Positions 1 to 64,000 of a DNA stretch of 64,000 nt are shown piece by piece (within the stretch, counting starts at the first letter, position 1; each line of letters starts with the position of its first letter). This DNA is from an uncultured Bacilli bacterium (GTDB lineage Bacteria > Bacillota_I > Bacilli_A > RFN20 > CAG-449). Location of the stretch: positions 12,823 to 76,822 of the forward strand of contig CANQEO010000001.1 of the NCBI GenBank assembly GCA_947595215.1, written 5' to 3'. The notes below the pieces were generated by a model that did no database searches, was not told where the DNA came from, and saw nothing but the letters and a program-made list of their open reading frames with translations. The position numbers and the translations under genes are program-made.

Positions 1-232
1 ATAAAGAATAGTCTCTTATACCTTCAAAAAGCTCACTGAGACTTATCTCTAATGCCATTGCGATTTGTCTTAAAACTTTAAGCGAAGGATTTCTTCTTCC
101 ATTTTCCAGATCAGATAGATAATTTCTGTTTATGTCAGCTTCGATAGATAGATCTAAAGCTGACATCTTTTTTTGTTTTCTTAAATATACGATTCTTTGG
201 CCCAGCTGCACATAAATATCCATTGATTCCAT
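1..232 (-). CDS. XRE-family helix-turn-helix transcriptional regulator (3' end cut by window edge)
   Basis: Absent from the ORF track because it runs off the window. Reverse-strand translation from the ATG at 232-230 gives MESMDIYVQLGQRIVYLRKQKKMSALDLSIEADINRNYLSDLENGRRNPSLKVLRQIAMALEISLSELFEG..., a classic HTH_3/XRE pattern. The ATG overlaps the whiA stop (TAATG). GGAGG lies 9 nt upstream. Confidence 0.6.
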   Translation of the reverse strand, partial: MESMDIYVQLGQRIVYLRKQKKMSALDLSIEADINRNYLSDLENGRRNPSLKVLRQIAMALEISLSELFEGIRDYSL

Positions 233-1194
233 TAATTATTGCCTCCATATTTACTTGCAATTTTAGCGATATTTTGAAAGATGTGGTTAACTCCAGATTT
301 AGATATTTTAATACCATAATTACTATTTAAAAGATTGGCAATATCTTTTAAAGTATACTCTTCATCTTTTTCTCTCAATTCAATGACTGCGCGCGTTTTT
401 TCATCAAGAACTTTAAAGCCTACTTTGTCTTTAATAATTTCAATATTTTTTAATTGTTCTCTTGAGGTTTTAATAGTTTTATAATAGTTAGCATTTTCAC
501 AAATTTGATAACGATTATAACTATTTACAAAATCTCTTTCGATTCGATAATTTTCAAATTTTAACCGTGATTCAGTCGCATCGATTACTGTCAAGAAAAC
601 ACATATTTGTTCAGCTTTTTTAAGATATAAAACAAATTTTGTTTTTCTTACTATTTTTTTAAAATCCATTTTCTTTTGCTCTTTGAATCTTTGAAGCAAT
701 TGCCTTAAAATAAAATCACAAAATCCTTCATCGCTGAATGATAATTGCAAATGGTAATTAGAAGTTTCAGGTCCATTTACAGTTCCAACTGCGAGAAAAA
801 CACCAATCAAATAAAATTTAAAAAGACGTCCTTTAATTTGCTCGCTGGGCAATGAAGGTAAAAAGCCTTGACTAACCTCAAGATTATTTAAGATTTCTTC
901 AACATTATTTTCAATTGAAATAGTAAAAACATCACTGCGATCTAAATTTATTTTTCGCGAATATGATAGAACTGGTTTTATTTGATAAATCATTTCAAAT
1001 GCCTTAGCTAACTTTTTAGCAATCGATTGATTCTCAGTTCGAAGTAAAATAGAAATAGGATGGAAATTTTTTGATAATGCAATATTTCCATTCGCTTTCA
1101 CAAAACCTGAAAGCAGGGCTTTTAATTCGTCGTTTTGATAATTAGAAGCAAGTAATTCTTCTTTAATCTCTTGAGTATATGATGTATTTTTCAT
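232..1194 (-). CDS. whiA: DNA-binding protein WhiA
   Basis: 320 aa from the ATG at 1194 (MKNTSYTQEIKEELL...). The length, the central LAGLIDADG-like region and the C-terminal HTH (EEYTLKDIANLLNSNYGIKISKSGVNHIFQNI) fit WhiA/YvcL. The 18 extra residues in the ORF track (MCAMFFYINYYIIIVGEV) read as upstream AT-rich read-through. Confidence 0.85.
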   Translation of the reverse strand: MKNTSYTQEIKEELLASNYQNDELKALLSGFVKANGNIALSKNFHPISILLRTENQSIAKKLAKAFEMIYQIKPVLSYSRKINLDRSDVFTISIENNVEEILNNLEVSQGFLPSLPSEQIKGRLFKFYLIGVFLAVGTVNGPETSNYHLQLSFSDEGFCDFILRQLLQRFKEQKKMDFKKIVRKTKFVLYLKKAEQICVFLTVIDATESRLKFENYRIERDFVNSYNRYQICENANYYKTIKTSREQLKNIEIIKDKVGFKVLDEKTRAVIELREKDEEYTLKDIANLLNSNYGIKISKSGVNHIFQNIAKIASKYGGNN

Positions 1195-1260
1195 AACTTC
1201 ACCAACAATTATTATATAATAATTTATATAAAAAAACATTGCACACACATTAACTTATTT

Positions 1261-1295
1261 AAAAAATAAAAAAACTAAGAGTTAAATCTCCTAGT
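1261..1295 (-). terminator. Rho-independent terminator after the small lipoprotein gene
   Basis: On the minus strand, ACUAGGAG-AUUUAA-CUCUUAGU forms an 8-bp stem with one G.U pair. It is followed by UUUUUUUAUUUUUU. Confidence 0.6.
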
Positions 1296-1307
1296 TATTT
1301 TACATTT

Positions 1308-1517
1308 TTATTCTTGTACGGTCGTTTCGTTAGAATCACTAGTATCTTCTTTTGTGGAATCTTCAGTAGTTAAACTTGAATCGCTTTCTTCATCATTTGA
1401 TGTTGTAACGCTACTTGTTGGTGTCGAACTAGATGAAGAAGAGGAACTAGGAATATCATCATTAGTACATCCAACGAAAAGGAATGATAATAGCATTAAA
1501 GCTGCTAATTTTTTCAT
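1308..1517 (-). CDS. small Ser/Thr/Asp/Glu-rich lipoprotein (69 aa)
   Basis: MKKLAALMLLSFLFVGC has a signal peptide with a lipobox (FVGC). The rest is low complexity (SSSSSSSSTPTSS, acidic tail). AGGAGG-like RBS (aaggaggtagaaaaATG). Confidence 0.6.
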   Translation of the reverse strand: MKKLAALMLLSFLFVGCTNDDIPSSSSSSSSTPTSSVTTSNDEESDSSLTTEDSTKEDTSDSNETTVQE

Positions 1518-1608
1518 TTTTCTACCTCCTTAGACAAGTTTATTATGTTCCAAAGTCGGTATTATATTAAAAAAAATAGAAGTTATATTATGGAAATAAT
1601 AATAGCAA

Positions 1609-2529
1609 TTAAAACTTTTCTTTTAAATAGCGATTTATCGAGGTAGCTGCTAGAGCTCCATCACCACTTGCAACAGCGATTTGTCTCAAATGTTTAGAGG
1701 TGACATCACCGGAAGCAAATAATCCTTCTAAGCGACTTTCCATTTCGCCATTAACTTCAATGAAACCATTACTATCAAGAATCCTTTTATCCTCTATAAA
1801 TGATGTATTTGCCTCAGAGCCAATATAAGTAAATACTGCTCGACAATCAAAAACTTCTTCTTGGTGAGATAATGTATTTTCTAATCTTAAAGAAGAGACA
1901 TGATCATCACCCAATATCTCTTTAACTACATAAGGATATTTCAAATGAATATTCATGTTATTTTCAACCTTTTGACATAACAATTGGTCCGCTCTAAAAG
2001 TATCGGAACGATGAATAATAAATACTTGATCACTCAATGAAGATAGATATAATGCTTCCTCAAAAGCCGAATTACCTGCTCCAATAACTGCTATTTTTTG
2101 ACCTTTATAAAAATTCCCATCACAAACCGCACAAGTAGAAACACCTTTTCCAAAGAATTTATCTTCACCTTCAACATGCAACTTTCTTTCACGCGTTCCG
2201 CTTGCCACCAAGATTGTTCTAGATAAATAAACTTTTTTATTAGTTTCTACTTTGAAAATATCTCCTTCTTTTTTTACCAAAGTAATTTTTTCTGTTTTCA
2301 ATAATATTTTATTATAAATTAATTGTTGATATAGTTTAAAAGCTAAATCACTACCATTAATATTTTCAAATCCTAAATAGTTTTCAACTTGATATGTATA
2401 ATTTACTTTACCTCCAGGCATACCATTGTCAAACAATAAAAAATCGACACCACTTCTTTTTAAATAAATAGAAGCTGTAATTCCGGAAGGTCCTGCTCCA
2501 ATTATAATCGCATCATAGATTTTATCCAC
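1609..2529 (-). CDS. trxB: thioredoxin-disulfide reductase
   Basis: The N-terminal GAGPSG FAD fold, the redox-active CAVCDG motif, a second GAGNSA NADPH fold and a length of 306 aa all fit TrxB. Confidence 0.92.
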   Translation of the reverse strand: MDKIYDAIIIGAGPSGITASIYLKRSGVDFLLFDNGMPGGKVNYTYQVENYLGFENINGSDLAFKLYQQLIYNKILLKTEKITLVKKEGDIFKVETNKKVYLSRTILVASGTRERKLHVEGEDKFFGKGVSTCAVCDGNFYKGQKIAVIGAGNSAFEEALYLSSLSDQVFIIHRSDTFRADQLLCQKVENNMNIHLKYPYVVKEILGDDHVSSLRLENTLSHQEEVFDCRAVFTYIGSEANTSFIEDKRILDSNGFIEVNGEMESRLEGLFASGDVTSKHLRQIAVASGDGALAATSINRYLKEKF

Positions 2530-3157
2530 TTGTTAACACCTCATATAATTTACGATATGAATCAATATAATAATCTGCCTTAATATCCACATTTTTTACT
2601 GACCATGTAACTAATCCAAAATCAACATTTGCATTATAAGCAGCGATTCCATCACTTTCATTATCACCTATATATAATGTTTCCGCTTTATCACCATTTA
2701 ACATCTCTATCGCTTTAATTATTCCATCGGGTGCTGGTTTTGGAGTACCTACATCCTCTAATGAAATAACAACATCAAACATATCTAAGTTAAATGTTTT
2801 TAAGGTCACTTCTGTATTGCTTCGCATTTTAGATGTAACGATAGCTAATTTAAAACCTTTTTCTTTTAAATTATCTAAAATATCAATTACATCATCATAA
2901 AGTGTCGCTAATTTTGAAATTTCTCTTTTTGAGAATTCAATATAGTATTTTATAGCTTCTTCTACGACTGATTGTTCTAAAAATTTGGAAAAAGAATCTC
3001 TTAAGGTAGGGCCCAAAAAAGAAACTAAATCTCTCAATGTAATAGTCGCATGATAATTAAAATGTTCTAATGTATTTCTAACACCTTCAATTACCAATAG
3101 ATCAGTGTCAACTAATGTTCCATCTAAATCAAATATGATATATTTATAAGTCTTCAT
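2522..3157 (-). CDS. HAD-superfamily phosphatase (PpaX/phosphoglycolate phosphatase-like)
   Basis: Carries the DLDGTLVDT motif I, a TSK motif and a GDNESD motif typical of HAD subfamily IA. It sits downstream of hprK-lgt, as ppaX does in Bacillus. It overlaps both neighbours by 8-14 nt. Confidence 0.8.
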   Translation of the reverse strand: MKTYKYIIFDLDGTLVDTDLLVIEGVRNTLEHFNYHATITLRDLVSFLGPTLRDSFSKFLEQSVVEEAIKYYIEFSKREISKLATLYDDVIDILDNLKEKGFKLAIVTSKMRSNTEVTLKTFNLDMFDVVISLEDVGTPKPAPDGIIKAIEMLNGDKAETLYIGDNESDGIAAYNANVDFGLVTWSVKNVDIKADYYIDSYRKLYEVLTSG

Positions 3158-4037
3158 TACGCTTATCTATAAAGTTTTTATAACCAGCCTCTGCGCTTGC
3201 AATTCGAGGTTTATAGTAGTACTTATCATATAAATGACATGCTACAATGGCAACAATTCCACCGATAAAGAATACCCAACCCATCGCGTAAGATGCAGCG
3301 ATTTTATCACCCATAATGAACTGGTCATTTCTTTGTTTTTCTAAGATAATTCTTGTTAGACCATACCAAATAAAATAAGTGGCAGCCATATCACCTGGAG
3401 CTTTATATTTTCTTAACAAGTATCCGATTCCAAAGTAAATAATTAAGAATCCGGCAAGATTAGTCAATGCTTCAATTAAGAAAAGCGGAGTTGCGATTTC
3501 TCCTTCTAAACATCCAGAGCCATTTATACCTGACATTTGATCTAAGATAAATGATGGTAAAAATCCCCATGTATTGCGATCAACACACTGTCCATAAACT
3601 TCTTGATTGAAAAAGTTTCCAATTCTTCCGATAGCTTGAGCCACAAGTATACCTGGAAACACAAAATCAATACCATCTAAAACTCTAAGATTTTTGCGTC
3701 TAAAATAAACAAATAAAATACCTGCTAGGCCACCTAGAAGAACTCCACCTTGAATTGCAAGACCACCTTCCCAAATTTTAAATACATTTTCAAAAGGTTT
3801 TCCGGCAAAAGTTTTTTGCCATTCGGCGATAACATACCATATGCGTGCTCCGATAATACCGGTTGGGAACGCGATATAAAATACACTTTCAAATATTCTA
3901 AAATCATATCCTTTTTTCTTTGCAGTGTAAGCAGCGATAAAATACGCGATAGCTGCTCCTATTAAAATAAATATCGCGTAGTAAGTGATTCTTAATGGAC
4001 CAATAACGATTTCTTTTGGTAAAGCAAATATGTTCAT
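3144..4037 (-). CDS. lgt: prolipoprotein diacylglyceryl transferase
   Basis: Polytopic membrane protein with the Lgt signature region (GARIWYV, GGLAIQGGVLLG, GRIGNFFNQEVYG). Confidence 0.93.
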   Translation of the reverse strand: MNIFALPKEIVIGPLRITYYAIFILIGAAIAYFIAAYTAKKKGYDFRIFESVFYIAFPTGIIGARIWYVIAEWQKTFAGKPFENVFKIWEGGLAIQGGVLLGGLAGILFVYFRRKNLRVLDGIDFVFPGILVAQAIGRIGNFFNQEVYGQCVDRNTWGFLPSFILDQMSGINGSGCLEGEIATPLFLIEALTNLAGFLIIYFGIGYLLRKYKAPGDMAATYFIWYGLTRIILEKQRNDQFIMGDKIAASYAMGWVFFIGGIVAIVACHLYDKYYYKPRIASAEAGYKNFIDKRNEDL

Positions 4038-4969
4038 ACTCTATTTTTCCTCGACAATAATTCATTGAGACGACTTTCAAATGCATATCCGGAGTCGTAA
4101 CCATATTTTTTTAGTTTAAGATTGGTAATAGCAACTTCAATAATTTCAGCCATAGAACGAGCACCAGAAACTGGAAGAGTCAAATATGGTATCTTCTTTC
4201 CGAGAATTTCATAATACTGTGTACTGGTTCCTAATCTTTCCATCGGAGCCTCAGGATCTAAATGCACCAATTTAATTGCAAAAGAGATATTGATACGATC
4301 TAGTAATGAGTTTATTCCAAACATACGAGGCACATCGATAATACCAATACCGCGTACTTCCATCATTCCCACTAAAAGTTCGGGAGCTCTTCCAACTAAT
4401 TCTCCTTTAAATAAAGAGATTTCAACTCGATCATCAGAAACAAGTTGATGACCTTTTTTGATTAATTCCAACGTAGTTTCTGATTTACCAATACCTGATT
4501 CGCCTAAGATTAATACACCTTCAGAAAAAATTTCTAATAACGAAGCGTGAACCGCAGTAGAAGGAGCTAATTCTTCCCCAAGATAAACAACAGCTTCATA
4601 ATTCAATTCGTTAGTATTTCTCATCGTACCAAGAATTGGAAAGTTTTTCTCTCTAGCGATTTCAAGAAGTTCTGCCGGACATTCATGATTCTTACATAAA
4701 ACAATCCCAGGACATTCATCATTAGTGATAAAATCAAAAGCTTTTTTTAACTTTTTCCGATCTTTACATGAATTAATATACGATATTTCAGTGTTTCCGA
4801 GAAAGATAATACGACTTGAGCGAGGATACTCAAAAAATCCTGCTAACTCCAATCCTGGGCGAGAAACGACATGCTCGGTGATTGGTCTTACTAAAGCATT
4901 TTGATCACCATTTATCCACTTTAGGCCAAAATGATTAGCAAAGTCTCTAATGGTTAAATCTTTTTTCAT
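4034..4969 (-). CDS. hprK: HPr kinase/phosphorylase
   Basis: 311 aa. Has the Walker A GESGIGKSE and the following LVSDDRVE motif characteristic of HprK/P. hprK-lgt synteny is conserved. Confidence 0.95.
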   Translation of the reverse strand: MKKDLTIRDFANHFGLKWINGDQNALVRPITEHVVSRPGLELAGFFEYPRSSRIIFLGNTEISYINSCKDRKKLKKAFDFITNDECPGIVLCKNHECPAELLEIAREKNFPILGTMRNTNELNYEAVVYLGEELAPSTAVHASLLEIFSEGVLILGESGIGKSETTLELIKKGHQLVSDDRVEISLFKGELVGRAPELLVGMMEVRGIGIIDVPRMFGINSLLDRINISFAIKLVHLDPEAPMERLGTSTQYYEILGKKIPYLTLPVSGARSMAEIIEVAITNLKLKKYGYDSGYAFESRLNELLSRKNRV

Positions 4970-5007
4970 AAAATATCACCTCTTGTAGTGTATCATTTAA
5001 TAGAATT

Positions 5008-7878
5008 TTAATCAACATTACGACGATTCATTCTCCCTTTATCCCGCTCAAGAATTCTTTTTAAATATTGACCTGTAAATGAATTTTCATTATTTGCAAC
5101 TTCTTCTGGTGTTCCTTTAGCGATTACCATACCTCCGCGTTCTCCACCTTCGGGTCCCATATCGATAATGTAATCAGCACATTTTATAACATCGAGGTTA
5201 TGTTCGATTACTACAACTGTATTACCACCCACAACAATCATTTGAAGCACATTTAATAAATCTTTGATGTCATGAGTATGAAGTCCTGTGGTAGGCTCAT
5301 CAAGAATATATAATGTTTTTCCAGTAGAACGACGTTGTAATTCATATGCAAGTTTAACACGTTGTGCTTCTCCACCAGAAAGAGTCGTAGAACTTTGACC
5401 AAGCTTAATATATCCAAGTCCTACATCATATAAAGTTTGGATTTTACGAGCTATTGAAGGAAGGTTCTTAAAGAACTCTTTCGCCTCTTCAACTGTCATA
5501 TCTAAAATTTCAAAAATATTTTTGCCTTTATAAGTAATTGATAATGTCTCATCATTGTAACGATGACCATGGCATTCATCACATACTACGTAAACGTCAG
5601 GTAAAAAGTTCATTGCAATTCTTCTTACGCCGTCACCATTACACTTTTCACAACGACCGCCAGGCATATTAAAGGAAAAGCGACTCTTTTGATAACCACG
5701 TGCTCTTGCTTCTTTTGTTTGAGCAAACAATTCTCTTATGTCATCAAAAACTCCAATATAAGTAGCAGGGTTACTTCTAGGGGTTTTGCCAATAGGTTCT
5801 TGAGAAACATTAATAACTTTATCAATGTTATCTAGACCGACAATATCATCGCACTCTCCACATTCAACTTTGGTTTGTGATAATTTTTGAGCCAATTTCT
5901 TATATAATGTCTCAGTAATTAGAGAACTTTTGCCAGAACCTGAAACACCAGTTACCGCAACCATACATCCTAAAGGTATGGAAACATTAATGTTTTTCAA
6001 GTTATTACAACGAGCACCTCTAATTTGAATCTCAGTTCCATGACCTTTAGAACGATATGCTGGAACCGGAATAAACATCTCACCTTTTAAATAACGTCCA
6101 GTTAATGAGTTTGGATTTTCCATTACTTCTTTTGGTGTTCCACTTGCAGTAATGTATCCACCATGTACACCTGCTCCTGGACCAATATCTACTAAATAGT
6201 CAGCCGCAAGCATAGTATCCTCATCATGTTCAACAACGATTAATGTATTTCCTAAATCTCTCATCGAGCGCATGGTTTGAATTAGACGATCGTTATCTCG
6301 CTGATGTAAACCAATTGATGGTTCATCTAAAACATATAAGACACCCGTCAACCGAGATCCGATTTGTGTTGCAAGACGAATACGTTGTGCTTCTCCACCG
6401 GATAATGTCATCGCCATTCTGGATAAAGTTAAATAATCTAATCCGACATCAATCAAAAATGAACATCGAGAATCTATTTCGCGAATAACTAAATTCGCAA
6501 TCTCTTTTTGCTCACAATCTAATACATTATCTAATTCTTTGATAAACGCTCTCAATTTTACTAAAGGTAAACAGCATACTTCATAAATGTTCAATCCATT
6601 GATTCTAACTGATAAAACTTGTTCATTGAGACGAGCACCATGACATGTAGGACATTCGCGGTCTTTCATGAAACTTGCGTAATACTCTCGAGATCCTTCA
6701 GAATTAGTGGTATCAAAAAGACGTTGAATACGATGTTTAATACCTTCAAATCCTCTTCTTTTAATAGTATTTCCCGATGCCGTTTTAATATCAACCCGAT
6801 ATTCATCTTCTGAGACGCCATTCATTAAGATATCTTTGTGTTTATCAGACAATTTACGATAAGGAATATCTAAAGGGATATCATAGTATTGCGCTAAACT
6901 TCTAAGTTCTTCCATATCGATAGTAGATTTTCCATCCATCGATTGATATTTATAGTATTTAATCGCTCCCTGATTAATTGAAAAATTATCATTAGGAATC
7001 AAAAGATCTTCACTAACTTCTTGTTTAATTCCTAAGCCCTTACAATCATGACAACATCCTAGAGGAGCATTAAAAGAAAATAAACGTGGCTCTAATTCTG
7101 GCACTGAAAAGCCGCAATATTTACAAGAATTATGTTCACTAAATAAAGTCTCTTGTCCATCACAAGAAATCAAAACATAGCCATTAGCAGCATCTAATGC
7201 GTTTTCAATGGAATCATAGATACGCGAAGTGCTGTTTTCTTTAAGTTTAAGGCGATCTACCACTATATCTATAAAGTGTTTCTTATTCTTTTCGAGTGGT
7301 TCAACTTCGCTTATTCTTATCGTTTCACTCTTATCAATTCTTACACGTTCATAACCTTTTGAGGCAAACTTTTTTAATGTTTCAATGTGAGTTCCTTTTT
7401 CATTACGAACGATTGGAGCCATTATGACAACTCTCGAATCAACCGGATTTTTCATCACAAAATCAACCATTTGTTTAGTTGTAATTTTAACAATAGGTTC
7501 ATGATGAGTCGGGCAATACGCAACACCAATACGTGCGAATAGAAGACGTAAATAGTCATATATTTCAGTAACTGTTCCGACTGTAGAACGTGGATTATGA
7601 GATGTGGTTTTCTGATCAATAGCAATTGCAGGTGATAAACCTTCAATAGAATCTACATCAGGTTTTTCAACATTGCCTAAAAATTGACGAACATAGCTAG
7701 AAAGTGATTCGACATAACGTCTTTGTCCTTCATTAAAAATAGTATCAAATGCAAGTGTTGATTTTCCTGATCCTGAAACACCAGTAAAAACAATTAATTT
7801 TTCTTTCGGTATTTCTAAATCGATATTCTTTAGATTGTTTTCACGAGCACCTTTTATGACAATTTTTTTATTTTCCAC
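5008..7878 (-). CDS. uvrA: excinuclease ABC subunit A
   Basis: 956 aa. Has two ABC ATPase modules (GVSGSGKST and GVSGSGKSS; LSGGEAQR twice) and zinc-finger Cys clusters. Full-length UvrA architecture. Confidence 0.98.
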
Positions 7879-8231
7879 TTCTCATCACCTCAAAAATATA
7901 TTGTATAATACTTTCGACTTAATCTCGATAATATTGCTCAATTTCGACAAAAAATCATACGCTGCGATTAAACAATATCTCTTTTTAGTATTTGATTAGA
8001 AGCTCTTAAAAATTCACATATCTAAATGAATCTGTTTTATTCATATAATCGTTTTTTACAATAGTTTCATAAATTCATAATAATACAATTTTTTTGCAAT
8101 ATATACATTCAAAAACACAAGCCACCCTGATTCCAGGCATAATGTACAACAAGTGCGATAACTATTATTAATAAAAGAATAATTTATATTTATTGCAGAA
8201 GCGTAAATAAAGGTGAAAACCGTTGATTATA

Positions 8232-8260
8232 TTGAAATTGGAATAAAAGTAATGTAGTAT
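8232..8260 (+). promoter_or_regulatory. sigma-A-type promoter for tRNA-Pro
   Basis: TTGAAA (8232-8237), a 17-nt spacer, then TAGTAT (8255-8260). It ends 10 nt before the mature tRNA 5' end. Confidence 0.45.
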
Positions 8261-8270
8261 AAATATACTT

Positions 8271-8347
8271 CGGGACGTAGCACAGCTTGGTAGTGCACTA
8301 CCTTGGGGTGGTAGGGGTCGTGCGTTCAAATCGCATCGTTCCGACCA
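8271..8347 (+). tRNA. tRNA-Pro, anticodon read as GGG
   Basis: A hand-folded 77-nt cloverleaf. Acceptor CGGGACG/CGTTCCG; D arm GCAC-AGCTTGGTA-GTGC. Anticodon arm CTACC-TTGGGGT-GGTAG, so positions 34-36 are GGG and position 37 is G. Variable loop GGGTC; T arm GTGCG-TTCAAAT-CGCAT. Discriminator A and an encoded CCA. Confidence 0.85.
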
Positions 8348-8360
8348 TTTATTAATTCGA

Positions 8361-8388
8361 GATATCAAGAATACTTGATATCTTTTTT
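8361..8388 (+). terminator. Rho-independent terminator of tRNA-Pro
   Basis: GATATCAAG-AATA-CTTGATATC forms a perfect 9-bp stem followed by TTTTTT. Confidence 0.8.
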
Positions 8389-8396
8389 ATAGAAGG

Positions 8397-9248
8397 ATGG
8401 AGATAGCCTTGGGATTTAAAAAAATCGAATTAAAAGATATAAATATAGTAAACCACTATTTGCAAATGCAAAGTTTTAGATCTTCTTTATATACCTTAGG
8501 AGTTCTTTTTTATTACGATGATCATTTTGCTCCTGAATATGATATTATCGATGACACTTTGCTAGTTAGAGTTAAAGATCTAAATGGAAAAACAAATTAT
8601 CTTTATCCTATCGGAAAGAATCAAGACAAGATAGCTAGAAGTTTGAAAACTTTGACTTATGTTCCTAAAGAAGCTAAAGATACGTTGTTAAATGATTACG
8701 AAGAGTCTTTAATTCCAAATTGGTTTGATTATCTTTATCGATATGAAGATCTTTTAAATTTAAAAGGAAAAAAATATCAAAAGATTCGCAATCATATAAA
8801 TCGCTTTATGACAAAGTATCATGAGTATCGATATGAAGAAATTTCCAGAGACAACTTTGATGATATTTTCAAAATTATTAATACTGTAATACCGCAAACC
8901 GAAGGTGCAAAAGTTGAACTAGAGCGCGTCAAAAGATGGATTCCCTACTATTTTTCTTTTCCATTCAAAGGTGGTATTTTATATGTAAAAGATGAACCCG
9001 TAGCGTTTTCTTTTGGTGAAGTTATAAAAGATACTCTTCACGTTCAAATCGAGAAAACAATAAAGACTTACGAAGGCGCGGGAGATATGCAAAGAAATCA
9101 ATTTTTGAAACTTTTCAAAAATAAAAATATTACGTATGTTAATAGACAAGAAGATTTAGGAGATCCAGGTTTACGCTTTCAAAAAAAGTCACTAAATCCT
9201 TGCGCTCTTTTAGACAAATTTAATTTAGAAAAAAAATATTACAAATAA
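8397..9248 (+). CDS. DUF2156-like (lysyl-phosphatidylglycerol synthase C-terminal-domain-like, GNAT-fold) protein
   Basis: 283 aa, soluble. The N-terminal pattern FKKIELKDINIVNHYLQ...SSLYTLGVLFYYDDHFAPEYDIIDDTLLVR, and the length, resemble stand-alone DUF2156 proteins. This family call is from memory and was not searched. Confidence 0.45.
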   Translation: MEIALGFKKIELKDINIVNHYLQMQSFRSSLYTLGVLFYYDDHFAPEYDIIDDTLLVRVKDLNGKTNYLYPIGKNQDKIARSLKTLTYVPKEAKDTLLNDYEESLIPNWFDYLYRYEDLLNLKGKKYQKIRNHINRFMTKYHEYRYEEISRDNFDDIFKIINTVIPQTEGAKVELERVKRWIPYYFSFPFKGGILYVKDEPVAFSFGEVIKDTLHVQIEKTIKTYEGAGDMQRNQFLKLFKNKNITYVNRQEDLGDPGLRFQKKSLNPCALLDKFNLEKKYYK

Positions 9249-9277
9249 ATTTGAGATACCTTTAAATATTTGTATAT

Positions 9278-9318
9278 AAAAACCCAATGAATTCAAATTA
9301 TTCACTGGGTTTTAATTT
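9278..9318. terminator. bidirectional terminator between convergent genes
   Basis: ACCCAATGAAT (9282-9292) pairs with ATTCACTGGGT (9300-9310) in an 11-bp stem with one mismatch. It is flanked by an A-run upstream and TTTTAATTTTT downstream. Confidence 0.7.
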
Positions 9319-9335
9319 TTCTATATTTTAGCTAA

Positions 9336-11738
9336 TTAAGCAACTAAAGTGAAGACAGTTTCCCTACCAGCAACTATACTTGGAAAATTAGTAGTCATAG
9401 TCAATGTTGTAAAATCAGCATTGAATTGGAAACTTACGTTGTAAATTCCAACTTTGAAAGTGACAGTTCTTGCTCCTGATTCATAATTGTAAGAAATATC
9501 TTCAAGATTGTAATCAGATGATTTTAAGCTTGCATTATCAGAGACTTGTGTAAGAGAAAGTTTTCCATCTTCCGAGAATGAAATCGTATCATTGAATGTC
9601 ACATTGCGAACCATAGCACTTCCAGCGTCATTCCATTCTTCATCTAACAAACAAGAACCTTCAAAACTTAAACCATAGAAAGGAAGAGGATCATCTTCAC
9701 CAAGGACCTCTTCAATGCTAACGACAGTATAAGATCCGTTAGTCATATCTAAACTTAAAACATAATTAAATCCATCTAAAGTAAAGGTAACAGTTTGTTC
9801 AGCCTTATCAAAAACATATTCGATATTTTCAACACCGCCAAGAGAAGCTTTTCCAAAACCATCTAATACTAATGTTTCTTCTTCTCCTTCGTACGTTCCT
9901 TCTTCGATTCCAATTCCAACTCCTTTAAGTCTTACATCATCTTTCTTAACGAAGAACTTAGCGTCTGCATCAGTTAAACTTTCTCCTTCGACATATTCAA
10001 TTTCGACGTCGACATAATATTTAAAGTCTAAATCAGCTTTATTATCTCCTAAGACAGTTCCAATTAGAGTTTTTTCTTGATCATCAGTAATTTCATAGAC
10101 TTCAGTTACAAACCATTCGTCAGAACTATTAGTATAAGTTTTAAACTCCGGATTATTTTCAGTTTTTGCAAGAATATAAGCATCGTTTGCTTTATTGATA
10201 TAACTGGTACCATATTCCATAACACCAACTTTTTTGTTTGCAGTCAATTGCAATGTTCTTTTATCACTCAAAGCAAAAGTATTACCTTCAATAGAATCAA
10301 TGCTAATTCCTTTTAAATAACTAGTAGAACTAATGAAATCACCGGCAGAATCAATTTCAACGGATTGCATATTTCCATATGAATGATAATTGTAAAATTC
10401 TTGAGCTTTCCAAACACCGACAAAGGGCTCACCATTATAAAGATTGAAATCTTTTTCTTTTAACACAACATTCAAAGTATTATCAACCCAGTAAACACTT
10501 CCCGGAACAGTAAACTCTTTTGTATTTTCATCTATGGATTTAAACGTAGTGTAATAACTGGTTGATGTATCAGACCAATCAGTGCCACCAGTAACCAAAC
10601 TATTATTGACTACTTCTTGAGAACGGTTATTGTAAAAAGTATCGTATGTAGCATTAACACTCTTAATTGCAAAATCTTCGCTCTTACCTTCTTTTAAAGT
10701 AGCTTGAATTCTCAAAACATCACCTGTTTTTGCAGAACTAATCGGAGTTTTAGTTTCATCATCAGCCTTATAAACAAATGCAGATATTACCTCTTCATTG
10801 AAATTGACATTAACAGCAATCTCACGAGTTTCGGCAACAGCTTTGATTTCAACATTTTGACCAGGCATCATTGTAGTAAACACAAAGTAATCATTTTCCA
10901 AATCGCGAACCATTTCAACACCATTAGCGTAATAATGAGTTCCTTGATAAGAATATTGGTGTTTACCAACAAGTTGAATCATTTCACCGGCTCTTACAAA
11001 GGTAGATAATCTATCTTCCGGTTCATTTTTTGAATTCATAAAGCCGTAAATGATATCACTAGTCTTTATTGTATCATTACCTTCCATTACTAATTCATCA
11101 GCAACATCAACTGCAAAGTATGCACCTTGAGTATGAGCTACAACTTTAATGTCAGCATCCGGCATTTCAAAAGAATAACCAGTAAAGACATCGCCAGTTA
11201 ATTCAACTGCTTCTTCATCTTCGCCAGCAAGAACTTCTACTGAAACAAGTTCATTACCTGTAACAACAGACATTTTAAAATTAACAACATCGCCAACATT
11301 GGCACCAGTTGGAAGATCGACCGGGAACGCAAAATCATTATTTTCGAATAAGATAGTGTGATCTCTATAAGTTGTATCAATTAAATCAACACTAATATTA
11401 GCATCTTCCTCATCCATCAAGAAATTGAAGCGATAGACGTTATCATTATCTTCATCTTGAGTACCATTTAAGGTTTTGTCATTCATAGTGACACTGCTTA
11501 ACATAAAATCACTATTAGTTACCGCAACAGTGATAGTGACTTCTTCATCTGCAACAGCTTTAGTTTTTGACGCTGTAACATAAGCATTAGCTAAGTTAGT
11601 AGGCAAAACAACATCATAGTAAGTAGAAGTTGGTTCGCTTGATGTACTTGGTTCGCTTGATGTACCAGACGTATCAGCACCGCCACAAGCTACTAACATG
11701 AAGGCACTAAGTAATAAGAGATATTTAGTTTTCTTCAT
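9336..11738 (-). CDS. large surface lipoprotein (800 aa)
   Basis: MKKTKYLLLLSAFMLVAC has a lipobox, followed by an S/T/E/P-rich linker. The body is beta-rich and repetitive. The C-terminal module is shared with other lipoproteins in the window. Confidence 0.8.
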   Translation of the reverse strand: MKKTKYLLLLSAFMLVACGGADTSGTSSEPSTSSEPTSTYYDVVLPTNLANAYVTASKTKAVADEEVTITVAVTNSDFMLSSVTMNDKTLNGTQDEDNDNVYRFNFLMDEEDANISVDLIDTTYRDHTILFENNDFAFPVDLPTGANVGDVVNFKMSVVTGNELVSVEVLAGEDEEAVELTGDVFTGYSFEMPDADIKVVAHTQGAYFAVDVADELVMEGNDTIKTSDIIYGFMNSKNEPEDRLSTFVRAGEMIQLVGKHQYSYQGTHYYANGVEMVRDLENDYFVFTTMMPGQNVEIKAVAETREIAVNVNFNEEVISAFVYKADDETKTPISSAKTGDVLRIQATLKEGKSEDFAIKSVNATYDTFYNNRSQEVVNNSLVTGGTDWSDTSTSYYTTFKSIDENTKEFTVPGSVYWVDNTLNVVLKEKDFNLYNGEPFVGVWKAQEFYNYHSYGNMQSVEIDSAGDFISSTSYLKGISIDSIEGNTFALSDKRTLQLTANKKVGVMEYGTSYINKANDAYILAKTENNPEFKTYTNSSDEWFVTEVYEITDDQEKTLIGTVLGDNKADLDFKYYVDVEIEYVEGESLTDADAKFFVKKDDVRLKGVGIGIEEGTYEGEEETLVLDGFGKASLGGVENIEYVFDKAEQTVTFTLDGFNYVLSLDMTNGSYTVVSIEEVLGEDDPLPFYGLSFEGSCLLDEEWNDAGSAMVRNVTFNDTISFSEDGKLSLTQVSDNASLKSSDYNLEDISYNYESGARTVTFKVGIYNVSFQFNADFTTLTMTTNFPSIVAGRETVFTLVA

Positions 11739-11865
11739 ACTTTTTTTTCTCCTTTCTTTAGAAAAGTATTATTTCTAATAGGATATTCTTTAGAATTTTA
11801 AAATACAAGTTTTTTTTACAAATTTTTATTCAAAAATGTATAAAAGCGCTTTCAAAATAAAAAGA

Positions 11866-11896
11866 TTACAAAAAAAGGAGATTTTGCTATCTCCTT
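11866..11896 (-). terminator. Rho-independent terminator
   Basis: On the minus strand, AAGGAGAU-AGCAAA-AUCUCCUU forms a perfect 8-bp stem followed by UUUUUUGUAAUC. Confidence 0.75.
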
Positions 11897-11912
11897 TAAG
11901 AGTAAATATTTT

Positions 11913-12797
11913 TTAACTTATATAGTTATTTGGATCAAAACGCTGACCTTTAAAAGTATCAAATTCACCTTGAGTATATGTTTTAATCATAACTGATTCA
12001 TTCCAATTTGCTTTGATACCGCCAGTATATAACTCGTTATAGTATTCTTGTTCTACTTTAATAATGATGTTATTTTCAATAGTTAACTTGTTTCGATAAC
12101 CAATTACTTGAGCGGGAATTGAAGTAACTCTATCGTTTTCGGTTTCAAAAATGGTTAATTCATACGAATATTCCCATTCCCCATTTTCCACAATAGCATC
12201 TATATTTTCATATTTAACACCATAACCAGGAACATTGTAGCATTGCTTCATGAAATCCACATTTGCTTTTTCAGTAACAGAAAAACCAAGACTGAAATTT
12301 TCTTCTTCAAAGTTAGGATCATAATTAATTACTTGTTTTGAATCAGGGGTACTTTGATTTTCATAGTCAGTAATTTTATAGAACTTATTGGCATCATGAA
12401 ATAATTGAAGTTCGAAATTTTCTTTACTATGTGCTTCTTCATTTATATCATCAGCAAATCCGACATATCCTTTTTGCACAACAATTGTTCCAAGATCGCT
12501 TCCAACATATCTAGATGTTGTAGAAACTTCTTTCATACCGACTGATAAAGGTTCGACATCGGTAAGATAATATCTCACCGAAAGAATTGTTTGCTCTGTA
12601 GATTTAACCTTTCCTTCTAATGAAGAAATTCGAGCGTAAAACTCACTCAATTGCTCCGCAACATCAATTTCCTCATTCGTGTCACTTGACCTATTTTCTT
12701 CAGAGCTAGAACTATCGTTTGAGGTTGGATTGCCATTACCGCTGCATGAAATTAAAGAAAGAAGCAATAATCCACTCAACAGAATTCTTTTTTTCAT
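11913..12797 (-). CDS. lipoprotein (294 aa)
   Basis: MKKRILLSGLLLLSLISC has a lipobox, followed by an S/N/E-rich linker. It lies immediately downstream of the 631-aa lipoprotein gene. Confidence 0.75.
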   Translation of the reverse strand: MKKRILLSGLLLLSLISCSGNGNPTSNDSSSSEENRSSDTNEEIDVAEQLSEFYARISSLEGKVKSTEQTILSVRYYLTDVEPLSVGMKEVSTTSRYVGSDLGTIVVQKGYVGFADDINEEAHSKENFELQLFHDANKFYKITDYENQSTPDSKQVINYDPNFEEENFSLGFSVTEKANVDFMKQCYNVPGYGVKYENIDAIVENGEWEYSYELTIFETENDRVTSIPAQVIGYRNKLTIENNIIIKVEQEYYNELYTGGIKANWNESVMIKTYTQGEFDTFKGQRFDPNNYIS

Positions 12798-12808
12798 TCA
12801 GGTATCAC

Positions 12809-14704
12809 CTATTCAGCTTTAAAGACATCGGTACCATAGTAAACGGGGTCATAACAACTGATGCTATTTCCATTATCTAAAATAGTTCCTGTTTCATATT
12901 GATGAGGAGCACCTTCAGTCCAGTTGCTAAAACTTATGACATTTTCTTCTATGGTATAATCAAATTCATCTACATATGTTTTTCCAGTGTCAAATACATA
13001 TTGGACTCTGGTTCCATGACCACTGCCATCAAATGTCATTGTGAAAGTATATTGTTGTTGACCTGCCCAACTATATAAAAATCCATATGTCTTCGATGAA
13101 ATTATCGAATTGAAATCTTGATCTCCATTCATAACTTTAAGTGTTTTTTTGGCACTTAGGCTTGGATTAGCAACTGAAGTAATGGTAATAGTTGCTTCAC
13201 CGACTTCCTTAGCTAAGATTACTAAATCATTATCTTCATTAACACTTACTTCTAAAATCGATGTATCACTACTTGAAGCAGTAATGCGTTGATCAGCTTT
13301 TGATGGACTGACATAAGTTCCCCAAATATAAGTTTTATCTTTAAGTAAAGTATTATCTTCAACATCATAATTGTAAGAAAAAGAAATTCCCGTTGCTTCT
13401 GGTGTGACTATGGTGACTTCTTTTTCAATGATTGTTTTACGATAAACTCCATCATCCCCTTTTTCGTAATATAAGAATGATAAAGTTGCAATGCCAGTAC
13501 TTTTCACATAGAAGTATCCATTATCAAATTCAATTACATCTTCATTAGAAGAGCCATAACTGATTAAATCGAGATTGGTTGCTAAACTCGGCGAATAAGC
13601 CTTTGCTTTTCCCCACAAATAAGAAGCATTCGCCGGAATACTATCGGCATCGATAGTTACACGATTTCCATCCATTGAAGCGATAATCTCAACATCTTCT
13701 GCCTTTGCTAAGAAATAATCGTTAGCATTAGTAATTCCCTCTCTTACTGCTTCTCTTTCATCGAATGTAACACTTGATTCAATAGTATAACCTGTTAAAT
13801 AATGATCATCTGGATCAGAGGAAGCAACATCATCCATTGTATAGGTATAATTAGCCTTTAATAATTGGCTTAAATCGGATGAGAACTTTAATTCCACGTT
13901 AATTACACTATAAATTGTATCGCCATCATCCCAGTCACCATTATAGCTATAGTTGGCATTGAAACTTAAAGTGAAGCTTTCTTCAGTTTTAATATAACTA
14001 AATGTTTGTTTGCCAAGTTGGGAAACATAGATACTTTCAGCAATGTTACTTGCAGTAAAAATCAAAGCATCATAAGCAACTTTTGCAGAAGATTGAACCG
14101 GATATTGGCTTGCGAGAATATAAGAGGAACTAGACAAACCACCATTGATAGCATCTTCTTCAGAGTTAACAATATAAACTTTAGAAGCACTATCTCGATA
14201 ACTGTTATTATCGATGACATCATCAGTATAATCAGTTATTTGAGCAAACATTGGATAACTATAAACTTCTCCATTATCTTCGATTTTATCTGTGACAACC
14301 ATCGAACGACGAACAAAGGTATCTGATTCATCATCCTTACCTTCTTCTCTACGAGAAATAATACCTTGTGAAAATGAAGAATAATCATCAAACATTTCAT
14401 ATGTCTCTTCACTAATATAGGAAATATCACCCATGAATTGTGTTTTTTTAACATTAGCGCTAGATGAGTATAAAGCTTCTTGAGCAGCCGCTCTTTCTAA
14501 AATATCTAATGTTTCATCAAAGGTTAATAAACCATTATCCGAAAGATCTAAAGAACTAGATGATTCATTAGAGTCTGTAACACTGATAGTTCCGTCATCG
14601 CTGATGGTAATATCAGAACTGCCACTCTCAGAAGGATTATTTTTACCACATCCAACTAGCGACATTAATATTACTGTAGATAGTAATAAGATTTTTCTTT
14701 TCAT
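12809..14704 (-). CDS. lipoprotein with Ig-like (Big_2-type) domains (631 aa)
   Basis: I place the start at the ATG at 14704 (MKRKILLLSTVILMSLVGC), with AAAGGAG 8-9 nt upstream. Big_2-like segments are present, e.g. ITASSSDTSILEVSVNEDNDLVILAKEVGEATITITSV. It ends in the shared C-terminal beta module. Confidence 0.8.
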   Translation of the reverse strand: MKRKILLLSTVILMSLVGCGKNNPSESGSSDITISDDGTISVTDSNESSSSLDLSDNGLLTFDETLDILERAAAQEALYSSSANVKKTQFMGDISYISEETYEMFDDYSSFSQGIISRREEGKDDESDTFVRRSMVVTDKIEDNGEVYSYPMFAQITDYTDDVIDNNSYRDSASKVYIVNSEEDAINGGLSSSSYILASQYPVQSSAKVAYDALIFTASNIAESIYVSQLGKQTFSYIKTEESFTLSFNANYSYNGDWDDGDTIYSVINVELKFSSDLSQLLKANYTYTMDDVASSDPDDHYLTGYTIESSVTFDEREAVREGITNANDYFLAKAEDVEIIASMDGNRVTIDADSIPANASYLWGKAKAYSPSLATNLDLISYGSSNEDVIEFDNGYFYVKSTGIATLSFLYYEKGDDGVYRKTIIEKEVTIVTPEATGISFSYNYDVEDNTLLKDKTYIWGTYVSPSKADQRITASSSDTSILEVSVNEDNDLVILAKEVGEATITITSVANPSLSAKKTLKVMNGDQDFNSIISSKTYGFLYSWAGQQQYTFTMTFDGSGHGTRVQYVFDTGKTYVDEFDYTIEENVISFSNWTEGAPHQYETGTILDNGNSISCYDPVYYGTDVFKAE

Positions 14705-14785
14705 ATTTTTTTCTCCTTTCATGCTAGAAATTAATGTTATTTTTATACTTTATTATTCATTTAGTCAACAAATCTATGACAATTC

Positions 14786-15574
14786 TTAAAATAAAACATC
14801 GTAATTGTAAATAAATACCGTTAAATTTCCCTCTCCAAAATATTGTATACGTAAACTATATTTTTTTTCAGCATCATGTCCGACGTAGAAACCAAAACCA
14901 TCTTTTTGTTGAGAGAAGTTATATCCTTCTTCTTCAAGCATGTTTATATATTCTTGTGATGAATTATCAGGAGCGTCAAATATATCGATCATAGCATATT
15001 TTTCATCATATATTTGAGAAATACTATTCAATAAGCTGTATTCAGAACTAGGATAACTTGGAATATTTCCTTCTAATTCAAGCCATTCATTAATCTTTTC
15101 CATCGGCCAATCGGGACCAACATAATCATACTTGAATCCAATTTCTATAGGTTCCTTACCAGCGACACCAATATCGCTAGTTCCATTTATATCAATAAGC
15201 CCCCAATTAATTACTCCTTCATCAAAAGATGCAATAAAAGTAGTATTCTTGCTTTCACTTATAAATTGACAAGCTCCTTCATATTCTTCATATAATCCTA
15301 CAAAATCAAAATTAATATCTTGAATTTTAAGTGTGTAATCATCAAATATTTCAAATTCAGTATTAATAGGTAAAACATCCATATTGTTAGAATTGACATA
15401 CCATTTGCCAATAAGGTTTTCATCGAAAGAAGAATAATCAACAATATCAGTACTAGAATATGAGACATCACTATCTGAATTTGGCTGTGAAGAAACGACA
15501 TCGCTTGTATCATTATTAATTTCACAACTACATAATCCAAGAGTTAATAAGATAAGCAATACAATCTTTTTCAT
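14786..15574 (-). CDS. lipoprotein (262 aa)
   Basis: MKKIVLLILLTLGLCSC has a lipobox. The second ATG (15574) has better RBS spacing (AAAGGAG + 7 nt) than the ATG given by the ORF track. Confidence 0.7.
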   Translation of the reverse strand: MKKIVLLILLTLGLCSCEINNDTSDVVSSQPNSDSDVSYSSTDIVDYSSFDENLIGKWYVNSNNMDVLPINTEFEIFDDYTLKIQDINFDFVGLYEEYEGACQFISESKNTTFIASFDEGVINWGLIDINGTSDIGVAGKEPIEIGFKYDYVGPDWPMEKINEWLELEGNIPSYPSSEYSLLNSISQIYDEKYAMIDIFDAPDNSSQEYINMLEEEGYNFSQQKDGFGFYVGHDAEKKYSLRIQYFGEGNLTVFIYNYDVLF

Positions 15575-15649
15575 AGACATACTCCTTTGCTATTTATTAA
15601 CAAATAATATTTATATTAATATCAAATTGCAACTTTTTTAGTAATCCAA

Positions 15650-15682
15650 ATTAAAAACCCCTCAGAATTTATCTTTGGGGTT
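15650..15682 (-). terminator. Rho-independent terminator after the yebC-family gene
   Basis: On the minus strand, AACCCC...GGGGUU forms a stem followed by UUUAAUUU. Confidence 0.6.
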
Positions 15683-15694
15683 AAGTATTTAAAT

Positions 15695-16408
15695 TTATAA
15701 TTTCGCGTTGTGATAAACTTCTTGGACATCTTCTAACTCATCGAGCATCGCAAGCATTTCTTCGAATTTTTGCTTATCTTCACCTTCGATAGTTACTAGT
15801 TCTAATGGTAACATCGTGATTTCACAAGTAGAGAATTCTTTAATTCCTAAATCCATCAAGCATTTTTTCGCTTGCATTAAAGAAGTTTTTTCAACTGTGA
15901 CTACGATAAGATCCTCATCTTTCTTAACTTCGTCAATTTCGATATCACCCAGAATTAAGGCTTCTTCAACTTCATCAAGATTATCGCCGACAAATTCAAT
16001 TAATCCAACTTCTTTAAAGTTAAATGAAACTGAGCCTTGAGATCCTAGATGGCCACCCTTTTTGTTAAACACATTTCTGATAGCATCGAACGCTCTTCTA
16101 ACATTTGAAGTTAAAGAATCAACGATAACTGAAACATTGCCAGCGCCATATCCTTCATAACGACCGCTGATGTAATTTTCTTCTTCACCACCAGCCGCCT
16201 TTTTAATAGCTCTCTCAATGACGTCTTTAGTAACGTTTTGACCTTTATATTTTTCGATGACACTGCGTAACGCTAAGTTACTATTTGGATCCGGTACTCC
16301 TGATTTAGCCGCTAAATAAATTTCTTTTGACGCTCTCATAAATAGTGCTGAACGTGCCGCGGCAGTTTGAGCCATTGACTTTGCTCTAACTTCATGTGCT
16401 CTACCCAT
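15695..16408 (-). CDS. YebC/PmpR-family (TACO1) DNA-binding regulator
   Basis: 237 aa. MGRAHEVRAKSMAQTAAARS...AAKSGVPDPNSNLALRSVIEKYKGQNVTKDVIERAIKKA is the conserved YebC/YeeN N-terminal pattern. Confidence 0.9.
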   Translation of the reverse strand: MGRAHEVRAKSMAQTAAARSALFMRASKEIYLAAKSGVPDPNSNLALRSVIEKYKGQNVTKDVIERAIKKAAGGEEENYISGRYEGYGAGNVSVIVDSLTSNVRRAFDAIRNVFNKKGGHLGSQGSVSFNFKEVGLIEFVGDNLDEVEEALILGDIEIDEVKKDEDLIVVTVEKTSLMQAKKCLMDLGIKEFSTCEITMLPLELVTIEGEDKQKFEEMLAMLDELEDVQEVYHNAKL

Positions 16409-16471
16409 ATTAATAACACCTCGTTTTCGTACTTTAGTATACTATAGAATTCTTTAATTTACAAAGATATC

Positions 16472-17920
16472 TTACATCAGTGAAGCAAAAATTCTAAATA
16501 TTCGTTCCTCTAATCTTTCAAATAATGTTCGTTTGTTAAAATCTTCTATTTTAAATTCCTTTGAATTTAAAATATCCTTTTTAAATATTTCAATTTGCTT
16601 TAAGACAAATTCTTGATCGTAAATAATCGCATTAACTTCAAAGTTTAAACTGAAGGAACGAATATCCATATTTGCGGTTCCTATAGAAGCAACTTTATCA
16701 TCCATTATTAAGGTTTTAGAATGAATAAAGCCGTTATATTTATATACTTTTACACCGGCATCTATCATATCTTTTAAATATGAACATGTTACTCGATAAG
16801 GAATAACTTTATCGTAGACACCTGGCACCATCAGATAAACTTGAACTCCAGTTAACTGAGCAAGAAGGATAGTATTCAAAAATGCTTCATCGGGAATAAA
16901 GTATGGTGTTTGAATATATATTTCTTTTTTTGCACTAGTCATCATCTGTTGATAGCAATACTTAATTGATTCATCGGCGCTATCTGGTCCCGATGAAATA
17001 ATTTGCATAGGGCATTCATTTCTAATACGTTTTATTTGAAAATATTCTTCTTTATTTTGATATTCTTGTGCTTCAGTTTTCTTTCTTGTTGTACAATAAT
17101 AAAAATCTTGAAGAAATCTTTTTTGTAGAAATAGGACCGATTCACCAACAATACGAATATGAGTATCTCGCCATGGTTTGATGCGGCGATGCTTAGAGCG
17201 ATATTCGTCACCAATGTTCATACCACCAACATAGCCAATCGCTCCGTCGATAACATATATCTTACGATGATTACGATAATTGAAGTTAAGGTTAAAGCCT
17301 CTAATTCTACTAGGGAAAAAACGATATATTTCTGCACCGGCTTCTTTTAGTTTTTTAAAAAAGAAGTTTGGTGTTTTTAGATTACCGCTATCATCGTAAC
17401 ATAGTTTAACTTTAACACCCTCTTGAGCTTTTGTTATAAGCATATCTCTTATTTTCTTTCCTATTTTATCCGCTCGATAAATGTAAGATTCGATATGAAT
17501 GGTTGATTTCGCCTGTTTTAAATCTTCCAATAAAGTATCATACATACTTTGCCCATCAGTGAAAACGTCAATTTTATTATGTAATGTACAATGATTTTCA
17601 CCAAATGATGAATTTAAATTAATAATACGTTTAACATCATAATCATCACTGATTGCACCCGAATCAAAATCAATTTTACTCAATCGATCTTCTATCATTT
17701 TATCAGTAAGCTTCTTTTTAATACTCCACTTCTTTTTTGAAAATCTTGGACCTTTTCCCCACATGATATAGAAGAACCATGCCACATAAGGAAAAGCAAT
17801 TGTACCTAAAATCCATAAAACGATTGATCGTTGGTTTTTACGTTCAAGAAAAATTACGGAAATAATAGTGATGACATCTAAAACTATAGCTATTATCAAT
17901 AAAACTTGAAGAGGATGCAT
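16472..17920 (-). CDS. cls: cardiolipin synthase
   Basis: 482 aa. Two N-terminal TM helices and two HKD motifs (HRKIYVIDG...GGMNIGDEY and HSKTLIMDD...GTANMDIRS). Confidence 0.93.
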   Translation of the reverse strand: MHPLQVLLIIAIVLDVITIISVIFLERKNQRSIVLWILGTIAFPYVAWFFYIMWGKGPRFSKKKWSIKKKLTDKMIEDRLSKIDFDSGAISDDYDVKRIINLNSSFGENHCTLHNKIDVFTDGQSMYDTLLEDLKQAKSTIHIESYIYRADKIGKKIRDMLITKAQEGVKVKLCYDDSGNLKTPNFFFKKLKEAGAEIYRFFPSRIRGFNLNFNYRNHRKIYVIDGAIGYVGGMNIGDEYRSKHRRIKPWRDTHIRIVGESVLFLQKRFLQDFYYCTTRKKTEAQEYQNKEEYFQIKRIRNECPMQIISSGPDSADESIKYCYQQMMTSAKKEIYIQTPYFIPDEAFLNTILLAQLTGVQVYLMVPGVYDKVIPYRVTCSYLKDMIDAGVKVYKYNGFIHSKTLIMDDKVASIGTANMDIRSFSLNFEVNAIIYDQEFVLKQIEIFKKDILNSKEFKIEDFNKRTLFERLEERIFRIFASLM

Positions 17921-17921
17921 C

Positions 17922-18710
17922 TTAAATCTCCATTTCGTCTAGAACGTCAAGGCCCCATTCCTTAACAAGGCGATATCCGTAATCATTTTTGTCGGTTGAA
18001 ATATCTTTAGGTGCATGGGCGTCTAAACCTAATATAATTTTAACCTTATATTTTTTAGCAATTTCCCAAAATCTCTTATAAGGATAAGCAAAGCGATATT
18101 CATCTCCGATTTGTCTTTTACCACGTCTAATGGCTCCGAAATTAAATTCGAGAGGCATATTCATTTTACGAGCGACCTTACAAATATCTTTCGCAACCTT
18201 TTCACATGTGCGATCCCATTTTAAATAACTTCCCATATAATAATCAGGATGTGCGACATATTTGAATAATCCACTTTTCATCCCATTAACACAATATTTT
18301 CCGTAATCTAAAATATCTTGTTTTGTAGTTATTTGCGAAAAGAAAAATTTTACTTCTTTTTTATCATTTAGATAACAATGGTTGCCTAAAATTAAATATT
18401 CTACTTTTTTAGAATCTAAAAGCATCTTATAATGATCAAAATACTGTTCAAAAGCTTCAGCTTCATATCCGATTCGAATCTTAATACGATTTTTATATTT
18501 CTCTTTAAGTGCGTTTATAGAGCGAAGATATCCTTCTTCTAATTCATAGTCTCCACGTATGTTTTTTTGTGAAAAGTTAGGAAGCATAATATGATCCGTA
18601 AATCCTAATTCAAGTATTCCTTGAGCAATCGCTTCAACTACATATTCTTCATCATTACCTTCGGCATGGCCGCAACGATATGTATGAGTATGATAATTAT
18701 GTCTTAACAT
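17922..18710 (-). CDS. PHP-domain histidinol-phosphatase-family hydrolase (HisJ-like)
   Basis: MLRHNYHTHTYRCGHAEG is a PHP metal-binding motif. The start is set at the ATG at 18710 (AAGGA RBS, downstream of the truA stop). The ORF-track start would overlap truA by 74 nt. Confidence 0.8.
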   Translation of the reverse strand: MLRHNYHTHTYRCGHAEGNDEEYVVEAIAQGILELGFTDHIMLPNFSQKNIRGDYELEEGYLRSINALKEKYKNRIKIRIGYEAEAFEQYFDHYKMLLDSKKVEYLILGNHCYLNDKKEVKFFFSQITTKQDILDYGKYCVNGMKSGLFKYVAHPDYYMGSYLKWDRTCEKVAKDICKVARKMNMPLEFNFGAIRRGKRQIGDEYRFAYPYKRFWEIAKKYKVKIILGLDAHAPKDISTDKNDYGYRLVKEWGLDVLDEMEI

Positions 18711-18726
18711 ATCATCAAGTTCCTTT

Positions 18727-19455
18727 CTAATAAATAACATCGTAGAGATATAATCCTTCAGCTGGTGCTTTATAAGATATTCTATCATTAATACATTCAT
18801 TTAAATAGTATGGTATTTTATTAATAGACAATCGATTTAATCCTATTTCGACCAAAGTACCTACTATCATTCTAACCATGTACCGTCGAAAACCATTACC
18901 ACTAAAATCAAGATAAACCCAATTTTCTCTTTTTTCAATCGAGATTTCATAAATTTTGCGAACAAAGTCATCATCATTGCTGCAAAAGTTATGAAAACTA
19001 TGTTTTCCAACAAAATATTTAGCGGCTTCTTTCATTTTTTCAATATCGAGCTCTTTTCTTAATTGCCAAGCAAACTTTCTAAAAAATGGCGAATATTCAC
19101 CTAAATAAATTTGATAGCGATATTTTTTTTCCTTAACAGAAAAACGAGCGTGAAATGAATCTTCCACATTCTCAATAGTTTTAACATGGATATCTTCTGG
19201 CAATAGACAATTAACGCTATGTGTTAATCTTCCTAAATCCATCTTCAATTGTTGAACATCAAAATGAGCAACTTGCTTTAAAGCGTGAACACCTCGATCA
19301 GTTCGTCCAGACGCCACCAACTTTATTTCAGTATTTAGAATTTTTGATAAGATTTTTTCTAATTCTAATTGGACACTTCTCTCGTCTTCTTTAGTTTGAA
19401 CTTGGTAACCATAGAATTCACTACCATCATAACAAAAAATAATCTTCAATCTCAT
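18727..19455 (-). CDS. truA: tRNA pseudouridine(38-40) synthase
   Basis: 242 aa. MRLKIIFCYDGSEFYGYQVQ...ASGRTDRGVHA contains the catalytic Asp motif. It follows ecfT, as in Bacillus. Confidence 0.95.
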   Translation of the reverse strand: MRLKIIFCYDGSEFYGYQVQTKEDERSVQLELEKILSKILNTEIKLVASGRTDRGVHALKQVAHFDVQQLKMDLGRLTHSVNCLLPEDIHVKTIENVEDSFHARFSVKEKKYRYQIYLGEYSPFFRKFAWQLRKELDIEKMKEAAKYFVGKHSFHNFCSNDDDFVRKIYEISIEKRENWVYLDFSGNGFRRYMVRMIVGTLVEIGLNRLSINKIPYYLNECINDRISYKAPAEGLYLYDVIY

Positions 19456-20300
19456 AATTCAATACCTAAAAGTGCAAAGACATCAAATGAGGTTATTGAT
19501 AAAGTGATTAGACCACCTAAAATAATTACAATAAACCCTAATGATAATGTATCTCGTAAGCACCATTTCATTTTGCGATAACGCGTTCTTTTTCCTGAAG
19601 GGTCATATCCACGAGCTTCCATAGCATTAGCTAGTTCTTCGCTTCTTTGAATCGATGAGATAAATAAAGGTATAATTAAAGAAATAATCGCTTTTATTTT
19701 ATCTTTTAATTTACCATCTTCAAAATCGACACCACGAGATGACTGTGCTTTCATAATTCGATCTGTTTCTTCAAGTAAAGTAGGAATAAATCTTAACGCT
19801 AAAGAAATAATCATCGATATTTCATGAACTGGGAAACGAATTAATTTTAACGGAGTCATCAACCATTCCAAACCATAAGTTAAATCAAGTGGTTTAGTTG
19901 TAGAAGTTAAAATCATCGTCAAAGACAACATTAGAACTAATCTAATGATGATATAGAGAGTGTTAAAAATAGCGTTATAGTATATCTTAAATCCGTTTAT
20001 CTCCACTAATACATCACCAGTTGAGGGAATTAAGATGTTAATTATAAGTAAAAAACAAATCATTAGCCACATTGGCTTTAATGACTTAAATAGAGTTATT
20101 AACTTAATTTTAGCAATTCTCATCATTATATAAATTACAATTGCTAAAATTCCGTATATCAAAAAATTCATTGCAGTCGATACAAATTTAAAAAATATCA
20201 TCACCATAAAAGCGATTAACGCAACGATTTTTAATCGTGGATCCAAACGATGAATTAAGGAATTATAAGGTACATACCTTCCTAAAGCGATTTCTTTCAT
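19452..20300 (-). CDS. ecfT: energy-coupling factor transporter transmembrane protein
   Basis: Polytopic membrane protein with the conserved ARG/ALESRG-type coupling helices (ISLALRFIP...AQSSRG...AMEARGY). Confidence 0.92.
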   Translation of the reverse strand: MKEIALGRYVPYNSLIHRLDPRLKIVALIAFMVMIFFKFVSTAMNFLIYGILAIVIYIMMRIAKIKLITLFKSLKPMWLMICFLLIINILIPSTGDVLVEINGFKIYYNAIFNTLYIIIRLVLMLSLTMILTSTTKPLDLTYGLEWLMTPLKLIRFPVHEISMIISLALRFIPTLLEETDRIMKAQSSRGVDFEDGKLKDKIKAIISLIIPLFISSIQRSEELANAMEARGYDPSGKRTRYRKMKWCLRDTLSLGFIVIILGGLITLSITSFDVFALLGIEL

Positions 20301-21157
20301 TTATTTTTTCTCGCTTTCACTATTTCATCAACCAACGAATTTAAATCTCGTATCAAATTTAGATTTAGATTCAGGCCTTTTTTAATGAGTTTTTTTGCAA
20401 ATGAAATAATATGTGGCTCTTCAAGTCCAACATTATGAAGAATGTTATCATCTTTAAATAACTCAATTGGAGTACATACTTTTTCAACTCTTGCTTTTTT
20501 CATTACTACAACTTGATTGCAATATGTAAGAACATTATTCATATCGTGAGTAATCATAATGATAGTAGTACCATTTTCATTATTTTGTTTAAAAAGATTC
20601 ATCATCTCTTTAGCGCCTTTGGGGTCTAAGCCTGCTGTCGGTTCATCTAACACTAAAATCTTTGGCTCTAAAGCGATGATTCCGGCTATTGCTACGCGAC
20701 GTTTTTGTCCCCCAGATAATTCAAACGGAGATTTATCAAAAAGATTCTCATCAATTCCAACCGATAACAAAGCTTTCTTTGCTTTATCAAAAGCAACTTT
20801 ATTATTTTCTTTAAAATTTTTAGGACCAAAAGCAACATCTTTTAAAACAGTTTCTTCAAATAATTGGTATTCTGGAAATTGAAAAACTAATCCTGCATAT
20901 TTTTTTAAATTAACTAATCCTTTTATTTTTTTAGTACTAGAAGAGATTACAAAATCTCCAACAGTTACTTCTCCGCTTGTTGGGCGAAGTAAAGCATTAA
21001 TATGTTGCACTAAAGTTGATTTCCCACTTCCGGTGTGACCGATTATCGCTGTGAATGATCCTTCCTTAATACCCAGATTAATATTTTCTAACGCAGTATA
21101 TTCAAATGGAGATTTTGGAAGATAAGTATAATATACATGTGAAAAGTTTATTGGCAT
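20297..21157 (-). CDS. ecfA2: ECF transporter ATPase A2
   Basis: ABC ATPase with GHTGSGKST, LSGGQKRRVAIA and LVLDEPTAGLD. It is the second of two tandem ecfA genes. Confidence 0.93.
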   Translation of the reverse strand: MPINFSHVYYTYLPKSPFEYTALENINLGIKEGSFTAIIGHTGSGKSTLVQHINALLRPTSGEVTVGDFVISSSTKKIKGLVNLKKYAGLVFQFPEYQLFEETVLKDVAFGPKNFKENNKVAFDKAKKALLSVGIDENLFDKSPFELSGGQKRRVAIAGIIALEPKILVLDEPTAGLDPKGAKEMMNLFKQNNENGTTIIMITHDMNNVLTYCNQVVVMKKARVEKVCTPIELFKDDNILHNVGLEEPHIISFAKKLIKKGLNLNLNLIRDLNSLVDEIVKARKNK

Positions 21158-21963
21158 AAAAATTCCACCACCTTATCTTCATCTTCAATACTAGCAACAT
21201 CAATTCCTTTTTTATAAAGAGCATTTTTTAAACTAGTTAGAAACGGGATATCCAAATCAATAGTTAGTAATTCATCTGTTTTTGAAAACACCTCTTTTGG
21301 TGTTCCATCTAAAATTATATTTCCATCCGAAAGAACAATCACTCTATCCGAAGAAGCGGCTTCTTCAATATCATGAGTGATAGAAAGTACTGTAAGATTT
21401 GAATTTTCATCTTTCATCTTCTTAACTAATGAAATAACTTCATTTCGACCTTTAGGATCAAGCATTGCAGTCGCTTCATCGAGGATCAAAATATCGGGAT
21501 GCATCGCTAAAATACCAGCAAGAGCAACTCTTTGTTTTTGTCCACCAGAAAGATTAGATGGTTCTTTATCTAAAAAGTCAATCATACCAACTTTAACGGC
21601 AAATTCGTTAACAATTTTATCCATGTCTTCATGTGGAATACAACGATTTTCAAGTCCAAATGCAATATCATCTCTAACAGTAGAGCCGATAAATTGGTTA
21701 TCCGGATTTTGAAAAACGATGCCTGTCTTACTTCTAATCTTTTGTATGTTCTTTTCATTAACATCTAAATTCATTATTTTAATGTTTCCGGAGTTTGCCT
21801 CTAATAAACCTACTAATAACTTGGCTAAAGTTGATTTGCCACTACCATTATGACCGATTATAGACACAAAACTTCCTAGTTCTATTTCTAAAGACAAATC
21901 GTGTAAGATTTCTTTATCCTTCGCATAGGAAAATGATAGGTTAGTAATCTCAATTGCTTTCAT
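21148..21963 (-). CDS. ecfA1: ECF transporter ATPase A1
   Basis: ABC ATPase with GHNGSGKST, LSGGQKQRVALA and LILDEATAMLD. The start is set at the ATG at 21963 (MKAIEITNLSF, AAGGA RBS). Confidence 0.93.
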   Translation of the reverse strand: MKAIEITNLSFSYAKDKEILHDLSLEIELGSFVSIIGHNGSGKSTLAKLLVGLLEANSGNIKIMNLDVNEKNIQKIRSKTGIVFQNPDNQFIGSTVRDDIAFGLENRCIPHEDMDKIVNEFAVKVGMIDFLDKEPSNLSGGQKQRVALAGILAMHPDILILDEATAMLDPKGRNEVISLVKKMKDENSNLTVLSITHDIEEAASSDRVIVLSDGNIILDGTPKEVFSKTDELLTIDLDIPFLTSLKNALYKKGIDVASIEDEDKVVEFLCQ

Positions 21964-21967
21964 TATC

Positions 21968-22168
21968 TCATTTTCCTTTCTTATTTCTAGATAAAAAATA
22001 TACCACAATACAATATATTATGGTGGCCAATAAGAAGACACCAAAGAATATTAAATGATGTTGTACACTTTTAATGTGAAGTAATTCGTATGTAGTTGAA
22101 AAGATTGGCACAAACAACATCAGATATACTATAATCCAAATAATTATTTTTTTAGTTTTACTAGACAT
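21968..22168 (-). CDS. small membrane protein (66 aa, two predicted TM helices)
   Basis: Hydrophobic segments [16 protein letters not shown] and [21 protein letters not shown]. It is tightly coupled, overlapping the deaminase stop and ending 4 nt before the ecfA1 start. Confidence 0.5.
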
Positions 22169-22655
22169 TGATTACATCCTTAACTTTAATATCGATTGCT
22201 CTTCCTTCATATTGACGATATTTTATTTTAGCTAAGTCAAAAAGACGTTTGGACGCTCTTGTTTCAATTGTATTAGCATATTTATCTTCAATATAAATAA
22301 CCTCTTTAATCCCAGCTTGAATAATAGCTTTAGCGCACTCGTTACAAGGAAATAAAGTGACATAAATTCGACATCCTTGAAGAGAACATAAAGAATTTAA
22401 AATCGCATTAAATTCAGCATGGCATACATATGGATATTTAGTATCGTATTTGCTTTCAGCTTCACGTTCCCATGGAAGTTCATCATCAGGGCAACCGCTC
22501 GGCATACCATTATAACCCATTGTTACGACTTTATTCTCAGGTGAGGCTACACATGCACCAACTTGAGTTGAAGGATCTTTACTTCGAAGAGCCGATAGAA
22601 CAGCTACTCCCATGAAGTATTCATCCCAATTTAAATAATCTTCTCTCTTTGGCAT
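22161..22655 (-). CDS. comEB: dCMP deaminase (ComEB family)
   Basis: 164 aa with the zinc motifs HAEFNAI and PCNECAK. Confidence 0.9.
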
Positions 22656-22726
22656 TTATATCACTTCCTAATTTTTAATTTTACCATTTCATTGCTGTCT
22701 TTTAAATAATTTGAACTAATTGTTTT

Positions 22727-22765
22727 ATTAAAAAAGGTTGGATTATAGCGTTCCAACCTTTTTAA
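22727..22765. terminator. terminator after lipoprotein A1 (bidirectional form)
   Basis: AAGGTTGGA (22734-22742) pairs with TCCAACCTT (22752-22760) in a perfect 9-bp stem. An A-run precedes it and a T-run follows. Confidence 0.75.
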
Positions 22766-22789
22766 CTCATATGTTTACTTAACTTTAAT

Positions 22790-24658
22790 CTATGCTAAAT
22801 CAAAGATTAAAGTTAATTTAAATCTATCTCCACTAAAGTTTTCAGTAGAAACACCAATAGATAATTGAGTTTTTTCATCATTTACTCTTTCGCTTTCGTA
22901 ATCTTTCGAAATAGCAGCAAAATCATCCTCATCACTAAAACTAGATTTCCAATTTGAAATTACAAATGCGGATCCATCATAATTCCATTTAAATGTTGCA
23001 TACGAGGATACCATATATAATCTATTTGTAGGGTTAGCACTCCAAACACCGCTCATTTTTAATGAGCCTGTTTTATCCGCATTCAGTTTTAATACTGATG
23101 TGACATCGACTTCAACACCATCAAAATCAACAGTGTCAATACGAGAATGAGTACCTACTAAGAAAGAAACATCTACTCTTTCGACAATCGTTAAATCGAC
23201 AGAAGCAGTTTTACTTGAATCAGAACTTGAAATCGCAGTTACAGTTACTTTTCCCGGATTAAGTCCAGTAATTGTTAGAGCACTATAATCTTCACTTATT
23301 TTATAACTAACAATAGAATCTTCACTAAGTTCAACCGTGAATGCATGGTTAGCTCCTGTTGGCATAATACTCATTCCAATTTCAAGAGAATCTTCAACTT
23401 GAATAGTTTTCTGTTCTTCAGAGAGCGCTTTGAAGCCAAAACTGACAACAGGAGGATAAATAGCGGTAACCTCAATAGTTTTGGTTATCAAACCAAATTT
23501 ATCACCTACAACAAGATTAGTTGTACCTTCATCAATGACCTCAAATGTATCTATATATTGAGTTTTTCTTATAACATTTTCATTATCACTGCTCAAAATT
23601 TTGAACATGCTTGAATCAATCGCTGTAGCGGGTAAGAAATTATTGATATTAATCTGTAATTGTTTTCCTACTTCAACTTCATTCTTATTATGAGAACTAG
23701 AATTATAATAACTGCTAGAAATAGAAACATCTCCTAATTCTGAAATGTAATAAGATGATTTATCAAAATCTAAATTTTCAACACTGCCGTACACAATATT
23801 GCTAATTTCCCTTCCGGTTTGAGAAGCAGGTTTTTGATTGGCATCAATTAGTTTATTAATATCACTATCAAAGTTTTTAGAGTTCCATGTGTTGTAATAA
23901 AAAGAACCGCTGACAAGATTATTTTCACTATCAAATTTATAAACTGTATGATATGTAGCAACAACCGAAATAGAATTTGAAAGTGCATCGTATGTAAATG
24001 TAAATCCTCCATCTTTATCACGTACAATTTCCATTTGATTATCTTTATCAGGCAGTGGGTTTACCCCGGGAACAACAGATTTCAAACTATAAGAATCTCT
24101 CGCACCTTCGACAAACCAAGCTAAATCATAATTTATATTGTTTTGCATCTCAGTTTTTGCTTCATCTAACGTCTTTTCTAGATTAGAGTCAGTTACCGAT
24201 TCAACAATCTTAAACTTATCCGCAGGTTTAGAACTATCTGGTTCGATTGCATAATAATATTCTGAATCATAACCATGGTATAACATATATTCCACATTAA
24301 GATCGTCGAGATCTCTCATTCCTTCTTCTAATACACCATCATTAGCAATTTTTACGATACCATATCTACCAAGGCTTGCGATATCCTTAAACGATAATGA
24401 GGTAATACTCTTATCTAATGAAGCATTTACTAAAGCAACAACTTCATCTAGTGTTTTGGGAAGTGGTGTTTCTTCTTCGGATGATTCTTCTTCACTGCTA
24501 TCTTCAGAACTAACTTCATTTGATGTATCATTTTCAGTTAGAGAATCAGAAGTTGGATTAGAATTAATATCTGACTGACTGCTTCCTTCATCGCCGGGAT
24601 TACATGCCATTAATGATAAGGTAGTAAGAGATACTAGTAATAATTTTATTTTTTTCAT
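22790..24658 (-). CDS. large surface lipoprotein, paralog A1 (622 aa)
   Basis: Start at 24658 (MKKIKLLLVSLTTLSLMAC lipobox; GAAAGGAAGGAAAG RBS). It has an acidic S/E-rich linker, Big_2-like segments and the shared C-terminal module. The ORF-track extension MLYIFISHNIILNNFERKERF covers the promoter. Confidence 0.85.
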   Translation of the reverse strand: MKKIKLLLVSLTTLSLMACNPGDEGSSQSDINSNPTSDSLTENDTSNEVSSEDSSEEESSEEETPLPKTLDEVVALVNASLDKSITSLSFKDIASLGRYGIVKIANDGVLEEGMRDLDDLNVEYMLYHGYDSEYYYAIEPDSSKPADKFKIVESVTDSNLEKTLDEAKTEMQNNINYDLAWFVEGARDSYSLKSVVPGVNPLPDKDNQMEIVRDKDGGFTFTYDALSNSISVVATYHTVYKFDSENNLVSGSFYYNTWNSKNFDSDINKLIDANQKPASQTGREISNIVYGSVENLDFDKSSYYISELGDVSISSSYYNSSSHNKNEVEVGKQLQININNFLPATAIDSSMFKILSSDNENVIRKTQYIDTFEVIDEGTTNLVVGDKFGLITKTIEVTAIYPPVVSFGFKALSEEQKTIQVEDSLEIGMSIMPTGANHAFTVELSEDSIVSYKISEDYSALTITGLNPGKVTVTAISSSDSSKTASVDLTIVERVDVSFLVGTHSRIDTVDFDGVEVDVTSVLKLNADKTGSLKMSGVWSANPTNRLYMVSSYATFKWNYDGSAFVISNWKSSFSDEDDFAAISKDYESERVNDEKTQLSIGVSTENFSGDRFKLTLIFDLA

Positions 24659-24689
24659 AAATCTTTCCTTCCTTTCAAAGTTATTTAAA

Positions 24690-24718
24690 ATTATATTGTG
24701 AGATATAAAAATATACAA
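24690..24718 (-). promoter_or_regulatory. sigma-A-type promoter of lipoprotein A (duplicated at 29671-29699)
   Basis: On the minus strand: TTGTAT, a 17-nt spacer, then TATAAT. It lies about 30 nt upstream of the RBS. Confidence 0.6.
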
Positions 24719-24821
24719 CATTTTTATTAAAAAATGAAAATAGCTGTGTAAAATTATCAGCTTTTTTGTAAATTAATTTCAAAATCTTTGCTAAATTCTT
24801 TTAAACATTATTTAAACTGCT

Positions 24822-24851
24822 TATAATGTGATAAACAATCATATTGTTTAT
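24822..24851 (+). promoter_or_regulatory. -10 box plus 9-3-9 palindrome upstream of lipoprotein B (duplicated at 29803-29832)
   Basis: TATAAT at 24822-24827. It is followed by the perfect palindrome ATAAACAAT-CAT-ATTGTTTAT (24831-24851), just before the AAAGGAGA RBS. Confidence 0.45.
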
Positions 24852-24873
24852 TTAACTAAAGGAGATGGAAGTT

Positions 24874-26283
24874 ATGAAAAAAAGAAAGCTATTATTAACT
24901 TTGACTACTGTCGTTTTAGTTGGTCTTGTCGGCTGTGATCAAGAAAATCCTTCAACAAGTAGTAGTGATAGTGAACACCCAACTGTCGATCAAAGTTTTG
25001 CTCAAGTTTTAGCTAACGCCAAAAAAAGTGTCAATATCGTTGGTGAATATATATCCGTTTATACAGATGATGGAGAAATTGATGAAGAAGGAAGTTACGA
25101 TATTACTATCGCCTCTGATTTCTATCAAACATCTCGTTACTATACGGGTTCTTACGGAAGAGAATATGATGAAAATTATACTTTTGTAAAAGGTGATGAT
25201 GGAAAGATTTACGAACGTACTCTTTCTCTTAAAAATACACCCACTGATGTGATTTATAAAAATAGTTTTAATGGCGAAGAATTAAATTATGATGAACTTT
25301 GCTTAAATCCCTTTGAATCATTAGAAATCGATGATTTTTATGTTGATGAAAATGGACGCTATTCAGTAAATACAAACGCTGTCAACGCTTTTAAAGGAAT
25401 TACTATCCTTGAAAGTATTCGTGATATTTACTTCTTCCCTGAATTACAAGTTGAAAGTGTTTCATTTGAATATAATAATGGTGTTTTATCCGATGGTATT
25501 ATTTCTACTGTGCCACAAAAAGATCATACCGTATTTGAATGGAATTTCTATTATGAATTTACTTTCGAAATTGATTTCCCCGGTGAATTAGATATTCCTG
25601 AGGTTGAAACTCTCCCAAGCAATGAATCACATGAAATTTTAAAAACTGCATTAAATAAAATGCATGAAAAAATGTCTGGAAACAACTATACCATTCACGC
25701 TTACTATGGTGACGATGAACTCGATTCAGAATATGACACTTACTATTATGGAGATGGGTGTTATAGCGAATTCCACCCTCTTCTTTACTCATATACCCAA
25801 GGGTATAAATTACATGCAGATGGAAAATATTATCGCTATAGATATTATTTAGCCGATGATTCATTTGATCATAAAGCCGGAGAATTAATTTATGATGTTG
25901 ATCTTGGAGGATACTATGTAGGTAGTAAATCCGTTATCAATAGTTTAGAAGAAATAGGTGCTGATTTTTCAATTTTTGCGCCAGAATTTTTCAAAAGCAA
26001 TACAGCGAATACTCTCTTCACTACAAGTAACAGAAAATATAGCGAAGCTATTTATAATGCTTTTACTCCATTTGTTGATAAATCAGATGGTGATTATGAT
26101 GTTAGAAGTATCACAATCGAATTAGATAGCACTACGAAAGAAATCACTTCTATCAGCGGTGTCGCTTACGATAATTACGCAGAATATGAATATGAATTCA
26201 CATATACCTATGGCTCTTTTGGATCAACTGTAAATCCTCTCGATGACCAAATTCGCGGTGGCGTACCTGATAAGAATTCATAA
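24874..26283 (+). CDS. lipoprotein, family B copy 1 (469 aa)
   Basis: MKKRKLLLTLTTVVLVGLVGC has a lipobox. The start is at the second ATG, 9 nt after AGGAGA. The body has two tandem modules, each beginning with a helix and an N-Y/F-T motif (ALNKMHEKMSGNNYTIHAYY). Confidence 0.85.
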   Translation: MKKRKLLLTLTTVVLVGLVGCDQENPSTSSSDSEHPTVDQSFAQVLANAKKSVNIVGEYISVYTDDGEIDEEGSYDITIASDFYQTSRYYTGSYGREYDENYTFVKGDDGKIYERTLSLKNTPTDVIYKNSFNGEELNYDELCLNPFESLEIDDFYVDENGRYSVNTNAVNAFKGITILESIRDIYFFPELQVESVSFEYNNGVLSDGIISTVPQKDHTVFEWNFYYEFTFEIDFPGELDIPEVETLPSNESHEILKTALNKMHEKMSGNNYTIHAYYGDDELDSEYDTYYYGDGCYSEFHPLLYSYTQGYKLHADGKYYRYRYYLADDSFDHKAGELIYDVDLGGYYVGSKSVINSLEEIGADFSIFAPEFFKSNTANTLFTTSNRKYSEAIYNAFTPFVDKSDGDYDVRSITIELDSTTKEITSISGVAYDNYAEYEYEFTYTYGSFGSTVNPLDDQIRGGVPDKNS

Positions 26284-26300
26284 TATGTAGGTGTAAAATT

Positions 26301-27584
26301 ATGAAAAAGAATTTAATTGTCGCATCGGTTCTACTTGTTTCAGTATTTGTCATTGCCAGTTGCGAAAATGGCGCAGAACCAACTTCAAGCGAATTACCGA
26401 GTCAAACATTTAATTACAATAACGCTCTTCAATATGTAAAAAATCATACCTTCTCTCTTGAAGGTGATGTCAACATGGTCTTTGATGAATATGGTGACAC
26501 AATCGGTACTAAAAGTAATCATGTGAAAAGTGCCTTTAACGAAAGCATTGTCTCTTTTTCTAATAGTTACTATTACGAAATATCTGATGATGAAACAATA
26601 TCGATGGACTCTACTGGATATACGGTATTTGAAAAAGAAGATGGTAAAGCTTACGTTAGAACCATCACCATGCAAAACAAAGTTAAAGATGTTGTTTATA
26701 CTGATGATAACGAACAACCAATAATATTTAAAGATTATTTTTACAACCCATTCAAGGATTTAAAATTCAGCGATTTCACCAGATCCGGAAATAATGTTTT
26801 ATTGAAAACAACTAAACGCGATACCTTAGCATCAAAGTTATTTCCACAAGCTGATATGATCTATTTCAGTAGTGGAGATACCTTATCATTTACAGTGAAA
26901 GATGATAAATTTGACACATTGACCTTCGACGTAAGTGCTGGCTTCTTAGACTTTTCGGTTTCTTATCGCTACACTTTACAATTTACTTACGATGTCGAAT
27001 TAGAGATTCCAAATATCACCCCATATCCACATCGCGATGAACATGATGATCTTAAAGAAGCTTTAGACAAACTTCAAGATTCCATCAGAGATTTGAACTA
27101 TACTACTTTTGTTTCATTAGATGGAGTAAGTTCATTTAATATTTATGAAACTTATAATACCATTTACACTTCCGCAGTTGATGAAACGGGATATACTTAT
27201 GGTTTAGTAGAAGAAAATGATGGGATGTATTATTTTAACTATGATGGTGAAAAAGTAACCATCGACCATAGTGAAAATTATGGTGAACGAGAATATTACG
27301 AACCAAGTTTCCTTAACTTTGCACCAGAATTCTTCACTTTATATGATGATGGCAAATACTATGTAGAAGATGCATTTGTTGCATCTGTCGCCCTATTAAT
27401 AGCCCCATTCAATTTACAATACTCCTTCTATAATAATGCTTATACAATAGCAATAACCTTAGATAATGGAGAAATCTCTACTATTGAAGTCTCTTTCTTC
27501 GATATGAATTACTTTAGTTCTGGAACCTATACTTTAGAATATGGTGCTTTCGGTACTACTCATCTTCCTTTTTCTTATAATTAG
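26301..27584 (+). CDS. lipoprotein, family B divergent paralog (427 aa)
   Basis: MKKNLIVASVLLVSVFVIASC has a lipobox. Alignable by eye with family B, e.g. EALDKLQDSIRDLNYTTFVS and NFAPEFFTLYDDGKYY versus IFAPEFFKSNTAN. Confidence 0.8.
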   Translation: MKKNLIVASVLLVSVFVIASCENGAEPTSSELPSQTFNYNNALQYVKNHTFSLEGDVNMVFDEYGDTIGTKSNHVKSAFNESIVSFSNSYYYEISDDETISMDSTGYTVFEKEDGKAYVRTITMQNKVKDVVYTDDNEQPIIFKDYFYNPFKDLKFSDFTRSGNNVLLKTTKRDTLASKLFPQADMIYFSSGDTLSFTVKDDKFDTLTFDVSAGFLDFSVSYRYTLQFTYDVELEIPNITPYPHRDEHDDLKEALDKLQDSIRDLNYTTFVSLDGVSSFNIYETYNTIYTSAVDETGYTYGLVEENDGMYYFNYDGEKVTIDHSENYGEREYYEPSFLNFAPEFFTLYDDGKYYVEDAFVASVALLIAPFNLQYSFYNNAYTIAITLDNGEISTIEVSFFDMNYFSSGTYTLEYGAFGTTHLPFSYN

Positions 27585-27599
27585 TTTATCAAAAAAATT

Positions 27600-27637
27600 A
27601 ATCGCAGTTTAATTCGTTGAACTGCGATTTTTTATTA
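27600..27637 (+). terminator. Rho-independent terminator
   Basis: AATCGCAGTT-TAATTCGTTG-AACTGCGATT forms a perfect 10-bp stem followed by TTTTTATT. Confidence 0.8.
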
Positions 27638-27697
27638 AATTCTTTCTATAAGATACTAATAAAAAGTCAACTTGTTTTAAAATAAAACTTAAACTAT

Positions 27698-27730
27698 CTA
27701 AAAAGGATTAGATTAGCTAATCCTTTTTAA
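27698..27730 (-). terminator. Rho-independent terminator after lipoprotein A2
   Basis: AAGGATTAG (27703-27711) pairs with CTAATCCTT (27717-27725) in a 9-bp stem with a 5-nt loop. A U-run follows on the minus strand. Confidence 0.7.
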
Positions 27731-27755
27731 ATTTATTTACTTATTAACTGAAATG

Positions 27756-29639
27756 TTACACATTCAAATCAAAAACCATTTGAATTTCGTATTTATCATC
27801 CATGTAATCATAACTTCTGGTTTTAAAAGTAAGTTGAGTTTTATCAGCATTCAAAGTTGGATTACCAGTTATACTAAAGTATAATTCTCCTGAAGTATCA
27901 TATCCAATCCAATTAGTAAACGTTACTTTTTCTCCATTATAACTCCAGTTAAATGTAGCAGTTGAGTTAATACTCATATAAATGCTTGTATGGTCGATAC
28001 TTACTTGTTCAAGAGAACCTGTTTTATCATCATTTAAAGTCAATGTTGAAACAACTGTGAGATTATTTATAATAGCAGTATAAGTGAAAGTACCAATCAA
28101 GAAATCTTCATATATTTTTTCAATGATTGTAAGGTTCATGCTAGCAATTTTACTGGGATCTGAAGTTGCAGTTGCAGTAATTGTTGCAGTGCCCGGATTA
28201 ACACCAGTAACTTTTATGGATTTGTAATCTTCACTTATTTCGTATTCGATTACATTTGGGTCACTAACTTCGACAGTAAAAACTTTATTAGCGCCAGCAG
28301 GTGAACCATTAACTTGAATTATTAAAGATTCATCAACTTGGAAAGTCTTTTGGCTATCAGGAATAAAAACAAAGTTGAAAGAGGAAAGTGGTGGTTCAAC
28401 AACAGTAACTTCAACAATTTTCGTTATTAAACCAAACTTGTCACCAACGACAACATTCGCGATTCCTGAAGCTACCGCTTCGAATTTATCAGCATTATAT
28501 GCAGAAGTAGATTTTCTAATAACATCTTCATTATCGCTGCTTAACACTTTAAAAGATTTAGCATCCAAAGCCGTTGTCGGTAAATAACTTACAATATAAA
28601 CATCTAATGTATAACCTATTTCAGCTTTATTCTTATCACCATCATCCGGACGAAATGAATCATAAGTTGTTGAAACAAACACTTCCGATAATTCGCTAAT
28701 AAAATATGGAGAAACATCAAAGTTTAAACTTTCTTCTTCACCATACACAATGTTAGAAAGCTCTCTTCCAATCATCGAATTTGGATTTTGATCTGAATCG
28801 ATAATTTTATGAGATTCCGAATCAATATTGGTACTTTTCCATGAATAGTAATAATATGATCCGCTGACAAGATTATTTTCACTATCAAATTTATAAACTG
28901 TATGATATGTATTTGAACTAAGAGATGAAATTGAATCAAAGGAGAAAGTAAATCCTCCATTATCATCGCGAACAATCATCATTTGATCGTCTTTATCTGG
29001 CAGTGGATTTACACCTTCAATGATTGAATTTGAGGTAAATGTTTCTTTGGATTTTTCTATTAGCCATTTTAAGTTATAAGTAGAACTATTTTCAATTTTT
29101 GATTTGGCATCTTCCAATGTAATTTCTAAGTTTTTATCCGCAACATTTTCTACTAAGTTATATTTTTCAGCAGTTGTATTTGAATTTATATCATAATAAA
29201 AATTGGAATCGAAACCTTTATATATTAAATAGTCTTCATAATTCTTATTTGCATCTTTTGAAATCATAAATAAATCAGTATTTTCTTTAACTTCTTGTAT
29301 ACCCTGTTCTAAGGTTCCTTCATCAGCAAATTTAACATTTCCCCTTTTTTCAGTAGACGAAAAATCCTTAAACGATAATGAGGTAATACTCTTATCTAAT
29401 GAAGCATTTACTAAAGCAACAACTTCATCTAGTGTTTTGGGAAGTGGTGTTTCTTCTTCGGATGATTCTTCTTCACTGCTATCTTCAGAACTAACTTCAT
29501 TTGATGTATCATTTTCAGTTAGAGAATCAGAAGTTGGATTAGAATTAATATCTGACTGACTGCTTCCTTCATCGCCGGGATTACATGCCATTAATGATAA
29601 GGTAGTAAGAGATACTAGTAATAATTTTATTTTTTTCAT
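27756..29639 (-). CDS. large surface lipoprotein, paralog A2 (627 aa)
   Basis: The first 92 aa are identical to A1. The rest is a clearly related but much more divergent paralog, e.g. HTVYKFDSENNLVSGSYYYYSWKSTNIDSE versus HTVYKFDSENNLVSGSFYYNTWNSKNFDSD. Confidence 0.85.
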   Translation of the reverse strand: MKKIKLLLVSLTTLSLMACNPGDEGSSQSDINSNPTSDSLTENDTSNEVSSEDSSEEESSEEETPLPKTLDEVVALVNASLDKSITSLSFKDFSSTEKRGNVKFADEGTLEQGIQEVKENTDLFMISKDANKNYEDYLIYKGFDSNFYYDINSNTTAEKYNLVENVADKNLEITLEDAKSKIENSSTYNLKWLIEKSKETFTSNSIIEGVNPLPDKDDQMMIVRDDNGGFTFSFDSISSLSSNTYHTVYKFDSENNLVSGSYYYYSWKSTNIDSESHKIIDSDQNPNSMIGRELSNIVYGEEESLNFDVSPYFISELSEVFVSTTYDSFRPDDGDKNKAEIGYTLDVYIVSYLPTTALDAKSFKVLSSDNEDVIRKSTSAYNADKFEAVASGIANVVVGDKFGLITKIVEVTVVEPPLSSFNFVFIPDSQKTFQVDESLIIQVNGSPAGANKVFTVEVSDPNVIEYEISEDYKSIKVTGVNPGTATITATATSDPSKIASMNLTIIEKIYEDFLIGTFTYTAIINNLTVVSTLTLNDDKTGSLEQVSIDHTSIYMSINSTATFNWSYNGEKVTFTNWIGYDTSGELYFSITGNPTLNADKTQLTFKTRSYDYMDDKYEIQMVFDLNV

Positions 29640-31257
29640 AAATCTTTCCTTCCTTTCAAAGTTATTTAAAATTATATTGTGAGATATAAAAATATACAAC
29701 ATTTTTATTAAAAAATGAAAATAGCTGTGTAAAATTATCAGCTTTTTTGTAAATTAATTTCAAAATCTTTGCTAAATTCTTTTAAACATTATTTAAACTG
29801 CTTATAATGTGATAAACAATCATATTGTTTATTTAACTAAAGGAGATGGAAGTTATGAAAAAAAGAAAGCTATTATTAACTTTGACTACTGTCGTTTTAG
29901 TTGGTCTTGTCGGCTGTGATCAAGAAAATCCTTCAACAAGTAGTAGTGATAGTGAACACCCAACTGTCGATCAAAGTTTTGCTCAAGTTTTAGCTAACGC
30001 CAAAAAAAGTGTCAATATCGTTGGTGAATATATATCCGTTTATACAGATGATGGAGAAATTGATGAAGAAGGAAGTTACGATATTACTATCGCCTCTGAT
30101 TTCTATCAAACATCTCGTTACTATACGGGTTCTTACGGAAGAGAATATGATGAAAATTATACTTTTGTAAAAGGTGATGATGGAAAGATTTACGAACGTA
30201 CTCTTTCTCTTAAAAATACACCCACTGATGTGATTTATAAAAATAGTTTTAATGGCGAAGAATTAAATTATGATGAACTTTGCTTAAATCCCTTTGAATC
30301 ATTAGAAATCGATGATTTTTATGTTGATGAAAATGGACGCTATTCAGTAAATACAAACGCTGTCAACGCTTTTAAAGGAATTACTATCCTTGAAAGTATT
30401 CGTGATATTTACTTCTTCCCTGAATTACAAGTTGAAAGTGTTTCATTTGAATATAATAATGGTGTTTTATCCGATGGTATTATTTCTACTGTGCCACAAA
30501 AAGATCATACCGTATTTGAATGGAATTTCTATTATGAATTTACTTTCGAAATTGATTTCCCCGGTGAATTAGATATTCCTGAGGTTGAAACTCTCCCAAG
30601 CAATGAATCACATGAAATTTTAAAAACTGCATTAAATAAAATGCATGAAAAAATGTCTGGAAACAACTATACCATTCACGCTTACTATGGTGACGATGAA
30701 CTCGATTCAGAATATGACACTTACTATTATGGAGATGGGTGTTATAGCGAATTCCACCCTCTTCTTTACTCATATACCCAAGGGTATAAATTACATGCAG
30801 ATGGAAAATATTATCGCTATAGATATTATTTAGCCGATGATTCATTTGATCATAAAGCCGGAGAATTAATTTATGATGTTGATCTTGGAGGATACTATGT
30901 AGGTAGTAAATCCGTTATCAATAGTTTAGAAGAAATAGGTGCTGATTTTTCAATTTTTGCGCCAGAATTTTTCAAAAGCAATACAGCGAATACTCTCTTC
31001 ACTACAAGTAACAGAAAATATAGCGAAGCTATTTATAATGCTTTTACTCCATTTGTTGATAAATCAGATGGTGATTATGATGTTAGAAGTATCACAATCG
31101 AATTAGATAGCACTACGAAAGAAATCACTTCTATCAGCGGTGTCGCTTACGATAATTACGCAGAATATGAATATGAATTCACATATACCTATGGCTCTTT
31201 TGGATCAACTGTAAATCCTCTCGATGACCAAATTCGCGGTGGCGTACCTGATAAGAA
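29364..31257. repeat. 1894-bp direct repeat, copy 2
   Basis: See copy 1. Identity ends inside the last codons of the B gene: AAT TCA TAA in copy 1 versus AAC TCT TAA in copy 2. Both encode N-S-stop. Confidence 0.9.
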
Positions 31258-31264
31258 CTCTTAA
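29855..31264 (+). CDS. lipoprotein, family B copy 2 (469 aa, protein identical to copy 1)
   Basis: The ORF-track translation is identical to 24865-26283. Confidence 0.85.
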   Translation: MKKRKLLLTLTTVVLVGLVGCDQENPSTSSSDSEHPTVDQSFAQVLANAKKSVNIVGEYISVYTDDGEIDEEGSYDITIASDFYQTSRYYTGSYGREYDENYTFVKGDDGKIYERTLSLKNTPTDVIYKNSFNGEELNYDELCLNPFESLEIDDFYVDENGRYSVNTNAVNAFKGITILESIRDIYFFPELQVESVSFEYNNGVLSDGIISTVPQKDHTVFEWNFYYEFTFEIDFPGELDIPEVETLPSNESHEILKTALNKMHEKMSGNNYTIHAYYGDDELDSEYDTYYYGDGCYSEFHPLLYSYTQGYKLHADGKYYRYRYYLADDSFDHKAGELIYDVDLGGYYVGSKSVINSLEEIGADFSIFAPEFFKSNTANTLFTTSNRKYSEAIYNAFTPFVDKSDGDYDVRSITIELDSTTKEITSISGVAYDNYAEYEYEFTYTYGSFGSTVNPLDDQIRGGVPDKNS

Positions 31265-31285
31265 CTATATTCTTACTCATAATCA

Positions 31286-31325
31286 AAAATAAAACTACCG
31301 TTTGATAGCGGTAGTTTTATTTTAA
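31286..31325. terminator. bidirectional terminator between lipoprotein B copy 2 and rplQ
   Basis: AAAACTACCG (31291-31300) - TTTGATAG - CGGTAGTTTT (31309-31318) forms a perfect 10-bp stem with A/T runs on both sides. Confidence 0.8.
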
Positions 31326-31727
31326 TTAGTCGACGAAACTGACAATAGCCATCGCCGCATTATCACCGCGACGATTACCAGTTTTAAGTACTCTAGTGTA
31401 TCCACCATTGCGATTTTCGTATCTTTTAGCAAGATCATCGAAAAGTTTCTTTAACGCAGTATTACCATTTTTATCAGCGACTACGTTACGAACAGTTCTT
31501 GCCGCAAGACGACGAGCTGCTAAATCACCTTTTTTACCATAAGTGACCATTCTGTCCGCTAAAGCGGAGAGTTCTTTAGCAACCGGTAATGTGACTTCAA
31601 CTTTTTCATTAACGATTAATTCGGTAACGAGGTTTCTTAGCATCGCTTTGTATTTAGATGGGGTAAATGCCGCCTTAAAACGGACACCACCCTTACCATG
31701 TACATTTTTACGTCCTTGTGTACGCAT
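31326..31727 (-). CDS. rplQ: 50S ribosomal protein L17 (bL17)
   Basis: The translation fits bL17 (HGKGGVRFKA...LVTELIVNEKVEVT). It lies downstream of rpoA. Confidence 0.96.
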   Translation of the reverse strand: MRTQGRKNVHGKGGVRFKAAFTPSKYKAMLRNLVTELIVNEKVEVTLPVAKELSALADRMVTYGKKGDLAARRLAARTVRNVVADKNGNTALKKLFDDLAKRYENRNGGYTRVLKTGNRRGDNAAMAIVSFVD

Positions 31728-31740
31728 TTAACTTGTCCTC

Positions 31741-32691
31741 CTATTCGTATTCTCTGAAGCCAAGTCCGATGCCTGCAAGCTTTTCTTTGACTTCTTTTAA
31801 AGATTTCTTACCGAGATTTCTGACTTTCATCATATCCTCCTCAGTCTTTTGTGTGAGTTCCATAACTGTAGCGATAGCCGCTCTTTTTAGGCAGTTATAA
31901 GAACGAACTGAAAGATCGAGTTCTTCGATAGTCATGTCTTGATATTTGTTCTTTGGTTCTTCAACAGTTTCCGCGAGAACTTCGGTAGATTTAGCAATTT
32001 CACTTAATTCTTCGAATAACTCAAAGTGAGTAACTAAGATTTTCGCTGCTAAAGCAACCGCATCGTGAGGAAGCATCGAACCATTAGTCCAAACTTCCAA
32101 ATCGAGTTTGTCATAATTTGAATTATGTCCGATTCTAGTCGGTAACACTTCATATTTAACTTTAGTAATTGGGGAGTAATTGGAATCGGTTGGAATCACA
32201 CCAAGCGGTAATGATTTTGATTTATTACCTTCTCCTGTTACATAACCTCTACCATTACGAGCGTAGATGGTCATAATAAGTTTTCCCGTCTCGTTAACAT
32301 GAGCGATGACAAGATTTTTGTTGATGACTTCAACACCGGCCGGGCAGACGATATCTGCAGCGGTAACCACTTTACTTTCTTGAACGTTGATAGTTAATTT
32401 GTAATTGCTATCGACGTCTTCGTCGATTTTGAGAACTAAACTCTTGAGATTTAAAACGATGCTTGTGACATCTTCTTCGATACCCTCAAGAGATGAGAAC
32501 TCATGACGAGCTCCTTCGACCTCGATTGCGTAAACGCTAGCACCCGGAAGTGAGGAGAGTAATACTCTTCTTAAAGCATTTCCAATCGTCATACCAAAAC
32601 CACGTTCTAATGGTTCGATGACGAAATGACCGTAATTAGATGTTGTATCGTAACTAGCGATCTTAAATTCTGGCTTTTCAAATTTTTTCAT
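31741..32691 (-). CDS. rpoA: DNA-directed RNA polymerase subunit alpha
   Basis: 316 aa. Carries an N-terminal dimerisation domain and a C-terminal domain (IEELDLSVRSYNCLKRA). Confidence 0.98.
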   Translation of the reverse strand: MKKFEKPEFKIASYDTTSNYGHFVIEPLERGFGMTIGNALRRVLLSSLPGASVYAIEVEGARHEFSSLEGIEEDVTSIVLNLKSLVLKIDEDVDSNYKLTINVQESKVVTAADIVCPAGVEVINKNLVIAHVNETGKLIMTIYARNGRGYVTGEGNKSKSLPLGVIPTDSNYSPITKVKYEVLPTRIGHNSNYDKLDLEVWTNGSMLPHDAVALAAKILVTHFELFEELSEIAKSTEVLAETVEEPKNKYQDMTIEELDLSVRSYNCLKRAAIATVMELTQKTEEDMMKVRNLGKKSLKEVKEKLAGIGLGFREYE

Positions 32692-32719
32692 AGTTTTCCT
32701 CCCTGGTTAACATGCACGA

Positions 32720-33118
32720 CTATCCGCGTGGACGTTTTGGTGGCCGACATCCATTGTGTGGAATCGGTGTAGTATCAGTAATAACTTGAATTGAAAGACC
32801 AGCTGCTTGAAGACTTCTTAAAGCAGATTCACGGCCTTGTCCAGGTCCTTTGACGTTGACATCAACAGTCTTTAAACCTTGATCGAGAGCAGCTTTAGCA
32901 CATTTTTCAGCAGCCATTTGAGCTGCGAATGGTGTCGATTTCTTTGAACCTTTGAAACCTAAAGCGCCGGCTGAACTCCAAGCAATCGCATTACCGGCTT
33001 CGTCGGTAATGGTGATGATTGTGTTGTTAAAGGTCGAATGAATGTGGGCGATACCTTTAGTATAACTTCTTTTAATTTTCTTCTTACGAGTAGTAGAAGA
33101 TTTTTTTGCTTGTGCCAT
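32720..33118 (-). CDS. rpsK: 30S ribosomal protein S11 (uS11)
   Basis: [18 protein letters not shown]...[14 protein letters not shown] is the canonical uS11 sequence. Confidence 0.98.
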
Positions 33119-33137
33119 ATACTATTTACCTCACTTT

Positions 33138-33515
33138 CTAACCTTGAGTGGCTTTCTTCTTGTTCGCGATAGTCTTTTTCGGTCCTTTGCGAGTTCTCGC
33201 ATTGGTCTTTGTTCTTTGACCACGAACTGGTAAGCCTTTACGATGTCTAAGTCCACGATAGCAGCCAATTTCGCTTAAACGTTTGATGTTTAATGAAATT
33301 TCTCTACGAAGGTCACCTTCGACCTTGATAGCGCTGACTTCTTTTCTAATCGCGGTGAGTTGTTCTTCGGTTAAGTCTTTAACGCGAACATCTTCACTGA
33401 CGTTAGCAGCCGCTAAAATTTTCTTCGCGGTTGTTGGTCCGATACCAAAGATGTAAGTTAAAGAGACAACTACGCGTTTTTCATTGGGTATATCTACTCC
33501 AACAATACGTGCCAT
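33138..33515 (-). CDS. rpsM: 30S ribosomal protein S13 (uS13)
   Basis: [26 protein letters not shown] is the canonical uS13 N-terminus. Confidence 0.98.
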
Positions 33516-33533
33516 TTTTCTTTTCCTCCTAAA

Positions 33534-33647
33534 TTAGCCTTGTCTTTGCTTATGTTTGGGGTTTTGGCAGATGACCATGACGCGGCCTTTTCTGCGGATT
33601 ACCTTGCACTTGTCGCAAATCGGTTTTACTGAGGGTCTCACTTTCAT
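33534..33647 (-). CDS. rpmJ: 50S ribosomal protein L36 (bL36), zinc-binding type
   Basis: Too short for the ORF track. The reverse translation is [37 protein letters not shown] (37 aa). It lies between infA and rpsM. Confidence 0.95.
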
Positions 33648-33682
33648 AAAATTTCCTCCTCGTTTTGTTTCTTTTCGATCAC

Positions 33683-33901
33683 TTATTTATATCTAAATGT
33701 GATCCTTCCACGTGTTAAATCATATGGCGATATTTCTACAGTAACTCTATCACCTGGTAAAATGCGGATGTAATTCATACGGATTTTACCAGAAACGTGG
33801 GCGAGAATTACTACACCGTTTTCTAATCTCACATTAAACATCGCATTAGGTAAGGTTTCAACGACTACCGCTTCTACTTCAATGACATCTTCCTTTGCCA
33901 T
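33683..33901 (-). CDS. infA: translation initiation factor IF-1
   Basis: 72 aa. [29 protein letters not shown]...[14 protein letters not shown]. Confidence 0.98.
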
Positions 33902-34663
33902 TCAATCCTCCTTGTTGCTTAGCATAGTTAGAATTTCATAACCCGTGCTAGTGATTACGATCGTATTTTCATAGTGACTGGCTAATTTGCCATCAATCGT
34001 TTTCGCCGTCCACCCATCATTCATCAATCTGGTTTCTCTTCTTCCTTGATGGATAATCGGTTCAATTGCGAGGCACATTCCTTCTTTTAGAATGACTCCG
34101 CGTCCTGTTTCTCCATAATTAGGAATTACCGGGTCTTCATGTAACCCTCTTCCGATTCCATGTCCTGTATAATCTCTAGGAACTGAGAATCCATGATTTT
34201 CAGCATGTACTTGAATCGCATGTGAGAGATCACCGAGATGATTTCCGGGTTTTGCGAATTTGAGTGCTTCGAAGAAGCATTCTTCTGTCACTTGCACTAA
34301 CTCTTCCGCTTCTTTAGATACCTTACCGACCAGATAAGTTCTACAAGCGTCACCATTATACCCGTTTAATGTAGCTCCGACGTCAAGAGAGACGATGTCT
34401 CCTTCTTTAAGTTTTTGAGAAGACGGTATCCCGTGGACCAAGACATCATTTACCGATGTACAAATGGCCCCGGGAAAACCATTATAATTCTTAAAGGTCG
34501 GATAAGCCCCGAAGCTTCTAATGACTTCTTCAGCTTTATGAGCGAGTTCTTTAGTCGTAACTCCAGGTGTGATCATAGGTTTAACCGCTTCAAATACTTC
34601 GGCAACTACTTTTCCGGCTTGTCTCATAAGCTCGATTTCGCGCTCTGATTTGATAATGATCAT
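33902..34663 (-). CDS. map: type I methionine aminopeptidase
   Basis: 253 aa with metal ligands in conserved contexts (DVGATLNGYNGD, HGIGRGLHE, LAIEP). Its stop codon is TGA. Confidence 0.96.
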   Translation of the reverse strand: MIIIKSEREIELMRQAGKVVAEVFEAVKPMITPGVTTKELAHKAEEVIRSFGAYPTFKNYNGFPGAICTSVNDVLVHGIPSSQKLKEGDIVSLDVGATLNGYNGDACRTYLVGKVSKEAEELVQVTEECFFEALKFAKPGNHLGDLSHAIQVHAENHGFSVPRDYTGHGIGRGLHEDPVIPNYGETGRGVILKEGMCLAIEPIIHQGRRETRLMNDGWTAKTIDGKLASHYENTIVITSTGYEILTMLSNKED

Positions 34664-35317
34664 TTACTTTGCTACCTCAGATATAATCTTTTGAATGTCA
34701 GAGAAGACATCACTTATGTCTTTCAAACCATCTACTTCTTTAAGAAGTCCTTTTTTCGCGTAAAAATCGATTAAAGGTTTAGTTTGATTTTCATAAGCAT
34801 CGAGTCTCACTGCTAGCGATTCTACAGTATCATCTTTACGTTGAATGAGTTCGTTTCCACAACTATCGCAAACTCCTTCTTTCATCGGTTTTTTAAATTC
34901 GACGTGATAGGAATTACCACAGTTTTTACAAACTCTACGTCCAGAGATTCTCTTGATTAAAGCATCTTTATCACAAGTGATATTGATAACTAATTGAATC
35001 GGGCGTGAGATCTCTTTAGTCAAAGTCTCTAAGGCTTCCGCTTGTGCGATGGTACGCGGAAAGCCATCGAGAAGATAACCACTTTCACAATCTGGTTTTG
35101 CTAATCTTTCTTTAACTAAACCGATTGTAACTTCATCAGGAACTAAAAGTCCTTGATTGATATAAGAACTGGCGAGTACACCTAATTTAGTACCTTCTTT
35201 AATGGCCTCACGGAACATATCCCCAGTGGAGATATGTGGGATGTCACAATAAGCCAGAATCTTTTCAGATTGTGTTCCTTTGCCAGCTCCAGGCGGGCCC
35301 ATAATGATGATATTCAT
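34664..35317 (-). CDS. adk: adenylate kinase (four-Cys zinc lid)
   Basis: Has GPPGAGKGTQ and the lid CKNCGNSYH...CDSCGNEL. Confidence 0.97.
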   Translation of the reverse strand: MNIIIMGPPGAGKGTQSEKILAYCDIPHISTGDMFREAIKEGTKLGVLASSYINQGLLVPDEVTIGLVKERLAKPDCESGYLLDGFPRTIAQAEALETLTKEISRPIQLVINITCDKDALIKRISGRRVCKNCGNSYHVEFKKPMKEGVCDSCGNELIQRKDDTVESLAVRLDAYENQTKPLIDFYAKKGLLKEVDGLKDISDVFSDIQKIISEVAK

Positions 35318-35328
35318 TTTGTATCCTC

Positions 35329-36672
35329 CTAATTAACTGACGCATGGGATGAAGCCGCTGCAAGTAAACCATTAATTTGATTCATAGTTTCAAGCGCCAC
35401 ACCGACGACGATGATCATACCAGTTCCACCTAACGCGAGTGATTGAGGAACCACTTTTAATAAAGTAAGTACTACTGGTAAAGCGGCGATTAAAGTTAAG
35501 GCTGTCGCACCGATGAAGGTAACTCTATTAAGTACTTTCTTTACATAACGATGCGTTTCATTGCCTGGTCTTACACCTGGGATGTAAGTACCATTCTTTT
35601 TAAAGTCTTCTGCTAAACGCTCAGGATTGATTGTTAAATTTGAATAGAAGAAACTGAATGCAAAAGTCAAGATAATATAAATTATAAGACCCCAAGGCAT
35701 ATACCAAACACTTCCGTTAATACCAGGCATTTCCACTAACGCTGACGAGACGAAAATATTTAAGATATTTTGTAGTGTCGCATCAGTTGAGCTAGTTGCG
35801 AAACTCACAATGACGGCTGGAGCCATCATAATCGAGCTAGCGAAGATAACCGGAATAACACCGGCTGAGTTAATTTTAATCGGTAAGAATGAGGTGTTAT
35901 TGATCTTTTGATTTAAAGCACCACCTGTTCCTGAGTGTTGGACTGGGATTTTTCTTATCGATAATTCGACGAAGACCACGAAGACGATAACAAGAATATA
36001 AGTCAAGATATAGACACCTAATGATAAGGCACCACGAATGATGTATTCTGAATCTCCAGTGATCAATTGTTGTCCGAAGAAATAGACGAATGCATTATAT
36101 ATCTGCGTCGGTAATGATGAAACAATACCGGCGAAGATAATCATTGAAATACCATTTCCGATACCTTTGGTAGTAATTTGGTCTGCCATCCACATCACTA
36201 GCATCGAACCGGCGATTAAGAAGATGACAATTTTCATATAACCAAAGAAGGAACCATCAAGAACTTCCAGTCCGGAAGTGTTCTGCATGGTAACTGTAAT
36301 GCCATACGCTTGAACAGATCCGAGTAATAAAGTTAGATAACGAGTTGCCATTTCGATTTTCTTTCTTCCGCTTTGACCTTGCCTTGAAAGTTCAGTTAAG
36401 GCTGGAAGAACATCCATCGATAGCAACTGAATGATAATCGATGAAGTGATGTACGGCGATACACCTAGCGCAAACACAGAGAAACTTTGTAATGCCCCAC
36501 CACCTAATAAATTCATTAAGCTAAGAACATCGCTATCACCCATGCTTTGATTGACCTTGACGCCTGGCACCGTAATCGCGGAGCCGATTCTAAAGATTAA
36601 GAAAATTCCTAAGGTAAATAGGATTCTTCCTCTAATATCTTTGTTCTTAAAGATGGCTGCGAGTTTCTTCAT
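35329..36672 (-). CDS. secY: preprotein translocase subunit SecY
   Basis: 447 aa, 10-TM profile. The position between rplO and adk is conserved. Confidence 0.97.
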   Translation of the reverse strand: MKKLAAIFKNKDIRGRILFTLGIFLIFRIGSAITVPGVKVNQSMGDSDVLSLMNLLGGGALQSFSVFALGVSPYITSSIIIQLLSMDVLPALTELSRQGQSGRKKIEMATRYLTLLLGSVQAYGITVTMQNTSGLEVLDGSFFGYMKIVIFLIAGSMLVMWMADQITTKGIGNGISMIIFAGIVSSLPTQIYNAFVYFFGQQLITGDSEYIIRGALSLGVYILTYILVIVFVVFVELSIRKIPVQHSGTGGALNQKINNTSFLPIKINSAGVIPVIFASSIMMAPAVIVSFATSSTDATLQNILNIFVSSALVEMPGINGSVWYMPWGLIIYIILTFAFSFFYSNLTINPERLAEDFKKNGTYIPGVRPGNETHRYVKKVLNRVTFIGATALTLIAALPVVLTLLKVVPQSLALGGTGMIIVVGVALETMNQINGLLAAASSHASVN

Positions 36673-36673
36673 C

Positions 36674-37114
36674 TTAGATCACCTCAATTTTTCCACCGGC
36701 ATCGACGATGGCCTTTTTGGCCGCTTTCGAGAACTTGTTAGCAGAAACATTAAGTTTCTTTTCCAAAGTTCCGTTGCCTAAGATTTTCACTCCTTCGTAT
36801 TCTTTGTTAACCAATCCGGCCTCTTTTAAAAGTGTCGGAGTGACATTAACACCATCATCAAATTTATTTAAGTCTTTGACATTAACGATCGCATAGCGAA
36901 CTTGAGTATAATTGGTAAATCCTCTTTTTGGTAATCTACGATAAATTGGGTTTTGACCACCTTCAAAGCCGAGACGAACTCCGCCACCACTTCTAGATTT
37001 TTGACCCTTGTTACCGGTACCACAGTTCTTGCCTTTGCCGCTTCCTAATCCGCGACCGACACGCATTTTCTTTTTACGAGCTCCAGCTTCATAATTTAAT
37101 TCATTAAGTTTCAT
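36674..37114 (-). CDS. rplO: 50S ribosomal protein L15 (uL15)
   Basis: [32 protein letters not shown] is the canonical uL15 sequence. Confidence 0.97.
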
Positions 37115-37125
37115 GTGCTGACCTC

Positions 37126-37704
37126 CTATTTGCGAAGCGCATTAATTTGCGCTGTGGTCTTGAGGTTACTCAAACCATCTACCGTCGCTCTAATGCAGTT
37201 GATGGCGGTTCTTGAGCCATATACTTTGGAGTAGATGTTTTTAACACCCGCTAATTCCAAAATAGCACGAACTGGTCCACCAGCGATAATTCCAGTACCT
37301 TCCGGTGCTGGTTTTAAGAAAACATTACAAGCGCCGAATTTACCGACGATCTCATGAGAGATGGTACCACCTTTTACGATGGTGATGTGCAACATATTTC
37401 TTTTAGCTGCCTCAAGCGCCTTTTTGATTGCATCTGGGACTTCGCCGGCCTTTCCGGTACCAAAACCATAATTGCCTTTTCCATCACCGACAACCACTAA
37501 TGCGGCAAAACGCATACGACGTCCACCTTTAACAGTCTTTGAGACTCTATTGATAGCGACGACACGTTCTTCATATTGTTTTTCAAAGCGATTTACGCCT
37601 GGTTTTCCGCCCATTTTACGACCCGGACGTTCGGAACGGTGAGCTCTTTCTTGTTTTGGAGCTGGTTTATTTTCGGTTTCAACAACCATATTTTCTTCTG
37701 CCAT
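37126..37704 (-). CDS. rpsE: 30S ribosomal protein S5 (uS5) with an extended basic N-terminus
   Basis: The core [22 protein letters not shown]... is canonical. About 44 residues precede it, compared with about 13 in my recollection of B. subtilis S5. Confidence 0.96.
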
Positions 37705-37715
37705 TTCCTTACCTC

Positions 37716-38072
37716 CTAGAATTCTAAGCCGTTAGCACGGGCTGCATCGGCTAAAGCCTTGATACGTCCATGATAAAGATATCCGGAACGATCGAAGACT
37801 ACTTTTTTGATTCCTTTAGCGACTGCTAGTTTAGCGATATCTTCACCAACTTTTTTCGCCGCTTCAATATTGGAACCATTTTCTAATTTCAACGATAATG
37901 AAGAACTAGAAACAAGTGTAACACCCTTCATATCGTCGATTAATTGTGCATGAATGTGCGCATTTGAACGATAGACACTCAAGCGTGGACATTCGTTGGT
38001 ACCGCTGATTTTGCGTCTTACACGAGCGTGACGTCTCATACGGCTGACATTTTTTGATTCTTTTGTAATCAT
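37716..38072 (-). CDS. rplR: 50S ribosomal protein L18 (uL18)
   Basis: [15 protein letters not shown]...[19 protein letters not shown]. Confidence 0.97.
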
Positions 38073-38092
38073 ACTTATCCCCTTTCTTGAGT

Positions 38093-38635
38093 CTATTTCT
38101 TACCGGCGCGTTTTCCTTCTTTACGGAGGATGTATTCGCCTTTGTATTTGATACCTTTGCCTTTATAAGGTTCCGGTTCTCTAACTGCTCTAATTAAAGC
38201 AGCGGTTTGACCAACAGCTTGCGCATCGTAACCTTCAACGGTAATATTGACGTTATCAGCAACGGATACTTTAACTCCTGGCTCTGGTTTTAACACTACT
38301 TCGTGGGAGTACCCCATGTTGAGAACGATGTTTTCTCCTCTCATCGCAGCACGGTAACCGATACCGACGATTTCAAGTTGCTTTTTAAAGCCTTCACTAA
38401 CTCCGACAACCATGTTATTTAAGTTTGCACGGGCAGTGCCGTGAAGTTCTTTCATTCTTATTGAATCATTTGGACGCGCAACCTTTAATTGATCTCCTTC
38501 TAATTCAATCTTTAATTCAACTGGGAATTCTCTTTTTAAAGTTCCTTTTGGTCCTTTGACTTCAACGACATTTCCGTCAATTGAAACATTAACACCTGTT
38601 GGAACGACAATCGGTTTTCTTCCTACTCTAGACAT
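38093..38635 (-). CDS. rplF: 50S ribosomal protein L6 (uL6)
   Basis: [31 protein letters not shown]. Confidence 0.97.
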
Positions 38636-38645
38636 ACATTACCTC

Positions 38646-39038
38646 CTACCACACATAGGCGATAACTTCGCCACCGACACCATTCTTACGGGCTTCTTTA
38701 TCAGTCATAACACCTTTTGAGGTAGAAATAACAGCGATACCTAAGCCATTTAAGACGCGTGGAAGTTTATCCGCCGGAACTGTAACGCGAAGACCTGGTT
38801 TTGAGATTTTCTTTAAACCAGAGATTGCTCTAGCTCCTTTATAACCATATTTAAGAGTGATGGTTAACACTTTTTTTACATCACCTTCGACTGCAAAGTC
38901 GACGATGAATCCTTCTTCTTTCAAAATTTCGGCAATGCGAACTTTCATGGTGGAAGAAGGCATTGAAACAGTTTCATCGTGATTTTGATTTGCATTACGG
39001 ATTCTTGTAAGCATATCCGCGATTGGATCTATCATCAT
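38646..39038 (-). CDS. rpsH: 30S ribosomal protein S8 (uS8)
   Basis: [15 protein letters not shown] is the canonical uS8 N-terminus. Confidence 0.97.
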
Positions 39039-39056
39039 ACTTATCTTCCTCCTATT

Positions 39057-39242
39057 CTACCAACTGGATTTTTTCATACCCGGAATTTCGCCTTTATAAG
39101 CGAGTTCTCTAAGGCAGATACGGCATAAACCGAATTTTTTAATAACTGAGTGTGGACGTCCACAGCGTTCGCAACGAGTATATTCTCTCACTTTAAACTT
39201 TTGAGGACGATTGCAGCGAACAACGATTGATTTCTTTGCCAT
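39057..39242 (-). CDS. rpsZ: 30S ribosomal protein S14 type Z (zinc-binding, 61 aa)
   Basis: [20 protein letters not shown] carries the CxxC...CxxC motif. The short form is typical of spc operons. Confidence 0.96.
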
Positions 39243-39254
39243 TTTTCTATCCTC

Positions 39255-39929
39255 CTATTTGTGGAACGGCATTCCTAACATTTCAAGAAGTGTGTAAGCT
39301 TCTTCGTCAGTGTTAGCGGTTGTGACAATAACAACGTCCATGCCTCTAGTCTTTGAAACTTTATCAAAATCGATCTCTGGGAAGATCAATTGTTCTTTAA
39401 CACCTAAGGTGTAGTTTCCTCTTCCGTCAAATGCATTTTTACTGACACCACGGAAATCTCTAACGCGTGGAAGTGAAATGGTGACTAACTTGTCGAGGAA
39501 TTCATACATTCTCGCGCCTCTTAATGTTACTTTACATCCGATTGGCATACCTTCTCTTAATTTAAAGGAAGCGACGGATTTCTTAGCTTTGGTAACCACT
39601 GGTTTTTGACCGGTAATTTCAGCTAATTCACGAACTGAGTCGTCGAGTAATTTTGAATTTGAAGTCGCATCTCCAACACCGACATTTAAGACGATCTTTT
39701 CGAGATGTGGAACTTGCATGATTGATTTGTAATTGTACTTGCTCATTAAGGCTGGTACGATTTCATCATCATATTTTTTCTTTAAGCGAGCGACATATTT
39801 GTTTTCGTCGACTACTTTCTTGGCTTTTGGAGCCGCTTTTGGTTCGGCCTTAGCCTTAGGAGTCGCTTTCTTGGCTGCTGGTTTTTTGACTTCTTCAGCT
39901 GCTGCTGTGGTTTTCTTTGCTGTTGCCAT
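39255..39929 (-). CDS. rplE: 50S ribosomal protein L5 (uL5) with a 45-aa Lys/Ala/Pro-rich N-terminal extension
   Basis: The core starts at [21 protein letters not shown]. It is preceded by [47 protein letters not shown] strong RBS (GGAGG + 9 nt) serves the upstream ATG, and there is no Met at the canonical start. Confidence 0.95.
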
Positions 39930-39943
39930 TACTCACTACCTCC

Positions 39944-40252
39944 TTAATCTAACTTAGTGCCACTCTTTTTGGTGACACGAACTTTTTTACCATCGATGAT
40001 TTGATAAGACACTCTAGTAGCTTTCTTAGCTTTAGCGTCATAGATAGCGACGTTAGAAGCATCGATTGGTGCATACATTTCAACGATAGAGCCTTCAGCG
40101 TTATTTTGTCTTGGTTTTTGATGTTTTTTGACTAAGTTAACACCATCAACTACAACTCTATTTAATTTTGGAAATGCCTTTTGGACAACTCCAACTTTAC
40201 CCTTATCAGCGCCTGCGATAACGATAACTTTATCACCTTTTTTTACTCTCAT
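39944..40252 (-). CDS. rplX: 50S ribosomal protein L24 (uL24)
   Basis: [21 protein letters not shown] contains a KOW motif. Confidence 0.97.
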
Positions 40253-40263
40253 GATGAACCTCC

Positions 40264-40638
40264 TTATAAAACCTCAGGAGCCAAGGAGACAATTTTCATG
40301 AATCCTTCACCCTTGTCACGAAGTTCGCGGGCAATTGGTCCGAAAACTCTGGTTCCGCGAGGAGATCCGTCTTCGTTAATTAAAACGATGGCATTATCAT
40401 CAAAGCGGACATAAGAACCATCTGGTCTATTAATTCCTTTTTTGGTTCTGACGATGACGCCTTTAACGACATCACCTTTCTTGATTTTACCATTTGGAAT
40501 CGCCGCTTTGACCGCACATAAGACAATATCTCCGATCGAAGCGGATTTACGGTGACTTCCGCCATATAAACGGAAGATACGAACCGATTTGGCACCGGAA
40601 TTATCGGCTACCACTAAATTTGTTTCAGTTTGAACCAT
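40264..40638 (-). CDS. rplN: 50S ribosomal protein L14 (uL14)
   Basis: [19 protein letters not shown]... is the canonical uL14 sequence. Confidence 0.97.
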
Positions 40639-40655
40639 ATTCGTTTGTCCTCCCT

Positions 40656-40922
40656 TTATTTGACGTCTTCAGCCTTCATAACGACATTTAAGAGACGGAA
40701 GTGCTTGGTCGCTGATAATGGACGAGTTTCCATAATCGCGACGACATCACCCATCTTAGCTTCGTTGTTTTCGTCATGAGCTTTATACTTTTTGGAATAT
40801 TTAACGCGTTTTCCATATTTTGGATGGCGTTTGTGTGTTTCGATTAAAACCGTGATGGTTTTATCCATTTTGTCGGAGACAACTACACCTTGTAGGACTC
40901 TTCTTGTTTTTCTTTCTTCCAT
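40656..40922 (-). CDS. rpsQ: 30S ribosomal protein S17 (uS17)
   Basis: [34 protein letters not shown]. Confidence 0.97.
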
Positions 40923-40936
40923 GATTTAGTTCCTCC

Positions 40937-41137
40937 TTAGTTAAGTCCGATCTCGCGTTCTTTTAAAACTGTATAGATGCGAGCGATGGTCTTACGAATT
41001 TCGGTTAATTTTTTACCATTTTCGAGTTGGCCAGTTGCATGTTGGAAACGAAGGGACATTAACTCTTGTTTCAATTCATATGCCTTCTCGTTGAGTTCTT
41101 CATTTGAAAGTTCTCTGATTTCATTTAATTTCATCAT
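40937..41137 (-). CDS. rpmC: 50S ribosomal protein L29 (uL29)
   Basis: [29 protein letters not shown]. Confidence 0.96.
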
Positions 41138-41139
41138 GA

Positions 41140-41556
41140 TTACTCACCTTTTCCTTTCGCAACGATGCGTGTTTTGAGTGGGAGTTTGTAGCTTGCTAAG
41201 CGTAAAGCTTCGCGAGCGACTTCTTCAGGAACTCCAGCGATTTCAAACATCACGCGGCCTGTTTTTACAATGGCAACCCATGAATCTGGGCTACCTTTAC
41301 CAGATCCCATACGAACTTCCGCTGGTTTCTTAGTTTTTGCTAAGTGTGGGAAGATTCTAATCCAGATCTGACCAGTTCTTTTTGTGTAACGAGCGAGGAC
41401 GATACGAGCGGCCTCGATTTGACGCGAATTAATCTCATTACCCGAGATAGCTTGGAGACCAAATTCACCAAATGATACTTCGTTACCAGCTTTTGATAAG
41501 CCTTCGTATTTGATTCCATGAGGTCTTCTGTATTTAACTCTCTTTGGTTGTAACAT
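41140..41556 (-). CDS. rplP: 50S ribosomal protein L16 (uL16)
   Basis: [19 protein letters not shown] is the canonical sequence. Confidence 0.98.
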
Positions 41557-41562
41557 CGTGAA

Positions 41563-42240
41563 CTACTCTCCTTTCTTTTGTTCGGGTTTCGCATTTAAAT
41601 TGACGACACCACGGGAGATCCAAACTTTAACGCCTAATCTACCATAGGTGGTGTGTGCTTCTGCTAAAGCATAATCGACATCTTGACGAAGTGTATGAAG
41701 AGAAACAACACCTTCTTTATAACCTTCGCTACGAGCGATATCAGCACCGGCTAAACGACCAGAAACCATTGTTTTGCAACCGACCGCACCGGCTTTTAGA
41801 ACTCTTTGAATCGCTTTCTTTTGAACGTTTCTAAATGAAGCACGATCTTCAAGTTGCTTAGCGATATCTTGAGCGATGATGTTAGCATCGAGTGAAGGAT
41901 TCTTCACTTCGACGACGACAAGTTTAACTTCTTTCTTAGCTTTGGCGCCTTTGTTAACTAGCTTAGTTATCAATTTATTGAGTTCTTTAATGCGAGCACC
42001 ATCTTGTCCGAGGACCATACCCGGACGAGCGGTGAAAATCATAACATTGATAACTTCTTTGATTCTCTCAATCTCAATGTGTGAGAGTAAAGAGTCTTTT
42101 AATTCTTTAGTGAGATATTTTCTGATTTCAATATCTTCTTTCAAGAAGGTAGCATAGTCTTTCTTGCTAGCATACCATCTAGAATTCCAGTCACGGCTGA
42201 CACCGATTCTCATTCCTACCGGATTAACTTTTTGACCCAT
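41563..42240 (-). CDS. rpsC: 30S ribosomal protein S3 (uS3)
   Basis: MGQKVNPVGMRIGVSRDWNSRWYA. Confidence 0.98.
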   Translation of the reverse strand: MGQKVNPVGMRIGVSRDWNSRWYASKKDYATFLKEDIEIRKYLTKELKDSLLSHIEIERIKEVINVMIFTARPGMVLGQDGARIKELNKLITKLVNKGAKAKKEVKLVVVEVKNPSLDANIIAQDIAKQLEDRASFRNVQKKAIQRVLKAGAVGCKTMVSGRLAGADIARSEGYKEGVVSLHTLRQDVDYALAEAHTTYGRLGVKVWISRGVVNLNAKPEQKKGE

Positions 42241-42249
42241 ATGCCCCTC

Positions 42250-42582
42250 CTATCTTTCTTTTACCACACATGTGATGTGGCAGGTTCTTTTAACGAGTGA
42301 CGAAGCGGAACCTTTCGCTCTCGGGAGATATCTCTTAAGACGTGGACCATCACCAGCATAAATTTCGGCGATGTATAATTTTGATTCGTCCATCTTATTG
42401 TTATTAACTGCATTTGCAGCAGCACTCTTAATCAATTTGACTACTGGAGCAGTAGCGGATTTGTTAACGTTAGCAAGAATTCCTAACGCTTCAGCGACAT
42501 CCTTACCTCTTACTAAGTCGATTACTAAGCGTGCTTTTCTTGGAGTGACGCGCACTCCGGTTGCTTTTGCCATTGCTTGCAT
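42250..42582 (-). CDS. rplV: 50S ribosomal protein L22 (uL22)
   Basis: AKATGVRVTPRKARLVIDLVRGK. GGAGG lies 8 nt upstream of the ATG at 42582. Confidence 0.96.
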   Translation of the reverse strand: MQAMAKATGVRVTPRKARLVIDLVRGKDVAEALGILANVNKSATAPVVKLIKSAAANAVNNNKMDESKLYIAEIYAGDGPRLKRYLPRAKGSASSLVKRTCHITCVVKER

Positions 42583-42587
42583 CTTAA

Positions 42588-42884
42588 TTACCTCCGAGCG
42601 GCCGCAGCAGCTTTATCTTCTGCTGTGTGACCGGTATGTCCTTTATAGGTACGGGTAGGAGCAAATTCTCCTAACTTATGTCCGACCATATCTTCCGTGA
42701 CGTAAACGGTGATAAATTCATGACCGTTATAAACAGCGAAAGAGTGTTCAATGAATTGTGGAAAAATTGTCGATCTACGTGACCAAGTTTTAATTAACTC
42801 TTTTTTTCCAGAGGCATTTAATGCTTCGACTTTTTTCATTAAATGATCATCGACGAAAGCGCCTTTTTTCAAACTACGAGCCAT
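42588..42884 (-). CDS. rpsS: 30S ribosomal protein S19 (uS19)
   Basis: [20 protein letters not shown]...[24 protein letters not shown]. Confidence 0.98.
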
Positions 42885-42903
42885 ATTTCCTTACCTCTCT
42901 TTC

Positions 42904-43737
42904 CTATTTACCATTACGTCTTCTGACGATTAATTTATTGCTAGCTTTCTTAGTGTCACGTGTCTTAACACCGAGAGCTTTCTTACCCCATGGGGTACGC
43001 GGAGCGCTACGGCCAACCGGTGATTTACCTTCACCACCACCATGTGGGTGGTCATTAGGATTCATGACAGAACCACGAACAGTTGGGCGAACGCCTAACC
43101 ATCTTGTTTTACCTGCTTTACCGAGATTAATTAAGTTATAGTCTTCATTACCGACAACACCGATAGTGGCACGGCATTTTGCTAAAACTTTTCTAACTTC
43201 TCCAGAAGCGAGACGAACAAGAACATATTTGCCTTCTTTACCAAGGACTTGTGCGGAAGTACCGGCAGCGCGGCAAAGTTGTCCACCCTTACCCGGATTT
43301 AATTCCACATTGTGAACCATGGTACCTTCAGGAATGTTTCCTAATTCCATCGCATTACCGACTTTGATATCAGCTGCGACACCTGAGATGACGATATCGC
43401 CAACTTCAATGCCTTTTGGAGCGATGATGTATCTCTTTTCACCATCAACATAAGCAACTAAGCAAATGTTGGCATTTCTGTTTGGATCGTATTCAATTGT
43501 TTTGATTTTTCCGGGAATCTCATCCTTATTTCTCTTGAAATCGATGATTCTATATTTTCTTTTGTGACCACCGCCGATGTGGCGTGTCGTAATCATACCG
43601 GTGTTGTTACGACCTCCAGTTTTTGAAAGTGAAACTAATAAGCTTTTTTCAGGAGTACTAGTAGTGATTTCGCTAAACGTAGAGTTGGTCATATGGCGAC
43701 GAGACGGAGTCGTCGGCTTATAACTTCTAATTGGCAT
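42904..43737 (-). CDS. rplB: 50S ribosomal protein L2 (uL2)
   Basis: 277 aa. [26 protein letters not shown]...[12 protein letters not shown]. Confidence 0.98.
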
Positions 43738-43777
43738 TTTTTCTTTCTCCTATATTTAATTAATAGCCTTTAATGGC

Positions 43778-44125
43778 TTATTCACTGACAACGTTGAGGT
43801 TTTCAGATGGATCAAGAGTGACTATAGCTTTCTTGTATCCGCTGATTGAACCTTCATAACGTCCCATTCTCTTGGCTCTTGGGCCAACATTCATGACCTT
43901 GACATCAATAACTTTGACATTGAAGATCGCTTCAAACGCGAGTTTAATTTGAACTTTGTTCGCGTCTTTTTTAACGACTACGGTTATTTTGTTTTGTTCT
44001 TTTTGAAGATTCATCGTTTTTTCGGTAACGATTGGTTTTACGATGACATCGAAGTCTCCTGTTTGTGGAGCCGCATATTTTCTTTCTTCGACGACTTCTT
44101 CAACAGCTTTCTTTGCTTTAGCCAT
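43778..44125 (-). CDS. rplW: 50S ribosomal protein L23 (uL23) with about 22 aa of charged N-terminal extension
   Basis: The core is DVIVKPIVTEKTMNL..., preceded by MAKAKKAVEEVVEERKYAAPQT. The ATG overlaps the rplD stop (TAATG), with GGAGG 10 nt upstream. Confidence 0.95.
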   Translation of the reverse strand: MAKAKKAVEEVVEERKYAAPQTGDFDVIVKPIVTEKTMNLQKEQNKITVVVKKDANKVQIKLAFEAIFNVKVIDVKVMNVGPRAKRMGRYEGSISGYKKAIVTLDPSENLNVVSE

Positions 44126-44769
44126 TATTTAAGTTCCTCCTCAACTGCTTTGATTGCATCGAGAGTCATCACTACACTATCAGCATTTAAGATGTCATAG
44201 ACACATAAATTGTTGAAGCCTGTGATTATTACACCCGGGATATTACGGGCAGAAGCAACGAAGTTATCGTTATCTTCAGCGATGACAAACAAAGTCTTTT
44301 CTTTTGCATTGATGTTTTTCATAACTTTGACCATCTCCTTAGTTTTTGGAGCGTCGAAGTTGAATGCATCGACAACAATCATATCTTTATCGTTAACCTT
44401 GAGGGTTAAAGCAGATCTAACTGCGAGATTGTGTGACTTTTTGTTCATTTCTAATTTGAAGTTTTGGTTGCCTTTTGGACCAAAGACGATACCACCATGT
44501 CTCCATAAAGGCGAACGAGTGGAACCAGCTCTAGCACGTCCGGTACCTTTTTGACGGAATGGTTTTTTACCGCCGCCTGAAACTTCAGCTCTAGTCTTGG
44601 TCTTAGCTGTCGCTTGTCTCATATTCGCTTGATAAACCTGAACGGCATCGAACATGACTTGGTTGTTAACTTCACAAGCGAAGACATCACTACTTAAGCT
44701 AACTTTGCTAACTTCTTCACCAGCTTGATTGACGACTGGCAAAGTTACTGTATTTGCTTTTTTTGCCAT
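44125..44769 (-). CDS. rplD: 50S ribosomal protein L4 (uL4)
   Basis: KTRAEVSGGGKKPFRQKGTGRARAGSTRSPLWRHGG. Confidence 0.98.
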   Translation of the reverse strand: MAKKANTVTLPVVNQAGEEVSKVSLSSDVFACEVNNQVMFDAVQVYQANMRQATAKTKTRAEVSGGGKKPFRQKGTGRARAGSTRSPLWRHGGIVFGPKGNQNFKLEMNKKSHNLAVRSALTLKVNDKDMIVVDAFNFDAPKTKEMVKVMKNINAKEKTLFVIAEDNDNFVASARNIPGVIITGFNNLCVYDILNADSVVMTLDAIKAVEEELK

Positions 44770-44794
44770 TTCTAATTCTCCTTTCCGTTACAGG

Positions 44795-45481
44795 TTATTC
44801 ATTACCTTGAGAAGCGGAATAGTTGACTAAGTCTTTAACTTTTTCAACGTTCTTTTGAGCCTTGACGGCTGTTCTCAAAGTGACAATTGATTTTTTAGGT
44901 CCTGGAACCGCACCTTTAACTAAGATGGCATTCTTTTCGGCATCGACTGCGACAACGAGAAGATTTAAGATTGTAGCGCTATTTCCACCAGCGTGACCAG
45001 CCATTTTCTTACCTGGGTGGACACGGTTATTGCATCTACCATTAGTAGCGAATGATCCTGGACCTCTATGGTAACCAGATCCGTGACCTTTTGGACCAAT
45101 GGTGTAGTGCCAACGTTTAATAGCACCTGTAAAACCTTTTCCTTTACTAGTTCCGATAACATCGATTACATCACCGGCTTTAAAGATATCTGCTTTAACT
45201 TCTTGACCGACTTCGTATTTCATCTCGTCTCCAGTTAACTCTTTGAGTTCATATTTTGGAGAGACGCCAGCTTTCTTAAAGATACCTAATTCTGCTTTGT
45301 TGCAACGATTTTCTTTCTTTTCTTCATAACCGACTTGAATCGCATCATATCCATCTTTTTCTTTTGTTTTTACTTGAGTGACGACATTTGGTAAAACTTC
45401 AATGACGGTGACAGGATACATTTTTCCGTCCGTACTGAATACTTGGGTCATCCCCATTTTACGTCCTACGATTGATTTCAT
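44795..45481 (-). CDS. rplC: 50S ribosomal protein L3 (uL3)
   Basis: MKSIVGRKMGMTQVF...GKGFTGAIKRWHY. Confidence 0.98.
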   Translation of the reverse strand: MKSIVGRKMGMTQVFSTDGKMYPVTVIEVLPNVVTQVKTKEKDGYDAIQVGYEEKKENRCNKAELGIFKKAGVSPKYELKELTGDEMKYEVGQEVKADIFKAGDVIDVIGTSKGKGFTGAIKRWHYTIGPKGHGSGYHRGPGSFATNGRCNNRVHPGKKMAGHAGGNSATILNLLVVAVDAEKNAILVKGAVPGPKKSIVTLRTAVKAQKNVEKVKDLVNYSASQGNE

Positions 45482-45495
45482 CGTTTCCTGCCTCC

Positions 45496-45804
45496 TTATA
45501 ATTTAATTTCGATATCAACACCACTTGGCAAATCCAAACGAGTTAAAGTATCGATGGTTTGCTTATTTGGATTGATGATATCGATCAATCTCTTGTGAGT
45601 TCTGATTTCGAACTGTTCTCTTGCGTCCTTATATTTGTGGACCGCTCTTAAAATTGTATAGACTTGTTTCTCCGTTGGGAGTGGGATTGGACCAACTACT
45701 GTGGCTCCCGTGTTTTTGGCCGCTTGAACGATCTTTTCGACTGATAAATCCAAGATTTTGTGATCATATGCCTTTAAGCGGACTCTAATCTTTTTATTTG
45801 CCAT
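45496..45804 (-). CDS. rpsJ: 30S ribosomal protein S10 (uS10)
   Basis: [22 protein letters not shown]...[14 protein letters not shown]-type sequence. It is the first gene of the cluster. Confidence 0.98.
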
Positions 45805-45922
45805 AAATTTCCTCCTTGTCTAAATCTGGCTAGACATTACGCTCCATGGAAGTTCCCCTATGACAACTGATGTCGGTGTTCAGCAATCTTCCACTTCATA
45901 GCGCACGTTAAAAAGCGTCGAC
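45805..45922 (-). promoter_or_regulatory. structured 5' leader of the S10 operon (possible r-protein autoregulatory leader)
   Basis: A locally GC-richer 5' UTR of about 115 nt. On the minus strand CGCU-[AUGAA]-GUGGAAG pairs with CUUCCAU-[GG]-AGCG (plus-strand coordinates 45840-45903). A second small hairpin, GUCUA-GCCAGAUU-UAGAC, lies immediately before the AAGGAGG RBS. Confidence 0.4.
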
Positions 45923-45928
45923 TTCAAC

Positions 45929-45958
45929 ATTCTACCTAATGTCATATGCATAAGTCAA
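45929..45958 (-). promoter_or_regulatory. sigma-A-type promoter of the S10 operon
   Basis: On the minus strand: TTGACT (45958-45953), an 18-nt spacer, then TAGAAT (45934-45929). Confidence 0.6.
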
Positions 45959-46280
45959 CAAATTTTAAATAAATTTTAATATATGTTCAAAATCTATTTT
46001 TTAGACGATTTTACTATATCCTTAATTTAATATATAAGAATTACAAAACCACTCTATTAACAAAATTTTTCAATTGATTTATATATATTCATGGAAACTT
46101 TAATATCTAATTTGTCAGAACACTTAACATAAATTAAACATTCTAATTGATTTATGGAAAGACTTTCTTATTATAAATTTCTAATATATACAAACAAAAA
46201 ATTCCATAAGTATTATAAAGTTGCTATATTTAGTTCTATAGTTATATAGAATATTTTTATTAATTTACAACTATAAGATT

Positions 46281-46327
46281 AAATTAAAAGTCAAACTTTT
46301 GCAAAATTGAATTTTGCTTAGTTTGAC
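46281..46327 (-). terminator. Rho-independent terminator of the ClpP/T4CP-like operon
   Basis: On the minus strand there is a compound hairpin: GUCAAAC-UAA-GCAAAAU-UCA-AUUUUGC-AAAA-GUUUGAC. It is followed by UUUUAAUUUAAU, 24 nt after the stop codon. Confidence 0.7.
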
Positions 46328-46350
46328 ATATAAGTTTTTCGATTTATCTA

Positions 46351-48054
46351 TTACCAGTCCTCATTGAATTTTGTTCTATATGACATTAGTTTAGAAATAT
46401 CATAATCGTATTTTGAGTCGTATGGATTAATCTTAGATTGATATTCAAATACATCATCTTTTTCGTAATTAGAAAACTCTTCACAACGATAAAACCTTTG
46501 TAATTTGCTTTTTAAAACATAGGGACAATTAGCTTCAGTAATAATGCATTCCCCTTCTTTTAAATATGCTAAATCGCTTTTGGGTATGAGCGGAATAGTT
46601 TCTATGCTGATATCAGTCAATTTTTCTCCTTGACCTTTTAAAGCACATATCGGAGATATGCGTGTATATTCGCCACATTCTCTTTTAAACGCTTCCAATG
46701 TTTCTGGATTATTACTACCTAAGAAAATATGAATATTAAGATTATCTCTAATAATAGTGGCTACATTTTTGCCATAAACATTATCTAATTGAGCATAAGA
46801 TTGAATTATCAAAATAAAGAAAATATTTCTTCCTCGACATGCTGATATCGTAGTGTCCAGATCAATTATAGGTGGAAAATTGCCAAATTCATCAAGAATA
46901 AAATAAAATGGTTTATCTAATTTTCCGGTTTTCAATCTACTTACATTTTCAATTAAAAAATTATATGCACTTTGAACAAAAAGACTAATCATTTGATAAT
47001 GTGTTTTAATCTCATCATGATAATCAATAAAGATAGCAACTTTATCTTCTAAAAGAACATTTAAATCGAATGAATTACAACTAGTGATAGTTTGAATCGT
47101 ACTATTCTTCATGACCGCTAACTTTGATTGGAAGGTAGTCATATAACTAGATCGAGTTCTTTCCGCACAATCAAAAGGTCCCCTTGAAAATAAATACGCT
47201 TTTGAATTGTGCGGTCTTCTAGAGAAGTATCCCCTATCGAAGTTTAATGGATTTTCATTCGAACCCATACCATCAAAACTAGCAAGAATCTTAAAAATTG
47301 TGCTGAACGAGAAAGTATCTTCAGTAATCCTCTCAAAAGAACTCTCATCAAGTTTTGAATCTTCAAGCATTGCCCATAAGAAAGATTTTAAGATATCTCT
47401 GGCACCCAAATCCCAAACCATATCATGCTTATCATCAATTGTGATAAGCATATTAGCCATGTGATCAATTTTATTACCAACCTCAGAAAGCATTAATTTT
47501 TTTTCAAATTGCGCATTTTTTTCTGCTTCTTTCAAAGTATCGTAAATCTTATCTTGAAAGCGATACTTGATACGTTGATTAATAGTTACTCTTTCAATTT
47601 CCTTAGTAACATCAAAAGCACGTTGATATTCTCGGTATATCGGAGTTAACGGATTCCAATATTCGCTGTGACGATGATCTCTAAAATTTAATAGATAAAC
47701 TTTATACCCTTCTTTACGCAGTTTTTTTGCAGTAATCCGATAGTTTTCTCCTTTAGGATCCGAAATAACCATGCTCTTTTTTATCGCTTGACTTGCAAAC
47801 GATAAAATGGTTGGAATGACATACGATGTGGTCTTTCCTAATCCAGTTGCCGAAATTACCGCAACATGGCAATCATTTTTTGAATATTTTTGCATAAGTT
47901 CTCCATTAATGGAAAAACTCGCTTTCAATACACCATTCATTTTGCATTTAGGAAGATCTTTAAAAGAGACTAACTCGTCTCTATCGAGTTCATTATATGA
48001 AACGAGTTTTTGATTTTCATGCCCTTTTATTAATTCACTGATTTCCTTATACAT
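46351..48054 (-). CDS. VirD4/TraG-like type IV coupling protein-family ATPase, soluble (no N-terminal TM segment), 567 aa
   Basis: Walker A context NDCHVAVISATGLGKTTSYVIPTIL; Walker B FYFILDEFGNFPPI; then IFFILIIQSYAQLDNVYGKNVATIIRDNLNIHIFLGSNNPETLEAFKRECG. These are the hallmark T4CP blocks. The start is set at the ATG at 48054 (GGAGG + 8 nt). It overlaps the upstream stop by 8 nt (ATGTATAA). There is no hydrophobic N-terminus. Confidence 0.8.
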   Translation of the reverse strand: MYKEISELIKGHENQKLVSYNELDRDELVSFKDLPKCKMNGVLKASFSINGELMQKYSKNDCHVAVISATGLGKTTSYVIPTILSFASQAIKKSMVISDPKGENYRITAKKLRKEGYKVYLLNFRDHRHSEYWNPLTPIYREYQRAFDVTKEIERVTINQRIKYRFQDKIYDTLKEAEKNAQFEKKLMLSEVGNKIDHMANMLITIDDKHDMVWDLGARDILKSFLWAMLEDSKLDESSFERITEDTFSFSTIFKILASFDGMGSNENPLNFDRGYFSRRPHNSKAYLFSRGPFDCAERTRSSYMTTFQSKLAVMKNSTIQTITSCNSFDLNVLLEDKVAIFIDYHDEIKTHYQMISLFVQSAYNFLIENVSRLKTGKLDKPFYFILDEFGNFPPIIDLDTTISACRGRNIFFILIIQSYAQLDNVYGKNVATIIRDNLNIHIFLGSNNPETLEAFKRECGEYTRISPICALKGQGEKLTDISIETIPLIPKSDLAYLKEGECIITEANCPYVLKSKLQRFYRCEEFSNYEKDDVFEYQSKINPYDSKYDYDISKLMSYRTKFNEDW

Positions 48055-49618
48055 TTTTGTAACCTCCAAATCCATAAATTGTATGATCCTCACGATATTG
48101 AGTTAACTCGCTAATCGTTATCACTTTATTACAATCAACTGAAGATAAAAGCGATGTTAATGTTTCAGAAGCATCTTTCAATGACAAAGCATAAAGATGC
48201 TCTAACGAATTTTTGTCAAATTCAACTTCAACGCCAAACTCTTCAGTTTTTGTTTTGATTAATTTCGATAATAAAATTTCCTTTTCGACATTTTCGATGT
48301 TTTTTAAGAAAATTGTTTGTAGTATTTTTAAGTGCTTAGCATTTTTGCTATCACACAAGAAGATAGGATAAACAGAACTTAAATCGATAGAGATTCCTAA
48401 TCCACTTAAAAAGAACGCTTTTCTTTCTTCGTTGTTAGCAAAACTTTTTATTGCATTGAGATAATTAGAGTTAACATCTCCATGAACAATAAAAACGTAA
48501 ATATTCGCTTTATCTTCCTCGCAACTACGAACAAGGATATTATGGCGACTTGATTCTAGATCGAACGGCTTCAATTGTGATACATCAATTTTTACAATAT
48601 TAGCATCTTTAAATCGCAAAGAAATATGATTATAATAGTCTTCTAACAAGAAAGCATCTTCATTAATAAGGCACAAAGCGTTATAGCAATTATTGTTAAA
48701 TTGCTTAGCAATTTTATTTATAATCTTATCTTGTTCATCCTTGCGCGATACCATCGATTGCCCTTGATAAACCAAAAGTTTAACTTTGTTTTTCATTAGG
48801 CATAATGGTAAGTCATTTGCAGCATCTAATACATCCTGATTTCCAAATACAATTTTGCGTTTATCCTTTTCATTGATTAATGTAGACATTAAAATACGTG
48901 CATATTTAGGTACATAAACATTAGGATTAAGTTGTTCGGATCCTATAAGTTTTTGCAATAAATATGTATTTTCGTGAAACTTGATATTTATGCCTCGATA
49001 AAAAGAATTTGCTCTTTCAAAAATATAATAGGTAGGTAAATTATTAAGAAGTGTATAAAGATGACTCAAATACTCATCGCGACTTTTTTTATTAAAGTAA
49101 AGACACATCAAAATGCTATCAACATCATTCCAATTAGCCGCTTTTTCTAGCGTTTTAAGCGATTTATCTTCATAAGTTTCAATAATCTTTAATGCTTGAA
49201 TTAATCCAAAAAGCCTTAATGAAATAATTTTATTTTTATAGGAACTTGAAACTAAAAAGTTAATCGCTTCAGATTGACTCGGTTTCAAGTTGACATTATA
49301 GCCTTCTTTGATTAATAATTTCATCGCTTGACCTTTAATTTTAATGATTTCTTCTTGTTTAGAATCAAAAGTATATTGACTACCATTAAGGTAAAATACT
49401 TCTTTAATTCTTTGATGGCGATCATAATCAATTTCAGTGGCGATATTATTAACCGCTTCAGACTTAACGATATCGTATAATTCGTCGCAAGTTTCATTTG
49501 ATAACATATACACATTCGCAAGTTCATTAAAGAGCGTTTTATTATTTTTTCCAGTCAAACACTCTACTTGGAAATAGCATCTGAGAAAATTTTCTTCCAA
49601 CATATTTAATAAATTCAT
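48047..49618 (-). CDS. 523-aa protein: unknown helical N-terminal half plus a degenerate Hsp100/Clp D2-like AAA+ module
   Basis: Start at the ATG at 49618 (GAGAGG RBS, 7 nt after the ClpP stop). The C-terminal half aligns by eye to Clp/Hsp100 D2. IVFGNQDVLDAAND resembles VIGQDEAI. LLVYQGQSMVSRKDE sits where GPTGVGKTE would be. NIYVFIVHGDVNSNYLNAIKSF sits where [23 protein letters not shown] would be. PIFLCDSKN sits at sensor-1 (IIMTSN). EEFGVEVEFDKNSLEHLYALS resembles the D2-small lid. It ends in TIYGFGGYKNV. Confidence 0.45.
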   Translation of the reverse strand: MNLLNMLEENFLRCYFQVECLTGKNNKTLFNELANVYMLSNETCDELYDIVKSEAVNNIATEIDYDRHQRIKEVFYLNGSQYTFDSKQEEIIKIKGQAMKLLIKEGYNVNLKPSQSEAINFLVSSSYKNKIISLRLFGLIQALKIIETYEDKSLKTLEKAANWNDVDSILMCLYFNKKSRDEYLSHLYTLLNNLPTYYIFERANSFYRGINIKFHENTYLLQKLIGSEQLNPNVYVPKYARILMSTLINEKDKRKIVFGNQDVLDAANDLPLCLMKNKVKLLVYQGQSMVSRKDEQDKIINKIAKQFNNNCYNALCLINEDAFLLEDYYNHISLRFKDANIVKIDVSQLKPFDLESSRHNILVRSCEEDKANIYVFIVHGDVNSNYLNAIKSFANNEERKAFFLSGLGISIDLSSVYPIFLCDSKNAKHLKILQTIFLKNIENVEKEILLSKLIKTKTEEFGVEVEFDKNSLEHLYALSLKDASETLTSLLSSVDCNKVITISELTQYREDHTIYGFGGYKNV

Positions 49619-49625
49619 AATTAAA

Positions 49626-50201
49626 TTACCTCTCTTTATCTTGTTTTTTAGATGGTATAACCATGTCAATGAGACCATATTGCAAAGCGGTATCAGCATC
49701 CATAATATTGTCTCTATCGGTATCACGTTGAATTGTTTCAATTGATTTACCAGTGTTTTGAGCCATTATTTGATTGAGCTTGTTTTTAATTTTTTGAATG
49801 TGCTCAGCGGCAATCATAATATCTGAAGCTTGACCACTCACACCACCTAAAGGTTGATGGATAAGAATCTCACAATTTTGAGTTGCTTTTCTCATTCCTT
49901 TAGTTCCCGAACAAAGTAAAAAAGCTGCCATTGAGGCTACCATTCCGATTCCAACAGTTGCAATCTTGGCTTGGATGAAATTCATGGTATCATAGATTGC
50001 TAATCCTTCATTGACACTGCCACCTGGACTATTGATTTGAATTGTAATGATTCTTTCATCCAGTGGCGCATTCTCAGTTTTAAATTTATTATCAAGATAG
50101 AGCAACTGACTGATAACTCTATATGATGTATCAACATCGATTGGTCCAAAAAGATTTATCGTGTTGTGATATAGTGAATAATTCATTGAGAACTCTTTCA
50201 T
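49626..50201 (-). CDS. ClpP-family serine protease paralog (191 aa, shortened N-terminus)
   Basis: INSPGGSVNEGLAIYDTMNFI; GMVASMAAFLL (catalytic Ser); ILIHQPLGG (His); RDTDRDNIMDADTALQYGLID (Asp). It is close to canonical ClpP over the core. It starts at MKEFSMNYSLYHNTINLFG, so the axial N-terminal loop region is missing. Strong RBS (AAAGGAGG + 6 nt). Confidence 0.88.
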   Translation of the reverse strand: MKEFSMNYSLYHNTINLFGPIDVDTSYRVISQLLYLDNKFKTENAPLDERIITIQINSPGGSVNEGLAIYDTMNFIQAKIATVGIGMVASMAAFLLCSGTKGMRKATQNCEILIHQPLGGVSGQASDIMIAAEHIQKIKNKLNQIMAQNTGKSIETIQRDTDRDNIMDADTALQYGLIDMVIPSKKQDKER

Positions 50202-50511
50202 AAATTCCTCCTTTACTATTTTGTAAGTGCCATAATTGACTTATCCCGCATGAAAGTATGATTTTCATTTCTTAAAGCAAAATGAAAAATAAAGAATCAG
50301 AATAAATAATATTTGAAATGATTATGAATATTTTACTAATTTTGGTCGCTATCCGTGAAAAACCTCATCGTGACAAAGGCACTATTGTTAGCGAAGGCAA
50401 AATATATAATTTTTGCGAATAATTTTTCGATAATTATCTCTATTTTCCGTACATAGACGCATTAAAACTATGTATAGTCAATTTCGACAATCTGTCTGGG
50501 ATAGCGGCTAA

Positions 50512-50799
50512 TTATATTTCTAGCAGATGCTCTCTTGGTGCTCCAAAGTAACCAACTATCAGTGCATTTTCATTTATACATTGGAGATGATAGGAAGTTC
50601 CCACAACAACCTTACTAGCGCTATTATCGCATTCATCCAGAGATAGTAATTGATCTTTTCCTACATCGATAGATGAAGTGCTTACTCCTAGGCAATTATT
50701 AACTATTATTTGATTATTATTTTTAGAGCATGCTAAACCATTGTTCATGTGAACAAAAATATTAACAGTTTTAACGTTAGTCATAGTTAATGTTTTCAT
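50512..50799 (-). CDS. hypothetical 95-aa protein (four Cys, no recognisable family)
   Basis: Strong RBS (AAGGAG + 6 nt + ATG) and a good promoter about 100 nt upstream. No signal peptide, TM segment or HTH was recognised. Confidence 0.5.
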   Translation of the reverse strand: MKTLTMTNVKTVNIFVHMNNGLACSKNNNQIIVNNCLGVSTSSIDVGKDQLLSLDECDNSASKVVVGTSYHLQCINENALIVGYFGAPREHLLEI

Positions 50800-50908
50800 A
50801 ACATGCTCCTTTCCAAGCCAAAGAAAAACTAAAGCAAAATTTTAATAAAGCGTGATTTTGATGTTTTGCTGAAGTCCTCTACTAACTGACCTCATTCGGC
50901 AAGATAGC

Positions 50909-50937
50909 ATTATGAACTTTAAATGCGATTAAGTCAA
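50909..50937 (-). promoter_or_regulatory. sigma-A-type promoter heading the 95-aa / ClpP-like / T4CP-like unit
   Basis: On the minus strand: TTGACT (50937-50932), a 17-nt spacer, then CATAAT (50914-50909). Confidence 0.6.
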
Positions 50938-51050
50938 TAATTTATTTCATTTTTTTACAATTCAAAGTTTCAAAAAACGCCTGATTTTAGGCATTTATAT
51001 TTTCAATATAAAAATTAGTCTTTCGACTTATTTTATTGTCAAAACTAAAA

Positions 51051-51059
51051 TGCTATAAT
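51051..51059 (+). promoter_or_regulatory. extended -10 promoter element for the 280-aa lipoprotein gene
   Basis: TGCTATAAT (TGnTATAAT) lies 26 nt upstream of the ATG at 51085. The -35 is weak. Confidence 0.4.
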
Positions 51060-51084
51060 CGCATTGGTGGTGATTAAAATTAAA

Positions 51085-51927
51085 ATGAAAAAGTTTATAG
51101 TTTTTGTTCTCTCAACTTTATTGCTATTTGGAGCTTGTAATAATCAAAATGAAAATATCTCTTTTGAATCAAGTGTTCCAGATAGCAACGAACCTTCAAG
51201 TAGCGAAGAAAATAGTGACTCCTCTAACGATATTTCTGAAGAAACTTCATCGATAGCATCTTCCGAAACTCAAGAATCAAGTGAAGAAGTTATTACTTCA
51301 GCAAAAGAAAGATATGAAATATTCATGTCATACGAAGAAGAAGAAATCGGATATTTTATTGGAACCGCAATATCAATAGAACAATATCCTTATAATGCTA
51401 ATGCCAATGTGTTTTTTATGGATGGAATATATGGATATTACGCCATTAATCTTCCCGTATCTGAAACTCCAATTGAAATCGGCATGAAATATATGATTTG
51501 TGGCTTTGTCGATATCACTCCAGAACCAGAAAGTCTCCATCGACTTAACGCGAAGAACTTTAACGCTGATAGTATCTTTCGTTTAAGTGAAGAATATCTA
51601 GATTATTGCGATGAGCCTATAATTGAAAATATCACTGAAAATATCGAAGATATTTCCATAAATAAAACTCTCGCTTCTGTAGATGTTGATGGACTTACAA
51701 TTACCGACATATCGAAACTCGGTAATGGCGGTACTTCATTATTCACAGCTAAACTAAATGAAAATACCTACTATATATATTGCAATGGAAGTCTCATTGG
51801 TGGAAACGAAATGATTAATCGCATAAAACAATTGGGAGTTGGTACAAAAATTAATCTTCGCGGAGTAATAGTTATCACTGAATTTTCATTTAGAGCAATC
51901 AATCAAAATATGATTATTCCAGTTTAA
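51085..51927 (+). CDS. lipoprotein (280 aa)
   Basis: MKKFIVFVLSTLLLFGAC has a lipobox, followed by an S/E-rich linker. The ORF-track start at 51064 is a TTG read-through. Confidence 0.75.
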   Translation: MKKFIVFVLSTLLLFGACNNQNENISFESSVPDSNEPSSSEENSDSSNDISEETSSIASSETQESSEEVITSAKERYEIFMSYEEEEIGYFIGTAISIEQYPYNANANVFFMDGIYGYYAINLPVSETPIEIGMKYMICGFVDITPEPESLHRLNAKNFNADSIFRLSEEYLDYCDEPIIENITENIEDISINKTLASVDVDGLTITDISKLGNGGTSLFTAKLNENTYYIYCNGSLIGGNEMINRIKQLGVGTKINLRGVIVITEFSFRAINQNMIIPV

Positions 51928-51932
51928 AAATC

Positions 51933-51965
51933 AAAACCCTCTTAAAAGTTTAAGAGGGTTTTTAA
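51933..51965. terminator. bidirectional terminator overlapping the 3' end of the aldo/keto reductase gene
   Basis: AAAACCCTCTTAA (51933-51945) - AAGT - TTAAGAGGGTTTT (51950-51962) forms a perfect 13-bp stem. Confidence 0.75.
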
Positions 51966-52751
51966 ATCTTCATCTTTTATTTTGAAATCAACTTTAGTAT
52001 TATCGATTATATACTTTTCATGTACTGATTTTGGCACTGAAACGGTTCCTAATTCCAAAGTAAATCTAATGCATAATTGAGGAACACTAACTCCATATTT
52101 ACGTGCCATCTCTTTTAAAAGCGGATTATCTAACAAGCGTCCGGTTCCTAATGGCGAATATGCCATGATAATAATACCGGTTTTATTGCAATATGATATA
52201 ATATCCTTTTGTAACCATCCAACATGAAGTCCAATTTGATTAACTACTGGTTTTATCGCAGCGTTATTGCTGATATTCTCCATATCAACAACATCGAAGT
52301 TTGAAACGCCAAGAGAACGAATTTTACCATCATTATAAGCTTCTTCCATTGCTTTCCAAACTTCAAGATTCTCTTTTAGATAACGTTTTTCTCCTTGAAA
52401 CATCTCGCTCCATGGTTTGGGTGCATGTATCAACATTAAATCAATATAATCAAGGTCTAATTTGCGAAGAGACTCCGCAATTGATTTTTTCGCACCATCA
52501 TACGTCTTCACTTCAGCCGGAATTTTTGTGGTGACAAAGATTTTCTCGCGTGGAATACCACTATTTTTGATGCCTTCACCGACTCCTTCTTCATTACCAT
52601 AGGCTGCGGCGGTATCTATATGGCGATAACCATTTTTTAGTGCTATAAATGTAGCGTTTTTCGCATCTTCTATACTAGATTGCCATGTACCCAAAGAAAG
52701 TTTTGGTATTTTATAACCATTTTTAAGTGTGTAAAATTCATCTAAAATCAT
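51942..52751 (-). CDS. aldo/keto reductase (2,5-diketo-D-gluconate reductase-like)
   Basis: 269 aa. LGTWQS...GYRHIDTAAAYGNEEGVG...LIHAP...GVSNF are AKR signature blocks. Confidence 0.9.
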   Translation of the reverse strand: MILDEFYTLKNGYKIPKLSLGTWQSSIEDAKNATFIALKNGYRHIDTAAAYGNEEGVGEGIKNSGIPREKIFVTTKIPAEVKTYDGAKKSIAESLRKLDLDYIDLMLIHAPKPWSEMFQGEKRYLKENLEVWKAMEEAYNDGKIRSLGVSNFDVVDMENISNNAAIKPVVNQIGLHVGWLQKDIISYCNKTGIIIMAYSPLGTGRLLDNPLLKEMARKYGVSVPQLCIRFTLELGTVSVPKSVHEKYIIDNTKVDFKIKDEDLKTLLNF

Positions 52752-52762
52752 ATCAAACTCCT

Positions 52763-55084
52763 TTATTTCATTTCCGGTATTTTCGCAAAGCTTGGTATTT
52801 CTGTAGTTCCGATATCTTGAAATATTGCACTAGCAAAAACTGAATATGTTTCATGTCTAACATTATCACTATCATATTCGATTTCAATTTCATCCAAAAC
52901 AGAAACAATTAAATTTTCATCTTTGATTTCTAAAATAACACCACAGAAACCCAAGTAACTGCTTCCTCCTAATTGCATTGCTTCGACAAATATATCGTAA
53001 ATTTCCTCATCAAGAGAAAGATATTTATCATCTTCATATGTTGCAATAGTTTCAATCATGCTAGCTTCAAAGCGATTAAAAGCATTAAAATCAGATACTT
53101 TCTCTAAAGATAGTGAAGGATGAGATGAAACTGTAAATGTCGAAGTTTCCGTTTCTTCATCAACTAACCAACCGAAATTATAGACATATTTAGACTTACT
53201 TGAGGTGATAAAACCATCTTCATAAGTACCAAAATATATCGTATCTTCAGTATAGTAATCATAATCAGTTTCATCAAAATAAATTCCATATTCAGGATCA
53301 TCTTGATAAGCGATGGTAAAATTATCTAAATCTTTCATTTTATTAATAATCTCTTTTAATTCACGATTTTCATAAGTCGGAAATGATGGCTCATCATGAG
53401 AAGATTTGTAATTATCAATTAAATTTAAAGAAGTCTCATTAATTTTCTCCAGATGTCCTGAGGTATTCGTATATCCTAAAGAATTAATAATCTCAAACTC
53501 TAAAGTTCCATCATCTTTTATGGTGACATACGCTTGCAATTGATTATATGGATTACTTCCTAAAATTAAAGACAATATTTTCATATATCGAGATGAATTC
53601 GTTACAAAACGATTATCACCTAATGGTTGAAAGTAATGAAAATCTAAGGCTTTAAAGGAATATGTTGCATCGTATTCTTCTCTTAATAACGTTTTATTTC
53701 TTGTAGGAGTTATCTCACCTTGATCAATTACGTAATTGTAAGCATAATCTTCATAAACAATATAATCGGTCGATGGGAAATTATTATAATAATCTTTATA
53801 TTCTTTACGACCACCTTCAGTTGAAATGATTCCACGAAATTCAGTTTCATCTTCTTCTAAATTTTTAACATAGGTAAAATTGGTATCTAAATCTTTAACG
53901 GCCTCAATTAATGTTTCATTTTCATAATACGTTAATGTCGGTTTAATAGTCCCATTAAGATAATCATTCAATGCAGGTAAGCCAGTTGTTCCAATATTAA
54001 ATATTTTTCCTTCGTAAACCGAACTATGATTTCTCATCAAAGAAATAAAGGCACTCCTAGTTGCAGGATCAACTTCAATTTGCACCATGTTGATTCCATC
54101 ACCTTCAACAATTAATAAATCACAAATATTTTGAACATTATAATAATCTGAAGAAACATAAGTGTTAGTAGCAACTTCCTTAAATTTAGAAAAATCGTGG
54201 CGCTTAAAAGGATAGTTTTTTTCTATAAAATCTGTACTTTCAACAATTTCAAAATCAACTGTAGCAACATTTTCTACAATATCATAATAATGAACTCCAT
54301 CTTCTAATGCGATAATTCCACTACTCGATACAATATTGCTTCCATCACCTTCAAAAGTACCTACGTAATCTTTTGTTAGCAATGTCGTTATCCCACGTTT
54401 AGTAGTAAGATTTTGTCCGATGAAGGTAAAGTTATCATTAAGAGATCCTAATACCTCTAATAAGGGATCATTTTTAAAAGTTTCGAGTTCCGGATCGATT
54501 CTAGAATCTAGATAATCAGAAACCGGTTTATAGGAAGTTTCGTTAATTCCATATATAGTTCCACTCATCACTACCCGATTATAATCATCGAAGAATCGGA
54601 AATTAAGCAGTCCATTATCCATAAATAAATCTGCCGCAACATAAGGTTTCGAGTTAGTTAAAAACGATAAAGCCTCCATAGCGATAGGATCATTTGTATG
54701 GTAAGTATCATCTTTTTCTTCTAAAACACTTGTATCGATGTCAAATGGCACATAATGAGAATCAAAATCAGCTTTAGTACCGCTATAAGGAACATGTGGA
54801 ATTACAATATCATTATGGATAGTATAAACATACATAGTTCCATCATAAAGTACAAATTGCCCCCCACCCAATTCTTCATCATAGATATAATCTTGATTTC
54901 GATAAATATGATAACGTCCATTTGAGGTAATATAATTTATTGTATAATTATCTCTAATTGATTCTAAAGTTTCGATTACTTTTGATGAAGTAGTCGATGA
55001 AATAGAATTATCTCCATTATCACTTGGATTGCAAGAAACTAATAGGGCGAGTGATATTATTAATAAAAAACCATTCTTTTTCAT
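52763..55084 (-). CDS. large lipoprotein built of four family-B-like modules (773 aa)
   Basis: MKKNGFLLIISLALLVSC has a lipobox. The helix + N-Y/F-T motif recurs about every 185 aa: LESIRDNYTINYI, LGSLNDNFTFIGQ, VKDLDTNFTYVKN, MKDLDNFTIAYQD. Confidence 0.8.
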   Translation of the reverse strand: MKKNGFLLIISLALLVSCNPSDNGDNSISSTTSSKVIETLESIRDNYTINYITSNGRYHIYRNQDYIYDEELGGGQFVLYDGTMYVYTIHNDIVIPHVPYSGTKADFDSHYVPFDIDTSVLEEKDDTYHTNDPIAMEALSFLTNSKPYVAADLFMDNGLLNFRFFDDYNRVVMSGTIYGINETSYKPVSDYLDSRIDPELETFKNDPLLEVLGSLNDNFTFIGQNLTTKRGITTLLTKDYVGTFEGDGSNIVSSSGIIALEDGVHYYDIVENVATVDFEIVESTDFIEKNYPFKRHDFSKFKEVATNTYVSSDYYNVQNICDLLIVEGDGINMVQIEVDPATRSAFISLMRNHSSVYEGKIFNIGTTGLPALNDYLNGTIKPTLTYYENETLIEAVKDLDTNFTYVKNLEEDETEFRGIISTEGGRKEYKDYYNNFPSTDYIVYEDYAYNYVIDQGEITPTRNKTLLREEYDATYSFKALDFHYFQPLGDNRFVTNSSRYMKILSLILGSNPYNQLQAYVTIKDDGTLEFEIINSLGYTNTSGHLEKINETSLNLIDNYKSSHDEPSFPTYENRELKEIINKMKDLDNFTIAYQDDPEYGIYFDETDYDYYTEDTIYFGTYEDGFITSSKSKYVYNFGWLVDEETETSTFTVSSHPSLSLEKVSDFNAFNRFEASMIETIATYEDDKYLSLDEEIYDIFVEAMQLGGSSYLGFCGVILEIKDENLIVSVLDEIEIEYDSDNVRHETYSVFASAIFQDIGTTEIPSFAKIPEMK

Positions 55085-55085
55085 A

Positions 55086-56420
55086 TTAAGCCTCCAAAAC
55101 TTCTACTTCGACGAAGAAAATTACTTCCGGTGAGAATATCATTTGACATTTAATATATGCAATACCACTACTCATAGCAACATAACCGATATTATCACTA
55201 TCTTCCATAATAACTACTTGATCAGGCGGATTTTGAATGCCGACAATGTTAAAATTCTTAGTATCTAACGATTTTTCTCCTTCATATTCCACCAAAGAAA
55301 TATAATCAGTTCTTATACGATCTCCAACATGAACATCGCCTTCGTAATTTGCAACAGTTACCGAAGTCACAAAATATTCACTCGGATTGAAATCAATATC
55401 AGACGAATTGTATTTTTCTCCACGTATCGCTTTAAAAGCATAACTTTCAGTTTTTGATACGACTGGATTCTCTACGAACGATTTAGAGGAAACATCATAT
55501 TGATTTTCATCATAATATGTCTTTTTTAAAGAACCTTCTTTAAAAAAACCATCATTATTAAATTTTAATTCCGCTTCATATAAACGAGAATCATTGCTTA
55601 CCTCATCAGCCCAAACAAAGAGATAAATATTTTTTAAATTTAAAGTAAATCCGTCATCATCTTTTTCGCCATTAATTTCAAGAGTTAAAGTTCTCGCTTC
55701 CCACATGGAAACTAATTCATTATAGAAACTAGAAATATATGAAGGACTATCTCCTCTTTTTTCAGCTTCACTGCGCAAAATATCATACGTAGAGGGATTG
55801 GCATCAACTAATTTTCTTTTAATTCCATAACCAGTCACATCACTATCAATTACTTGATAATAATAATCACCACTAATACCATCAAACTTTGTAGAATGTT
55901 CTTCATGTTTTCCTGAATAGTTTTCATATTTTTCTTCTAGTGTTTCAAGATAGAAATGATCTTTATACATTTTAGCGGAACGTTTTAAATCTTGTTTGAT
56001 ATTCGATGCTTTAGTTTCTAAATAAAACTCATTTGCATCACCTTCTAAATTAAGGGCTTGATTAAATAATTGAGTTAATTCTAATTGATTATGGGGAATA
56101 GCCATCTCATCTTTAACTTCTACTTTTAATGATGCAGTTAAAGTTGAATTTATAACAGTTGCGGTGATTTCTACTTCTCCGACTTTATATGCTATAGCTT
56201 CTCCACGCGAATTAATAGATAACACTAATTCATCGCTACTTTCAAAATTTACTTCCATTTCAGAAGAAACTTCATATTTAGCTATTTGACCAACATTTAA
56301 AGTTTCAGGACCGATAATGTTAAATTCACTTATCGAAGTATTTTCTGATCCAATATTTTGGTTATTGTTACAACTTCCTAATAATAAAACTATACTAAAT
56401 AGTACACATAATTTTTTCAT
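55086..56420 (-). CDS. lipoprotein with Big_2-like domains (444 aa)
   Basis: MKKLCVLFSIVLLLGSC has a lipobox. There is an N-terminal Ig-like segment (FNIIGPETLNVGQIAKYEV...GEVEITATV). Confidence 0.8.
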   Translation of the reverse strand: MKKLCVLFSIVLLLGSCNNNQNIGSENTSISEFNIIGPETLNVGQIAKYEVSSEMEVNFESSDELVLSINSRGEAIAYKVGEVEITATVINSTLTASLKVEVKDEMAIPHNQLELTQLFNQALNLEGDANEFYLETKASNIKQDLKRSAKMYKDHFYLETLEEKYENYSGKHEEHSTKFDGISGDYYYQVIDSDVTGYGIKRKLVDANPSTYDILRSEAEKRGDSPSYISSFYNELVSMWEARTLTLEINGEKDDDGFTLNLKNIYLFVWADEVSNDSRLYEAELKFNNDGFFKEGSLKKTYYDENQYDVSSKSFVENPVVSKTESYAFKAIRGEKYNSSDIDFNPSEYFVTSVTVANYEGDVHVGDRIRTDYISLVEYEGEKSLDTKNFNIVGIQNPPDQVVIMEDSDNIGYVAMSSGIAYIKCQMIFSPEVIFFVEVEVLEA

Positions 56421-56431
56421 AATAACCCTCC

Positions 56432-59170
56432 TTAATGAGATAACTGAATCGAAATTGTCACATATTCATCTAAATCGTATATTCTTAAATTAATACTATT
56501 ACCATCATCCAAAATACTAGATCCTGACGCTCCTTTAAAATCATACCATTTATCAGGTTGTACCATTGTTTGAACGTTGGTAAATGAAATAGTTAAATCG
56601 TCATTCAGATTCCAATTAAACGAATAAACTCCACCACCTTGTAATGATAAACTTCCGGTGCCATCTTCATTAAATATTATTGTGTGGTTACCATCAGAAT
56701 ATGGAGCGCTACACATATTTTCAATAGTAGAATCAAGATTAGGTTTCTCTTTGATGGTAATAGTTTTTGTACTCCTAATAGAAGGATTAGCATTTGCGGT
56801 AGCGATTAAAGTCGCACTACCGGCACTTATCGCAGTAACAAGATATTTTCCATCACCTTGATCTTCTAAAGTGACAAATTTCTCACTTCCTTCTTGTAAA
56901 GAAATAGTATAAGAAGAATCGTCTACTTCACTAGGTAGCACAGAAGCACTAACAATGTAATTATCACCCACCATTAAGAAATTAGGAATGTAGTCAAAGT
57001 TAATCGCTTTGACAGTTGGTGCAACCACTTCTAATTCTATATTCTTGGAAACACCTGTATCGGAAGTGATAGTAATTGTAGTGGTACCAATGTCCTTACC
57101 TAATACATAAAGAAGTGAGTCAAACGAAGAATCGGTGACCACTTCATCGTTTTCAATTGATATAGTATACACGGCATCTAAATGTCTTGATGGTTTTTCA
57201 TCAATAATATTGATTGCTTTGCTTTCACCTCTATCAATTACTAACTTATCTCCTTTTTTATTAAAATTACTTACATCAATATCGAAGTCACTTACTTTAT
57301 ATGAATCAATATTTATTCTTTGAGAATCGGTAGGTAATCTTGTTCCATATGTAAGAGAAGCGTTAATTGTTTCGCCTGTCGAAGGAACTGCCCCTTCTTT
57401 AAGACAATTATTTATTTGGTCGTAAGCGTCTTGGTCATATTTATTCACATTAGAGTTAAATAATATAATTTCTCCTTCTAAATTAAAGATGATTTTCATA
57501 TTTACACTCATAAAGGATTTATTATCATCCCATGACCAATTTTTATAGGCGCATGCTCCAGAAATTGATATGACCTTTTGATTATCTTTATTTGTTATAA
57601 TAACACGAATATTTTGGAGAATTTCTTCTTTATTAAAAGAGGAAGAATCTTGCAAAATCTCTTTAATCTTTTTAGAAACACCATAGGTATTATCAATATT
57701 TGGAAGTTGCACCATTTGATTAGCTTCTTCTTGAGTTACACTATAATAATCTTCGCCAATTGAATATTCGTTAAGCGATACACCATTATTATAAAAACTA
57801 TCTGAAACTTTATCTTCAAATACAAATACTGAATTATTATCTTTATAAGTAAGTGAAGTAGTAACACCACTATAATTTTCTACATTCATTTGAATAGCAT
57901 CGCTATAATTGCGCCATTCATAGGTATCTTCAAAATATGTAGTATCACTTTTATATTGGCCACCGCTTGAATTTAACTGTTCTAATAATAAAGCTTCATC
58001 TAATAAATCGTAAATTTCACTATATGTAGCGCTTTTTAAAACTGTTACATTGATAGTTTTTGAGATATTAGAGTTATTAGTAGTAAAAGTCAAACTACCC
58101 TCTCCATCTTTTAAGGCCGTTATTTTTTTATATTCAACTTTAAAAATATCCGGTGTAAAAGTAGTAATCGAATATGATTTATCACTAGCATTTTCCGGAT
58201 AAATTGTCACTTCATATTTTATTTCATCACCGGGAATAATCTCATTTGATAATAAATTGATATTGATATCGGTAACATCAATATTATTAGCTATAATTTC
58301 CAAAGCGATGCTATCTTCTTTTTCACCATCTTCAGAAAGAACATTAATTATGACATTTTCTCCTTCTGGTGTTTCTTTTAAGCCGGTTATTAAACCTTTT
58401 TGATTGACAATTGCATATTCGTTATTGCTAGAAGAATAACTCAAATTCATATTGTCTGCATTTTTTGGTAATACTTCAACATTCAGTTGCAAAGAAGAGC
58501 CCACAACTAAAGAAGTTTCTTCATTTAAAATAGTTACACTTGAAACATGAACTACACGTTTAGTTATTGTTAGTTCAAAAAAATCATTTACTTTTTGATC
58601 ACGAGAAGTAACGCCGATAGTTGTAGTACCCGGAATTAAAGCGCGTATCACACCCTCATCATTTACACTTGCGATAGATGGCACTGATGATGTGAATGTC
58701 AATTTCTTATCAGTAGCGTTATCCGGTGTAATTAAACATTCCAAGGTATATTCTTCATCTTGAGCCAAACTTTGTATCTTATTTGTGATAGTTAAAGATT
58801 CTATCTCAATAATTTTATCTTTTACTGTAATAACAAGTTGATCACTTAAGTTATATTCTTGTTCCTCAACTTTTAAAGTGGTAGTACCAGCCTTCAAAGC
58901 GTGAACATGGCCATCATTGCTAACAGAAGCAACTTCTTCATTTGATGATGTGAATGTTACTACATAATCATCGCAAGAAGGAGTTATTGCATAAGTTAAA
59001 TTCATCTCTTCACCAATATCTAATACTTCTTTAGGTGCATATAGTATTATGCTTTTAGAATCATCACTAGCATCAAATGACGAGTCCGTAGTTGACCCGT
59101 TAAGAGTACCTTGATTAGCACAACCACATAAAGTTAAAAGCAATATTACTAATAATATTCTTTTTTTCAT
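56432..59170 (-). CDS. large lipoprotein with at least five tandem Big_2-like domains (912 aa)
   Basis: Start at 59170 (MKKRILLVILLLTLCGC; AAAGGTGAG RBS). It has repeated units of about 85 aa, of the form ...TFTSS..SIASV..DG.I.AL.PGTTTI.V. It ends in the shared C-terminal module. Confidence 0.85.
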   Translation of the reverse strand: MKKRILLVILLLTLCGCANQGTLNGSTTDSSFDASDDSKSIILYAPKEVLDIGEEMNLTYAITPSCDDYVVTFTSSNEEVASVSNDGHVHALKAGTTTLKVEEQEYNLSDQLVITVKDKIIEIESLTITNKIQSLAQDEEYTLECLITPDNATDKKLTFTSSVPSIASVNDEGVIRALIPGTTTIGVTSRDQKVNDFFELTITKRVVHVSSVTILNEETSLVVGSSLQLNVEVLPKNADNMNLSYSSSNNEYAIVNQKGLITGLKETPEGENVIINVLSEDGEKEDSIALEIIANNIDVTDININLLSNEIIPGDEIKYEVTIYPENASDKSYSITTFTPDIFKVEYKKITALKDGEGSLTFTTNNSNISKTINVTVLKSATYSEIYDLLDEALLLEQLNSSGGQYKSDTTYFEDTYEWRNYSDAIQMNVENYSGVTTSLTYKDNNSVFVFEDKVSDSFYNNGVSLNEYSIGEDYYSVTQEEANQMVQLPNIDNTYGVSKKIKEILQDSSSFNKEEILQNIRVIITNKDNQKVISISGACAYKNWSWDDNKSFMSVNMKIIFNLEGEIILFNSNVNKYDQDAYDQINNCLKEGAVPSTGETINASLTYGTRLPTDSQRINIDSYKVSDFDIDVSNFNKKGDKLVIDRGESKAINIIDEKPSRHLDAVYTISIENDEVVTDSSFDSLLYVLGKDIGTTTITITSDTGVSKNIELEVVAPTVKAINFDYIPNFLMVGDNYIVSASVLPSEVDDSSYTISLQEGSEKFVTLEDQGDGKYLVTAISAGSATLIATANANPSIRSTKTITIKEKPNLDSTIENMCSAPYSDGNHTIIFNEDGTGSLSLQGGGVYSFNWNLNDDLTISFTNVQTMVQPDKWYDFKGASGSSILDDGNSINLRIYDLDEYVTISIQLSH

Positions 59171-59310
59171 AGTCTCACCTTTCTTTAATATCCTAGATAT
59201 TAGAATAAATAATATCATAAATAAATATTTATATATACAAAAAAAGAAAAACGCCTAAAATTAGGAGATATTTAGATGCTTTTAAAGGATTTTAATCAAA
59301 ATTAATAAAG

Positions 59311-60228
59311 TTACATATTTTTATGTTTCAATAAAGCATATTGCACCGCTATTTCACTTCCAAGAACAGCATTATTTAAAACTAATCTAATATTGGCATC
59401 TAAAGATTTACCGCCTGTTAATTCCACTATTTTCTTTAACAAGAATGGGGTCGATTCTTTTCCGTGTATTCCTAATTTCTTTTCTTCGTCAAGAGCGAGT
59501 TCTATCGCTTTATCAATATCTTCTTTAGAGATAATTGAGTCGTCCGGAATGGGATTAGAAATTAACATTCCACCTTCGAGATTATACTCTTTTTTGACCA
59601 TCATTGCTTTAGCGATTTCAAGCGGTTCATCCATTTGATAATCAACATTTAATCCGGAGTCAGAATTATAGAAGCTAGCAAGATGGTTTGAGCGATATCC
59701 AATCACAGTTACACCTTTAGTTTCTAAGTACTCTAATGTTTTAGGTAAATCCAATATTGCTTTAATACCTGCACAAATCACAGTTACCGAAGTCTTTGCC
59801 AATTCTTCTAAATCCGCTGATATATCAAACGTTTCTTCAACGTGACGATGAACTCCACCAATTCCACCTGTTACAAATACATCGATACCTGCTTGCGCAG
59901 CAAATATCATCGTGGTAGCTACTGTGGTGGCGTCCCACTTTTTGGCGCTTAATACATAAGGAAGATCACGTCTAGAAACTTTAAGAATATCTTTTCTTTG
60001 ACCGAATTTTTCTATTTGTTCTTCACTCATTCCTACTATAGGTTCACCATCAATAATTCCAATGGTCGCCGGAATAACCCCATGTTTGCGAATAACTTTT
60101 TCAACTAACAATGCAGTTTCAACATTTTTAGGATAAGGCATACCATGTGCGATTATAGTAGATTCTAACGCTACTACTGGTTTATTTTCTTCTATTGCCT
60201 TTTGTACTTCTTCACTAATTCTTAACAT
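59311..60228 (-). CDS. psuG: pseudouridine-5'-phosphate glycosidase
   Basis: 305 aa. VVALESTIIAHGMPYPKNVETA...VTGGIGGVHR is characteristic of PsuG/IndA. Confidence 0.92.
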   Translation of the reverse strand: MLRISEEVQKAIEENKPVVALESTIIAHGMPYPKNVETALLVEKVIRKHGVIPATIGIIDGEPIVGMSEEQIEKFGQRKDILKVSRRDLPYVLSAKKWDATTVATTMIFAAQAGIDVFVTGGIGGVHRHVEETFDISADLEELAKTSVTVICAGIKAILDLPKTLEYLETKGVTVIGYRSNHLASFYNSDSGLNVDYQMDEPLEIAKAMMVKKEYNLEGGMLISNPIPDDSIISKEDIDKAIELALDEEKKLGIHGKESTPFLLKKIVELTGGKSLDANIRLVLNNAVLGSEIAVQYALLKHKNM

Positions 60229-60466
60229 GATAGTTCCTCCAACTATTTATTGAATTTTTATATTAGAAATTTCTGATATTAAGTTATTTATATCGTTCTG
60301 ATTTAATTATATCACAAAGAATTTAACTCTTTATAATTTAGATTTTTTTAGAACAAAATCGATTTAAATCTATACTAGAAATATTAAAAAATTAACTAAC
60401 TATGTTGTTAGATATGCTTCTCATCTTCCTATTTCTTAAAAAAGAATTTTTAATTTTAATGTTTAC

Positions 60467-60649
60467 AAAAAAATAACACCAAAGGAGATTGTGTCGTTAT
60501 AAGTCATTTTCCAACATAAGCCACCAATCATATCCTTGAATTCTGTCAGGTTCAATCTCACATTATCAGTTTTTACCTTTATTCCGCTCCTCTTGTACGC
60601 CACAAGGCGGCAGGGTGGCGCGCGATTCGTCGGATGATCTCCTCATATT
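60467..60649 (-). ncRNA. unclassified structured RNA candidate (about 180 nt)
   Basis: A GC-rich island in an AT-rich intergenic region. A terminal helix is formed by AGGAGAU (plus strand 60483-60489) and AUCUCCU (60637-60643). Internal helices include GCCACC/GGUGGC, the hairpin CCGC-CUUGU-GGCGU-ACAAG-AGGA-GCGG and the hairpin UUGAA-N10-UUCAA. It has its own promoter upstream and a U7 tract at its 3' end on the minus strand. The strand assignment rests on the promoter and U-tract. Confidence 0.4.
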
Positions 60650-60655
60650 AAGTTA

Positions 60656-60685
60656 TTTATATCATTATTTAATTTTTAAATACAA
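60656..60685 (-). promoter_or_regulatory. extended -10 promoter for the structured RNA
   Basis: On the minus strand: TTGTAT (60685-60680), an 18-nt spacer ending in TG, then TATAAA (60661-60656), i.e. TGATATAAA. Confidence 0.5.
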
Positions 60686-60699
60686 TTTCCTAGTTAATT

Positions 60700-60749
60700 A
60701 AAAAAGCTGTTAAGCCTTCATTCACTTTCGTGATTTATTACTTAACAGC
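60700..60749 (-). terminator. Rho-independent terminator of the hydrogenase operon
   Basis: On the minus strand, GCUGUUAAG ... CUUAACAGC forms a 9-bp stem. It encloses an inner UCAC-GAAA-GUGA hairpin. UUUUUU follows. Confidence 0.7.
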
Positions 60750-60766
60750 CTTAAGTTTTATATTAC

Positions 60767-62536
60767 CTATTTTGGAAAACGTTCTCTTGCCTTATAGGAA
60801 GTATGTAATAGTTCATGAGCTTTATGACCATTAGGTTCACCTAAGTAATCGTTATATAAAGCTTGAATTTGTTTATTGTTGTGAGATTGTCTTACAACTT
60901 GTTTTTCATCTTCAGAATATAATACTTTTGCACGTTTTTCTCTATAAGTATCTAAAATATCCGGATCTTCGTTTGGTAAGAAGCAAGGTTTAACAAATGG
61001 TTGTCCACCACCATTGATACATCCACCTGGACATCCCATAATTTCAATGAAGGTATATGGGGATTTTCCCGCTCTAATATCATCTAATAATGGTTTAGCA
61101 TTTTTCATACCATGAGCAACAGCAACCTTTACTACTGTTCCACCCATGTCGATTGAAGCTTCTTTAACTCCTTCAAATCCACGTACTTCTTCAAACTTAA
61201 TTAAGTCGTGTTCTTTTCCAGTTAAAGCGTGATATGCTGTTCTTAAAGCCGCTTCCATAACACCACCTGTGACACCAAAGATGACACCAGCACCCGTGTA
61301 TTCGCCTAATAAGTCTTGATCGAATTCTTCGTCTGGTAAACGAACAAAATCAATACCAGAACGCTTAATAAGTTTAGCAAGTTCTCTTGTTGTTAATACT
61401 GCATCAACATCTTTTAAGCCGTCTTTGTTAGCGTTTTCTGGTCTTTCTTTTTCATACTTTTTAGCGGTACATGGCATAATTGATACAACAAATATATCTT
61501 TTGGATCTAAGCCATTCTTTTCGGCAAAGTAAGATTTAACGATAGCACCCATCATTTCATGCGGAGATTTACAACTTGATAAGTGATCTAATAAATCACC
61601 ATAGAAATATTCAGCATAATTGACCCATCCCGGTGAACAAGATGTAATCATTGGGAGTTGTCCGCCATTTTTAATACGATTTAATAATTCGGTTGCTTCT
61701 TCCATAATGGTTAAATCAGCGCCAAAGTTTGTATCGTAAACTCTATTAAAGCCTAAACGTTTTAAAGCTGCAACCATCTTACCGGTGACAGATGTACCAA
61801 TCTTCATACCGAATTCTTCACCTAATGCAGCACGAACGGCAGGAGCTGTTTGCACAACGATGAATTTACCTTCTTTACGAGCTTTATCGACTAAATCAAT
61901 TTCACTCTTTTCCATTAATGCGCCAGTTGGACAGACATTAACACATTGTCCGCAAAGAATACATGGCGATTCTGCCATAGAACGATTGTAAGCAGGTCCT
62001 ACAATTGTTTTGAAACCACGATTTTCAAAGCCAAGAATACCAGTGCCTTGAACTTTTTTACATCTTTCAACGCAACGTCCACATAAGATACACTTTGATG
62101 TATCACGAATGATGGATGGTGTTAATTTATCTAATGTAGTAGGGGTTTTAACACCTTCGTACATATCATCTCTTGCGCCGGTAATTTTTGCAACGTGTAA
62201 TAATTCACATTGACCATTCTTTGCACATTGTTGACAATTTTTTGAGTGGTTTGATAATAAAAGTTCAACGCTTGTTCTACGAGCCGAAACAGCTTTTGGT
62301 GAAGAAATTGTGATTTCCATACCTTCAGAGATTGGATAAACACAAGATGCAACTAAGCCCCTTGCACCAGTAGCTTCAACTAAACAAACACGACAAGATC
62401 CTCTTGAGCATTCACCATGATTAAAGTGGCATAATGTTGGGATAGTATATCCACAACGTTGAGCTGCTTCGAGAATTGTTAGTCCTTTTTCTACTTGATA
62501 AGGGTGACCTTCGATTTTAATATTTACCATTTCCAT
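60767..62536 (-). CDS. hydA: [FeFe]-hydrogenase catalytic subunit (HydA, multi-cluster form)
   Basis: N-terminal 2Fe-2S fold (CHFNHGECSRGSCRVC) and several 4Fe-4S Cys clusters. The H-cluster motifs are ITSCSPGW, MPCTAKKYE and EIMGCPGGCINGGG. The start is ambiguous between 62545 (GTG), 62536 and 62530; I chose 62536. Confidence 0.92.
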   Translation of the reverse strand: MEMVNIKIEGHPYQVEKGLTILEAAQRCGYTIPTLCHFNHGECSRGSCRVCLVEATGARGLVASCVYPISEGMEITISSPKAVSARRTSVELLLSNHSKNCQQCAKNGQCELLHVAKITGARDDMYEGVKTPTTLDKLTPSIIRDTSKCILCGRCVERCKKVQGTGILGFENRGFKTIVGPAYNRSMAESPCILCGQCVNVCPTGALMEKSEIDLVDKARKEGKFIVVQTAPAVRAALGEEFGMKIGTSVTGKMVAALKRLGFNRVYDTNFGADLTIMEEATELLNRIKNGGQLPMITSCSPGWVNYAEYFYGDLLDHLSSCKSPHEMMGAIVKSYFAEKNGLDPKDIFVVSIMPCTAKKYEKERPENANKDGLKDVDAVLTTRELAKLIKRSGIDFVRLPDEEFDQDLLGEYTGAGVIFGVTGGVMEAALRTAYHALTGKEHDLIKFEEVRGFEGVKEASIDMGGTVVKVAVAHGMKNAKPLLDDIRAGKSPYTFIEIMGCPGGCINGGGQPFVKPCFLPNEDPDILDTYREKRAKVLYSEDEKQVVRQSHNNKQIQALYNDYLGEPNGHKAHELLHTSYKARERFPK

Positions 62537-62547
62537 TTTTTCCACCT

Positions 62548-64000
62548 CTATCTCTTAATAATCGCGTGGAATGGACAGGCACTTATACACATACCACACT
62601 TAATACATTTAACTGGATCGATAACAAATGGAGTTTTGCCAACTTCACCAGAGATAGCATTGACAGGACATCCACGTGCACATTTGCTACATTTCTTACA
62701 TTTTTCAGGAACAATGTAGTATTCCATTAAATTCTTACAAACTTTTGCAGGACATTTTTTATCAACCACATGAGCGATATATTCATCTCTGAAATGAGTT
62801 AATGTCGACATAATTGGGTTTGCGGCAGTTTGACCTAAAGCACATAGTGATCCCGCTTGTACCGCTTGTCCTAATTCTTCTAAGTCTCTAATATCATCTA
62901 ATGTACCTTTGCCATCAGTAATCTTAGTTAATGTTTCTAACATTCTCTTGGTACCAATACGGCAAGGTGAACATTTTCCACATGATTCGTCACAAATAAA
63001 CTCCATATAGAATTTTGCGACGTCAACCATACAGTTATCTTCATCCATGACGATAGCTCCACCGGAACCCATCATTGAACCTAAGGCAACTAAGTTATCA
63101 AAATCAATCGGAGTATCTAAGTATTCCGACGTTAAGCATCCACCTGATGGACCACCGGTTTGAATAGCTTTAAACTTTTTATCGTTCGGAATTCCACCAC
63201 CGATATCGTAAATTAATTCACGTAAAGTTGTTCCCATTGGGATTTCAACTAAACCGACATTATTAATTTTTCCACCGAGAGCGAAAACCTTGGTGCCTTT
63301 TGATTTTTCCGTTCCGTATTTAGTAAATGCTTCAACACCTTCTCTTAAGATGTATGGAACACACGCTAGTGTTTCAACGTTATTAACAATTGTCGGTTTA
63401 TCCCATAGACCTTTAATCGCTGGGAATGGAGGTCTTGGACGAGGCATACCACGTTGACCTTGGATAGAATTTAGCAATGCGGTTTCTTCACCACAAACGA
63501 AGGCACCAGCACCTAAGCGTAAATGACATCTAAAGCTAAATCCCGTACCGAGAATGTTATCACCAAGCAATCCTAATTCTTCTGCTTGCTTAATAGCGAT
63601 TTGCAAACGATGGACAGCAATTGGGTATTCGGCACGAACATAGAAATAACCGTTTTTTGCTCCGATAGCGTAACCTGCGATCATCATACCTTCGATAACC
63701 GCTAATGGATTACCCTCTAAGATAGAACGATCCATAAATGCACCCGGATCGCCTTCATCACCATTACATACAACATATTTTTCGTCATTTTCTTGGTTGT
63801 AAGCAAATTGCCATTTTCTACCCGTTGGGAATCCACCACCGCCACGACCACGTAAGCCAGAAGCTAAAATCATATTAATGACTTCTTGGCGATCCATTTT
63901 TAATGCTTTCTCTAAACCTTGGAACGCACCAAAGCCAAGGGCTTCATTAATATTTTCCGGATTAATACGACCACAACCATGTAAGGCAATACGTACTTGC
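62548..64000 (-). CDS. hydB: NuoF-like flavoprotein subunit of a multimeric [FeFe]-hydrogenase (HydB), 5' end outside the window
   Basis: GLRGRGGGGFPTGRKW is the FMN/NADH site. A 4Fe-4S motif and two C-terminal ferredoxin CxxCxxCxxxCP motifs are present. The frame stays open upstream of the ORF-track Met (..VRIALHGCGRINPENINEALGFGAFQGLEKALKMDRQE), so the gene continues past 64000. Confidence 0.9.
   Translation of the reverse strand, partial: QVRIALHGCGRINPENINEALGFGAFQGLEKALKMDRQEVINMILASGLRGRGGGGFPTGRKWQFAYNQENDEKYVVCNGDEGDPGAFMDRSILEGNPLAVIEGMMIAGYAIGAKNGYFYVRAEYPIAVHRLQIAIKQAEELGLLGDNILGTGFSFRCHLRLGAGAFVCGEETALLNSIQGQRGMPRPRPPFPAIKGLWDKPTIVNNVETLACVPYILREGVEAFTKYGTEKSKGTKVFALGGKINNVGLVEIPMGTTLRELIYDIGGGIPNDKKFKAIQTGGPSGGCLTSEYLDTPIDFDNLVALGSMMGSGGAIVMDEDNCMVDVAKFYMEFICDESCGKCSPCRIGTKRMLETLTKITDGKGTLDDIRDLEELGQAVQAGSLCALGQTAANPIMSTLTHFRDEYIAHVVDKKCPAKVCKNLMEYYIVPEKCKKCSKCARGCPVNAISGEVGKTPFVIDPVKCIKCGMCISACPFHAIIKR

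Follow-up and report, generated by a model that had tools for sequence, protein, structure and literature searches.

A soluble coupling-protein-like ATPase encoded in an operon with a ClpP peptidase and a putative Lon-like adaptor

Introduction

Coupling proteins (T4CPs) are RecA-fold, DNA-dependent ATPases, and their definition includes a hexameric form, ATPase activity stimulated by DNA and coupling of a substrate to a secretion channel. To our knowledge, all characterised coupling proteins operate at a membrane-embedded secretion system. In ClpXP, ClpAP and ClpCP, a Clp/Hsp100 AAA+ unfoldase is docked on ClpP by (I/L/V)-G-(F/L) loops, and all bacterial ClpP partners that we know of are active AAA+ unfoldases.

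Here we analyse a locus that shares features with both. In the window, a 64,000-nt stretch of DNA from an uncultured Bacilli bacterium, the gene of a T4CP-like ATPase is the last of a three-gene operon with the order clpP-like, ORF2 (Sel1 repeats and a dead AAA+ module) and ATPase. Like T4CPs (NF045973 of the CD1115 type; Cagβ, 8dol; TrwB, 1e9s/1gki), the ATPase has the nucleotide-binding and all-α fold, Walker A and B motifs and a TraG-D_C region. Unlike them, it lacks the N-terminal transmembrane (TM) domain, scores below the NF045973 cut-off and groups into a clade of its own with a long stem. No relaxase or VirB4 ever adjoins it; its neighbours are ORF2 and ClpP, and it carries a conserved aromatic C-terminal tail.

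With ClpXP, ClpAP and ClpCP, the cassette shares an intact ClpP triad and an AAA+-fold protein, ORF2, whose hydrophobic-Gly-Phe motif co-varies with ClpP. On the other hand, ORF2 has no P-loop, its motif lies in a disordered C-terminal tail instead of an internal loop, the cassette ClpP is without the axial N-terminal segment of canonical ClpPs, and the only ATPase of the operon predicted to be live is a RecA-fold relative of T4CPs. The closest structural match of ORF2 is the AAA+ module of LonA, but ORF2 has neither Walker A nor the Ser-Lys protease domain and possesses a Sel1-repeat N-domain, so proteolysis would come in trans from ClpP. In the anti-phage HerA-effector complexes (SIR2-HerA/Nezha, DUF4297-HerA), the gene of an effector enzyme likewise lies next to that of a ring ATPase from the FtsK-HerA superfamily. 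They differ from the present case in that the ATPase here belongs to another clade, that its effector would be ClpP, acted on via an adaptor, and that defence is a putative role of the cassette.

No description of the cassette was found in a full-text literature search, from whose coverage subscription journals were mostly absent. The three-gene cassette is apparently undescribed; each part belongs to a known family, and the combination appears to be new.

Results

A T4CP-type ATPase without a membrane anchor

The initial annotation described the ATPase gene as encoding an orphan, soluble coupling protein with all recognisable T4CP blocks, and the family assignment is confirmed. The protein matches Pfam T4SS-DNA_transf (PF02534) with E = 3.6e-49, TraG-D_C with 6e-24 and TrwB_AAD_bind with 4e-16; the matches to PF02534, PF10412 and PF12696 represent a nucleotide-binding domain and an all-α domain. 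Its translation contains the quoted blocks HVAVISATGLGKTTSYVIPTIL, FILDEFGNFPPI, IIQSYAQLDNVYG, IFLGSNNPETLEAF and MYKEISELIKGHENQ. When an AlphaFold (AF2) model (pLDDT 91.4) was searched with Foldseek, Cagβ (8dol; E = 1e-19, TM 0.60) and TrwB (E ~1e-15, TMt up to 0.76) were matched, and HerA defence complexes ranked next below the T4CPs (E ~1e-7).

Among NCBIfam models, NF045973 (VirD4-like, CD1115 family, equivalog) is by far the top-scoring one, although its 236.7 bits fall below the curated cut-off of 250. Two further cassette ATPases also score below it (225.9 and 238.0 bits), whereas five anchored T4CPs of relatives are all above it (250.9-392.9 bits). Incidentally, CD1115-family genes are present on plasmids of toxin-producing clostridia.

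No TM segment was detected in the ATPase; its top 19-residue Kyte-Doolittle window, with a score of just 1.18, is part of the nucleotide-binding core. For comparison, anchors were examined in TM-bearing T4CP relatives from MAGs. Of nine canonical T4CPs of related genomes, eight have a pair of N-terminal segments that exceed 1.6. The exception, L017, has one internal hydrophobic segment only and is probably a truncated ORF. None of the 120 closest ATPase homologues has a segment as hydrophobic as the control TMs, their 19-residue maximum being 1.66 and the median 1.41.

A longer ORF or another start that would add a TM helix was ruled out by in-frame stops upstream, where the frame runs into the 3′ end of ORF2. 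If translation began at the GTG at 48093, the ATPase would gain just 13 hydrophilic residues, with an in-frame stop beyond. Thus, no start codon yields a TM segment, and the reported absence of an anchor holds. At the other end of the protein, F, W or Y occurs within the last three residues in 113 of 122 family members, and F is the final residue in 77 of them.

The ATPase gene comes third in a conserved operon

The features of the cassette are collected in Table 1. The ATPase gene overlaps its upstream neighbour by 8 nt, and the orphan status assigned to it earlier has to be given up. ORF2 in turn starts 7 nt after the ClpP stop (49619-49625), and a strong Shine-Dalgarno sequence, AAAGGAGG, precedes the ClpP ATG.

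Table 1 Features of the cassette in the window
Feature	Position	Strand	Description
T4CP-like (VirD4/TraG-type) ATPase, no TM anchor	46351..48054	(-)	567 aa, ATG start; Pfam, NCBIfam, AF2/Foldseek, hydropathy
ATPase C-terminal tail KFNEDW	46354..46371	(-)	aromatic end; putative role
Walker B of ATPase, YFILDEFGN	46879..46905	(-)	residues 384-392; D388, E389, F390, N392 invariant (122 members)
Walker A of ATPase, SATGLGKTT	47827..47853	(-)	residues 68-76; K74 invariant, T75/T76 >=90% conserved (122 family members)
Overlap ATGTATAA	48047..48054	(-)	8 nt, ORF2 stop with ATPase start; translational coupling, by sequence reading
ORF2	48047..49618	(-)	523 aa; Sel1 repeats in a helical N-domain, AAA+ fold similar to Lon but lacking the P-loop, disordered tail
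ORF2 tail motif YGFGG	48062..48076	(-)	residues 515-519; candidate ClpP-docking peptide, conserved, in disordered tail
ORF2 segment ALCLINED	48656..48679	(-)	strand β1 and 3-residue connection at usual AAA+ P-loop position; DSSP on model
Private ClpP paralogue	49626..50201	(-)	191 aa; Pfam CLP_protease E = 3.5e-61
Remodelled ClpP N-terminus (MKEFSMNYSLYHNTINLFG)	50145..50201	(-)	late start of Pfam match

A scan for promoters and terminators gave counts equal to the shuffled expectation and so was uninformative. In an empty-site comparison, the window genes upstream of rpsJ were not conserved within ~11 kb in two same-genus genomes (G001, G002) and a same-family genome (G004), and the three comparisons did not delimit a clean insertion.

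ATPase relatives occur in at least 583 species genomes, and the adaptor-ATPase pair is recurrent in gut Clostridia. Across the 80 loci fetched, the triad or the pair recurs with different flanks. ORF2 adjoins the ATPase in all but 2 of the loci having room for it. The initial annotation had raised co-occurrence with ClpP-like genes, and ClpP is indeed adjacent in 49 of the 79 loci with enough upstream sequence (~60%), leaving ~40% of cassettes without a private ClpP. The ATPase is co-inherited with ORF2, and its gene is predicted to be translationally coupled to that of ORF2; a private ClpP usually accompanies the two.

ORF2 has a Lon-like AAA+ fold without a P-loop

ORF2 has no match in Pfam, NCBIfam or PADLOC-DB 2.0. 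A profile search of the PDB returned Sel1 proteins (E = 6e-10) and a weak match to Lon. When its AF2 model (pLDDT 92.4, pTM 0.86) was searched with Foldseek, AAA+ modules of LonA came top (E = 2e-7, probability 1.0), covering residues ~290-510 and the preceding helices. A word-based homologue search returned ORF2 alone; homologues were gathered from cassette loci and by a profile search, in which the family comprises 272 representatives at E<=1e-30.

At the position of the P-loop, DSSP of the model places a strand (315-318) followed by a helix (322-335). A strict Walker A is present in 1 of 75 homologues and in none of 143 representatives, and the Walker B position reads FIVHGD. In the model the protein ends ~13 residues past the lid domain, with no Lon protease domain. 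The YGFGG motif is located in this tail, where pLDDT is below 50. A [YILFVMC]GF motif no more than 25 residues from the C-terminus is found in 73 of 75 homologues and 135 of 143 representatives (94-97%). ORF2 is the fastest-evolving of the three cassette genes.

The private ClpP is intact but remodelled at its N-terminus

The cassette ClpP is 46% identical to the canonical ClpP of the same genome. Its triad (S90, H115, D164) is intact, and the Ser, His and Asp are invariant in all 43 aligned ClpPs. The Pfam match begins at profile position 14, versus 5 for the housekeeping ClpP of the window's genome; in three other genomes the match begins at 13-15 for the cassette ClpP versus 2-3 for the housekeeping one. 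The canonical axial N-terminal segment is missing, replaced by the family signature EEFSxxYSLxRNT(I/V)NIFG. The protein has no PADLOC match.

A phage origin, with ClpP as prohead protease, was considered and rejected, as cellular ClpP models score 207-209 bits versus 89-101 for phage models.

The ORF2 tail tracks the available ClpP

The residue before GF in the ORF2 tail is aromatic (Y/F-GF) in 44 of the 47 cassettes with a private ClpP, and is I, L or C (I/L/C-GF) in 22 of the 28 without one. Fisher's test gives p = 1.2e-10 for tail type against ClpP adjacency, a statistic that ignores phylogeny; on the tree, ClpP adjacency has changed at least 12 times. Three genomes with ClpP-less cassettes contain canonical ClpP only, and three with a cassette ClpP contain two ClpPs. 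Exceptions include aromatic tails in six ClpP-less cassettes; for one of these, the genome of locus L033 (G066) holds canonical ClpP only. The counts show that tail chemistry tracks the ClpP predicted to be available, aromatic with the private enzyme and aliphatic, ClpX-like (I/L-GF), with the housekeeping one.

An anchorless clade derived from coupling proteins but unlinked to transfer genes

The soluble ATPases form one clade with 100% support and a long stem, sister to the membrane-anchored CD1115-type coupling proteins. Such a tree shows the anchorless group to be monophyletic and, as far as its topology tells, derived from CD1115-type coupling proteins of Firmicutes. The clade is uniform in length (555-576 aa) and has hundreds of members. 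As judged from dN/dS of 0.04-0.26 across the three cassette genes (0.05-0.17 for the ATPase), purifying selection is acting on all of them.

The window's genome is an assembly of 851 kb, 65% complete. Neither VirB4-type AAA_10, a second T4CP, a PF03432 relaxase nor Rep_trans was found in it. The relaxase search consisted of the PF03432 and Rep_trans models. Of the 14 cassette genomes, 11 are without VirB4. In the other three it is on a different contig from the cassette and adjoins an anchored T4CP distinct from the cassette ATPase. PF03432 relaxases occur in two of the 14 and Rep_trans in none. The earlier statement that no relaxase or secretion system is linked to the gene therefore stands for the families searched.

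We considered whether the ATPase could stem from a conjugative element, as its remnant or satellite. It would then be a decaying T4CP gene, or else a soluble coupling protein for a T4SS encoded elsewhere. Its nearest named family is indeed the conjugative, VirD4-like CD1115 type, and transfer genes could be in the missing part of the window's 65%-complete genome. However, the ATPase has an uninterrupted reading frame, invariant catalytic residues and a low dN/dS, its clade is large and uniform, and the three cassette genomes that contain VirB4 have their own anchored T4CP beside it. Moreover, T4CP mutants lacking their TM segments have no function in conjugation (PMC7431656). We regard such an origin as very improbable. 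The failure of TM-less T4CPs in conjugation fits an exaptation of the soluble ATPase, and the exapted cytoplasmic role, rather than export, that was first proposed is the best reading. Of the initial interpretation, the T4CP-type ATPase, the missing anchor, the lack of linkage to transfer genes and the cytoplasmic reading are retained, and the orphan status is not.

Genomic neighbours and possible roles

The hosts are uncultured gut Clostridia, e.g. Christensenellales and related small-genome lineages, in which the cassette is common and few accessory systems have been studied so far. Its occurrence is patchy: within the order of the window it is present in 3 of 61 genomes, and around a Christensenella genome in 6 of 81. 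Several MAGs have two copies. No family member was found among 50,697 phage records; at locus L002, terminase and portal genes lie 6 kb off. A plasmid-borne cassette was likewise rejected, since no member above 31% identity was found among 72,556 plasmids.

The 135 nearest neighbours form a mixed set of chromosomal genes, among them those of DnaA, ribosomal S7, TrmE, SpoIIR and TrkH, and few match defence models. Integrase and transposase families are absent from the 25 most frequent of the 103 matched neighbour families. XRE-type HTH genes and FtsK-γ DNA-binding genes are frequent neighbours. Directly downstream of the cassette, 41 of 77 loci have a gene from one protein cluster. Its long members carry FtsK α, motor and γ domains, and the length is highly variable (70-861 aa). 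No FtsK-γ or FtsK-like gene was found in the window or in its 65%-complete genome, and either the window cassette is a minimal form or the FtsK-like gene is dispensable.

FtsK is related to T4CPs and, like them, a DNA-dependent ring ATPase, and a gene of the FtsK-like cluster directly downstream in about half of the loci would suit a DNA-handling machine. It would resolve, segregate or process chromosomal or element DNA with an FtsK-like or γ-domain partner, ClpP and ORF2 being only a turnover or regulatory module. We find this improbable, as the partner is missing from the window and inconstant in length elsewhere, and as the link that is conserved and co-varies is that of ORF2 with ClpP. The patchy distribution also argues against a core DNA function; it suggests a specialised or conflict-related role, not housekeeping.

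One such role would be defence against mobile elements, of the ring-ATPase-plus-effector type known from SIR2-HerA or DUF4297-HerA. The T4CP-like hexamer would sense or load on invading phage or plasmid DNA, or recognise an incoming relaxase, and ClpP would be switched on through ORF2, so that invader proteins are destroyed or the cell is killed by uncontrolled proteolysis. The patchy occurrence, duplicate copies and varying flanks are consistent with this, as are the evolution of ORF2, faster than that of the other two genes, the HTH and FtsK-γ neighbours and the rank of HerA complexes next after T4CPs in Foldseek. PADLOC gives the ATPase a weak mad8 match (49.6 bits), and T4SS-DNA_transf is a proposed sensor domain in some Menshen NsnA proteins (PMC12065111). 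Against this, ORF2 and ClpP are without PADLOC matches, the neighbours are mostly ordinary, and the window cassette is flanked by an aldo-keto reductase gene on one side and the S10 ribosomal operon on the other. On balance, we consider a defence role rather unlikely. It is a biological role and can coexist with a three-protein machine as mechanism.

Discussion

We slightly favour the reading that the ATPase is a subunit of a three-protein cytoplasmic machine linked to ClpP, not a component of conjugation. In this machine, ORF2 would form an ATP-dead adaptor ring. Its tails would dock in the hydrophobic pockets of ClpP, by analogy with the IGF/VGF loops of ClpX and ClpC, and its Sel1 domain or another surface would hold the T4CP-like hexamer, possibly via the aromatic C-terminal tail of the ATPase. 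The T4CP-like ring would supply the ATP-driven substrate recognition or translocation that a dead AAA+ cannot, and a protein, perhaps DNA-bound or DNA-linked, would be delivered to ClpP for degradation.

Several points count against the machine. In Clp ATPases, whose AAA+ ring is active, the docking motif belongs to an internal loop and not, as in ORF2, to the C-terminal tail of a dead AAA+, and we know of no T4CP that acts as an unfoldase for a peptidase. The cassettes without ClpP (~40%), the six of them with aromatic tails and the absence of the FtsK-like gene here were also counted against it.

A more specific proposal is a new class of ATP-dependent protease, in which a RecA-fold ring of the FtsK/HerA/T4CP lineage, not an AAA+ unfoldase, powers ClpP. 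The two would be connected by a dead Lon-like adaptor ring, docked through its ClpX-like C-terminal tail. The protease may be DNA-guided, removing DNA-bound or DNA-linked proteins, e.g. the relaxase that pilots incoming conjugative DNA. We put this forward tentatively, as a possibility that is more doubtful than probable.

The cassette may be a new kind of ATP-driven protease. A soluble coupling-type motor joined to ClpP via a dead AAA+ adaptor would fall outside the present pictures of both ClpP partners and coupling proteins. If the three proteins make one machine, it would provide a soluble, tractable system in which to examine if T4CP-type rings are able to engage or translocate proteins, which is hard with membrane-bound T4CPs. 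It would also widen the repertoire of energy-dependent proteases.

An ATPase gene at the end of a three-gene operon

The T4CP-like gene had been called an orphan in the initial annotation, which is not borne out, as three minus-strand genes are packed closely together here and it comes last among them. An 8-nt overlap (ATGTATAA) joins its ATG to the stop of ORF2. The S10 ribosomal-protein operon starts 546 nt downstream of the cassette, and upstream of it are a questionable ORF of 95 aa, a gene for a lipoprotein-like product and one for an aldo-keto reductase.

Cassette genes and other features, in window coordinates
Feature	Position	Strand	Remarks
ClpP-like gene	49626-50201	minus	191 aa; AAAGGAGG before gene
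ORF2	48047-49618	minus	523 aa; ATG 7 nt past clpP stop
T4CP-like ATPase gene	46351-48054	minus	567 aa; ATG start
ATPase C-terminus	46354-46371		
DLPLxL motif of ORF2	48797-48814		residues 269-274
1.9-kb direct repeat	24383-26286 and 29364-31268		copies 99.84% identical
Three large successive ORFs	52763-59218	minus	773, 444 and 928 aa

All the sequence blocks by which a T4CP had initially been recognized are found in the translation of this ORF. The protein matches the Pfam families T4SS-DNA_transf (E = 3.6e-49), TraG-D_C (6e-24) and TrwB_AAD_bind (4e-16). Among NCBIfam models, NF045973 (VirD4-like, CD1115 family) scores highest, with 236.7 bits (cut-off 250), and the classical VirD4, TraG and TraD models score below 70 bits each. 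Across the family, K74 (the Walker A lysine) and the Walker B residues D388 and E389 never vary. An AlphaFold2 model made with 122 homologues as input is confident (pLDDT 91.4, pTM 0.89); its PDB matches are led by two coupling proteins, Cagbeta (8dol, E = 1e-19, TM 0.60) and TrwB (E ~1e-15, TMt up to 0.76), followed by HerA, DotL and VirB4.

Of 122 family members, 113 carry an aromatic residue within the last three positions; in 77 the final residue is F. The aromatic C-terminus is often preceded by acidic or basic runs (FDF, DDDDLF, NEDW). It recalls the C-terminal Phe of F-plasmid TraD, which binds TraM, and may act as a peptide that docks on ORF2 or ClpP.

No membrane anchor, and few conjugation genes in cassette genomes

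The lack of a membrane anchor, another initial claim, holds: the peak 19-residue hydropathy window is 1.18 and lies within the P-loop region. Nor does an alternative start supply a TM segment, as the only longer one, GTG at 48093, adds 13 polar residues and has in-frame stops upstream. With a threshold of 1.6 per 19-residue segment, two N-terminal segments exceed it in 8 of 9 canonical T4CPs from related genomes used as controls, and the ninth (L017, probably a truncated ORF) has a single internal hydrophobic segment. No comparably hydrophobic segment occurs in the 120 closest homologues (555-576 aa), in which the highest-scoring 19-residue window reaches 1.66 at most (median 1.41). T4CPs with deleted TM segments are inactive in conjugation (PMC7431656).

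In a maximum-likelihood ATPase tree built by a quick method, 86 soluble proteins form a single clade (SH-aLRT 100, stem 3.38), separate from the anchored T4CPs that related genomes encode. On NF045973, five anchored proteins that were scanned score above the cut-off, at 251-393 bits, and the soluble ones fall below it (226-238 bits).

Transfer genes had been reported missing near the ATPase gene, and no AAA_10 (VirB4-type Pfam) was found in the window's genome, which is 65% complete. Of 14 cassette genomes, 11 lack AAA_10. In the other three (G053, G068, G100), VirB4 lies on another contig, 10-12 kb from a separate anchored T4CP, so the search does detect real conjugative modules. A relaxase scan of the 14 genomes with the PF03432 and Rep_trans models found the former in two and the latter in none. 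Phage and plasmid collections contain no family members; the nearest plasmid genes are of the CD1115 family at 26-31% identity. The anchorless clade, the mostly absent VirB4 and the negative collections speak against membership of the cassette in a conjugative, phage or plasmid module.

ORF2 and the private ClpP

Pfam, NCBIfam and PADLOC give no match for ORF2. A profile of the ORF2 family hits Sel1-repeat proteins (E = 6e-10, positions 116-194) and, weakly, Lon (E = 0.12, positions 396-503). The AlphaFold2 model (pLDDT 92.4, pTM 0.86) is very confident except at residues 513-523, and Foldseek places LonA AAA+ modules in roughly the first 30 ranks (E from 2e-7, probability 1.0), with ClpB and ClpA next. 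At the P-loop site, a three-residue turn joins strand 315-318 and helix 322-335 (ALCL-INE-DAFLL), and FIVHGD stands at the Walker B position. Just one of 75 locus homologues, and none of 143 representatives, has a strict Walker A. The missing P-loop and the near-absence of Walker A argue that ORF2 is an ATP-dead AAA+ fold behind a Sel1/helical domain. Separately, the DLPLxL motif with its invariant P271 sits in a lower-confidence linker from the helical N-domain to the AAA+ fold, and is conserved in 75 sequences of ~25% identity.

In the cassette ClpP, the Ser-His-Asp triad is kept by all 43 sequences aligned. A second, housekeeping ClpP of the genome (C1:12285-12830) lies just before the window, ending at window 1-8, and shares 46% identity with the cassette ClpP. 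While this canonical ClpP keeps the usual N-terminal PLIPAV segment, cassette ClpPs are ~12 residues shorter at the N-terminus and have their own signature, EEFSxxYSLxRNT(I/V)NIFG. The Pfam match starts at profile position 13-15 in cassette ClpPs versus 2-5 in housekeeping paralogues (four genomes). In canonical ClpP, the axial gate that communicates with the unfoldase is built from this N-terminal segment, and we infer that replacement of the segment fits an unusual partner.

The ORF2 tail and the ClpP partner

The disordered tail of ORF2 contains YGFGG, and [YILFVMC]-G-F is present within the last 25 residues in 73 of 75 locus and 135 of 143 representative sequences. ClpX, ClpA and ClpC dock on ClpP via (I/L/V)-G-(F/L) loops. 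Docking of the tail on ClpP predicts that tail type follows the ClpP partner, as is observed. The tail is aromatic (Y/F-GF) in 44 of 47 cassettes with a private ClpP, and aliphatic, ClpX-like (I/L/C-GF) in 22 of 28 without one (Fisher p = 1.2e-10, a value ignoring phylogeny).

ClpP adjacency changes at least 12 times on the ATPase tree, and when tree and tail types are read together, sister groups differ as expected in at least six contrasts. These include, among cassette loci, L079 versus the L049/L050/L037 group, L061 and L032/L038 versus the L025-L031 group, L035/L036 versus L059/L063, and L042/L086 versus L040/L076. Three genomes with ClpP-less cassettes have one ClpP each, canonical, and three with a cassette ClpP have two each. 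One exception is genome G066, with a YGFGG tail yet canonical ClpP only. The tail carries a candidate docking motif of the ClpP type, one that varies together with the ClpP partner.

Conservation, spread and neighbors

More than 650 homologues of uniform length match the ATPase at ~50-56% identity, and a scan with one genome per species found a relative in at least 583 genomes. On three contigs chosen for length, the ORF2 and T4CP arrangement is repeated with unrelated flanks, and ClpP is present on two. In 80 loci analyzed in detail with simple ORF calls, ORF2 adjoins the T4CP-like gene wherever the contig leaves room, except in L051 and L097. The co-occurrence with ClpP envisaged initially is seen as well, ClpP being directly upstream in 49 of 79 loci. 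The window's ORF2 aligns end to end with those of other loci at 28-31% identity, and a search of 1.84 billion proteins with a profile of 75 ORF2 sequences retrieves 272 representatives (E <= 1e-30), nearly all 520-550 aa. Pairwise dN/dS is 0.04-0.14 for ClpP, 0.09-0.26 for ORF2 and 0.05-0.17 for the ATPase, with several dS near saturation.

Two diverged cassette copies occupy separate contigs in four MAGs (L026/L051, L046/L081, L037/L047, L057/L095). The contig of L098 (JAMPAB010000017.1) is labeled Corallococcus sp. (Myxococcota), probably a binning error because its cassette nests among Clostridia copies in the tree.

Recurrent neighbors elsewhere are DUF1292, an XRE-type HTH protein, a metallophosphoesterase and a DnaJ-Sel1 protein. 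In 41 of 77 loci, the gene directly downstream of the T4CP-like gene belongs to one highly variable cluster (70-861 aa), whose long forms have FtsK alpha, motor and gamma domains (e.g., L034:8677-11262). Members begin with a winged-helix-like segment. None of these neighbors is in the window or its 65%-complete genome, and the window therefore holds a minimal triad.

Of 61 genomes in the window's order, 3 have a full-length T4CP-like member, as do 6 of 81 around a Christensenella MAG. The three same-genus genomes have none; one of them, G002, has only a distant, anchored T4CP match. Among the 135 nearest non-cassette neighbor proteins, 103 different Pfam families are represented, including DnaA, ribosomal S7, TrmE, SpoIIR and TrkH; only a handful match PADLOC, and integrases do not figure among the commonest families. 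Because synteny upstream of rpsJ is lost even within the genus, no insertion scar is definable. The cassette is accessory and not obviously a defence island.

Other features were seen in passing. Each copy of the 1.9-kb repeat holds a 472-aa ORF without a Pfam match and is adjoined by a diverged paralogue (643 and 648 aa, no matches); this arrangement may be a mobile gene that is still unclassified, or a block of tandem paralogues. The three large successive ORFs, with recognizable domains (Big_2 Ig-like repeats) only in the last, may encode a surface-protein cluster. At locus L003 (1608-3347), an HSP70-like 579-aa gene (weak Pfam match) lies among unknown genes a few kb upstream of the cassette and may belong to another uncharacterized module.

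Possible function

Our literature search found no published description of the cassette. Sequences and models together show a conserved operon under selection, predicted to encode a live T4CP-type ATPase that lacks an anchor, a Lon-like AAA+/Sel1 protein that is dead as an ATPase, and a modified, catalytically intact ClpP. Ring ATPases of the same superfamily stand beside an effector in HerA systems, to which Foldseek matches point as a precedent, and in some Menshen NsnA proteins (PMC12065111).

The three proteins would form one machine, in which ORF2 would bridge the ATPase ring and ClpP, and the ATPase would supply an energy-dependent step on a protein or protein-DNA substrate. For its biological role, the main alternatives are one in conflict or defence and one linked to DNA, both compatible with this three-protein mechanism.
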